A stretch of 64,000 nucleotides of DNA from Octopus vulgaris (taxonomy: Eukaryota): NCBI GenBank assembly GCA_951406725.2, contig OX597819.1, positions 100,688,001 through 100,752,000 of the forward strand, written 5' to 3'. A program made the position numbers and the translations under genes. Positions 1-64,000 of this stretch are shown one piece after another (within the stretch, counting starts at the first letter, position 1; each line of letters opens with the position of its first letter). The notes below the pieces were generated by a model. The model was given only the letters and a program-made list of their open reading frames with translations, was not told the origin of the DNA and did no database searches.

Positions 1-660
1 CGGTGGTCGTCATAAGCTTTAAGCTTACCATTATTATAATTTACAGGATTGTAAAATACGGCAACGAATATGTATATATATGTATCTCTGGGTGTGTATG
101 CGTGTCTGTATTCTTATATATATAAACTGACACACACATAAATTTATACGCATGTTTTGCATTTATGTACTAATGTATGCATGTATACGCACGTCCATGT
201 TTGTACCTAAACATGTATGAATGTAGGTATACTTAACACGTTCATTAAAATAAACCTACCATTAGATCGAAACACTAAGACATTTGGTAGATCTCCAAAT
301 AATAAAAACAGAAATATAAGCCTTATGAATTCTTGATACATTATAGAAAATATATTCACATCATGAATATCAATAATGCCAAAAGAGAGTTGAAAAGCAA
401 ATTATTGTTAGGTAATAAAGATTATGAATAGTTTTTTCATAAAATCTATATCAATATATTTCTAGGCATGCAGCAGCAATCAGTCTACCACTACGTATTC
501 GTAGCGTTTTCTTTTATTTCGTACATATCATTCGCATTTATATTTGCTTGTCTGTAGATGTATATATGCATCGATACCCGATTGTCTCTTTATGTATCAA
601 CTGACATATCAAACGAAAGGTACAATCCAATCTTTTGTTTACAAATCGATATATTAATAA

Positions 661-880
<220 letters not shown>

Positions 881-1201
881 ATAAAGGCAGATGGATGAAT
901 GGATGGATAATATGATATCCCACTGGAACAAACACTTCTTGAACATCTCTTGAATATATTTTTCAGATCTGAAATGAATATATGTAAATGAAAACGAACA
1001 CTCATTTATAATAATGTATGCCTGTACACACACAGATCCACAGACACACACAAGCACATACACACACACAAACACAAACACACATACACTATAAATATGC
1101 AAATTCATATATATTCTCTTAAAACTAATGTAGTTATATAGAACGCACGTAAAAGTGTGAGCATTTACAAATATTACAGACATGTGTATGGCACTGGTTG
1201 G

Positions 1202-1247
<46 letters not shown>

Positions 1248-2005
1248 TCGTTAGTGTATCAAACAGTTCATACCTACTTTAGTATAAGTACATAAAACAA
1301 TGAAGCGTAGTAGGAGAATGATCAGGTTAAATGCGTTATAATTTACGTATTATATGCATTCACTGTGGGATTTTGTCTAACAGAAACCTTTCTCCAAACT
1401 CTTTGTGTTATAAGACATTTCACTGATCTCTATATATGACATCAACGATCTAACAAATACCGCCTTTGGAATGTTTTAACCTCCTCGAATGTAGACACTA
1501 CCATGGCAATTTAGAGTTAAGACAGAAAGCTTGCTTCTACATACAGAAGATGGCAAGCAATACTTTTATCTGTGAAGGCAGAGTCAAGCCAGGCTTCAAG
1601 TATTTTACTTGAAAAACTCGAAATAGCGAGTACCAAAATACAGATGAATATATTAACAATCGAATAGGTAACTACCAGTGAGGAAGCGAAACCATAACGA
1701 GGCAGTTTGCTGAAACTATTTGAGCGAAACGGAACAATATCTTTTAACATAAATTGTCCCGTGAGAGAAATTTTTCTCTGGAACAAACTACCGTAGCAAA
1801 AAGCTTTTTAGGTTCTTGAGAACATGGTAAAAATAAGTGAGGAAATTGTATTCCTGGGTGGGGATATGGTTGCTTAAAGTGACGAGACACTTGACTGCAC
1901 ATGACGTCGTTTTCAATGTCAATGTTTTTGGATTCAGTATGTTTCTTATAGAAGATGCGTGGTTAAAGGATGCACAGAATAGGTTATGCATATTTGTATG
2001 TATGC

Positions 2006-2073
<68 letters not shown>

Positions 2074-2158
2074 ATGTATATATGCATATATATAAATACA
2101 TATATACACATGCATACATATATATACATGCATACACACACACGTGCACACACACACG

Positions 2159-2198
<40 letters not shown>

Positions 2199-2686
2199 TA
2201 TACATTGAGAGTCGAGCATATTTCTGTATGCCCTCACGTGTAAATGGCATTTTCCCTTTTTGTTTGTGAAGCCTGCCAGTTAGCCATTGATTCAAGTTTC
2301 TTCGCTTCACTCGATTTTTTTTTAAGGGAAAAGCAATCTTGTTGGTTCCGATTCACCTGGGAGTCAGTTTCGTCACAAGTGCAGCAAAAGGTTTGGAACA
2401 GAAATGACAGGGAATTTCGTACCACCCACTGAATGTTCTGTCAATCCACCATTCTGGGTTCGTTCTCTTTTTCTACCAAGATAAAATAAATACAAATATT
2501 CACTTCAGCAAGATTTGAGTTTAGAACGCAGAATGTCAGAAAAACATAATGCTAAGAATTCTATCCGTTTCTAGTTCCAACAGCTCATGCTATAGGCCTT
2601 GTATTTGCATACATGCACACACACACATACACTCACACATATATGTGTGTGCCTATATATGTACTCACATTTATCTCTATATATAA

Positions 2687-2746
<60 letters not shown>

Positions 2747-3111
2747 TAAATATACTTGTATGTGTACATAGTTGCACACTACCCCTATACATATGTTGGT
2801 GTAATTGCATTTGTGTCCATATGGTTAACGGGCTTTGTGTTCATACAAAGAAACCTCGTTTGCGAATCGAACATTTAAAGTACCTGGATATCTCTGTGCA
2901 TATCTATAACAGGTTGGATCGTTAGAGCATCGGCTATAATGTTTAGTGGTATTCCTTCTGTATTTTTTTTTTTCTTGGCATTCAGAGTTTATATATATTT
3001 TAGTTTTTACTGTTATTCCTTCTGGATCGATTAGTAGAATACTAGTCATATGCTTGGGTCGATGACATCGACTAACTCTGTTTTATAAAAAGGAGTTTAT
3101 CTGGCTCAATC

Positions 3112-3302
3112 TTTAGCACACCGTGTAAAATGCTTAGCAGCACCCTGTCCGTCCTTATGCTCCGAGTCCAGATTCCGACAAGGTCGATTTCACCTTCATT
3201 CTTTCGTGGTCGATAAAATAAGTCTCAGTCATGTCTCGGAGTCGATGTAATCAATTAGTCCCCACTTTTAAAATTTCAGTCCTTCTACCTATCATAGAGA
3301 GG
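3112..3302 (+). mobile_element. Decayed tRNA-derived SINE, family A
   Basis: Diverged match to 55991-56219: ttagcacaccgtgtaaaatgcttagc ... ggtcgatttcaccttcattctttcgtggtcgataaaataag. Confidence 0.75.
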
Positions 3303-3450
3303 ATCACCTATACTACAGCTGTTGCGGCTTCTACTGCTGTTGCTATTATTTGCTACTGGCATTGTTTAGACACCCTGTAGTACAGGGCAGAGAAGTGATA
3401 GCAGTAACTGGAAGAGATTTTTGATTTAGCTTTTACTATCGAAGACTATT

Positions 3451-3756
3451 GGTGGAGGCACATGGCCTGGTGGCTATAGCAGCGGACTTGCGGTCGAGGG
3501 ATCGTGGGTTCGAATCTCAGACCGGGCGATGTGTGTGTTTATGAGCGAAACACCTAAGCTCCACGCGGCTCCGGCAGAAGGTAATGGCGAACCACTGCTG
3601 ACTCTTTCGCCACAACTATCTCTCACTCTTTCCTCCTGCATCGTGCAGCTCACCTGCGACGAACTAGCATCCCGTCCAGGTGGGGAATCTATACGCTAAG
3701 GAAACCGAGAGACTGGCCCTAATGAGCCAGGCATGGCTCGAGAAGGAACAAACAAC
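3451..3756 (+). mobile_element. tRNA-derived SINE, family C, with target-site duplication
   Basis: A-box (tggcctggtgg) and B-box (ggttcgaatc). Close paralogue at 53368-53677. Flanked by atcgaagactatt (3438-3450) and atcaaagactatt (3757-3769). Confidence 0.9.
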
Positions 3757-4162
3757 ATCAAAGACTATTAACGGATGTTTTGGAATGTTTACCCAGTAAC
3801 ACTGGCTTTCGATGGCAATGTCGGACTGTTTAAAAAATATACATTCTCAGTTTTGTTTCTGTTGTTTAACTACTAGTCAAAACGCGAGCCTGGTTTTACA
3901 GAACCCACTTGTAAAAGAAATTACATGGGACAAATCAATATTTCTCTGTGCAAATAAATTAAAAACCAAAAGTTATTAATAAACAAACTGAAAATGAGTG
4001 GCTGGAAATGAAGGAAGTAAAAAAAAGGAAGGCATTTTACAAAAGAAAAACTGAGGTTGACAATCAATACATTTAACAACAACAAAGACACCAACAATAA
4101 GGACTGTATGCAAAACATGGAGGCAGAATTCGTAAGCGTCTTTTCGAACAAAAGATTTCTAT

Positions 4163-4271
4163 ATGATGATGATGATGATGATGATAAATATGATGACGAT
4201 GATAATGTCGACTACGAAGACGGCAACGACGATGAGTATAATGATGGTGTTGTTATTATTGTTGTTGTTGT

Positions 4272-4312
<41 letters not shown>

Positions 4313-4328
4313 TTGATGATGATGATGC
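4163..4328. repeat. (GAT)n/(GTT)n trinucleotide tract
   Basis: Direct reading. Confidence 0.9.
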
Positions 4329-5778
4329 CGGTGATGCTCGATTTGTAGTAAGAATTTCTCTTCCTTATAATGTCAAGTTCAAATCTTTTCAATAAGCTAG
4401 ATTATTGAAGTTCACATCAGTAATATATTTCGGTGAATATTATCGATCTGCAGTAGCGCTACAAGACACTTTTCTTCTTTTCGTGATTGCTAAATATAAA
4501 TAAATTATACGACTATAAGATCATAAGGATTTGGTAAAGAGCTAATAAAATGATATATAGTTTCCCAGTTCTGTACTTTACAGCTCTTTGCTGATATTCC
4601 TTGACGTTAATAAAAGAAGCGCTATTAATATAATGATACTGATATAATCTGCTCTAACCCTGTCACATTAAAAATAAAAACCTCTTAGGCTTCAAATGAA
4701 ATTCATTAAATACATTCTTCTGAGATAGCCGTATTTCTTCAAACCAAAAACGAAGAATTATTTTTAAATTAAGCATAGATCTGCTATCCATAGATTGAAT
4801 CCATTTATCTAATAGTGAAACTTATCTCTGTTGATCACCGAACGTTAGGAAGCTGTTTATAATGTGTGGCCACAAGTGGATGGGCAAATATTGAACGAGA
4901 GGCCGAAGTAAAAATGAGAAATTAGAAATCTCATTGAACCAGTGTAACGGTGAGAGGAAATATTAGCCATTAACCTTAACTAATTAGAAGTGATTCCAAA
5001 TAAAAGACACACAGCCATTAATCCTAATTACCAATTTGGGAATCGTTCCTATAAAGCAAAACACTGGCATAGGTCGAAAGCTAGAATGCAATTAGCCGGG
5101 GGACTTAATTAGGATAATGTTTCGTTAGTACTAGTAAAAGTCTGTGCTTTGTTATGAAGAACCTAATCGAGAAGGGTCATTTTGTGATTAGATTTCGCCT
5201 TAGGTAGACATTCTTGCTAATAGTTCTGAAATATCTGACTGTCGTTAGAACATTCTAGGAATTTGCTTTAAATCAGCTCGCAATTTTAAATTGTGTCTGA
5301 CAGAATTCTAACGGGTATCTAAGTGTTATATTAATGGATAATTGTTAGGTATTGTGATGTGCACAAGGTCGACTTACCCGTACTTCGTAATTAATGATGG
5401 GCATAATAAATAAATTAACAGTAGCTTTTATTGATAAACGGCCAGACGTGATAAAGCATTGGAAGCAGGCCAACTTTAATTCAACTCCCAGTAGTAGCAC
5501 GAAGCGTAAATTTTGAAATGAAACTTTTACTGGAAATTACGAGAAAATTATAAAATATATTAAGAAAAACTAGAACCATGTTCCAGTGCATGTATCACTT
5601 GATATTTATCTTCAAGTGTGATCATGATTGATGTATTTATTAATCTATGGAATACGTTTTCTTCATATAAATCATTCATGCTTTAGATTCCTTGCGATAA
5701 TAGTTTAATAACATCGAGAGCAACGTCATAAGTAAAAGGAAATTTAAATAATTTACAGTGTAAACTAAAAGATAAATA

Positions 5779-5959
5779 TTGGTTTCAAATTTTATCACAA
5801 GGCCAGCAATTACATCAACTCCAATACTCGGTTGGCACTTACTTTATCGAGCCCTGAAAGGATGAAAGGTCAGTTCGACCCCGGCGAATTTTGAAGAACA
5901 GGCGAAATGCCACAAAGCATTTTGCCCGGCTACTAATGGTTCTGCCAAGTCACCGTCTT
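5779..5959 (-). mobile_element. Decayed SINE, family A
   Basis: gaaaggatgaaagg...gcattttgcccggc...ctgccaagtcaccgtctt is the reverse complement of the family A head and central domain. Confidence 0.8.
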
Positions 5960-6339
5960 TCGGTATTTCATGATAATCTTATCTCTGATATGGCGGATTC
6001 TATGACTAGACAAGTTTCGTTATTATGGTACTGTAACAGAAAGGCTGGTTTTTCAAGCAGTGTCAAAATATAGACAAACGCGCACTAAACCACACGCACG
6101 GCAATAAATCAAACACACACACACACACACACACATTCACATACATTTACACACTCGAGCGCACACAGATACACGGACACATACCAATATGCACATCCAT
6201 ATATGTAATATGTATTTACATATATGATATATAGGTAGGTAGAGAGAAAATAAATTGATAAGTGCATATATACATTTATGTATTTATATAAATGTATATA
6301 TGCACCTGACTATCTATCTACTTACCTACCTATACATAA

Positions 6340-6377
<38 letters not shown>

Positions 6378-6646
6378 TATTAGCCGGTGTTTTCAAAGCG
6401 GTGAATTGATTTGCCGAAAGCATGGTTCGCTTTGTTCTCTTACTTTATTATCATCGTATAATCATCTCATAATAATGGCTTTTATGACTCTTATTACTAC
6501 CTCAGTCAATCTAAATATATATATTTGTTGTTACCTGTCATGAAAAGAATTTTTTTTTTATTTGCAATGTGCATATTCGTAGATTTTTCATATTTTACCC
6601 TTACATTTCCACGTGTATTTTATATTTTCTTTTTGTAACATATTTC

Positions 6647-6702
<56 letters not shown>

Positions 6703-6789
6703 AAAGGGCATATGGACTTTTTCTCTTATGAGGTTCTTCACGCTAACTACTTGATAAATTCTTATGAAGATTTTATCCTATTTTTAAAT

Positions 6790-6824
<35 letters not shown>

Positions 6825-6857
6825 GAATATTATCGATCTGCAGTAGCGCTACATATA

Positions 6858-7390
6858 CAGGGTGAAGGAGAGAAGACGGACGTTTTTGGAAAGGCTATTA
6901 CTCAGCCGCAGGGGGCGATTCATATCTACAATCGCTAACTTTCGATCCGTGGTGTCTTAGCATTTTGTTTTTCTTTCCAGGTGAAGGCATTGCGCTGGAC
7001 CCGGGAGAGCATCGCGTGTTTGCCTTACAACATTTACGCGTCAGCTTTGGTAGTGAGTCCTAATCAATGTGCTCGGCGGCATTTCACTGAATTTGGCGTC
7101 CGTAATCGAATTATAAAGCGTATCTTGCATGAAAATCTGCATGCCCACCCGTGCAAATTGGTCATTGGACAACAGTTGAGACCATGGGTTCTAAGCACAC
7201 TGCAATGCTGGAGACAGTGGAGGGTAACTTCCAAGAATGCCTTCAGAAATGCGTCAGTGAAAACGGACACTATATGTCGTCTGTTGTTTTCTATACTTGA
7301 TTTTGACAATGCTAATTTAATACAAACACATTGATGTCAATATAATTTATTTCCTGCTATAATTAATGATTTCGTGAATTTTTCAGACAC
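6858..7390 (+). mobile_element. Internally deleted Tc1/mariner-superfamily DNA transposon
   Basis: TA followed by left TIR cagggtgaaggagagaagacggacgtttttg. Remnant peptide SPNQCARRHFTEFGVRNRIIKRILHENLHAHPCKLVIGQQL resembles the SPxxSxRxxA..ILH..L..HPYK HTH region. The 3' part is homologous to 14580-14745. Confidence 0.8.
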
Positions 7391-7509
7391 CGATATATAT
7401 GCAAACACGCATATACATACATACATACATACATACTTGCATGCATGCATGCATGCATGCATACATACATACATACATACATACATACATACATACATAC
7501 ATACATACA

Positions 7510-7542
<33 letters not shown>

Positions 7543-7574
7543 TATATGTTCATTTATTCTTTTATTATTTATTT

Positions 7575-7915
7575 TACTCTTTCACTTGTTTCAGACATTT
7601 GACTGCAGCCATGCTGGTCCACCACCTTTAGTCGCTCAAATATACCCCACGACTTATTCTTTGTAAGCTTAGTACATATTTTATCGGTCTCTTTTGCCGA
7701 AGCTCTAAGTGACGGAGTCGCAAACACACAAGCATAGGTTGTCAAGCGATGATAGGGAGGACAAACAGAGACAGACAAACGCGCGCACGCACACATACAA
7801 CGGGATTCTTTCAGTTGTTTCTGTCTACCAAATCCACTCACAAGGCTTTGATCCTCTCATGGCTATAGAGAAGACACGCAATGGGACTGAACCCGGAATC
7901 ATTTGGTTGGTAAGC
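7575..7915 (-). mobile_element. SINE family B (CORE-like), decayed
   Basis: Reverse complement of 43940-44350 (ccaaatccactcacaaggcttt, gggactgaacccgg). Confidence 0.85.
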
Positions 7916-8049
7916 ACATGAGAGCATGTGTATATGTTTGTGCATATGTGTATAAATATATATATATATGATATATGTATAAATGTATATATAATACATA
8001 TCAATGTGTGTATATATGTATATATATATATACATATATATATACGTAC

Positions 8050-8284
8050 CACCACTTTATTATCTTCCCTTCTTCCTAAATCTCCTGTGTGACCCCTCTG
8101 TTCGGCATTCGCCATGATAGATCGCTAGCCACTAAACATTCTTTATGTTCTCTCCTTGTTTCTGTGGAAGAGCGTAGGCTCGAAGCATTAAAATTTGTTT
8201 CCCTTCCAGAGAGTTAAACTAATGTATCTGTTTGTTGTCTACAGCACCTGTCTTCGTCGTTTGTTTTGTTTGTGAATTCTTCCC

Positions 8285-8287
<3 letters not shown>
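8050..8287 (+). mobile_element. Probable Penelope-like terminal remnant in a (TA)n tract with a decayed HHR-like motif
   Basis: Unique island between TA runs. Contains ctgtggaa-GAGC-gtag-GCTC-gaag at 8162-8185. Confidence 0.4.
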
Positions 8288-8324
<37 letters not shown>

Positions 8325-9424
8325 TTACATATTTACATATATATACATATTAATGTATATATAGATGCATATATCTATCTCTCTATCTATCTATCTATAT
8401 ATACATATATATATATGCATATATGTATTTATATATACATATATATATATAAAGATAGATAGATGAATAAATATATATATATATATACAAATATATGTGT
8501 AAATATGAATATCTAAATGCATATGTGAGCATGCATACATGTTTGTGTGCATATGTGTATAAATGTATGTATAATATATATCTATGTATACGTACACAAA
8601 CATATACTACGTACTATCTCTCTCTATATACATACATATGTATATTTATATTTATATTGATATATATTTATATACACACGTACGTACGTACGAACACACA
8701 CATTTGTATTATACATGCACATTTATACATGTTTATGTAGAGAAGATAGTTATACAGACAATCATATTGGTATATCTACATCGATTAATAAACACCCTGG
8801 CATATTATCGACACTTACATGTAGGAAATTATGCGCAAAAACACACGGTCAGACGCATGAAGACACATACATACCATAATATCTTGATAGTACTTTTTGA
8901 ACAAACCTTACAAAGCCGCAAGCAGGTTTCTGTGAGAGAGGATGGCTGATAGCATCAAACTGAATGGCTGCATATAAAATGGCCGCTTCAATAATAGGAC
9001 GATCGAGTTGAAAAGCCACAATAATGTTTCCTGGCGCTGCTATATGGAAATCTGTCTAAAGCTTTACTGACTTTTGAATTTCGCTGTTTGTAATGATATC
9101 ATTCCATTTCACTGGAAACTACCACGGACTTTTTGAGAAGGCTGAGCACAGAATTAACTGTAGATAATTATTCATGTGTTAGGTGTACGGCGGGATGTGT
9201 GTATTTCTGTACGAAGTGTGAGCGTGCATGAGTGTGTCAGTATGATTTCAATTGTATTCAGTGCTTGTGACTTTGTGCATATTTATGGCTGTATATGTGT
9301 TTGTGTATGTGTGCAATTGTAGCCATGTGTATGTATCTGTATACGTGTTTATGCTTTTCTATACGTATATAATTCTTTGATAATATGGAAGCATACTTGT
9401 GTATATATCGTTATGTACACATGA

Positions 9425-9467
<43 letters not shown>

Positions 9468-9667
9468 TATGTGTGTGTATATACATATACACGTGCATAT
9501 ACACTCATATATATATAAATACATGCGTATATCATTGCCTATGTAAGCATGGTAGTATATATTTGCATCTATATATAAATGTATATATGTATATATATAT
9601 GTGTGTGTGTGTGTGTGCATGTATGTATATGTATAGTTATATATGTATACATTTGTGTGTGTATATG

Positions 9668-9701
<34 letters not shown>

Positions 9702-10150
9702 AATATACATTTGCTATATCACTTAATATGTATGTTGAATTGTGTATGCATATATATACATACACATACATATACAAACTAGCAGATTCATATACACGCA
9801 ACCTTATATAAATCTTAAGTGCGTATGTATTCTATTCATTTGTGTCCACTTTCATGTATAGATGTGTTATTGCATATCTTAAAGCCTTCAAGTGTGTATC
9901 TCAATATAGCTATACGTACAGAAGTGGCCACCGAGCACATGCATCCGAACAAAGTAATACATTTTCATATACACACTCCATCATTGCCCTCATAGAATCG
10001 ATTAGATATGCATAAATACATTCATACATATATACTTATATACATGCATATATAGATTATATATACATAGAAACATACATAAATATATATACGCACACAT
10101 AAGTAGACTTACATGTACATGAAAATATATTTTGAGGTAAACATAAATGG

Positions 10151-10197
<47 letters not shown>

Positions 10198-10269
10198 TGC
10201 AGATACGTACATGTACATATACGTGAAAATATATTTTGATGCAAACAAACATAAGTGTGTATATACATA

Positions 10270-10339
<70 letters not shown>

Positions 10340-10611
10340 TCCATCTATTTATGCATATATATATATATATACATATTCGTACATATATGTTTAAAAAGAG
10401 AGATTGAGTGATATATAGATAAAAATTAATACACACGTAAATATCTTTGCTTATACTAATATATTTATACACACACATATGAATGTATATATACATATTC
10501 ACATGCATGTTTATACGTACATATATGCACTTGTATTTGTCTGTGTATGTATATAAGTATAGTTGTAGAAATGCAAACACACACACGCGCACACACACAC
10601 ACACACATACG

Positions 10612-10665
<54 letters not shown>

Positions 10666-11107
10666 TCTCTCATATGTTCATAGATACTTCCGCACCCAAA
10701 CATAAGCACACGTATATAAAAAATTAAACAACACATGAATCAAGGCCATATACACACTGTTACACATAAACAAGAACAAACTCTTACATTAATAGGTTTG
10801 AATATATTTCAAAGAATAAGTGCCGAATAAGAGCAGACATTGAGGTGTGTAATGGAAGAGGAAGTAAAAAATGTATTCTGTGAGAAATGGCAATGCCTGA
10901 ATTTAGGTTTGCAGCTATTAAATGGCCGTGATCTATAGGTCGCTGCACTGACCTTCCTATTCAGACTTTCCATTGTGGGTTTCATGTTAGATTCCAAGTA
11001 GAATGCTGAAAGTTGCCTTTCAGACAGGCACGATTTGTTGACGGATTGATCTCTTCAAAGAATACATTTAAAGTCATGCATACATATATTGATACTTACA
11101 ACAAACG

Positions 11108-11159
<52 letters not shown>

Positions 11160-11347
11160 CACACACACAAACGTACACCCATACAAACACACACACACTC
11201 ATACACATAACTATATATAAATGGACATGTACAAATATAAAAATATACATATTTGAATATATTTGTACGTGTGTGAATGTGTGTATATATATATATGTAT
11301 ACATTCATATACATATATATGTATATGCATATCTATATTTATATATG

Positions 11348-11393
<46 letters not shown>

Positions 11394-13048
11394 CATATAT
11401 ATATATATAGATAAAAACATACACACACATACATATATATATACTGGCATCCTAATATACATATATGTGTGGGGTGTGTAGTGTGGCGTTGTTTTGTGTT
11501 GTTGTTTATATGGTTATATGGAAATACTGATAAAAGACAACTAGCTATATTTTTCTGCTACACATAAGCACACACTCACACGTACACGCAAGCACAAACA
11601 CACGCACACACACACACACATAGACACACGCATACACACACACAATACTTTTTTTTATATATATATGTGATCATTAACTTTGTTCGTATAAATATTTTTA
11701 TGTGTCTGTTTGTGTGTGTATGTGTGCGTATGTATGAAATGAGAAAAATCTTAATATACTCTACTGGTATAAAATATGGGAATTAAAATCATGTCAAGCC
11801 AGAGATAGAATATATATTATCTGAAAGTTAGATATAGTTGGGTTTTATTCGAAAACCATTAGATGACCTGCGGATATTACGGTTAACCTCACCCTATGTG
11901 TTACAATGATAGTCATAGAGATGTTGAGAGTTAAATACAAGTTGCGAAATATTGTGCTGTATTATAAATCAGAATCGTGATTTATGCCTTTAATGTATGA
12001 AATGATAAATAATTATTTCTAACCCTATTAGAAATTAAACAAAAAAATTCCTCGTAAAACAATCGTTATATGAAGGTAAATGATGTCACGTGACTGGGAC
12101 GTGAATTAGTGTTTCATGTTAGAAATATTTTAGATCTGATTCTGAATCAGATGTCACAGTTGGAAGACGTTCGGCAAAATTTCTATGAGTTTGGACCTTG
12201 CTTCGTAGAAGAATATTTCCATTGAACTACAGATGTTGGTGACATCGTTATCAACCGAAAACCCAGCATTATTTTTTAAGCATCAATACACGCGTGCTGT
12301 TTAGTGGATGGCCGTATCTCTGAGCATTTCGCTTTATTGTTTTATCATAATTATGTTTTATACTTGACTTAAATTTTACTTAATTTCTCTACTAATATAT
12401 GTATAATTATTCATGTACTGTATTGATGGAATATAATGTATACCGGGTTTAAGGATAGTCGAGAAATATGGTTGAATATTGAGCTATAAAGGACCAAATT
12501 TGTACCAGTACTTTTTGCACTGAAATTATAAAAGGAGAGATGGCAAATACTTTATAAGAAGGAAGCAATTGAAGTGAAATATTATAATCGTCAACAATAA
12601 TTTACTATAAAAATTCTTTCACCTTTATGAATACATTTTATCACAAATTAGATATTTGTTTCACTCTTACTAACAAAGATATGACCAGTTCAAATGAAAC
12701 ATTCCCAGTGAAAAAGATTTAAATGTTACTGAAAGCGCTCAAACTAGATGGTGTATGATATTTCTCCTCGTTCTTATTTCTCATAATTTTTATGTCTATT
12801 GCTATGATTTCAGTTCACTCTGGATATAAATCCAATTTATATCAAGAGAACTATATGGCTGTAATTTGTTGTTCGTGATCTTACGAAGCAGAACCTCCAT
12901 CGCTAGCTCATGAATTCATTAGATTAAATGTAATTTGAACAGTACAAGGTCAATCGTTAAAATGGCCAAACTAGCTAATGTTTTTTCACTGTCATTTTCC
13001 GAAGTTCCTGTGGCTCACTGAAATTTAAATTTTCTAGATGATACTTAA

Positions 13049-13415
13049 CCCTTTGTGCCCGTAACACCGATTTACAGGTGGATGGCTTATTTTTCTCTCT
13101 ACCGTAGCACTGCCCCATACTTATTTCTTTATTACCCACAAGGGGCTAAACACAGAGGGGACAAACCAAGACAGACAAACGGATTACATCTACTCCAGTG
13201 CGTAACTGTACTTAATTTATCGACCCCGAAAGGATGAAAGGCAAAGTCGACCTCGGCGGAATTTGAACTCAGAATGTAACGGCAGACGAAATATCGCTAA
13301 GCATTTCGCCTGCCGTGCTAATATTTCTGCCAGCTCACCACTGCTCTATACCATAGCATCGGTGGAGTACGAGGTATATGGTGAAATAAGGTTCAGGAGG
13401 ATAGTGCTGAAAGGG
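13049..13415. mobile_element. piggyBac-type MITE (TTAA target duplication) carrying a nested SINE
   Basis: TTAA|cccttt at 13045-13054 and aaaggg|TTAA at 13410-13419. Confidence 0.6.
13118..13341 (-). mobile_element. SINE family A nested in the MITE
   Basis: High similarity to the reverse complement of 55991-56219. Flanked by ctctctaccgtagca (13095-13109) and ctctataccatagca (13344-13358). Confidence 0.92.
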
Positions 13416-13489
13416 TTAAATTACGATTCTGTTACTTTTTACACAGCTTTGAAGGGTTCAATCGAAGGAATTGCCTCCAATGATTCGTT

Positions 13490-13600
13490 TTAAACCTGGT
13501 CATTATGATATCAGACTCTTTTAGCAGAAACGCTAAGATACAGGACTTAAATACACTAGCACCATTTGTCAAGCAGTGGAGGGGGACAAGGACACACGCG
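13490..13600 (-). mobile_element. SINE family B, 3' fragment
   Basis: tcttttagcagaaacgctaag...ttgtcaagcagtggagggggacaa matches the family B body. Confidence 0.6.
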
Positions 13601-13622
13601 CGCGTATATATATATATATATA

Positions 13623-13935
13623 ACAGTGGCTATGTCGGTTATGACGACGAGTGTTTCAATTGATCTGATTAGCGGAACAGCCAGTGCGTGAAATTAACGT
13701 CCAGGTGACTGAACACTCCACAAACACGCCTACCATTTACATTGTACTCAGGTAGATTCAACACAGAATGGGAAAAGGCTGATCCTTTGAGCTACAGATA
13801 CGATTCAATTTTGCCAGCTGAGTACATTGGCGGAACGTGAAATATGTGAGTTGCTCGTGGACTCAACGCAACGGTAGGAATCAAAGAAACGACCATACGA
13901 TCGAAAGTCATTATATCCTAACGACTAAGCCACAC
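13623..13935 (-). mobile_element. SINE family D, decayed
   Basis: Homologous in reverse to 56761-57062 (tactcagctggcaaaa, taatttcacg, ctgttccg). Confidence 0.7.
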
Positions 13936-13996
13936 AAATATAGGATGGGATTCTCTCAGTTTCCGCTTTTCAAATCCACTTATAGACCGTTCTATA

Positions 13997-14145
13997 TTTA
14001 AGAGATGAGGAATTATGTACATTAAATACATTATTTACATTTGACGGATATTTGTCCCCATCTTTTTTGTTGTTAACACAACGTTTCGGTTGATATACCC
14101 TCCAGACTTCATTAGGTGTTGTGGGGAAACTTCTCATTCTTACGT
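13997..14145 (-). mobile_element. Penelope-like terminal repeat remnant with a minimal hammerhead
   Basis: Minus strand 14119->14076 reads ACAC-CTAATGA-A-GTCTG..CAACC-GAAA-CG-TT-GTGT. Confidence 0.65.
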
Positions 14146-14253
14146 TATGTTGTTGTTGTTGTTGTTGTTGTTGTTGTGGTTGTTATCATCATCATCATCA
14201 TCATCATCATCATTAATATTATCATCATCATCATCATCATCATCATTATTATA

Positions 14254-14305
<52 letters not shown>

Positions 14306-14306
<1 letters not shown>

Positions 14307-14364
14307 TGGTCAATGCCTGGACTCGAACTCGGAATCTTGGGCTTAGTAGCCTGCGCTCTTAACC
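14306..14364 (-). mobile_element. Very short tRNA-like SINE head with (TAA)n tail
   Basis: Minus strand ggttaagagcgcaggctactaagcccaagattccgagttcgagtccaggc has A-box-like and B-box motifs and runs straight into (TAA)n. Confidence 0.6.
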
Positions 14365-14389
14365 GTATGAGGTATACTAATGAATAGGA

Positions 14390-14766
14390 AAATAAAGGGG
14401 GCGCCATGGGAGGGTAAGATCCAGGAAAATGTTGAATGCATGAGACAAGTTTTGATATGGAGTCCGAATCGCTCAGCTCGGATGCATTCCACTGAACTGT
14501 ACATTGGACGATTTGAAGGAAGTTTTTCGAGTGGATGTCACCCAAATAGACAGAGCAATGCTGGAGAGAGTGGAGGACAACTTCCTAGAAGACTTTCAGA
14601 AATACATCAATGGAAACGGACACCGCATGATGGAAGTTGTTATCCACACTTGATTTGACGAAGGTTAATTCAATACAAACACATTGATGTCAATAAAATT
14701 TGTTTGTATCAAAAATGAATGATTTTGTGAATTTTCAAAAACGTCCATCCTCTCTGCCACACCCTG
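14390..14766 (+). mobile_element. Internally deleted Tc1/mariner element, same family as 6858-7390
   Basis: ENVECMRQVLIWSPNRSARMHSTEL remnant. C-terminal LERVEDNF..FQKYINGNGH remnant. Right TIR ...aaaaacgtccatcctctctgccacaccctg followed by TA. Confidence 0.8.
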
Positions 14767-15193
14767 TATATATATATATATATATATGCATATATATATG
14801 TGTGTGAGTGTGTCTTTTTGTGTGCGCGCGTATGTGCGTGTGCGTGCGTGTGACTGCATACGTGCTAGTGCGTACGGGCGTGTGTCTGTGTATGCGTCTC
14901 TGGGTCCGTTTGTCTGTCTGTCGGTGTATCAGATCTCTCTGACCCTTATATAACCACAATCAACCATTCCCTATCGAATTACGGAGGTCACTATATATTG
15001 TCTTCCAATTCTAGATTATATTTCCGTCTGACCTGCATCGTTCATATTTCTGTTTTCATTTACTGACCCTTCAGTTTGCGCTCCACCAGAACTTTATATT
15101 TTGTCTCTTTTTTCTATCATAAAAGTACCAGTTTATTTAAGTCTCCAAGTTCTGTCTTTATACACACGTACACACATACACATACACACACAC

Positions 15194-15283
<90 letters not shown>

Positions 15284-15359
15284 ATAAAGGTACAACGTGG
15301 AAACAGAGAAATAAACCGGTCCCTTTATATACATATATGTATGTATGTATGTATGTATT

Positions 15360-15395
<36 letters not shown>

Positions 15396-15529
15396 CAGAT
15401 AGACAGCTAGGTAGATAGATAAACAGATAGATAGAGAGATAGAGATAGAGAGAGAGAGATAGAGAAAGATATATATATATTCATACACACACACGCGCGC
15501 ATATATATATATATACACATATAGATATG

Positions 15530-15607
<78 letters not shown>

Positions 15608-15761
15608 AGTTCTTGTTTCGTCTCCGATTCTATTATTCTGTCTTTATTTATTTTGGATTGTATGTCTTTTATTCGCTATCAAAATCACTCTTTCTATATT
15701 TCCTCTTTGCACTCTCCTAAATTTATATTTGCTCATTCATCTCTCCTTTGCAATGCGTCAA

Positions 15762-15762
<1 letters not shown>

Positions 15763-15830
<68 letters not shown>

Positions 15831-15904
15831 CATCATTATTATTACTATTATTATTCTCATTATTATTATTATTATTATTGTTATTATTATTATTATTATT
15901 ATTA

Positions 15905-15936
<32 letters not shown>

Positions 15937-16014
15937 GTATTCTTGTTTTCTATTCTTCATTTCTTGGTTTTACTCTTGCCGCTGACTTTGTTATTGTTGT
16001 TGATTTTAGTATTT

Positions 16015-16058
<44 letters not shown>

Positions 16059-16059
16059 G
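15763..16059. repeat. (TTA)n and (GTT)n tracts
   Basis: Direct reading. Confidence 0.95.
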
Positions 16060-17093
16060 CTTCATATGTGCCATGAACCAGCTTAGCTATTTGATAATCT
16101 TATCTAATTTGAAATGACCCGGGGACATTTAAGGTGTCTGAACACGTTGTCCTCTGCAAACATTCATAGCCGCTTTTTGCATATTGGACTAATATTTTCT
16201 ACGTGCTTTTTTCGCGTTATAGAGTACACCCCGTCCATACGTTTCCATTTCTCACTTACTTTCCAATACACACAAACACATACACCAGCATATGCAAATA
16301 TACGCACGTACACACATACTGGCACGCACGCACGCACACACTACATATCTGTAATGAACAAATAAAGAGAAAGCAAAAAATATATAAACAATACAATGTA
16401 AAAGAAAAGATATAAAATGTAAAGCGAAATGCATGTAAAAATTAATATATGAAGAGAGGAGAAAGGGAGAAGGGGAGAGGGGAGAGATAGAAGAATACAA
16501 TTATAGCGAGAGAGCAAGAGTGAAGAGAAAAAGAAAGAGAATGAAGCTGAGAAAGGGAATGGGAAAAGAGAACGTAATAGAAAAGAGTATGGCAGTTGTA
16601 GAGCTGCATACCCAAACATATATTGCTTGTCATAGCACACGCTCATCATGACACGACCAGAGCGCCCCTCAGCGGCACGAGTGACGGCCATGTCAACAGA
16701 AACGGGCGGGAAAAAAACACGGACCTTCAGACATTTTGTTTGTACTACATCTAATGTGAGCTTTTAATTTGCAAGCTAAAATCTTTACTGAGTTAGTTTG
16801 AACTATGGCAGAGCGTAAGGGAGAAAACTGATTGACAACTTAATATTATTTCAACAAAGCAACGCATTCATGAGAGTGTAGTTGTGTACATGTGAGCGTC
16901 TGTATGTGTTTCTGTATAAGTTTACATATGCATATACGTATGTATATATATGTGTGTGTGCATATAGGTTAAGCTTTATGAAATTATGAGACTCAATGAT
17001 GATAGATGGTACTGTATGCGTAGAAATTTACAGCCGCCATTGTTTATACAAATGCATACATACATATATAATTGCGTGTAAATATGTAACTGC

Positions 17094-17134
<41 letters not shown>

Positions 17135-17653
17135 ATGCCTAGGTATATAAATATATTCCGTGTGTATGAGGTTGAAGTGGGATGTTATATGCATAAAACA
17201 CACACTCGCGCGCACACACAGTCAGGCACACACACTCACACACGCACACATACAGAGCCACATACATACATTTATATATTTATATATGTATTTATATATA
17301 TGTATAAGTATATATGTATGTAAATATAGTTATATATATATGCGCGCGCGCGTGTGTGTATAAATGTACATATGTGATTGTGTGTGTGTGTTTATACATC
17401 TGTGCGTGTATTTGTGTATATATGGTTGTCCGTAATATTGATATGAATCTGACTTTATGTACAGCCTGACACGTTCCTATTTGAGGGGCTGTGTGTGAAT
17501 ATTAGCAACTTACACTTTGGGTGTTTGCTTAGAGATGCATATGTTAGAGGGGAATACTTACAAGACAAATGTGAATAGGCAAGTTTGAATTTGACTGCAT
17601 GCAGTGAGCTTCAGTCAGTAATTATACTCAAACACAGTGAGAGTCACCAATGT

Positions 17654-17717
<64 letters not shown>

Positions 17718-17783
17718 TATATATATGTATATATATAAATATATGTATGTATGTGTATACATATATATATGTATGTATATATT

Positions 17784-17856
<73 letters not shown>

Positions 17857-17892
17857 CAAGACGGACATGTACCTAGCTAGCCACCTAGATAC

Positions 17893-17949
<57 letters not shown>

Positions 17950-18099
17950 AAGATAGATAGATGTGTGTTGTTCTGTATATATACGTCAAAATAGTGATCA
18001 TTTTACTTAATACAGTCCATATATTGTGAAGTATACTTAAAAAATATACTTTATAAGAGAATCGAACTTTATGTCCAAATGTGAACATGTGTGTGTGTA

Positions 18100-18152
<53 letters not shown>

Positions 18153-18479
18153 ACTTTATGAACGACAAAATTGGATGATATTGTATGCATGCTGCAAAAC
18201 GCTTTTAGCCTGCCGTATTTCGTTTAGGAAAGGCCCTGTAGAGTTTTAAGATACACTGTATACTTCAAAGCCGGGCGAAGTAATTCGCCCGGAAGTGAAT
18301 GAGAGCGACCATCACACCGGAGTAAGTTTTAGTGTGAATATCATGGAGATACACAGAAACATTTCAAGATGAAATGATACTACGTATTTGACTGTATATT
18401 TGCACCGTTCTAAAGCTCTTTACACATACACACACACCCCAATTTAGCAAATAGTTTGCATAACATATATCAAGAAAAG

Positions 18480-18527
18480 GTCTTACAGCTGTTTCCGGGA
18501 TATTTTATATATCCCTTCATCAGAGAC
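18480..18527 (-). ncRNA. Minimal type I hammerhead ribozyme with intact core (PLE-type)
   Basis: Minus strand GUCU-CUGAUGA-A-GGGAUAU/AUAUCCC-G-GAA-ACAGCUGU-A-AGAC. Stem I is 4 bp, stem II is 7 bp, stem III is palindromic, and the cleavage triplet is GUA. Confidence 0.8.
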
Positions 18528-18621
18528 GGTGCGAGAAAATATTTGAATATTAATTATTGTAGAGAAGATATGAAATACAGAGGGAACGCAATACACCACA
18601 GGGACAATACACCATATCTGG

Positions 18622-18722
<101 letters not shown>

Positions 18723-18774
18723 GGATGTGTGTATACAGCGACATTTTATATAAATAAACGACTGAAAAATAATG

Positions 18775-19378
18775 AGCTAAACCTAGCTAGAATCGAAACC
18801 ACATTTCAAGGTTTACATAGCCTCAATTGCAACCGATTGGGCCAAAATCTCACCCATCAATTTCACCCAAATTTTATGGATATGCACTTTAACTCTCTAA
18901 TAATACATATAATATTTGTAAACAAACTCGAAATGTTTTGTAAGTTACGGAGGCGTGTAAGCGTTGATATCTGTGCTCGATTCCGGCTAGGGTTAGCTCA
19001 TAATTTCCAGTCAATTGTTTATATAAAATGTCCCTTTAAATCGGAGAATATATATTATTATTATTATTGTACTAAGGGACAACAAAATTCGCTTTCTATC
19101 TGTAACTTACAAGGCCTCTAGGGTACTATTATATTTTGGGTACTATTATATGTACTATTAGAGAGTTAAGGTATATATTTCGCTGAAATTGATGGGTAAG
19201 CGTTTGGCACGATCGGAGGCGCATGAAGCCTGATAAGCATTCATATATGGGTTCGATTCTGGCTAGAGATATATCTTTTATTTTTCTGTCAATTTTTGAT
19301 ATAAAATGTCGCTTTAAATCGGAGAATATATATTATTATTATTATGATATATTAATATATAGTTATTATTGTACTAAA
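18775..19378. repeat. Decayed inverted-plus-direct repeat structure
   Basis: 18780-18914 is an imperfect reverse complement of about 19141-19270. 18978-19076 is directly repeated at 19253-19378. Confidence 0.7.
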
Positions 19379-19454
19379 AGTCTTCCGTGGCTGCTTGCGC
19401 TACATAAACTACAAAATTTTTGTGCTTGCTTACAAATATTATATATATATATAT

Positions 19455-19795
19455 AAAACAATTGCAGCGTGGAAGGTGTTTGTAAGCCATTTAAGAAACA
19501 CACAAAAGCCGTTCGATTCACTTCAACATTTAAGTTTAATTTGTCAAAATATTTTTGTCGCTAAAATCCGCGACCTGTTCACTGACAAAAAATCCGTGCT
19601 GCATTTTTGTCAGTGAACAGGTCGCGTATTTTAGCGACGAAAATATTTTGACAAATTAAACTTAAATGTTGAAGTGAATCGAACGGCTTTGTGTGTTTCT
19701 TAAATGGCTTACAAACACCTTCCACGCTGCAATTGTTTTCGTTTCAGCACACGGTCTCAGATTAAATCACTTGCTATGCGAGTACATCTCCGTAA
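19455..19795. mobile_element. Foldback element in (TA)n with ~137-bp inverted arms, a 12-nt spacer and a 56-nt tail; probably PLE-derived
   Basis: 19455-19591 is a near-perfect reverse complement of 19604-19739. Each arm contains an HHR-architecture motif. Confidence 0.85.
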
Positions 19796-19803
19796 TATAT
19801 ACA

Positions 19804-19856
<53 letters not shown>

Positions 19857-19864
19857 ACGTATAT

Positions 19865-19898
<34 letters not shown>

Positions 19899-20249
19899 GT
19901 GTGTGTGAGTGTGTGCATTAATGTGCGTGCTTGTTTATGTGTATGGGCACTACATGATTACAGGCAACAACTCTAGATTTTTTAGTGATTTAAAAATAAT
20001 TCGTAAAGAAAGAATGGACGATAGCAATTTAATCTTTCAAGTGCTGAGACTCCTGGAATCATAGGTGCAGCACCGCAGAGTGGTTGGTTGCAACTGTAGG
20101 GGTAGAGTTGTCTGAAGGTGGAACTGGTTGAAATGAAGAGCTTTGATAAAGAATTCTGCTGTGAGAGGTATGTGTGTGTATGTGTGTGTGTGTGTGGTGG
20201 GGGTCAACAGTAGACAGAAAGAAAAAAAAGCTGTAATGATTTTGAGGAT

Positions 20250-20715
20250 GATAATGATAATGATGATGATGACGATGATTATGATGATGATGATGATGAT
20301 GATAATGATGATGATGATAATGAGGATGATGACGATGATGTTGATGGTGTTGATGATTATGATGATGATGGTGGTGGTGGTGGTGATACTGGTGCTGGTT
20401 GTGGTGGTGTAAGTTTTGTTCATCAACATGATGACTCTGGCGGTAGTGGCGGTTGCAATCTCAAATTCAAGAAATTTTTCTCCTCCACCTCCACCTCCTC
20501 CTCCTCCTCATCATCATCAACAACTTGATCATTTTAATCATAATTTTATTTTCAACATCACTATCAATACTAGTGCTATCAACATCATCATCATTTTCAT
20601 CAGTTGCAGCGGTAGTGGTGGTGGTGGTGGTGGTGATGTTGATAGTGGTCGCGATCGTGGTGAAGGTAGTTGTCGTTGTCATAGAAGGAGTAAATACTGA
20701 TGATGGTGATGAACC

Positions 20716-20794
<79 letters not shown>

Positions 20795-20960
20795 AATAAG
20801 GATGATAATTGTAGTGATTTTGGGTGAAGATGTAAAGACGAATTCGGGGAACCTGGTGTTAACGGTGATGGTGAATGTGACGTGGGGACTATGAATATGA
20901 CGATGATGGTGGTTGTGCTGGTGGTGATGGTAGGGTTGTGAGTATGATGATCACGTTAAC
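20250..20960. repeat. Mixed (GAT/GGT/CAT/CCT)n trinucleotide region
   Basis: Direct reading. Confidence 0.9.
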
Positions 20961-21461
20961 AATATATGAGATAATGGTGATGATGTACAATAAATGTAAA
21001 CATAAATCCGTTAGTGAGATTGGTCGATGGTATTTTAGGATGGGTTGGAGGTGCTTGTTTGTTTCTTCCTTGTCCTTTCCTCTCTACGTATTTGTTTATT
21101 ATTTAATCGGGAAGTGAATTAAATTGTCAAATTATCAGTGTAAGGCTGTACAATATTTACTAATTGTCTGTGGAATGTGCTGCAGAAGCATACGAAGCCT
21201 GGCCGTGTACATGTAAATCAATACATAGTGAGATGCATAGATACATAGATTCATGCATATATACATAAATGCTTACACACACACAAAAACACAAACACAC
21301 ACACACATATATGTATATATGCACACACACACATATGCATATGCATAGATCGATAGTTGAATGCATTTACGCTTGTGTGAGAGCCTATATATGTTTGTAT
21401 ATATGCACATATGTATATATGTATACGTGTATACATGTATCTATCTATCAGTCTATCTATC

Positions 21462-21497
<36 letters not shown>

Positions 21498-21588
21498 CAT
21501 GCACAATGCCCATAGATAAGCACAAGCACACACATATACATATTTACATACATACATACATACATGCATACATACATACATACATAAA

Positions 21589-21622
<34 letters not shown>

Positions 21623-21654
21623 CATACATACAAACATACATACATACATACATA

Positions 21655-22775
21655 CATGCTGTCCAACTCAGGTCTTACACAACATCGATGATATCCTAAA
21701 AGCCTTGGGAACAGGTTCGAACTCTGATGTCATAAATAAAGCGTTTGACAGAGTCGACCATAATATCCAACTCTCAAAATTGACAAATGTTGGAATCCGT
21801 GGAAAACTAGTAAACTGGATTGAGTATTTCCTTGAGGAGAGAACACAACATTTTTTGATTGGTGGAAACCAGCAAAAGTCAGCAGTGATGTCCCTGAGGG
21901 GAATGTCGTCTCTTTATAGTCTATATAAACGGCCTTTCCTGTATCATAAAACACAACAAGGTGAAAATATTCGCTACTGATTCTCTAGTCCCAGAAAATT
22001 ATCAATGAGGAAGAAGACCGAACTGAACTCCAGTCTAATCTACTTGCGGTGAGTTAATGGGCACACAAAAACAAAATGCAACTAAACGAGAGAAAAATTG
22101 AACTGATGCATTTTGGAAGAAAGACTATACTAAAACAGCCATACTCTCTTCCTTCAGAGGGAAGCACACACATCATCAAATAATATCAGAGACCTAAGAG
22201 TAATTGTTGACAATAAACTCAGATGGAGTACCTATAGTTCCTAGGATGAGCTTTTGGATCCTAAGAACATTCCGGTCGAGAGAACAAGGTGTCATCATTC
22301 CTCCTTTCTCTTCATTTCTACGCCTACACCTTGAGGACTGCTGCCCCCCTGTGCTCTCCCCATATAAAACAAAACATTTCGAAAATTGAATCACGCCAGA
22401 TGACATTCACTAAATAAATTAGGGGCATAACTGATCCCGATTATTGGGATCGCCTCAAAGCATTGAAACTCTACTCTCTCCAGCGCTGCCGTGAGCGATA
22501 CATCCTTGCACGTTGTGGAGAATATACAATCAGCATTGGTCAAACGACCTCAACGTTAGCTTCAACATTTATTCAAGTTTAGGACGACCCCTACCCAATT
22601 CAGGATCAGAGCACATAAATACATTTCAATACAATTCTTTTCCTCAACAGGCCCTGCCCTATATAACATTGTCCCAAAACGTATCAAAAAAGAAAAGGAT
22701 CCCATCACCTTTAAAGGGAATCTGAGCAAATTTCTTCATGGAATACCAGATATGTCACCTATACCTCTACTATAA
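21655..22775 (+). pseudogene. Decayed CR1-like LINE reverse transcriptase fragment
   Basis: KAFDRVDHNIQLSKLTNVGIRGKLVNWIEYFL, WILRTF, RLHLEDCCP and LKLYSLQR remnants with frameshifts. The 3' half is homologous to 60507-61171. Confidence 0.9.
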
Positions 22776-23041
22776 TTCAGTTATATTTTATTTACATGTC
22801 TAAGAATCTGCCCTTCGTAAATATTATGGACTGCATATTTAATATAAGGTACATGCCGGAATACTTCAAGAGCTAATTCCTTTACTCATCTGGATCGAAT
22901 AGTCTACATACACTGCATGAATATCATTCGGCTGATACTTATGTATCATATTTGATTGTTGTGTGTAGATATTATTCCGACCTAACGAAGTGCCTCAAAT
23001 TTAAGTACCTAAATCAACTGAATCTTACTTATATTATTACA

Positions 23042-23177
<136 letters not shown>

Positions 23178-23621
23178 TTATATATATATATCCAGCGGGC
23201 TTTTTTCAATTTCCGTGTACTTAATCCACACACAAGGGCTTGAATACACACAAACACGTATACATATTGTACTAATTAGCGAGAAACCAGGAATATTGTT
23301 TGAATTTAGTTCTTATTCAAGTATATTCTTGGAGAGGGATCATAAAACTTCTGTGTACAGGGTAGTAGGGTTTGAGTTGAAAAGGGATATGACTATAGTT
23401 TTTGTGTCACTTAAACATACTGTCGCCTTGAACATACATTAAGAACGACTATCAAAAACTTGAATACTTAGTTCACCTCATACACTTGAATGGGTGAAAC
23501 AACTGAACAAAGCTGCATATGTACTACAAATGAATCCACTAAATGAACATAATGCCAGATGAAACGTCACTATGTCACTTATCCAGCAGAAAAACTTATC
23601 AGATTGAGCTTGAACGAGAAT

Positions 23622-23838
23622 AATAATCCTATGTCCTGAGGGCAAAAGGCTTGAAATTTTGGGAAGGGAACTAATCCGTTACATCGGCCTAGTGTTTCAC
23701 TGGTACTTAATTTATCGACTCCAAAATGGTGAAAGTCAAAGTCGACCTCGGTGGAATACAAACTCAGATCGTAAAGACGGACGAAATGCTGCTACGCATT
23801 TTGCCCAGCGCTCTAACGATTCTGCCAACTCGCCGCCT
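23622..23838 (-). mobile_element. SINE family A
   Basis: aacgattctgccaactcgccgcctt is the reverse complement of the family A head. The central domain ggtacttaatttatcgac is also present. Confidence 0.88.
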
Positions 23839-25136
23839 TTTTGATGAGAATAATAATGTAATTAAATTATTCTTGAAGATACACAATTCTTCTTTATGTT
23901 TTGATTACATGCACAAACACATAGAGGCGCCCATGCAGCCCTCCTCACACTCAAACACACACACACACAAACACATACAGACACACAAACACACACACAC
24001 ATACACACATTTGTGACAGATTTGCAGGCATGTGATGGAAGATCTCGAAGATCAGCGGATATAACAGAGGATGTCATTAGTAACTATATGAACATTTATT
24101 GATATATTGCAAGTCATTTGCAAGTTACGACCCGCTTATATATTTCTGACTGTATTCCTGCTTTTTCTACTTTTCCTTACAATTTTCACCCCATTTACTT
24201 TGATTGTTACAAGAAAACTTTCTCTTCTTTCTTTTTTTTTTCTTCAGATAATATTATGATATCTTCGAATCTCGTTCCATTCCTTAGACTTGTTCTCTAA
24301 TTTGTTGTCGATTTTCTCTTCACTTCTATTTTCTTTTGTACTGTCTTCATTTCATTGCCCAATGTTCTTTCGTCTTATAGCCTTACTTTTCCCCTTTATC
24401 TATCGTTTTCCCCACTTCTCAATTATTTTCTTTCACTTGTTTTTACTTCTGCTTACCACTTTCATCTATTTATATAATATTTTCTCTGAGTTTTTCTTCT
24501 CCTGAACATATTGTGTAACAGCTTTCATTTCAAACTTTTTAATATAACCTGGAGAAATTTCCATCGGTTTTTAACTCATCCTGTGTTTATCACATATAGT
24601 TTTATGACGTCTTCCTATCCCCTTTTAGGTATTATAACACATGATTATCACGATACGCCATAAGAGTTACAAGAAGATGCCTCAAAGTTACAAAACATTG
24701 TTTAAGGTCACGCAGAAATAACACGTGATATCTTACAAAATAAATGATAATAATAACGGAAAATCATTTGCAAAGTTAAAAAGAGATGTAGCAGCATTAA
24801 TACAAACATCACAAGGTCCATCTAGGCTACACCTAAAATATTTTCTGTATTGTTATTGTAGCTTTAGCTCCTTTGTAAAATACGATTTATATTCTTTCCT
24901 ATCCGTGCGAATTCCCTTTCGAATAACTGTCGTAATATATTTTCATTCCATTTTAATACAGCAGTAAATAGTCAGAGATACATGCAAACTATTTTCAGCT
25001 AGACTTTTATAACGAAAGATACTGTATATGAGCGCTTCTTAAGTTAGAAATGGAAGTCAAATCTTTGCCTAAGCCCATAACATGCTACTTAGGAAAATGA
25101 TTTGTATATACGTATATCTTTACGTGTGTGCATGTG

Positions 25137-25167
<31 letters not shown>

Positions 25168-25489
25168 ATGTGTGTGTTTGTGTGTGTGTGTGTGTGTGTG
25201 TTTGTGCGTGTATGTGCGTGTATTTATATATAAACGTCTGATTTTTTGCTAACTTATAAAAACAATTGTGCATGAGATTACACAATATTTTATCTGGAAC
25301 ATATATGCGAGAAAGAGAGAGAGAGAGAGAGAGAGTGTGTGTGTGTGTGTGTGCGTGCGTATACGATGGAGTTCTGGATGTGATGATTGTCGTGGCGTAA
25401 TACAAAAGGTGTCTTATACATCGTATTATACACGGTATATATAAAGTGATTAGGCTCTCAATACATTCAGTATGACAGACCCCAATCCA

Positions 25490-25557
25490 CAGTAGCAGTT
25501 GTGGTAGTAGTCATAGTAGTAGCAGCAGTAGTAGTAGTAGTGGTAGTAGTAGTAGTG

Positions 25558-25606
<49 letters not shown>

Positions 25607-25630
25607 CAGCAGCAGCAGCAGCAGCGGCAA

Positions 25631-25663
<33 letters not shown>

Positions 25664-25685
25664 CAGTAGTAGCAGCAGCAGCGGC

Positions 25686-25758
<73 letters not shown>

Positions 25759-25774
25759 ATAGTAGTAGTAGTAG
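25490..25774. repeat. (TAG/CAG)n tract
   Basis: Direct reading. Confidence 0.95.
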
Positions 25775-26593
25775 TTCATGTTCTCTTGCCAAAAACAATC
25801 GGTGTGACGGTTCAATTCACGGCAACCACCATAATATTACATACAATAAGCCAGCAGTTAAGAAGTTGGCTATTTTTCCGCGCTAATGTATCGGGTCGTC
25901 GTGTGACAAGGGATGAAATAAATGAGACAGAGACATATTTCATTTATTCCGCTTTCATAAAGCCGTATAGACAACAAGAACACCACCAACAACAACAACG
26001 CCAATACTGTCAAAAGGGAAAAAGAAGAACAGCAACAAACGCAATATTACAAACAACAACAGCATCATCGTTTAATAACACCAACAAACAATTTATCGTG
26101 CAATAATAAAAAGGTCACAGGAATTATCATAAAGGATAGAGCGATTAAAAATCTAGCAATAAAACACAATCTTGATCCCGATAATCGGTGACAATAGAAG
26201 ACTGTGCGGTCACGTGCTAGATGGATGATAGGTGAATGTGAGTGGGGAGAGGTCGTATTTAGGAGTCATAACGATGTGTGGTGTATGTGTGTGTGTGTGT
26301 ATTTGAGTGTAAGTGTGTGCTTGCGTGCGTGTAAAATATGGTGGAATACCGGAGTATGGTGATGGTGGAAAAGTAATGATGTGTAGGTCAGCGGTGTGTT
26401 AGGTAGGAAAACTCGCTATATTTTGGTCATAATACCAACCACGCGGAATGGATCATGGGATATATGTGTGTTTGTCTTCGTTTGAGTCTCATTGGAGGCA
26501 TTCGCTTATATCCGTACATTCATATTCATGCGTGTGCATATGAAAATATATTCACACTTAGATATATTTATATATATATGTAAATATATTTAT

Positions 26594-27472
26594 ACAAGGT
26601 CTGATCAATAAGTATCCGGACTGTTGCCATAGTAACAAACTTAAAGCACGCAGAGTGAAGCAGCTTAGCACAAATTGACCTTGAACTCTGCTGTGCATGC
26701 GCATTAAGTTTGAAACGTTCTAGTTCACTTCCTTTATTGACAACAGTGCTTGGAATAAAGGTGTGTAACGTGTGATCGTCGCATTGACTATGACTGAGAT
26801 AGTTGTCTTCGCGATACTTGCTCAGAGGCTTACGCAAAGTTGCAGAAAATATATGAAGAGGAATGTATGAGCCGCACACAAGTGAACGAATGGTTCAGAA
26901 ATTTCAAAGATGGCCGAAAAATGTCGATATACACGAACCTTTTAGGAGAACCGCAACCATCAGAACTGAGAAAAGCATCGAAGATATGGGTGCAGCTGTG
27001 AGGGAAATTTCGTCGAATCACAATCCATGAGTTATCGGAGGATGAGCAAATTACTTACGGTCCAGTTCAGTGGTCCATTATCACTGAGGACTGGGGTAAG
27101 ACACGTGTGTCTGCTAAGCTTGTACCAGAACTGCCTTCAGCTGGCCAAAAAGACACCCGGGTTTCAGTTGCACAAGATCTCATTGATTGTGTCGAGAACG
27201 ATGAGAACTTTTCGAAAACTGCGTAGGCCTGTGAACAGATATCGTGAAGATTTGGGCAAAATTTTGTGCAGATTCTCTACTCGACGTTCTCTGTCGTAAT
27301 CAATGCGACGATCACAAACCTTTATTCAAAGCGCTGCTGTAAACAGCGGAAGTGAGCTAGGACCTTAAAACTTATTGCGCATACACAACAGAGGTCATAG
27401 TCATTCTGCACTAAGCAGATTCCCTCAGCGTGCTTTAGCTTCATTACTATGGCAATAGTCCGTATACTTTTA
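26594..27472 (+). mobile_element. Non-autonomous mariner element with ~200-bp imperfect TIRs and a transposase N-terminal remnant
   Basis: 26594-26795 is the reverse complement of about 27290-27472. Internal MSRTQVNEWFRNFKDGR and RVSAKLVP (WVPxxL-like) remnants. The catalytic domain is deleted. Confidence 0.88.
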
Positions 27473-27512
27473 TATATATATATGCATACTAATATTGTTC
27501 TCTCCCAAAGAG

Positions 27513-27770
27513 TATGCATACTAATACTATTCTCTCCCAAAGAGTCTGAGGAACTTGCACAAAGTAGATGTAGGGGTTTTTAAATCAAAGCTGAACTTCT
27601 TCCTGTCGAGAGTCCTTGATGAGCCTACCACACGGCAAGAGGTGCAAATGAGGGTAGCTATATCAAACTCCATTCTTCATCAAGTGCCACATATTAGAGA
27701 AGGCTCCTAGTGTAGCGCAAAACGGCGGTGCATCAGCATGGCTGCAGCTCTGAGCTGAAACTTTAAAAAA
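27513..27770 (+). mobile_element. 3' end of a CR1-like LINE (second family)
   Basis: LPKSLRNLHKVDVGVFKSKLNFFLSRVLDEP...SNSILHQ resembles a CR1 ORF2 C-terminus. The 3'UTR is ggcggtgcatcagcatggctgcagctctgagctgaaac. Confidence 0.8.
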
Positions 27771-27771
27771 G

Positions 27772-27806
<35 letters not shown>

Positions 27807-28143
27807 TGTATGTATGTATGTATGTATGTATGTATGTATGCATGTATGTATGTATAATTATATATATATATATATATATATATAAATATATGTATATATG
27901 TATGTATAAATATATATATATACATGCATATATACATATATGTATGTGTGTGTATGTAAAAATATGTCAGACGTTTTATAAAGTGTAAGTGGGTCCGCAT
28001 GTTAATCAATGAATATTAACAGGTTCATAGCTATGTGAATATGGACATATATTAAACGTCTACTTAGAGTTTATAGTATATGCATGTAGTATACATATGC
28101 GTGTATATGTGCGAATATTGTCTCCATCACAGTATATATATAT

Positions 28144-28208
<65 letters not shown>

Positions 28209-28313
28209 GTGTAATTTTGTGTACTCGTGCAGTGTACAGGTGCATATATGCCTCTGTGTGTGTGTATGCGTATATATACACGAACATATATATATATATA
28301 TATATGTAAACAC

Positions 28314-28373
<60 letters not shown>

Positions 28374-30470
28374 CTGTATCAGCAGAGATGCAGCAATAAT
28401 GGAGTGTGTATACTATATGCACAACTCGTTGCGTCTACTTCTTCTGTTACAATAGCCAGCAGCACACGCAATCACTGTGATATTGCGATGCGCAGATCTG
28501 TGCAGACATGGCAGAAATATAGAGAAGTGTGCGGCGTATCCACTGACTCTATTGAATGGACCAATGACAAGTGAGACTGCAGACAAGAGATTTAACCCAA
28601 TGTCCCAGAAACAGATGTCTTTATTGTGTTGTCTATCAGCCACCTTTCGCAACCCCGATTCTTATTTTACAATAAAATAAAAGACGACGGAGCGATGATT
28701 TAGTCATTTTTAATATGATGACTTATAGTTTTGACATTAATGTTTGCGTCTCATATAATGGCTTGAGAACTTTCAGCTACACCATCAAGCCGCACCACAC
28801 CCCAATAGCACAGCAAAACATTGCCCCTGCTACACTATATTTCATTCTCATCCCTCCTACGACACACAAAACTAAGCCAGGCTGAAGAATCACTACATGT
28901 CACACTTGTACTTAAACACCCATCTCCGACGCTATAACGAACACTGCATACACCCCTCACCATCATCGTTGTTATGAATACAATGAGAATTATCATAGTG
29001 TTGATGCTTCTAATCTCTGAGATGGTGATGGTGTTTGTGATGGTAGTGGCAGTGTAGGTGATGCAGTTAAGAATAATAGCTGTTTACATTGTGGCAATGA
29101 TGTTGGATGACAATTAGAGACGATGAAACTTCACTATTTTATGTTATGACGATATTAAGATACTGGAATTAGAAAATATTAAAATAAGGAAAGAACTCGT
29201 TAAGCGATTACAAGAAATGATGACACAAGTCATCGACTTCGACGTCCTTGTATCGAAAATGGTGCCGGACCATGCATTGTTAGGTCCTAGCGCAAACTCA
29301 GAGAAGTACAGGTGTGAGTACCATTTGATGGGCATATGTAGCTTAGATCTTTGTTGGACAGAAGGGAGTATGTGCTACGCATTCGAAGATGAGTGTCGTT
29401 TATCAGCGGTCTTTTGCTACATTCAAGTTATTGAGCTTTCCCGAAATCGGAATGATATCGTTCTAGAAGTCTTATGAAAGATATGGGTGGTATACATTAA
29501 ATAGGTTGAATCGATGACCCTGCAGTTTGGCACCCAGAGAAACAAGTCCACATTCGACTGTTATTTGTCTTGTTGCAGTTAAAGTGCTTGGCTACTAGAT
29601 AAGACAAAATATCTAGATGCATAAAAGTTAAGAAGTGGTCACAAGAAGTTGGATGCTATCGTTCAAAAATACGGTGAGTAGGAGTTTTCGCTATAAGACT
29701 AGAGACAGCTAGCTTACACTACGTTGTTTTGGGATTGCAGAACCACCGGACCAATTTAGAGCCTGGCTATAATCGTATTTGGTAGAGACACTTCTGTTTA
29801 TGAGGAGGTTAATGTCTGCAAAATTCACTACATGCTGGTCTCCGAATGTCGCGTCTAAGAAAAATAACATTCAAAGAAAATGAAAAGCGGGGTGGGTTGA
29901 AAGATAAATAAATTGATTAGCTTCCTCATTACTTAATAAAAACAAACCCTAACTAAAAAAATACTCTCTTTGAATTTAGAACTAGTTGCTAAATGTTACA
30001 AGCGTGCAAATTTTAAATTCTCGAGTCACGAATCATTCATAATAGGAGAGATGGTTAAATAAAATAAAATATATCTACGTCTACGTGTCGTCAATGTTTT
30101 ATATCAGCCATTTATATGATAGACATATCTGTCATATATACATTATTAATATAGTGATTTGTGCATGCAAACATCTATAATCACACATTAAGCATATACA
30201 TATACATATCAAACTAAAATCATTGAACAAGCAAATACAAAGTCAACCGCATGTCATTTCATAATTCGAACATTTAATTATAGAATAAACATATAACCCG
30301 CAAGATGGAACAAAATTCATATGTACAGCACGTAATAATAATAATATGGTATGGTGCGAGAAAAATTCTTATCATTAAAACTTAGAATTAATATTCTAGC
30401 GATTCAACGAGAATACATTTATAAAAGGACATGGAAGGTAAAATATAATGTAATTATTGTATCGATATAC

Positions 30471-30565
<95 letters not shown>

Positions 30566-30640
30566 AATAAAAGGAGTTTTACATTAGATTTAATGATTCC
30601 TCACTGTATCTGGTTAAGTACATATATATTAACAGAAAGT

Positions 30641-30695
30641 TATTGACAGTCCGATTATGGCTTAGCTGGTCGAAACTGCAAAGTCACTGTCAATA
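30641..30695 (+). ncRNA. Type I hammerhead fold with a mutated core (probably inactive)
   Basis: 10-bp stem I (tattgacagt/actgtcaata). Core CCGAUUA, GAAA, stem III ACU-GCAA-AGU, cleavage triplet GUC. Confidence 0.7.
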
Positions 30696-30734
30696 TTATT
30701 ACTACTAATAATATATCATCATCATATATACCTA

Positions 30735-31997
30735 CGAGAGGGTACTGAAGTATTCCTGGCTTTGGGGGAAAAAAATACAGAAAGATCAGTTAATTATGAT
30801 TTTACTCAACATATTCCCCTCTCAGATTTGTACTTTTATTGCAGCAAACCTCCTGTAAGCCCTGTAAAAAGAGCTCGCAAGGTTAGACTTCCAGCAGCCA
30901 GGCCGCTGTAGGGGGGATCACTTCGGAATCGCAGTTAAATTTCATGTCCTTGAGATGTTTTTTTTTTTCAGTTGTGGAAAGAGGAGATAGTCGGCATGGG
31001 GCCAAGTCTGGAGAGCAAGGTGGGTGGTCAACCAACTTGAAGCCAAAGTCGCGTATTTTCCGCAAGGTTTTATGTGCTGTGTATGCTGGTGCCCTGTCTT
31101 GCAAAAACAGGACATCACGGTTCAGATTTTCACAGAATTTCTACTCCAAAGCATCACGCTGTTCATTCAGCAGAGATATGTAGTATTCTACGTTGATGGT
31201 ACGAAACTTTGACAAGGAGTTCTTCGTCTTGCCCCAAAACACTGAAGCCAAAATATTTACAGCTGACTCCTGGATCCAAAACTTCTTCCATGTGAACCAT
31301 TTTGGCGCCACACAATTCATTGCTACTTGCACTGGGGATCATAATCATGAAACCAAGTTTCGACTAATCAGCCTCTCCCGCTGCAAACCGCTTCAAAATC
31401 GCCTTTGATATCATCACACTCATGTGCTTCTGATCTGGGTTGAGGCATTTCGGCACCTATTTTGTGGAAAGCTTTCTCATATAATGAATATTATGGATGA
31501 TGTAGCAAACTCATTCGTGGAAAATCTTTAGAATCTCGGCTATGACTTCAGCTGAAATCCGGTGGGCCTTGAGAATCATGACGTGCACATCGTCTGTCTT
31601 GTCGTCTGTGGTCGTGGAAGCTGGTCGCCCGGACTGGCGTTCATCTGTGACCTCAAAATAACCAGTCTGAAACTTCGAAACTCAGATTTTCATTGTGGAG
31701 TAAGATAGGTAGCCGTCCTTGATGACTTACTTCATCTCGCCATAGATTGCAAATCAGTCCCTTGCCTTGCAAAAAGAGGAACTTCATGACCGCGCTTACT
31801 TCAATTTTACTAAACTCCACTGTAGAATCTATTGTTATGTGTCAAAACGTCAATAAAAAGAAAGATACATTGCATACAATCGTGATTTTTTTATTGCAAA
31901 ATTTCTCTTAAATACTTGTCCTAACCCACCCTGTAAAAGTAACAGTTCTACCTTTCCCTATACTCTAAAAGCTACGAACTTTATCAGCACCCCCTCG
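30735..31997 (-). mobile_element. Full-length (~1.26 kb) decayed mariner transposon
   Basis: TIRs cgagagggtactgaagtattcctggc and the reverse complement of gctacgaactttatcagcaccccctcg. Minus-strand remnants QDRAPAYTA, HPPCSPDLAP and ILASVFW, with frameshifts and stops. Confidence 0.92.
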
Positions 31998-32806
31998 TGC
32001 GTGCGTGTGTGTGTGTAAAGTTAGTATAATATAAGTATATGGGAAAGAAATATAGTGGATTCTTAGTTGATTTTATTTGATTGCTTCAGGGAGGAAGGAT
32101 TTCATATACTTTTGCTCTTGTTCGTTGGCCTGTATAAATAAAGCAAGCAGAGTTAACTGTTGGAATAACCGTCTAAGGGATAAGAATATCCGTTCAATAG
32201 GTCAATCCCATTGCGGACAACAGGTGGTTGGTCTCTAGAATATTTCAATAAGTACACCATTATAAAAAGGTCATGGGTTTGGTTTTAGATAAATATTAAT
32301 TAGCTACTTTTACGAAATCATAAATGCTATCCATTTTCTAGACATATTGGCGATGCCTGTTTTACTCTAGCTCTATCTTTCTTTTACTATTATTTATACA
32401 CCCTGGTACCCCTATATAAAGTGATAAACCACAAATTATATCCCTAGTTTATTTGCTAGTTTACTCTTTTGCCTATCGACATCAAGCTCCACACTCCAAA
32501 ATGGTATGATTCTAATATATTGAGCCTTCTGGCCTCACTTCGAGGCCTTGTTCTTTCCTCTTCTCTCTTCCCTTCTTTTATTTTATGTATTTGTATTCAC
32601 GATGATGAAGCTCCATTTACTAGATAGAATGTGCTATAAAGATGACGAATATTATCTATGGAATTTTCTTTGTACGCACCGATTGACATTGGCAGACGAA
32701 ACGGTTGTAAGAAACGTTATGTTTTGCATTAAAAAATAAATAACCGATGTTGGTCAATTTGTTTGTTTGTTGATCAAAGGGTTTCTTTATTTTTTGCTTA
32801 TTTTAA

Positions 32807-32850
<44 letters not shown>

Positions 32851-32947
32851 TACATACATACACACATACACACTCACTTATATTTATAGGAGAGCGGAGG
32901 TTTATAATTTTCTTATGCATATGCATTTATTTACAGTAAATATATAT

Positions 32948-33008
<61 letters not shown>

Positions 33009-33027
33009 TATATGCACATATATATAC

Positions 33028-33077
<50 letters not shown>

Positions 33078-33370
33078 CTGTATAAAAATGTATGTATATA
33101 TGTATGTATGCATGCATGTATGCATGATGCATGTATAGCCATTCTTTTAATTTACAGTGACGCATATAGTTAATTCAGAAACATGCAATTATATTTTAAT
33201 CATTCTATGATCTGCACTGTTTGAACCATCCTTTGCTCTATACGTCCACAGCCTCAAACGTACCTGGAATTGTCACGATACTACGCACAGTACTCAATAT
33301 TACAAATACATTAAATTGCATATCTAGTTTTTACTGATCAAACGTATTGTTGATTGATATTTAGCATTTA

Positions 33371-33584
33371 GCAGAGGCTACGAGCCGGCTGAAACGTGAG
33401 CACGCCGGACAAAATGCTTAGCAGCTTTTTCTGTCGTTATTTTCTGAGTTCAATTTCCATCGAGGTCGACTAGGCTTTTTATCATTTCGGGGTCGATGAA
33501 ATAAGAATCAGTTACGCACTGGGGTTGATATAATCGACTAACACCCTCCCCACAAATTTCAGGCTTGGTGCTTTTAGTAGAAGG
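33371..33584 (+). mobile_element. SINE family A with 15-bp TSD
   Basis: gatatttagcattta at 33356-33370 and 33585-33599. Confidence 0.88.
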
Positions 33585-33606
33585 GATATTTAGCATTTAA
33601 CAAATT

Positions 33607-33821
33607 GGTGCCACTTGGTAGAATCATAACCAAGTCTCAAAAAATGCTTAGTAGCATTTCGCTTATGTTTACGTTCACAGTTCAAATTCCACCGAAGTCA
33701 ATTTTGCATTACTTCCTTTAAGGGTCGATGGAATAGGTACCAGTTGAGTACTGGGTCCGATATAAGTGACTTACTCGATCCTCCGAAATTGCCGGCCTTG
33801 AACCAACATTTGAAATCAATT
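33607..33821 (+). mobile_element. SINE family A with 18-bp TSD
   Basis: tttagcatttaacaaatt at 33589-33606 and 33822-33839. Confidence 0.85.
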
Positions 33822-34100
33822 TTTAGCATTTAACAAATTTGTACAAAAATCAACTCTTATTATAATTGACATTTTTTTCCCCATCTCTGTTTACGCAAGT
33901 AATAATGTCTGTAAACACATATAATTAAATCTCTGTGTGTATTTCTTTATATGTCCGCTTCCTCTCTCTCTCTCTCTCTCTCACTATGAATATGCATATC
34001 TACACCTCCATCTAACTAATCTACACACATACACACACACACGCACATATATATATATACATGCATATACATACATACATACATACATACACACACACAT

Positions 34101-34184
<84 letters not shown>

Positions 34185-34957
34185 TGCAGCCATATATATG
34201 ATTACACAGAAACATATGTGTGTTTGTGCGTGTGTATATGTGTATAGGAGAGATAGTGTGTTATGTAGGAAGTGTGGTACCTGGTCTGACAGAATGATTG
34301 AATGTTTATTATCCATACACTTATTCACGTATGGATATGATTGGATATATAGAGTAATTAAAAAATAAAGGGTTTCGTTGCTTTTTCGAATGAAATCGCA
34401 AATGATATGCACTTTTATTCATCAGTGAAGCCAGGAAACACAGCATCCCTCATCTCTTTGTAATTAATTGCAGTCACGATGGATGGCCAGGACATGAAAA
34501 CAATATAAATTAAATTTGAAAATTACAAATAAATAAATAAATAAACTAATGTATAAAGTATAACAAAAATACTATATAAAAATTAATCAGAAGGCAAAAA
34601 ACAGACACGTTATATTTGAAATATGTGTTCTCACTCATCTTTAATGATTTTACTGCCCATCATATCCCCGCATACACTATTATCATCACCAAACCCACCA
34701 CAGCTACTACTTTCCATAACTATTAGAATTACTGTAATTACGGTAACAGTAGCTTCGACCTGAAGAAGTAATAACTAGATTGTCAAGAATAAATTCAATA
34801 AATATCAACACAACTACTATGGCTTCAGCTTATATAGCAACAACACTGCAATGACCTCAGTATCAACAACCACTATGAGACTAACACTAGCACAATGACT
34901 ATTCCGATAACTATGGAACACTCAGTAGGACATCCTTATTATTGTGTGTCATATGAA

Positions 34958-35105
34958 TGGAGGTGTGACTGAGTGCACAGGAAATTTAATTCGCAAACTT
35001 GAGATTTCGGATCGATCTCACTGCGTGGCGTTCTGGGCAAGTGTCATTTACTACCCGAACCTCGTGTGTGAATGTGGATAGATGGAAATTGTATAGAAGC
35101 CTGTA
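34958..35105 (+). mobile_element. Decayed SINE family B head
   Basis: cactgcgtggcgttctgggcaagtgtc ... gtagaagcc. Confidence 0.6.
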
Positions 35106-35123
35106 GAAAGAACTGAACCCACA

Positions 35124-35285
35124 TGGGAGTTCTGAACGGTTCCTGGATTTAAGGTTATCGCGAAAGGCCTAGCTGGAAACCCAACCTTCCGAGCCTTTTT
35201 ACAGGTATTAGAAAATCTGAAGAACCGCTGCAGTAAGTGTGTGAATCTGACAAGGGGACATTTTGAAAAAAAATCAAAATATTCC
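35124..35285 (+). mobile_element. Mariner-derived MITE fragment
   Basis: TIR-like ...ttcctggatttaagg plus a segment matching the transposase 3' end of 30735-31997. Paralogue at 37525-37682. Confidence 0.7.
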
Positions 35286-35299
35286 ACTCTCAGTGCCGG

Positions 35300-35472
35300 G
35301 AAAGGGGCTAAGTCGATTATATCGACCCTAGTTCTCATCTGGTACTTATTTCGTCGAACACCACACTCTAAAAAGACTAAAGCAAAGTCGACCTCACCGG
35401 AATTTGAACTCAATTCGTAAAGACGGTCGAAATACTGCTAAACATTTTTCGTGACTTGCTAGCTCGCTGCTT
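35300..35472 (-). mobile_element. SINE family A, decayed
   Basis: gcaaagtcgacctcaccggaatttgaactc. Confidence 0.75.
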
Positions 35473-37231
35473 TAAGCGAATTCTCAATAATATGTAGTGA
35501 AGCCCTATTTCAAATATTGATGGTGTATTTGTGATAGAATCGTATTTTGTTATAAGCCTATTAAGTTAAACTATAAACAAACTGGAGACAACAACCACAG
35601 TCACATCAACAGCAACAGCATTTAAGCACTAATGACCTCTTGTTTATTATGTATAGACCAACCCATCTCTGAATTGCAAAAGCATAAATATGCTTAAAAT
35701 TATTATCAGTTCTTGCCATTAACTGAAGACCACACAGTTGTAAAAAAGACTTTTGCGTGTGGAATCGATCATGTGACATGACTTCTCGCTGATTCATTGA
35801 CGTTGAGTTTATCAGTGAGCTGTGTGACGAAAAAAAAACAATCAATAAATAACAAGGGGTTATGAATGCAGACTGTAGAGGACACGAATGGCAGACACAT
35901 GTCCTCAAAGTACGTCCTACACTCTTTAAAAAGAGTTCATAATCTGAATAAAATTTTTGTAAGTTTCTTACACAAAAAGCCAGAAAACAGATGGCTGCAG
36001 CTAGATTGATTTGTATTAGGTATACTAGATGGGAACTAAACCAGACCAATAACGTAGAATAACTATTGTTAACAACAGTCCACTCCTTCACAAACGTGTC
36101 CACGGCCCCGTGTCACGTGATCACTGCCAATGTCAATATAGCTGACAAGTTAAATAGCAACAGCAACAAACAACAGCAATATAATAATTAACACAACAAA
36201 AGTAACGTGCACAGATTCAAACACAACAGCGTATGAGAAAGAACAACAACAGCAACAAATAATTTGTCATTAAAATCAACATAGAAACAACTATGAGCCT
36301 ACTAAATAATATTAGTTTTATCAAAGCAAACTGCATCATCGCCAACACTGGTCTAAGTGACAAAAACACCATTACGAAATTCCATCAAACCCCATTCGTT
36401 ACACCGCTCGAAATCCACGTCTGAATTTTAATTCAATTTTCTTTCCCGTTTTTATAATTTTTTTTTTACAAGATCAACTATCCAATTAAACAAGGAATAT
36501 TATACCCAATTAAAAATAAATAAATGAATTAAAAATGAAATGTAATAAGGCAAGAAAATAAAGAAGAAACCGGCTATTGAATATTAAACATGTTAATGTC
36601 AGAGATACCAGGTTCGTGCCTGGCTCGAGTAAGAGACTTTCGTCAGAGTTAATTACAAACCTGTTAATGCATAATGTAAACTTGATCAACATTTTTAATG
36701 AAGTGATTTATTTGTTAATCGTTTACCATAATGATTGACTTACGGGAATCTGTGGTGTGGTAGATGCTGTGTAGGAGGAGTGAGAAATATCGGGGATGGG
36801 AAGATCATTTTAGGAGGAAGAGGAAGAGTAATATTTGTGAAAGTAATCAAGTAAAAACCGAAAGGAAAGGAAGAAACAATACACACATACACACATGCTT
36901 GAATACATACATACATACATACATACATACATACATACATACATACATACATACATACATACATACATACATACATACACGCATGCATGCATGCACACAC
37001 ACATACATATATACATAGGCACTACACATAAGCAGTTATGTATATCCACGGATCTACACCACATACCAGCACAGGCACACACACACACATAAACTTACAA
37101 ACACGAGCAAAAGTACTCAGTACAGGCGGTGGAGAGTATTCATACAAATGTGTGTGTGTGAGTTTGTGTGTGGTGTGTGTGTGTGAGTGTGTGCGCGTAC
37201 CTGTGTGAGTGATTGTGAGTGTGTGCGCGTA

Positions 37232-37273
<42 letters not shown>

Positions 37274-37524
37274 GTGTGTGTTTGTAATGTTGGTATTCCG
37301 AATGTTGGTATCGCAATGTTTGTTACTCCCTCAAATAACAGTTTGAACCACAAAACATTGAAAACGTCGATGTCACCATCAAAACGTTTGTATAATAATT
37401 TAGAGTTTATACACGTAGAGAGACATACATTCAATCAATATCCGTAGTATTCCTATGTATAAATTAAAACATTTACTGTTAATATTAATAAATCCAGCAC
37501 AAGTATTTGTGTGCTTGTGTGTTT

Positions 37525-37682
37525 GAGGAGGTGGAGATGGAAAATTCCTGGCTTTAAGGTTATCGTGAATGGCCTGGTTGGAGGCTCGACCTTCCGAGTT
37601 CATTTACATGGCTTAGTAAAACAGAAGGACCTTTGCAATAAGTGTGTGAACCCGAGAGGGGAATATGTTGAAAAAAATAATA
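37525..37682 (+). mobile_element. Mariner-derived MITE fragment
   Basis: aattcctggctttaaggttatcgtgaatggcctggttggagg...gaggggaatatgttga. Confidence 0.7.
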
Positions 37683-38029
37683 ATATATATATATGCATCT
37701 ATCTATATGTGTGTAATTGGCACTAAATGTCGCTAGGGTGTTATAAAAACCTACATTGCTAGAATGAGCCAGAATGCTCTAATGCTTTAGCTAATACACA
37801 TGAAAGAAAATGTCTACTTTAACAGGGACCACAATTGTCTGAAAAATACCGACATTAGCTACAGAATTAGAGCATAGCATTTTAGCTCTTATTTCTAACA
37901 GTGTATGTGTTTTTAACACCCTAGTCACATTTAGTGACAATTAAAATTCTACCTTTTGGTGAAACATTGCAATCTGCTGGTTACGTTAAATTTGTATGTA
38001 TATAAAATTGCAACCAGCTGTTTACTTAA

Positions 38030-38385
38030 TCTTTATATATAAAAGTGAAGTTGTGTGTGTCTCTCCTACGATTTAGATTCCTAACTACTCCCACATTTTG
38101 CAGTGCAGTGTAACCAAAAGCGGGTATCTTATAGTCGTGATTCATATCGAGCCCTTCTGTGTATTAGCGCGCGTCTACGATGAGTCTACGATTAGTCTAC
38201 GATTTAAAAAAAAAATTACCATCATTTTTTCCCATTTTTAATGCATTTTTTTGCTATTATATAAGGGAAGTAACTCTCTAAAAATGTATTATTAAATCTC
38301 AGAACGTAAAAACCTGCAGTAACCCCCCCTTTGTGGTTAGCCATATTGAGATGACTATTATACTTTAAATCTCTAATACTGCTAG
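38030..38385 (+). mobile_element. Probable non-autonomous Helitron
   Basis: A|TCtttatatataaaa 5' end, CTAG|T 3' end and no TSD. Internal tandem gtctacgat x3. The subterminal hairpin is not evident. Confidence 0.6.
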
Positions 38386-38940
38386 TTTTATATATATTTG
38401 TGTCACATAGCTAACTAAAGGAGGTCGCCTCTCGGAGCTAATCAATGGCAATATTCGTCCTATTTTTCTAGACCTCCACGTTAGTTTGGCGATAAATATT
38501 AATACCCAGTACTGCTGACGTATCTCTTCTTTAGAGCGATTTAGAAATAATATTTCTATATTTGAAAATCAGTGAATGTGTTCCACTGGATATATATATA
38601 TAAATAAACCTTCAAACAGACGGTGAACAGCGATGCCTGCTTGAGCCAGCTACACCGCATAGATAAGGGGCAACTACCCCGAAACCGGTGTGTGAATGCC
38701 GAGCCAGTAACGGGAATCTGATGAACTCTCCTGTTCGAAGATGTTATGGACGGAGATTTGTATGTTACATAGCTAGTTAGAGGACAGCATTCGTCCTATT
38801 TCTCTGGACTGCCACGTTAGTTTGGCAATATATGTATATCTATCTATCTATCTATCTATCTATATAAATATACATATATAAATATATATATATATATATA
38901 TACAGAGAGAGAAAGAGAGAGAGGGAGAGAGAGAGAGAGA

Positions 38941-39088
38941 GGCGCAGGCGTGGCTGTGTGGTCAGAAACTTTTTTCTCAAGCATCTGTTCCCATTGCCTG
39001 GCACCTTGCGCAATGTCTTCTATAGCCTCGGGCCGACCAAAGCCTTGTGAGTGGATTTGGTAGACGGAAAATGAAAGAAGCCCCTCGT
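38941..39088 (+). mobile_element. SINE family B, 5' half
   Basis: ggcgcaggcgtggctgtgtgg ... agcctcgggccgaccaaagccttgtgagtggatttggtagacgg. Confidence 0.88.
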
Positions 39089-39089
39089 G

Positions 39090-39162
<73 letters not shown>

Positions 39163-39589
39163 ATGTATATATATATATATGTATATATGTGTGTGTATAT
39201 ATGTATATTTATACACACAGACGCACACACATACACATATACACACACACAACACACACATATGAGGCTGGGAGAGAAGAAATAAGAGAATTGGATAAAG
39301 AAAAAAAGAGATTTATGCTATCGGATTATGGAAAAAAAAGTTTTTCTAGAAAGACTGGGATTAGATTCAAAACCTCTTGTTGCTGATTGCATGTTTTATT
39401 TAGAAAATTCCTTTTTTATACGTATACACAGATTGTAATACTGATGCAATAAATGTAATTATCATGTGATATGCAAGTCATGACCTTCAATTCTAAAGTC
39501 AATTATTATACATATTACATGGTTCTCATAGCAACATATATTATTGTTGTTATATTGTTATTATTGAGTGAGAGAGCATGCTATTATTA

Positions 39590-39624
<35 letters not shown>

Positions 39625-39627
<3 letters not shown>

Positions 39628-39977
39628 TAGTTTTATTTTTATTTTTATAGCGTGCTTTCACTTCACTACCGAGCGCAGCTCTGTGTGCCTTGGGTATGTG
39701 CTGTGATTTGTTGTGATGCTCTGATGGTTATTGTATGGAAAGTGTTCTGCGTAGGATGTGGGCAGTGCCTAGTAGTGCAATTTTCTGTATGTTATATGTG
39801 TTTGTAAGTCCTGGTGTTTTTGTTATGTATTTGTCTGAATATTTTTTTATCATGCCTAATGCACCTACTATGATAGGAATTGTTTCTGTTTTCAGATTCC
39901 ACATTCTAGTTACCTCTATTTCCAGGTCTTTGTATTTTGTTACCAGGTCTTTGTATTTTGTTTCCAGGTCTTTGTAT

Positions 39978-39982
<5 letters not shown>
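39625..39982 (-). mobile_element. 5'-truncated Dong/R4-clade (RLE-type) non-LTR retrotransposon in (TAA)n
   Basis: KYKDLEIEVTRMWNLKTETIPIIVGALGMIKK...IQKIALLGTAHILRRTL is typical of an R4/Dong C-terminus. (TTA)n lies on both flanks. Confidence 0.88.
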
Positions 39983-40021
<39 letters not shown>

Positions 40022-40683
40022 CGCAAGTAGTAGTAGTAGTAGTAGTTTGCACGGATGGGAGACGTTGTCAGACAGCATTTTAAAGGTATGTAGTGTTTCT
40101 CGAGTTCTGAAGTTTGTATGAAATTTTCTTCTTAAATATGATTATTTTAAAAGCTCCTAGAGGCTTTAGCTCCATACCACCTTTGTGTTTATTTATTAGC
40201 ATAATAATGTAAATACTCATCCGGGGAATATCTAAGGCAGAGGTAACTTGAGTTACAGTGCAATCTTCATTTTTGATTTGACATATTTACTCTATCGTCA
40301 TTTAAAATACTGTTTCTCTAGCTGACCAATATAGGTGATTAAAAATATCCCTAATAAATACCAAACTTGACAATATGGAAGTAAATTTTATGGAGATTTC
40401 GAAGTCGACGATAAAGATATTAAAATTGACGTGCTATTATCGACAACGTGATATACTGATCCAAAAGGGTGACTGTCGGCTCATGATTAGAGAACCAGCT
40501 AAAACAATTACCCATCGGACCATATTCACTTGCAGTGACGGTTAAGCTTTTAAATATATATTCACGTAATCGGTAGAGAAGGCAGTGACTATGATCCTTT
40601 AAAGGGTCTCGAGGAAGAAGAAAGGTTATTTATCCCATATCAATCCCTCTTTACATACATAAATATATACATATAAATACACA

Positions 40684-40761
<78 letters not shown>

Positions 40762-40762
40762 T

Positions 40763-40926
40763 ACGACGGGCTTCTTTCAGTTTCTGTCTACCAAATCCAC
40801 TGACAAGGCTTTTGTCGGCCCGAGGCTATAGTAGAAGACACTTGCCCAAGGTGCCACGCAGTCGGACTGAACCCGGAACCATGTGGTTCGTAAGCTAGCT
40901 ACTTACCGCACAGCCACTCCTACGCC
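40763..40926 (-). mobile_element. SINE family B, 5' half
   Basis: Near-consensus reverse complement of 43940-44102. Confidence 0.92.
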
Positions 40927-41022
40927 TAGTGGATTTCCACTTCGACATCTGAAACTCAGAGTTTTATCTTGACTATTGAGTATTTGTAACATATTATTTT
41001 ATATATATATATATATATATTT

Positions 41023-41155
41023 ACGACGGGCGTCTTTCAGCTTCCGTCTACCAAATCCACTGACAAGGCTTTGGTCGGCCCGAGGCTATAGTAGAAGACA
41101 CTTTTCCAAGTTGCCACGCAGTGGGACTGAACCCAGAACCATGTGGTTTGTTAGC
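41023..41155 (-). mobile_element. SINE family B, 5' half
   Basis: Same motifs as 40763-40926. Confidence 0.9.
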
Positions 41156-41693
41156 AACATATATATACATAAAAATTATACGTGCATCAAACCCTCTGCC
41201 TCAGCATACTTACATATACATATATGTGTTCGTAATAGCGTATAAGTTCTAACTAAAAGAGAGTGCCGTTTTAAATTCAGTGGAGCAGAGCATCAATACG
41301 CTAGTTCTTGAATAACATGATCATTAAAACTGATTATAGTTAGAAATGTGTTTCAGACATAAAGCTGGGTAGCCTTCCTCATATGGAATCAATTAATCCA
41401 TTTATACGTTTAAGCGTAATCTCGAAACATACGACTACTTCTTAGCCTTGTTCACGGGTCACTTATGAAACATATCTCTTTCAGTTATGCCATATAATTT
41501 TTTAAATTGATTTTGTATCAAACAGTTCGGTTAATCATACCATTAATTTCTGACGTCATCACATATGTTCCGGTAAGGTTGCTGCCACTAATTGCCCTTT
41601 GACAAGCATATGTTTGTGTAACATGTTTTCACTCGATGTTTTCCGTTTCTCCTTATATTTTCTGGACTCCCTCCACCCTCTTTCTCACTCACG

Positions 41694-41727
<34 letters not shown>

Positions 41728-42407
41728 CTCTCTCTCTCTCTCAGTAATTGTAATATGTGTCTGTGTGCGAGCGTGTAGCTATGCAGAAATATATATGTGT
41801 ATATGTATGATTGTATGTGTGTATATACATATATGAATGCTTATACGAGAAATATGGTGTATATGTCTTTATGCATTTGTGAGAGTATGCGGAGATATTT
41901 ACGCATTCATTATTAAAAATTAGGCGTAATACATCACCCAGTTTAACATCACTCACCTGGCACATGAATTCATTTAGCAGAATATCCAATAACGAAAAAT
42001 TCCGCTCGCCAGGCTTATCCCGCTACAGATATGTGCTGGGCGTAGCCTCACTCGTGAACTAACGAATGAAAATATCTTCTTCCCTATCAGTGTCTTTCTT
42101 TTTCTCGTATATATATGCATATTTTTGTGTGCATATGCGTTTCTTCTATTTTCTAATTATTGTATCATTCACTGAGGAGTGAGCCGGTTTCCAACAAACA
42201 CACAAAGTTCCATCTTTGGAGTGTACTTAAAACAGACAGAATCACATTTGTAACCTGAGAAAATTCATACATATATTTACTGTTCCACTGACAGATTGCA
42301 CTTGTAATGTACGAATTAGCCAGTCGATTTCTCTTCTGAAAATCTCACTTTATCCAGATCCTCCTTTTAGCAGTTACTAACAAAACCTAGTGCTCCAATT
42401 ATTATTT

Positions 42408-42551
42408 GTATGAATTATTCTTTGTAAGCCTGGTATTTATTCTCTATCGGGTCTTTTGCAGAAATTCTACGTTACGGGGACAAAAACACATCAACACATC
42501 CACACAGAGACAAAGACGCGCACACATAAGTACACACACACGCACATACAT

Positions 42552-42610
<59 letters not shown>

Positions 42611-42755
42611 AATATGTATTCATATAGGACGTACTACTTTCAGTTTCGTCCACCAAATCTACTCACAATGCATTGAGCGGTCCTAGGATTCAGCAGAAGT
42701 CACTAGACTCGGAAACATTGGTTGGGAAGCAAGCTATTAACCACAGGCCACGACT
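42408..42755 (-). mobile_element. SINE family B, decayed, with internal (CA)n
   Basis: ttattctttgtaagcctggtatttattctctatcgg and ctttcagtttcgtccaccaaatc. Confidence 0.8.
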
Positions 42756-42760
42756 ATACA

Positions 42761-42795
<35 letters not shown>

Positions 42796-42836
42796 ATATA
42801 TACATACACACACATACACACACACATATATATATT

Positions 42837-42871
<35 letters not shown>

Positions 42872-42879
42872 AAGTTTGT

Positions 42880-43080
42880 GTTCCCTTTTAGTCCTCCTTA
42901 ACGTCGCTTGACAACATGTGCTGCTGTGTTTACGTCCTCATAACATAGCGATTGAGTAAAAGATATCGATAGAATAAGTACCAGGCTTGCAAAGAATACA
43001 CCTGGAGACGATTTGCTCCACTAAATGCGGTGCTTCAGAAAGACTGCCATCAAATGAATGAAACAAATAAAAGAATAAAA
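42880..43080 (+). mobile_element. SINE family B, 3' half
   Basis: cgcttgacaac...gatagaataagtaccaggcttgcaaagaata...gcggtgcttcag. Confidence 0.8.
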
Positions 43081-43179
43081 CACTAAACGAATGCATATAT
43101 GTCTACGACTATACATTCCTTTCTCTCTCTCCCTCCATATATATATGTATATATACATACACGCACACACACGTATATA

Positions 43180-43227
<48 letters not shown>

Positions 43228-43236
<9 letters not shown>

Positions 43237-43788
43237 AATAAATAAAATATATGCATATATACATACATATATGTACGTACCTACCTCTACATGTATATAT
43301 ACATGCATATATGGGTACAGGACACCAAAAAATCGTCGAACAATGTGAGAAACGAAAACATAAACACAAAACCAAGGAAATGGATTTTTTTTTAAAACAA
43401 CGAAAAAAATAGAGTACAGGACATACAAAACAAGGAAAATTCTCCTTCTTCAGTCGCCTTAATTTCATCTACTCCACGTTTCGAAGGTCAAGGCGATACA
43501 TGTCTTCAATGAAATTTTTCCGCCCGCGAAAATCAAATTAAAAAAAATATGAAATTTTTTTGCGGAGGGGTAAAAATGGTAACAAAAATAGGATAGTAAC
43601 GACAGTACAAAATATAAACAGTAAAATACAGGACACGGAGAATAACAGTAGCACGTTTTCGTTTCTCATTGTGTTCGACGTTTTTTTGGTGTCCTGTACC
43701 CATATATGCATATATTTATATACATGTAGAGGTAGGTACGTACATATATGTATGTATATATGCATATATTTTATTTATTTATTAATTT
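43228..43788. mobile_element. Foldback element with ~132-bp inverted arms and a ~295-nt spacer holding a decayed HHR-like motif; probably PLE-derived
   Basis: 43228-43359 is the reverse complement of 43655-43788. Minus strand 43514->43463 reads tttca-TTGAAGA...GAAAC-gtgga-GTA-gatgaaa. Confidence 0.8.
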
Positions 43789-43857
43789 ATTATATGACAG
43801 AACGCACGCATCCCTTTCTAAGTAAGATTGTTCTCTCTCTCTTTCTCTCTCTCTCTT

Positions 43858-43918
<61 letters not shown>

Positions 43919-43939
43919 GTGTGTGTGTGTGCGCGCTTG

Positions 43940-44350
43940 CGCGCATGAGTGGCTGTATGGTAAGTAGTTTGCTTACCAACCACATGGTTCTGGGTTCAGT
44001 CCCATTGCTTGGTACCTTGGGCAAGTGTCTTCTACTATAGCCTCGGGCCGACCAAAGCCTTCTGAGTGGATTTGGTAGAAGAAAACTGAAAAAAACCCGT
44101 CGTATGTATGTACATATATATGTATGTGTGTGTATATGTTTCTGTGTCTGTGTTTGACCCCCCACCAACATCACTTGACAACCGATTCAGGTGTGTTTAC
44201 GTCTCCGTAACTTAGCGGTTCGGCAAAAGAGGCCGATAGAATAAGTACTAGGCTTACAAAGAATAAGTCCTGGGGTCGATTTGCTCGACTAAAGGCGTGC
44301 TCCAGCATGGCCACAGTCAAATGAGTGAATCATGTAAAGGAGTAAAGAGT
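43940..44350 (+). mobile_element. Full-length SINE family B (tRNA head, CORE-like ccttgggcaagtg domain, internal microsatellite, LINE-like tail)
   Basis: A and B boxes present. More than 10 paralogues in the window. Confidence 0.93.
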
Positions 44351-44359
44351 ATATATGTG

Positions 44360-44399
<40 letters not shown>

Positions 44400-45127
44400 T
44401 GTATATATATATATATATATATATATACATGCATAAATATATATGTATATATATATATATATATATACATATGTTGGTTCTTACACATTCAACAATATAT
44501 GCAAACACATACACACTATATTCATACACTTTTTTTTTGTATATATATATATTTTATATGTTTGCATGTATAAGACAGTATGGGCGCAGGTGTATACATT
44601 GACGCCAATCTCATCCTTTTCTCTTCTAATAACCTGTCATGTGCTAATCATTTTGCAAGCAAGTAAATTTCTCATCCAGCCATGTGTAACTTTTATTTTG
44701 GTCTTCACCTTCACACACATATCTTCATTCCCATGCTTTCTCTCTCCCCTCCTCTCTCTCCCAATTCTTTCTCTCTTTCTTTCTTTCTCTCTCTCACGTG
44801 CTCGCTCGCTCGCTCGCTCTCCGTTGACCCTAACCAAACCCTTAAATAGTTTTACATTAAAAACACTCAGCCGACCAGTTGGAATTAACTCGTGTTTCAG
44901 AATCAACCAATACAATTAGCCATAGTATCCAATTTCTACATTTATATGCAACCATTGATAACATCAATCTAATTTTAGGGTTCGTTTGTAATCTTACTGG
45001 GGACATATCAAAATGTAATAAAACAAGTATAACAGCAACAATACACACATGCAGACGTGTACACATTTATATGTGAGTGTACACACACACACACACACAT
45101 ATATATATTTATATATGTATATTTATG

Positions 45128-45176
<49 letters not shown>

Positions 45177-45201
45177 ATATGTATATATTTATATGTATAT
45201 G

Positions 45202-45279
<78 letters not shown>

Positions 45280-45325
45280 CTGATATATACAAACATGTAA
45301 GTATATGTGCATGTATAAATTAGAG

Positions 45326-45356
<31 letters not shown>

Positions 45357-45368
45357 ATGTGTTTGTGC

Positions 45369-45434
<66 letters not shown>

Positions 45435-45521
45435 ATGTATATATGAGCAAGCATATGGTATGAATGAAAGAAGCGTAAAAGAAACTTTGCATCTTTTAAT
45501 AAAAATACATATAATAATAAC

Positions 45522-45560
<39 letters not shown>

Positions 45561-45721
45561 TAGGACAATAATAAGGAGCTAAAACAAAACGAAGCCTCTG
45601 CTTCATGAGAAGATTTGGTGAAAGGTGAAGAAAATGTTTCACTAAAGAAAGATTCGTAGGTTTAGAGTGTGATAGGAATGTTTGTTAACATTAAGTAAGA
45701 CATTTGCTTTCAAATTTACTA

Positions 45722-45726
<5 letters not shown>

Positions 45727-45811
<85 letters not shown>

Positions 45812-45878
45812 TCCTTTTTTTTATGTTGCTATGTTCTTTTTGATCTTCATGTTTTTTTGTATTTTTCTCTGTTTTATA

Positions 45879-45944
<66 letters not shown>

Positions 45945-45952
45945 CATTATTA

Positions 45953-46007
<55 letters not shown>
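45727..46007. repeat. (TTA)n tracts
   Basis: Direct reading. Confidence 0.95.
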
Positions 46008-46010
<3 letters not shown>

Positions 46011-46547
46011 ACATTCCTTGTTTGTTTTCGTATTTCTTTCGAATGTATTTGTATTTTTATGTTTTATTATTCCTAATCTTATTGTTTATTGTTCTTGTGT
46101 TCTCTTATTCATTCATTTCTTCATCTCCCTTTTCATTATCATCTTCATTTTCCTCCCTGTAGGCCTCTCTCCTCGTTTATTCCCTTTCCATCTTTTTTTT
46201 ATCTATTTCATTTTGTATTGCATTTCTTTCTCCTCCCATTTGATTCATATCAAATGCACAATCCCCGCCTCCTTCCTCTCGTTTCGCTAATACACAGTTA
46301 TATAGGCACAATTTGTCTGTGCATACACACATAAACATACATGCACACACACACACTCACACACTCATACGCAAACATATGAATGAAAGAACAAAGATAT
46401 GTATACGCATATATATACATACATGTATATATACACAGTCATACACATATTTATATACTTATATATATATATATGTATATTTATATATTTATATACGGTT
46501 ATACATATTTATACATATATGTAACTTTTATATATGTATATATGTAT

Positions 46548-46608
<61 letters not shown>

Positions 46609-47362
46609 AATACGTGTATATATATGTGTGTGTGGGTATATATATATATATATATATATAGATACATACAGACAGACATACATATACATATATATATATA
46701 TACATGCATATATATTTATGTAAACATATATATATATATAATATGTGTGTGTGTGTCTGTGTCTATGTCTGTGTCTGTGAGTGTGTGCGTATATCCTTAT
46801 TCCTTTATTCAGAAACCTTAATTCATTCAAGATTTCTTTCTTTCTATTTACTGCCACGCCACCTTTACGTCAAATCGAACAATATTCTTGTTATTTCCAA
46901 TTGCATTCTGTCTCACCGTGTCATTTTATTTCTCAGTTATTCGCGGTGAATCTTCATGTTGTATACAATACCGTTTGATTATTTAGTGTTTTTCAAGCGG
47001 ATTTTCCTTTGCATAAACTATCATTGTTTGGTTGTTTAGTTTGTTGTATGTAATTTATATGCTTCTATCGAAAAGAGAAGCTGGTGAGAAGGCCTGGTGA
47101 GGGAAAATATTGCATGTTATTTTAGAATGTCAATTGATTAGCTGTCTGTTGACCTAACTATCATAGACTAAAATCACAGCTACGTGTAGCAATGAAGATA
47201 ATGTTGCCTCCATGACTAGTGCGGACATCAATGAGACACTAATACAGCTAATTAACATTGTATTTGTAAAAATAAAAATCTAATGGAATAAAGTTATAGT
47301 GTGAGAAATACATACACAGAAAATCTTGATGAATTATTTATACTATGAGATGTGCTTGCTTT

Positions 47363-47790
47363 TGGCAGAATCGTTAGCACGCCGGGCAAAATGCTTAGCA
47401 GTATTTTGCCCGTTGAAGGCGGCGAGCTGGCAGAAATGTTAGCACGCCGGGCGAAATGCTTAGCGGCATTTCCTCTGCCGCTACGTTCTGAGTTCAAATT
47501 CTGCCGAGGTTGATTTTGCCTTTCATCCTTTCGGGGTCGATTAAATAAGTACCAGTTACCTACTGGGGTCGATGTAATCGACTTAATCCCTTTGTCTGTC
47601 CTTGTTTGTCGCCTCTGTGTTTATCCCCTTATGGGTAGCAAAGAAATGGGTATTTCGTCTGCCGCTACGTTCTGAGTTCAAATTCCGCCGAGGTAGACTT
47701 TGCCTTTCATCCTTTCGGGAACGATAGGGTCGATGTAATCGACTCATCCCCTCCTCAAACATTTCTGCCCTTGTGGCAAAATTTGAGACC
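47363..47790 (+). mobile_element. Compound SINE family A: partial head, full copy and 5'-truncated copy in tandem
   Basis: Units at 47363-47414, 47416-47649 and 47650-47790. Confidence 0.9.
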
Positions 47791-48769
47791 ATTATTATTA
47801 TTATAGTTGTTGTTGTTGATGTTGTTACTGTCGTTATTATCATCATTGTCCATATGTAACATAATATATATAATATGTATGTATACGCATATATATGTGT
47901 GAATATATATTTTCCTGAATGAGAAAGAGACAGAAATGTAACACATTACATGGATAGAATCAACCATATAGTTATATAAGTATATTCTTGCATCTTTTAT
48001 TCACACTTGTTTGGTGGTTCCATTTGTCCCTAGTTGGCCTTGGACACTTTATCACTGAGTCCTAATAATTTATCTAATTTAGCTCTCTAGAACTTTACTT
48101 TCTCTGTACTTTATCTCCCACTATCCCGCTGACATCTTCGAGTAAATGATTTTTTTTTGTTTCTGATAATCTAACCCACTTCCCATTTCCCGTCTACCTG
48201 GTACTCTTTTTACTTTTACTCAATGACTATTTAACCACACCCAACTTATTCCATTTGGCGGGGACCATAACACTAACTAGTACTTTCATTGGTCATTTGA
48301 TTTTAATTTTGTTTCTACCTTTTTTCTTTCCTCGGCTAACCATTCCTGTTGTGGTCAGTTTGTTAATTCATTTACTAATTTTCAAGCGGCAATGCAAACA
48401 ACATAGATGTAGCAAGAGTCTTGATGATTAGTTGAACTGGTTTTGCGTCTACTACAACTTCAAGCTTCACTTTCCTATGAAACAGATGTAGTCCGTGCGT
48501 TACTTGTTGCACTCCTAACTTATGGACTTTTATTCGTAAGCTTAGCAGCTCTTGTTGCTAAGCCATGAGTTGTATGGTGACCTTCAGACTATCGAAATCC
48601 ATTTCAATTTCAGTATAGGAAGGAGTAAGTGTGTTACAATGTTAATAAACCTATATAATCGTATATTGTCCACCTTTCGTCATCTGTACTTGCTACTTAA
48701 ATGCTCGAAGCTCACTGACTTTCAACTCCCGGATACCTATGGTTATATAAATATAACTACACACACACT

Positions 48770-48839
<70 letters not shown>

Positions 48840-48997
48840 CGATGCGTGTATATGTGTAAATAGATTTACATAAGCGCCTCTTATATTTTTAGATTCACGC
48901 GGTTATGCAATATCCATATGAATACAAATATGCACTTAATCTTATAGGTCACCACAAAGTTACAACTGAACAAATATTATCATTGATAATCATAGAA

Positions 48998-49215
48998 GAA
49001 GGTGAGCTGGTAGACTGATTAGAACGATGAGAAAAAAAGCTTAGCAGCATTCCGCCCATCTTTACGTTCCGAATTCAAATTCAACCGTGGTCGACTTCAC
49101 CTGTCATCCTTTCAGGGTCGATAAAATCAGTACCAGTTGAAAACTGGAGTCAACATAATCGATATACCCCATCTCCCGATACTACTGGCCTCGTGCCAAA
49201 ATTCGAAACTAATAT
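48998..49215 (+). mobile_element. SINE family A
   Basis: aaggtgagctgg...tcatcctttcagggtcgataaaatcagtaccagttg. Confidence 0.85.
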
Positions 49216-49464
49216 TAATATTTATAAACCAGAAAACGGGCTGAGTGTTTCGTCCGTGGGCGTGGTAAATGATTGCGCACGTAACTCTCAACGCTTGAGT
49301 CACACTGTAACATTTGCTGATTATTTATCAAAGAACACTCATGTATTGATCTCTAATTTCCAGTTTGCACCATCAAGCCTATTCATAAACTATATGAATG
49401 ATTGTATGAGAACCTCAAATCAACTCTTATGTTTTAATGAACTTACATCGTCCCTGCTGAATCT

Positions 49465-49745
49465 TCATCATCATCATCACCACAACCACCATAATCATCA
49501 TCATTATCATCATCATCATCGTCATCGTCATCGTCGTCGTCGTTGTCGTCATCGTCACCGTCATTGCCGTCTTCGTCTTCGTCGTTGTCGTGGTCATCAT
49601 CATCATCATTGTAAACATTCTATAGCTTGCCTATTCTCATTAGCAGCAATATCACAGAACGAAACACTACTAAAGTTTTTTATCACCGCTGAATGTCCAT
49701 GATATTCATGATGGTGATGTTGATGTTGCTACTGCTGCTGCTACT

Positions 49746-49776
<31 letters not shown>

Positions 49777-50043
49777 ATTGTGATGAGGATGATAATAATA
49801 ATAGTAATAACCCTGACTTCCTCAACTCCTCCTCCTCCTCCTCCTCATCATCATCATCATCATCATCAGAATCACCATAACCATAATCACACTGATTATC
49901 ATGAAACTTTAGTTACGTTGCTAATCAACATTATTTTCAAACATTTCCACATTAACCTTCATGACAGTTATCAAAACAAATTTAACAACAGCATTATCAA
50001 CAACAACAACAAGAACAGCATAAGAATAATAATAATAATATTG

Positions 50044-50074
<31 letters not shown>

Positions 50075-50090
50075 TAATTATAATAATATA
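49465..50090. repeat. Mixed trinucleotide region
   Basis: CAT, CGT, CTG, GAT, CCT and AAT runs. Confidence 0.9.
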
Positions 50091-50631
50091 AATACAAATA
50101 CAAACAAACCGAGCAATAAACGCCATTTAATAATTATAGAAAAAGATCTTGGAAAATATGGTAAAAGATATACAAAATTATCAGTGATAAAATCATACTG
50201 TTTTCATGCCAACATTTATATGATATTCTTTGCCATTTTCGCCGTATAATTCCCAGTCAGGAATAGTCCTAACAACATTTTAATTTCTGAGACGCCATTT
50301 TGAGTCATTAAAATAAAGAAGAAATTTTTATGATTCATTCGAAGATTTGGGTTGGTTTATTGATACATTTATTTAGAATTTTTTAAAGGAGGTTTGTTTT
50401 TTCATTTTATTTTATTTTATTTCTATATTGATTAGATAATTTTCACAAATGGCTATTGCATCTTCAATCCACGTCATAAATCTGGAATTCCGCACCGAAT
50501 CTGAAGGCAGTCGCATCATTTTCATTTGCGGTGAAGGGGATATATACATATTTACATACGCACATATATACGTATAAATATATATTGCATATACATAATA
50601 TTATATCTGTGCGTATGTGTATGTGTGTGTA

Positions 50632-50671
<40 letters not shown>

Positions 50672-50715
50672 TGTGCGTATGTATCACACTTGTGCATGTA
50701 TATATACATGTATAC

Positions 50716-50791
<76 letters not shown>

Positions 50792-53367
50792 TTACATGTG
50801 AATATATACACACGAACATTATATATATGCATAGCTATAAGTCTATACTTGCATGCATATATACACAGAATAATACACATTGTGAGGTTTATTTCAGCGT
50901 TAATTGGCAGTTTTAAAGATCAATTTCAGCGCATAATTGTACCCATGAATACATGAATATATATGTATGTATGCATGTATGTATATTTACGTATATGCAT
51001 TTGTGTATGAATGTAAATGCATACATAATACACACACACACGCACACACACATATGTATTTGTTTCAAATACGCATACAATATATCTATTATTATATGTA
51101 ATAAAAAATAAAGAACTCAAAAGTTTGCATTAATTCAACAAAAGTCAAATGCAAATTGAAACAATCACAAATCAGATAAAATTTACATAAAATAAAATAT
51201 GCACAACCTTTGAGAAAATACAAGCACATTATTAAATGAGTTAAATAAATAATACGTTATGTCCATTTGAGTTTCTGCAGCAATTATAAACAGTATGGTA
51301 TAAAAAATTGTTGAAATATTAACAATATATAAAATTAACATATGCCTCTTACGCACTTGTGTCAGAAATGGAGTCCGTATTTCTTTAGGTATCCAATCAG
51401 GGATGTTTATAAACATACGATAGGCCTATTGTACTATTAGCTTCATCCAGCAATCGTTCGTCCTCCAATGCCATGGTTACCGTGTCAGGAAATTCAAGAA
51501 AATGAAACCTGGAAGTAGTTTAAGAAGCGTTTTAAGAGAAAAGTTGACTACTATACTCACAGAATGTAGTCATATCACTTTAACCCTTTTGAGGAAGAAT
51601 AGTTTTAGTGATGAATATTCATATTTAACAAAACTATATGCTATTGAAATGACCAAATGGGAAAACAGATAAACTTCGTTAAACTCTGTACCAAATCCGG
51701 TGATGCGTTCATTTCTATAAGAGAAAATTATGACGATGCCTGCAATGTTTTAAACTCTCTGGCTTCGGGTTAATAATTTGGGTACGATCAAATAACGATG
51801 TATTGTTTCAGCTATACAGAGCTGGTGATATTTTGGCCTGTTAATGTATATGACTTAAACGAGATTATTTGGCATACCTCTTCTTGAAGTTACTTTCACA
51901 CAACTCACTATATTTATTCGTTAGATTCCCTTATATAGCGGAACAGAGGTAACCTTCACTTCCACTGAGCTAGCGGTCCATGCCTGAACTAGAGGGCAAG
52001 TATCTGGATTCTTACTGTTGCTGTCGGTGTCGATAATCTCGGTAGGTTTACGAGAAATAATGTTTTATATATTAGCGAAGCATCTATAGGAAACTTTCAC
52101 GAAACATCTATTGAACATTTTCTTATATATAGCTACCGGATATATATCTGTCTATCAGAGCAATTAGGTATTTAACTACATCATTGCTAATTTTTAAAGA
52201 GAAAGAAGTGATTGGGTAACTATATAACTTGATTTTAGGCTTGGATTATGTTTGAGTCGGAATGTATGATATTCTCTCTTTAAAGCCACTGTCACCCAGA
52301 GTACTATTGTACTAGAGGTCTCCCTTATCGCAAATTTCTTTAGATGACATAGATCGTTTTAGTAAAAGACTCCTCCCATACTTCATTAAGCACGCAGTTT
52401 AAATATAGTTTAACACTCCATTCGTTCGGCTCTCTCTCTTGGGAAATATATTCTAGAGTTTCTGTGAACAGAATTATTTATATTTCCCTTAAAACTTTTC
52501 TTCGCGTAGTTTTCTATATTTTTTCTCTCCTTTCCTTTCTCAATAATCATATTATCTGAATCTGAAGATTTGCTGTATCATGGTCTGTACGCTAGATGAT
52601 ATCCTTTGGTTGCTGCAGTATTCAGCACGCAATTCAAAGTAGTTGACTTATAACGCAAGTATTCATTAAATGATAAAATCTTTCTCAATAAGACCTCGCT
52701 GAGTTTAGTACTTTAGCTTGCTGATTCCAATCAAGGAACTGACAGTAAACTATATATATGTATAGGTATGTATGTGTTTATTACAGCATGTCTTAGCTAA
52801 GTTTCTGTAACTAAATATACAGTTGCATCTACACAAACGCCACATGTAATATTCTGCTTCATTTTCAAATTTTAACCCTACTTTAGACAGCTGGTACCAT
52901 TTCTAAAATTTTGTGTTTCTTTTACCTGCCATACAATGACTATTCTTGCGACCATGTTAGTATTCCATTTTACTATCTCATCAACCTCTTAGCTTCCAGC
53001 TTTAAAATAATTGTATTTATTTGTCACCTTTGTCCACCTAACTGTTCTGTTTCGATAGCATCTGTTTTATATTGTTTGAGTTTTTCAATAGCAAAACATA
53101 GTCACATTCCATTTATGTTTCTACAAAATATTGTTGTAGATTCAAATATAAATTAGAAGCAGCACTAGTATTCTAAACTTTATCGAATACGCCTATCTAG
53201 TATACGCGCCTTGCCTCTTCGTCGTTAGGCTGCCTATAGCGCGGTAGAGATAACTCGCTCAATGCGCTGAGAGACAAAATAACAAACGAGATAACTTGCC
53301 CCAAATCCCATGAAGAAGCGATGGATATCAATGTTTCGTCATCTTTGTGGTTTATGAATATCCCTTG

Positions 53368-53677
53368 TGGAGGCACATAACCTAGTGGTTAGAGCAGCGG
53401 ACTTGTGGTCGAGGGATCGCGGGTTCGAATCTCAGACCGTGCGATGTGTGTGTTTATGAGCGAAATACCTATGCTCCACGCGGCTCCGGCTGAAGTTAAT
53501 GGCGAACTTCTGCTGACACTTTCGCCGTAACTTTCTCTCACTCTTTCCTCCTGCATCTTGCAGCTCACCTGCGACGGACTGGCGTCCCGTCCAGGTGGGG
53601 AACCTAGACGCCAAGGAAACCGGAAAACCGGCCCTTATGAGCCACGCATGGTGGCTCGAGAAGGAACAAACAACAAC
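53368..53677 (+). mobile_element. SINE family C
   Basis: Close paralogue of 3451-3756 with A and B boxes. Confidence 0.92.
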
Positions 53678-53899
53678 CCCTGCCCAGATCAAACTGGAGG
53701 CGAACTAGAATAACTAGTTTTTAAAATAGTTCTACTGGCCAATTCTGGATATTATCTTATCGATTTCGTTCAGTAAGTGTGGTGATGCTTAATTACGTCC
53801 ATTGTAGTCATATATCATAACTTTTCATGTTTTCCTGTGCCGTCTCCTCGTTACAATATCATATAACTTTAACATATTGCCATCACAGTTTTGATGATT

Positions 53900-54470
53900 T
53901 TCATTTTATTGCTGCGGCTCTCATCATCATAGTTTGGCATTTAGCTGTGTTTTAAGTATTCATCTGAGTTTATAATATTCATTTACAGTATTTCTTTTCA
54001 ACTCTGTTCTTATTCCATTTTAATTCCTTCATTTCTGCACTGAAACATTGAACTTTGCTGAAAGAATTTAGAATTTTCATAACTATGGATTATTTTACAA
54101 TTTAACATGTCTCTTGTTTTAGGTTTTCTTTGAAGTGGTGCACTTCTCTTCTACTTATGCCAATTTTCTGTAGTATTTGTGCCATTACATTTTTAAATAT
54201 ATGTTCTTTTCTTTTCATTCGCTTCAATATAGATTCAAACGCATTTCTTTATTGTTGTATTTTCTTTAACATATTTCTGTGTCCGCATCGTTTCTATGTT
54301 ATTCGCTTTGGTGCAGGTATTTCTATATTACTAGTTCTGATGAAGTTTTCGCTTTACCTTGTAAGTAGTATGGCTGCATTGTTAAATATTTCGTTCATAG
54401 AATTGATTTCAAAGCACATATCTCTGTTCTTTAAAATTTCGACGAAAAAAATCTTAGCTTTGTTTGTTGC
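53900..54470 (-). pseudogene. Possible highly decayed Dong/R4-like LINE fragment
   Basis: Minus-strand remnant EYYKLR*ILKTQLNAK is reminiscent of the Dong/R4 EY.RR+R.+LKS.LN motif. Many stops. Confidence 0.3.
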
Positions 54471-54489
54471 AGTTTATTACAGTAATCAT

Positions 54490-54706
54490 AGTAGTGGTGG
54501 CTGTGGTAGTAGTACTGGTGGTGGTGGTGGTGGTGTAGCAGTAGAAGTAGTGGTAAATATGGTGGTAGTGGTGGTGGTGGTAGTAGTAGTTGTAGAAGTT
54601 GTAATGGTAGTAATAGCAACAGCGGTAGCTATAGTCGCAGTACCAAAGTTAGTAGTTGTTGTAGCAAACAGTAGCAACACCAGCACCGTTATTATTATTA
54701 TTATTA

Positions 54707-54783
<77 letters not shown>

Positions 54784-54873
54784 TGTATTAGTAGTTGTAG
54801 TAGTAGAGGTAGTAGTAGTAATAGTAGTAGTAGCAGCAGCAGTAGTAGTAGCAGCAGCAGCAGCAGCAGAAGC

Positions 54874-54925
<52 letters not shown>

Positions 54926-54970
54926 TTGGTGTAGTTATTGTGGTTGTTGTTGTTGTTGGTGGTGGTGGTG
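54490..54970. repeat. (TAG/GGT/TTA/CAG)n region
   Basis: Direct reading. Confidence 0.93.
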
Positions 54971-55371
54971 TTATAAGCTTTCCCGGGCTCGTACCAAGCA
55001 ACATTCGGGAAGAGTTCTGTTAACTGATAATGGCAACAGGTTTCTTATGAACAGGAAGTCATGTGGTCAATGATAGAAGTTAGGTGAGCCGATCTGAAAT
55101 ATTTTGTAAGCGGACAGGTGAGAAGACAATGTGCTTTAATATCGTACTTTAAACCTCATAAGTTATATATCATGTGTGACCTTTGCCATTCACAGTCAGC
55201 GGCAGGTGTAAAGCGTAGTAAGGTTTCGGATAATTGATTGTGCGATAGATTTCTGTTTTGTCTTTGGTAGTTAAGGACAATGATGACTATGATGAAGATG
55301 ATGATGATGATGATAATGATGATTATGATGACAATGGTGGTGGTGGTAATCGTGGTGTGGTGATGATAAAA

Positions 55372-55403
<32 letters not shown>

Positions 55404-55574
55404 GGTGGTAGTGGAGGTGATGTTGATGATGACGACGACGTCGATGAATTCGTAACATCGTTATAGACATGTTTGAGGTTCCTCGTTAGACTGACAGAAT
55501 TTGATACACACACATACACACACACACGCACACGCACACAAATACATATGCGTTTATACACACACACACACACA

Positions 55575-55606
<32 letters not shown>

Positions 55607-55990
55607 GAAATATACAGATGTATACCAGAGCACAGTCGAAATACGATAATTCGAGAACGTAGTAGAGGGAACGATGTGACCGCAGAGTATTGAAAGCAAA
55701 AGTTCCACGGAACCAGACAGGTTGCAAGGTTTTGAGAGAAAACGTGAATCTGTGCAGTTGTGGAATGGTATTTAAGAGACCGGAAAAGCCTCATGAAAAG
55801 CTTCCAAAACAATGGGAATAAGATTTAATCAAACAAGTCAAGATAGAAAAGAATGACGCAATCAAGTCGCAGTTGTTACCTGTTGTGTACAATAACATCT
55901 GGTCGATACTGTGATACAATGATATATAAATACATATGTATGTGTGTGTGTGTGTGTGTGTGTGTGATTCTTAATGTAGTATATTTTGTA

Positions 55991-56219
55991 AGGCGGCGAG
56001 CTGGCAGAATCGTTAGCTCGCCGGGCGAAATGCGTAGCCGTATTTCGTCTGCCGTTACGTTCTGAGTTCAAATTCCGCCGAGGCCGACTTTGCCTTTCAT
56101 CCTTTCGGGATCGATTAAATAAGTCCAGTTACGCACTAGTGTCAATATAATCGACTTAATCCGTTTGTCTGTCCTTGCTCGTCCTCTGTGTGTTTAGCCC
56201 CTTGTGGGTAGTAAAGAAA
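55991..56219 (+). mobile_element. Young full-length SINE family A with 14-bp TSD
   Basis: tagtatattttgta at 55977-55990 and 56220-56233. tRNA-like head and gcctttcatcctttcgggatcgat central domain. Confidence 0.95.
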
Positions 56220-56760
56220 TAGTATATTTTGTATGGCAAAAATCACTACGATATTTTTTCCAGAGACAGTATATACGACGGACGCGCTGTATTTAAAAAC
56301 AAAAAAATGTATATATCCGAGAGAGATTGAAATCGTCTCACCTGCTGCTCATGAAAACTTTTGATGCATTTCTGCTTCCTTAGGCATTATCAATAACGTA
56401 TACCCAATGACAGTATACTTAAACGAAATCCATCACCACACACATGTACGAAAACAGTGACAAGCAAGCATTGATGATGTGAATAGCCGCCCGTTCTATA
56501 TAATGATATGTTACTCAGCTGGGTAGCCTCCTGCAACATCATTGTGTATAATTGCGAGACCTTATCGCTGTGAGTGTGTTTTTCCTAAAACTGTTGAGTA
56601 CTGTTGAGTACGTTTATGTACGATTATCTATATTTAGCCGTAACAAACTTGGATTCATATTCACGGAAGCTGTATGAAATTATGTGTTCCTGCGTGTATG
56701 CATCTACATGTGTATGTGTGTGAACGCACGCGCGCGTGTGGTTGCTTACGTTCATGTGTG

Positions 56761-57062
56761 AAGGATCGTGGCTGGCAGGTTAGGGACATTCGGTTCTAGA
56801 TCATAAGTTTATGAGTTCGAAACCTGGCACTGAGTTGCGTCCTTGAACAAGACAATTTATTTCATGTTGCTCTCTAGTCTACTCAGCTGGCAAAAAAATG
56901 AGTCATACCTGTGCTTTAAATGGTCAAAATTGTCACAGCGTGTGTCACACTGAATATCCCTCCTGAGAACAAAAAGTGCTCAGCCTCTTGCACGCTAATT
57001 TCACGAGCAGGTTGTTCCGTTGATTGGATCACCTACAGCTCCCGTCCTTCTAAACAACGTAC
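56761..57062 (+). mobile_element. SINE family D
   Basis: B-box gagttcgaaacc and CORE-like tccttgaacaagaca. Paralogue of 13623-13935. Confidence 0.75.
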
Positions 57063-57313
57063 CAGTTATTGTGTGTGTTTGTGCATATATGTGTCTGCAT
57101 TCATACATACATATATACGTACATATATAGATACATGCATATACATATATATACATATGTATATACATATAGAAATACATGCATATACATATATATATGT
57201 ATATATATGTGTATATATATGTATATATATGTATGTATATATATATATATATGTATATGTATATATATGTATATATATATGTGTGTATATATATGTATAT
57301 ATATGTATGTATA

Positions 57314-57395
<82 letters not shown>

Positions 57396-57587
57396 GAAGT
57401 AAATATATGGCACAACGAAGTACCGATATTTACTGGAAATAGCGAACGTAATAATACGACGCTAATGTATAGCTTCACCGCGTATGTACTAGCAAAAATG
57501 CGTGAATGCAACAAACTTGAAAAAAATTGTCTTACCTCCAGGGAGAACATCTGTAAGATGAAATACCTAGAAAAGGATAATGTGGGA

Positions 57588-57655
57588 CCGGGGCCGGTTT
57601 CAGATTTTTCAAGATATGCCTGCATACATATACTTGATCTATCTTCATCAGCCAA
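57588..57655 (-). ncRNA. Near-intact type I hammerhead within a TA-flanked island (about 57393-57772)
   Basis: Minus strand UUGG-CUGAUGA-AGAU..UCAAG/CUUGA..AUCU-GAA-ACCGGC-C-CCGG. Position 16.1 is C instead of U. Confidence 0.65.
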
Positions 57656-57780
57656 ACATATACCACGACAACATTTCAGATGTTACCACATTAATGCCAA
57701 TACACTCGACTGAAACGCTGAAACGCTAACAGAACGAGAACGGTGAAGAAGTTTCAATAAAATTAGTAATGCATATATAT

Positions 57781-57939
57781 ACGACGGGCTTGTTTCAGTT
57801 TCCGTCTGCCATATCCACTCACATGGCTTTGGTTGGCCCGAGGCTATAGTAGAAGACACTTGGCCGAGGTGCCACGCAGTGGGACTGAACCCGGAATCAT
57901 GTAGTTCGTAAGCAAATTACTTACCACAGCCACTCCTAT
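57781..57939 (-). mobile_element. SINE family B, 5' half
   Basis: Reverse complement of the family B head. Confidence 0.9.
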
Positions 57940-57988
57940 ATGTATATATGTATGTATATATATATATATATATATATAATTTATATAA

Positions 57989-58050
<62 letters not shown>

Positions 58051-58053
58051 CAT

Positions 58054-58318
58054 AGCCTTGTGAGTGGTTTTGGTAGACAGAAACTGAAAAAGCCCGTCGC
58101 ATATATGAGTTTGTGTTTGTGTATCTGTGTTTGTCCTCCGCCATTGCTTGACAACCGATGCTGGCGTGCTTATGTCACCGTAAATTAGCAGTTCAGCAAA
58201 AGACACCGATAGAATAAGTACTAGGCTTACAAAGAACAAGTCCTGGGGTCGATTTGTTCGACTAAAGGCGGTGCTCCAGCATGTCCGCGGTCAAATGACT
58301 GAAACAGATAAATGATTG
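58054..58318 (+). mobile_element. SINE family B, 5'-truncated
   Basis: agccttgtgagtgg...ggcggtgctccagcatgtccgcggtcaaatgactgaaac. Confidence 0.9.
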
Positions 58319-59068
58319 AAACAGAAGAAACAGATAAAACACAAACATACACAACACACAATGTTTCTTCGGGATATGTACTATTTCTCTTTTTTTTTTT
58401 TTTTGAGCCTTCAGCCCATATGCTGTCTAATAGTTCCTCGATGATTCTGCTCTAATGAAATGATGCTTACTATTATGCGCAGAACATGTGATAGAATTGG
58501 CAAGAGTGTATCATTGTGACTGACAAAGAAAGCAAAAACTATCCAACTACTATATGTGTCAGGGCATCACATTGCCGTCAGTGAGTAGTAACGTTTTCTA
58601 AACTGTGTAGGGATACGTATACTATGCACTCAAGCCTATTTATCTGGGCCGAGCGTGAGAGAGAGAGAGAGAGAGTGAAAGAAAGCGTGTGTGAGAGAGA
58701 GACTGTGTGAAAGAAAGTGAGAGAGAGTGAAAGAGTGTGAAGAATGAGAAAGAGACAGAGGATAAGTATGGAGGCAGACATATATAATCAGAGGAAGTCT
58801 AACAGTAAGTGAAAGAGAGAGAGAGAGAAGGGGAACCGACCATATTTCTGTAATTTTATTCAACTAACGAGTTGATGGTAAACTTAAGCTCAGAGGTATT
58901 TGAACTTAAAGCGCAAAGCTCGAAACTCTCAGAACTTCTAACAATTTACATCATTGCTTGTCCGAAAAATAGCTACATATACATACATACACATGAACAT
59001 TCATGCCCATGTATACATATGCGGCGAAACTAGTAGACTATATGTATAATCTATTTTGTAAAATATAT

Positions 59069-59122
<54 letters not shown>

Positions 59123-59234
59123 CGTGTATGTATGTATGTATGTATAAATTGTAAGCATTTTTTCCTTCGTTTGTTATATATCATCTTATAGAAGACATCA
59201 CATGGAGAAAAATCTCTTCCAGGAAACTCATAAC

Positions 59235-59278
<44 letters not shown>

Positions 59279-59394
59279 GGAGTAAGCACATAAATGTGAA
59301 ACAAGGTGGAAAAAAAGAGCTCCCAAATACCAGAAGTAGAGTAATATGCTTTATTTAAAAGCAGCAGAAATATAATAAAAGCTGTTACTCAGAG

Positions 59395-59590
59395 TGTGTG
59401 TCTGTGCTTGTCTCTAGCACCATCGCTTGACAACCGATGTTGGTGTGTTTACGTCTCAGTAACTTAGTGTTTCAGTAAAACAGAATAAGTACTAGGCTTA
59501 CAAAGAATAAGTTCTCAGGCCGATTTCTTCGACTAACGGCGGTGCTCTAGCATGACCGCTGTGAAATGACTGAAACAAGTAAAATACCAA
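59395..59590 (+). mobile_element. SINE family B, 3' half
   Basis: catcgcttgacaaccgatgttggtgtgtttacg...gactgaaacaagtaaaa. Confidence 0.88.
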
Positions 59591-59609
59591 AAGACTAAAA
59601 GACTATATC

Positions 59610-59692
<83 letters not shown>

Positions 59693-60341
59693 AGAAAGAG
59701 AGGAGGGAGAGGGAGAAAGAGTGGATGAGAAAGAAACAGAATGACAGACAGATATGCTGATTAAGAAATAGGGTTCTATTCGGTAAATGATGTATTTGAA
59801 TCTTGTTCGTATATGAGAACCTTATTATTATCATGAACGCAGACCAACGTCATTTTACATCTTCTTCCTCTATATTACAGTAACACAATACAAAGTTCAC
59901 AAATCATACTTCACTCGTAGTTGTAAATGATATTGTCGTTATTACGTGTCCACAGTGTAGCAGTTCTATGGCTTTATGATAATGGCACCAGATCATCATA
60001 AATATGGCAGTCGTGTGCAACAATAGCTGTTCACAGCACATGACAATTGTAGACGTCAACCTAACTACTTGATGGCAATTGAGTTTCTGATATGGATTTC
60101 TGAATATTAGAAACCAAATCAAAATTTTCATTATAAGATAATAAACGTATATACATCCACGCAACCAGTCAAATACGCGCGCGGGCGTGTGTATATTTGT
60201 GTGTATATGTGTATGCATTATGCTTGTAAATAAATACAGTGAGAGGGCGATAGAGATAGATAAACAGATATATGCATAAGCGCATATATGAATATATTGA
60301 CACACACACACTTACGCACTCACACGCATACACACACATAG

Positions 60342-60487
60342 ACGACGGGCTTCACTCAGTTCACAAGTCTTTGGTCGGCCCGTGGTTATAGAAGAAGACA
60401 CAAGCCCAAGATGCCATCCAGTGGGATTGAACTCGTGACCATGTGGTTGGGAAGTAACCTTCTTACCACATAGCCACGCCTGCCCTT
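60342..60487 (-). mobile_element. SINE family B, 5' half
   Basis: ttaccacatagccacgcctgccc is the reverse complement of the family B head. Confidence 0.85.
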
Positions 60488-60506
60488 ATATATATATATA
60501 TATATA

Positions 60507-61260
60507 TGGGAGTAATTGTGGACAACAACATAAGCTGGGCCACTCATATAAACACCAAAGTTGACATGGCCCGCAGAATGTGTTCCTGGATTCTCAGAAC
60601 TTTCCAGTCGAGAGATATTCACACCATTATCCTTCTCTTCTCCACTTTTGCCCGACCCCACCTTGAATACTGTTGTCCACTGTGGTCTCCCCACACAATA
60701 CAAGGTATCATAAAAGTTGAAGCACCTCAAAGGGCAATCACAAAAAAGATAGATGGCATGACAGGCCTCGACTATTGGGGTCGACTAGAAAAGCTAAAAC
60801 TCTATTCTCTCCAACGTCGTCGTGAGCGCTACATCATCTGCATGATGTGGAAAATATTCCATCAGCATTGCCCAAATGATGTTGGCATCACCTTCAAGGT
60901 ACATCCAAGGCTTGGGCCCCGTGCCATCCGCCCAAAACAAAAATCGCACTCTCATCTCATAACAACAATACGGCACAATTATTTCACCTCAATTGGCCCC
61001 GCTCTCTTTAACATTACACCAAAACACATTAAAACAGAAACTGACCCTATAGGGTTCAAGAAGTCTTTGGACAGATTCCTTCAAGAAATCCCGGATAAAC
61101 CCCCTACATCCGGATATGTCTCTGTAAACAATAACTCTCTACTTGAGTGGGCCATAGTGCCCAAATTCTGACTTGAAAGACTTCACCAGGTGGTGCTATT
61201 AAGTTAGACATGGCCTGGGCCAATAATGGCCGAAACCTATCAAAGTATCAAAGTATCAAA

Positions 61261-61261
<1 letters not shown>
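60507..61261 (+). mobile_element. 5'-truncated CR1-like LINE (ORF2 C-terminus, 3'UTR, (TATCAAAG)3 tail) inserted in (TA)n
   Basis: Uninterrupted 221-codon frame 60506-61171 (GVIVD..W..HI, RPHLEYCCPLWSP, LKLYSLQRRRERY, FKKSLDRFL). Tandem octamer tail. Confidence 0.93.
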
Positions 61262-61342
<81 letters not shown>

Positions 61343-61657
61343 GAGAACCGCTTCGGTCATGAATGACCATGGGATTGCACCTAGAAAGTCACTCTCCGAG
61401 GCACAAATTTGGGCAAGGTTGTTTAGGGAAGGCCAGCTGTCGCCTCACTCCACACCACCAGTGTTATCCAAGGGAAAGGCGACGGCCGATACAGCTTGGC
61501 ACCAATGATGTCGCAACTCATTTCTACAGCTGAGTTAACTAGAGCAACGTGAAATAAAGTGTCTTGCTCAAGAACACAACACGAAGCCCGGCCCGGGAAT
61601 CGAACTCGCAATCTCACGATCGTAAGCTCGACGCCCCAACATCTGAGCCATGCGCCT
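61343..61657 (-). mobile_element. tRNA-derived CORE-like SINE (family D head, different 3' part)
   Basis: Minus strand ggcgcatggctcag...gagttcgattccc...gttcttgagcaagacactttatttcac. Confidence 0.88.
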
Positions 61658-61664
61658 TAAATAT

Positions 61665-62335
61665 ACTTTTGGAAGGCATGCACCAACCACTCCTGATGTG
61701 AAGCAGGCCCAACTGCCCCTTGTTAATGTTTATCTCTCTCTGTGCCTCTTATTCCCTTGTTTCTATGTTGATCACTTAGGTGTCTAACACTATAATGGTG
61801 ACGTTATTTGTGTATGCAAATGCAGATCTTTTGCATCGAAATTCTCGTTGATACTCGTCAAAACTCCCGTTTCTGCAGTAATAGGTCTACAATCAGTACA
61901 CACAAGAACAGGTGAGAGGTGTCACACATGCTGGACTGAACGTAGGATATCGAGGGACCTGACTGCTGACCACTATGACCACAGAGGAAATGTCGCTGTG
62001 TAGTGCAGTGACCCATGTTCTTAAAACGGTCCTGAAATTAATTGCTTTGAGAACCGCCGCCAAATTTTGCTGGCCGAACCTATCGAAAGCATTTTGATCT
62101 AAATTTGACAGTGTCTTGTCCATGCTAGTTTCTTTACTTGCCGTTTCTGTTCTGTATCCGCTGAAATGGAGGTTGACATAGATGGACCTCTTTGAGATGG
62201 CACATATTTGCACATTACCAGCTGGACCATCCTTGACAACCGCCAACTCCTTGCCAAACACCTTAGCCATAATCTTGATCTCTGCATTTAGAACAATTAC
62301 TGGCTCAAAATTATCAAATTCGTACCCTTTTTCGT
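61665..62335 (-). pseudogene. Decayed Tx1/L1-clade reverse transcriptase fragment
   Basis: PVIVLNAEIKIMAKV, RSIYVNL, NLDQNAFDR, PLSPVL and AYTNNV (a decayed YADDV) occur in the expected RT order. Confidence 0.8.
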
Positions 62336-64000
62336 GGTGTCTTATCTTAAATATACTACTAAATCAAGGTTCACAGGAATGGAAATTCTCCGAAACTGCT
62401 GTCAGGTGCAGTACAAATTTTCCAAGGCAGAAGTTACCTAGGGAATCTGACAAAACCGATATATCTACGAAGATGAAAACTAAAGAAAATAGTTTTACGG
62501 CATCCTTTTGAGCATATAGCCGCTGGGCTCTCCAGTTACTAAATGGTTGAAAGTTATCAACTGTGGAGGAGAGTATAACATTTATAAAATGATGTAAAGT
62601 TATATGTTAGCAGCGATATATCTTTTCGGGGGTAGGTTCATATAATAGGAAGAGAATAAATATAATTAGTGTAATTCATTATTAGATATAATCCAAAGAT
62701 CACAAACGCGTATAATTGTAAAGTATAAAGGTAGAGATAGCTATGAATAAAGTTAGAGAAATTAGAGGTCCCACAAAATGTCCCACAAAGCGGGTAATCA
62801 AGAAGTGGGAGGCCTAAACAAAATATGTAGATTGATATGAACGATCGATACGCTGGACCTTTACGAACTTCGTTAATTTACAATAAATATTATCAAAATC
62901 GCACTTAGATGACAATAAGCTCAGGTAATTCAAACAAGACTACGTTGAACAATGTAGTCCTAGTTATATTTTGTGAAACGTATTACCTAGATTTGCTTAC
63001 AATCACATTAGTAGGTTTTAAAATGTAATAATATACCATATCAGTATCATCAAAATATAGAATAAAAGAGAGATAGCTATGGATGTGTGCTTTTATAATA
63101 CATCTGTTCTATCAAAAATGATATGGGTTTTAACTACAGCAAAATCCCCTTGGCAAAATGAATCAGAAAAAAAAACTGAAGCCTGTTTTTTAAAAGTAAT
63201 TTTTAGATGTGCGCCCGTGAAGGACTGCCATCGATGATATAGAATATCGATTAATAGTTCTTTTATCGATCCACGAAGAGTAAAAATGTAATGTGAAACT
63301 CAGTTGAGATTTGAACCAAACACATAAAATGTCATAGCCGAAAGGCGGAAGGCATATAACAGTAACAGTAAATGAATATGAATAAAACAGCTCCCCCATA
63401 AATAGCAATATCATTTTCATCATCATAAACAATATCAACAACAGCTATAGAACAGTAGCAACAACATCAATATAATGACTTATTGTTAGCGTGGTTATGA
63501 CATGAACAACAATGACAATGAAGAATGAGATGGCTATCAATCAACAGACCCATCAACAACAACAACAACAACACAATGTTATAAAATAAAGAAAAAAATT
63601 AAAACAGTGAACAAAAACGAAATATTATCAAATAACAATTTCAAAAATAACAGCAAATGAAACAAATAAAAAAATGTTAACAGCAAAAACCAGTTGGGCA
63701 ATAGGAAGAAGAAGAAAAAGGTTGGTGGATAATTTTATAAAAAGTAATTAAAGCCATTCAGTCCAGATGGAATTTCTTCATTTGAAGACATTTATGATTT
63801 TTATTGTTGTTGACAGCCATGATTATAATTTTCATAAGTCTTCTCAACTCACCCGACATGGATTATCGGAAATTAAAATAATAACAACAGCAACAGCACC
63901 AACAATAGCTATAACAACAGCAACAACAACAAAACAACGAGAGAGCTTCTTTAGGGTCACTACATGTGCTAGAAATAGCTTACACACATCCATTATATTA

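Follow-up and report, generated by a model that had tools for sequence, protein, structure and literature searches.

The locus and its features

The 64,000-nucleotide stretch of Octopus vulgaris DNA analysed here (contig OX597819.1, positions 100,688,001 to 100,752,000; hereafter the window) contains a 285-bp palindrome (19455-19739) whose arms differ by two mismatches and one gap, and whose length is that given in the preliminary description of this DNA. The right arm, together with the tail that follows it, is 95% identical to both pseudo-LTRs (pLTRs) of a full Penelope-like element (PLE) copy found elsewhere in the genome, L189, whereas the left arm is an inverted second copy without the tail. 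The apparent 12-nt loop of the palindrome is the 5' end of this inverted copy. The right arm carries a hammerhead-like motif, and the ATG at which the element ORF likely starts lies about 50 nt downstream of it. The features of the locus are as follows:

19440..19454, no strand: (TA)n target microsatellite, left flank (sequence reading)
19455..19604, minus strand: inverted second copy without tail (blastn of L189 to 19604->19455)
19540..19589, minus strand: mirror hammerhead with a G12A change at 19556, predicted to be inactive (sequence and alignment)
19604..19795, plus strand: main arm, a 5'-truncated pLTR copy of the PLE plus tail (30 of 30 fetched loci end there)
19606..19612, plus strand: stem I, 5' strand (sequence reading, fold)
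19613..19619, plus strand: core G3-U4-G5-A6-A7-C8-A9 (GUGAACA) with swapped 3-8 pair (G3 at 19613, C8 at 19618)
19620, plus strand: extra G between positions 9 and 10.1 (sequence reading)
19621-19625/19634-19638, plus strand: stem II, 5 bp, with G10.1-C11.1 and an 8-nt loop (sequence reading, fold)
19639-19642, plus strand: G12-A13-A14-A15.1 (GAAA; sequence reading)
19642-19647, plus strand: helix III, palindromic AAUAUU (sequence reading; dimer model energy)
19648, plus strand: U17, with the predicted cut at 19648/19649
19649..19655, plus strand: stem I, 3' strand (sequence reading, fold)
19704..19795, plus strand: first 92 nt of the element ORF from its likely start ATG (the frame from this ATG leads into the element protein in L188 and L189)
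19740..19795, plus strand: tail of about 56 nt between two preferred 3' ends (inferred reverse-transcription start sites)
19796..19840, no strand: (TA)n target microsatellite, right flank (sequence reading, locus comparison)

Elsewhere in the window, a 74-bp direct repeat (18994-19067 and 19272-19345; 88% identical, 278 bp apart) lies to the left of the palindrome and is probably part of another repeat family, and the second half of an open frame at 21588-21980 (plus strand) resembles, by eye, what we take to be a LINE reverse transcriptase fragment.

A hammerhead layout with a swapped 3-8 pair

The plus-strand sequence at 19606-19655 has the layout of the minimal type I hammerheads of PLEs, with G3-C8 replacing C3-G8. 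It displays their marks, viz., a three-helix type I arrangement, the extra nucleotide, G10.1-C11.1, a palindromic helix III and an NUH site. Positions 3 and 8 form a Watson-Crick pair and all the other core letters are canonical, while GUGAACA departs from the literal CUGANGA core. The minimal type I geometry with this core, as set out in the preliminary description, agrees with the sequence, and its stems I and II are those of the minimum-free-energy (MFE) fold (-15.4 kcal/mol, z -2.63; 3 of 200 shuffles equally good). The same description placed a mirror copy with a G12A change in the left arm, which is likewise borne out; G12 changes strongly reduce the rate of hammerheads (PMC8495972).

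A relaxed hammerhead descriptor (positions 3 and 8 free, stems of at least 4 bp) matched twice in the 64-kb window, at 19606-19655 and at a weak T3/G8 site, and five times in 20 Markov-shuffled windows, none of these five with a Watson-Crick 3-8 pair. An Rfam search of 19440-19795 returned no hammerhead family among its 24 matches (E<=10), which are of hairpin or miRNA type and lie under their gathering scores; for the whole window there was no hammerhead among the matches listed (150 of 525), most of which are microsatellite-driven miRNA matches.

The host element is a Penelope-like retrotransposon

The unit continues upstream at 564 places in the genome, and several of those fetched reach an ORF with reverse transcriptase (RT) and GIY-YIG motifs. 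In L189 it occurs as direct repeats at 1235-1425 and 5496-5682, 4.26 kb apart and flanking the ORF; both read G3-C8, and the arrangement in L188 is similar. A third copy (L190) has a 1025-aa open frame with DKSG and YVDD, RT motifs read by eye, and a C-x3-C-x2-C linker just before the GIY-YIG domain. The latter was recovered by Pfam (PF01541, 25.5 bits against a cut-off of 22.6); no RT model matched in the Pfam search of the element protein, and a PDB search with a protein alignment gave one weak RT match (E 0.001). The unit is the pLTR of an EN+ PLE with an RT plus a GIY-YIG domain at the C terminus, the features of this class being present: a single RT and GIY-YIG ORF, flanking pLTR repeats, an inverted 5'-truncated copy and an optional tail. 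The linker and the other features described suggest a Neptune/Nematis-type PLE.

Long (CATA)n/(CA)n microsatellite-like DNA lies between the ORF stop and the hammerhead (L189:500-1200 and L062); given such DNA inside its own 3' region, the element may spread microsatellites through the genome. An O. vulgaris dynein regulatory complex subunit 6-like isoform (P0069) matches 15% of the element protein at 66% identity, perhaps as a transposon piece within a gene model.

G3-C8 is the state of a large family

A pattern of core, stem II and GAAA has 5,290 exact matches in the 2.8-Gb genome and none in the reversed control, as against 224 matches for a base other than G at position 3 and 336 for a base other than C at position 8, both counts being from patterns that differ slightly in loop range and flanks. 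For a sample chosen independently of the core, a 27-mer lying downstream of the motif was matched to the genome (7,736 matches); the first 100 of these yielded 97 distinct arms that are partly dependent, several sharing one rearranged form. Among the arms reaching the core, thus chosen by downstream sequence, G3 is found in 71/72 and C8 in 78/78. The genome-wide copies hence confirm GUGAACA plus GAAA as the family state, the check that the preliminary description had proposed. At least two loop-II subfamilies have this core in common. Contigs from four sequencing runs, with four organism labels, cover the unit; their loose-end consensuses carry the same core, and among the matches listed none has an alternative letter at position 3 or 8. 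No U3-A8 or A3-U8 subfamily with the same stem II was evident among the matches listed (first 100 of 336).

Two local arrangements were seen alongside. Three same-strand copies about 3.4 kb apart (G000:C2:171239235, 171242645 and 171246100) all read G3-A8, forming a tandem array in which the 3-8 pair is broken. In six loci (L089, L092, L124, L126, L130 and L150) an identical rearranged head-to-head junction is found, which suggests that a single palindromic copy was later multiplied as such, perhaps carried by a different mobile element.

Related families and the origin of the swap

Canonical minimal hammerheads gave 157 matches in the genome (control 4). The 170 matches of a further pattern (control 0) include older G3-C8 copies, in which N7, loop II and helix III are different. 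Because core-based patterns impose the core state, a second search was made by downstream DNA only. For the older family, nine of 30 loci were legible (21 illegible), namely the query, seven with G3-C8 and one with G3-T8. For a sister family, 19 of 30 were legible, comprising the query, 14 loci with C3-G8, two with T3-G8 and one each with A3-G8 and C3-A8, and none with G3-C8. Sister loci lie behind remains of a homologous ORF (L208, L209 and L224; in L321, 43% over 253 aa), and in two metagenome relatives (45% and 29% identity) a C3-G8 motif lies close behind the ORF on its 3' side. Outside the lineage, G3-C8 was found in none of nine metagenome loci, of which two have a clear hammerhead, both C3-G8.

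Given the sister loci behind homologous ORFs and the two metagenome relatives, C3-G8 is most likely ancestral. As G3-C8 is common to the older family while the sister family has C3-G8, the swap is inherited and compensatory. From the old G3-C8 family to the young one, N7, loop II and helix III differ but the core is constant; helix III is palindromic in both (AAUU in 6/8 old copies vs AAUAUU in the young ones). For stem I of the old family, eight decayed, pattern-picked copies lend weak support to a compensatory change. We propose that G3-C8 probably arose once and was then kept while the loops changed; as a probably single ancestral event, the swap counts as one data point. The preliminary description had taken the two changes as covariation rather than decay: G3-C8 with GAAA is indeed the family state and is shared by the older family, but it probably reflects a single inherited event rather than many.

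Position 17 is U in both G3-C8 families and C in the sampled sister family. An engineered G3-C8 hammerhead was more active with G17 than with C17 (Kalweit and Hammann, data not shown, PMC3884650), and the U17 of the G3-C8 families would fit avoidance of a G3-C17 trap, but U17 is also found with C3-G8, in L268. Canonical minimal hammerhead families are many, several with a palindromic helix III (first 100 of 157 matches, L208-L237). Some canonical motifs come in tandem pairs at a short distance (206 bp for L215/L216, 223 bp for L197), which could be retrozyme-like.

Copy ends and the formation of the copies

In coordinates where q1 is 19604 (q values above 192 being alignments that extend into common TA repeats), the 97 arms fall into two 3'-end groups, at q131-137 (40/97) and at q184 or beyond (48/97), corresponding to sites near ORF nt 36 and 92; inverted arms end mostly at q131-137. 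The 5' ends cluster at q-13 to -10 (30/97 arms). A G precedes the AGAUG start in 25 of 38 short copies vs none of 31 copies extending upstream, which have C instead (examples with the extra G, 13-14 nt upstream of window 19604, are L003, L023, L024, L029 and L116). The base before this extra G varies (T in 12, A in eight, C in five). A G added at the 5' end of retrotransposon copies fits reverse transcription of the RNA cap. With the extra G of the copies taken as such a cap, transcription would start about 13 nt upstream of the main arm. The classifier of solo versus inverted copies is imperfect, its solo class (15/21 with G) including several inverted junctions, and some extra Gs may come from an inverted arm rather than from a cap. 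A splice-site reading of the sequence upstream of the unit (CUAAC...UUUCUCAG|AUG) was rejected in view of the variable base before the extra G and the lack of a shared first exon; on these sequence features a start site with a copied cap is preferred.

The copies often have an inverted 5' partner and mostly lie beside (TA)n or AT-rich DNA. We propose that nicked AT-rich DNA would prime the element RT at either of two internal positions, one near ORF nt 36 and one near nt 92, from which it would copy back to the cap; this would give rise to the thousands of copies of about 210 bp. The palindrome of the window would be two cDNAs of the same RNA end, one per start site, lying head to head in (TA)n, and we read it as the usual inverted tail-less 5' copy of PLEs. 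The genomic copies, by their additional 5' G and their two tail ends, support in a second PLE clade the internal-initiation model that was demonstrated in vitro with the anole element.

Two other readings of the unit were weighed against this one. The 285-bp palindrome might itself be the unit, a foldback or MITE-like DNA element or a miRNA-like hairpin in which the hammerhead likeness is incidental; its near-perfect inverted arms and the miRNA-type Rfam matches, though below their gathering score, point that way. However, across the 30 fetched loci the inverted arm is missing, or variable in length and junction, from copy to copy, and related families have a canonical hammerhead in the corresponding position. 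This reading, to which we assign a negligible likelihood, is refuted by the variable junctions together with the pLTR-ORF-pLTR organization of L189. Alternatively, the unit might be a stand-alone non-autonomous retrozyme- or SINE-like family, cut by its ribozyme and possibly passing through a circular RNA of about 210 nt, as the excess of 7,736 pLTR 27-mer matches over 102 RT-stretch candidates could suggest. Against it, the copies span the inferred start site to the tail ends and not the interval between two cut sites, the pLTR of ORF-bearing copies and the unit share about 95% identity, and the 30 loci contain no head-to-tail array, the sole same-strand pair (L018/L019) being 797 bp apart. 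A non-LTR retrozyme is described as head-to-tail tandem units with a hammerhead in each (bioRxiv 10.64898/2026.07.22.740005); such units were not found among the 30 loci and 97 arms, where copies are solo or inverted. This reading is largely refuted and very improbable. The pLTR of a PLE, copied from its internal start sites, is hence the reading that we retain. It also bears on the earlier suggestion of a variant element family missed by CUGANGA motif scans: such a scan would indeed miss GUGAACA, but the motif is a PLE pLTR hammerhead and not the mark of a separate element family.

Does the swapped motif cleave?

The predicted cut is spanned by 91/97 arms, and no pile-up of genomic 5' ends was found at 19648/19649, where one of the 97 arms starts. 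From their ends, the short copies appear to have been made from RNA that was capped and had not been cut. We nevertheless propose, with a probability of about 0.62, that the swapped-core pLTR hammerhead retains slow self-cleavage, for which it would probably have to dimerize or be helped by a protein. Where read-through gives a transcript two pLTRs, their AAUAUU palindromes would pair and the G3-C8 pair would position the 2'-OH of C8; a cut after U17 would then release a unit-length RNA or separate the cap from the ORF. The swap and the UUU site would slow cleavage, leaving most RNA uncut for reverse transcription. An engineered C3G/G8C double mutation brings back part of the cleavage of a PLE hammerhead that depends on its protein for activity (PMC11167929), the rescue by G3-C8 being partial in published work (PMC11167929, PMC8495972), and minimal PLE hammerheads cleave poorly even with a canonical core (PMC4209133).

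The same element and ancestry would also accommodate a catalytically dead motif, in which the swap drifted to fixation and the fold was retained as a structure of the 5' UTR, as a site for protein binding or as part of the internal promoter. The derivation of the copies from uncut RNA and the UUU cleavage site speak for a dead motif, as does the dimer fold (-27.2 kcal/mol), which is unfavoured, being less stable than two monomers (-29.4) or the cofold MFE (-30.7). So do reports that the hammerhead-less Naiads reach very high copy numbers (PMC8557442) and that, in the anole PLE, cleavage is not required for insertion, hammerhead mutants still inserting in vitro (PMC11167929). On the other hand, only positions 3 and 8 depart from the canonical core and together restore a Watson-Crick pair, for which the rough odds with two random changes among 13 core positions are about 1 in 230, and the core and the palindromic helix III persist in the old and young families while the loops change. 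Moreover, RNA reads of the anole element likewise lack cut ends, although its canonical hammerhead does cleave when protein is present (PMC11167929). As the anole element too uses uncut templates while its hammerhead cleaves, uncut genomic copies do not separate a weak motif from a dead one. We regard a dead motif as a serious possibility, albeit one that falls short of even odds, and favor slow, assisted cleavage.

Either way, more than 5,000 copies with a fixed G3-C8 core share the genome with canonical sister families, which provides a natural pair for asking what role the hammerhead has in PLEs. G3-C8 has served as an engineered control for the 3-8 pair; if the octopus motif does cleave, it would be a natural ribozyme that standard searches overlook. 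CUGANGA-based counts are too low: 5,290 G3-C8 matches stand against 157 canonical ones, about 30 to 1 by patterns that differ in strictness. It is tempting to speculate, although we consider it rather unlikely as a whole, that the natural G3-C8 hammerhead is an attenuator setting how much capped RNA is cut as opposed to translated or copied, with U17 avoiding the G3-C17 trap, and that it represents a hidden, recurrent PLE class missed by CUGANGA scans, maybe also in clades deemed hammerhead-less.

Comparison with known systems

The literature surveyed on 3-8 variants, which excludes Lünse et al. 2017 and most figures and supplements, contains G3-C8 in engineered form only and U3-A8 as a natural state. 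A natural G3-C8 hammerhead core thus appears to be new, with priority not certain: Lünse et al. 2017, on small PLE hammerhead variants, may already report it. The closest counterparts are the PLE hammerheads of Cervera and de la Pena 2014 (PMC4209133), with which the octopus motif shares the pLTR location, type I organization, an extra nucleotide after position 9, G10.1-C11.1, a palindromic minimal helix III, an NUH site and thousands of mostly solo copies. That work reports C3-G8 plus a U3-A8 variant in Schistosoma, whereas the octopus motif has G3-C8; further, its extra nucleotide is G as opposed to H in the published consensus, and its 7-bp stem I is unlike that of the published hammerheads. 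None of nine GUGA occurrences in the supplement of that work is a core. The natural U3-A8 hammerheads (Perreault et al. 2011, PMC3088659) are likewise natural compensatory changes of the 3-8 pair, but they involve two transitions and retain a purine at position 8, while G3-C8 involves two transversions and places a pyrimidine there.

The Poseidon PLE of Anolis (PAc; Frangieh et al. 2024, PMC11167929) resembles the octopus element in having a hammerhead beside the ORF start, an uncut RNA template, two RT start sites in the 5' end of the ORF that define the tail, and AT-rich targets. It differs in that G3-C8 is a laboratory mutant with partial rescue in PAc and the natural state in the octopus element, which further belongs to a different PLE clade, has a tail of about 56 nt and carries its hammerhead wholly upstream of the ATG. 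With the Neptune/Nematis EN+ PLEs (Craig et al. 2021, PMC8557442) it shares an RT followed by a C-terminal GIY-YIG domain, a CX2-5CxxC linker, the inverted 5'-truncated copy, the tail and the targeting of microsatellites, and it is set apart from them by the non-canonical core of its hammerhead.
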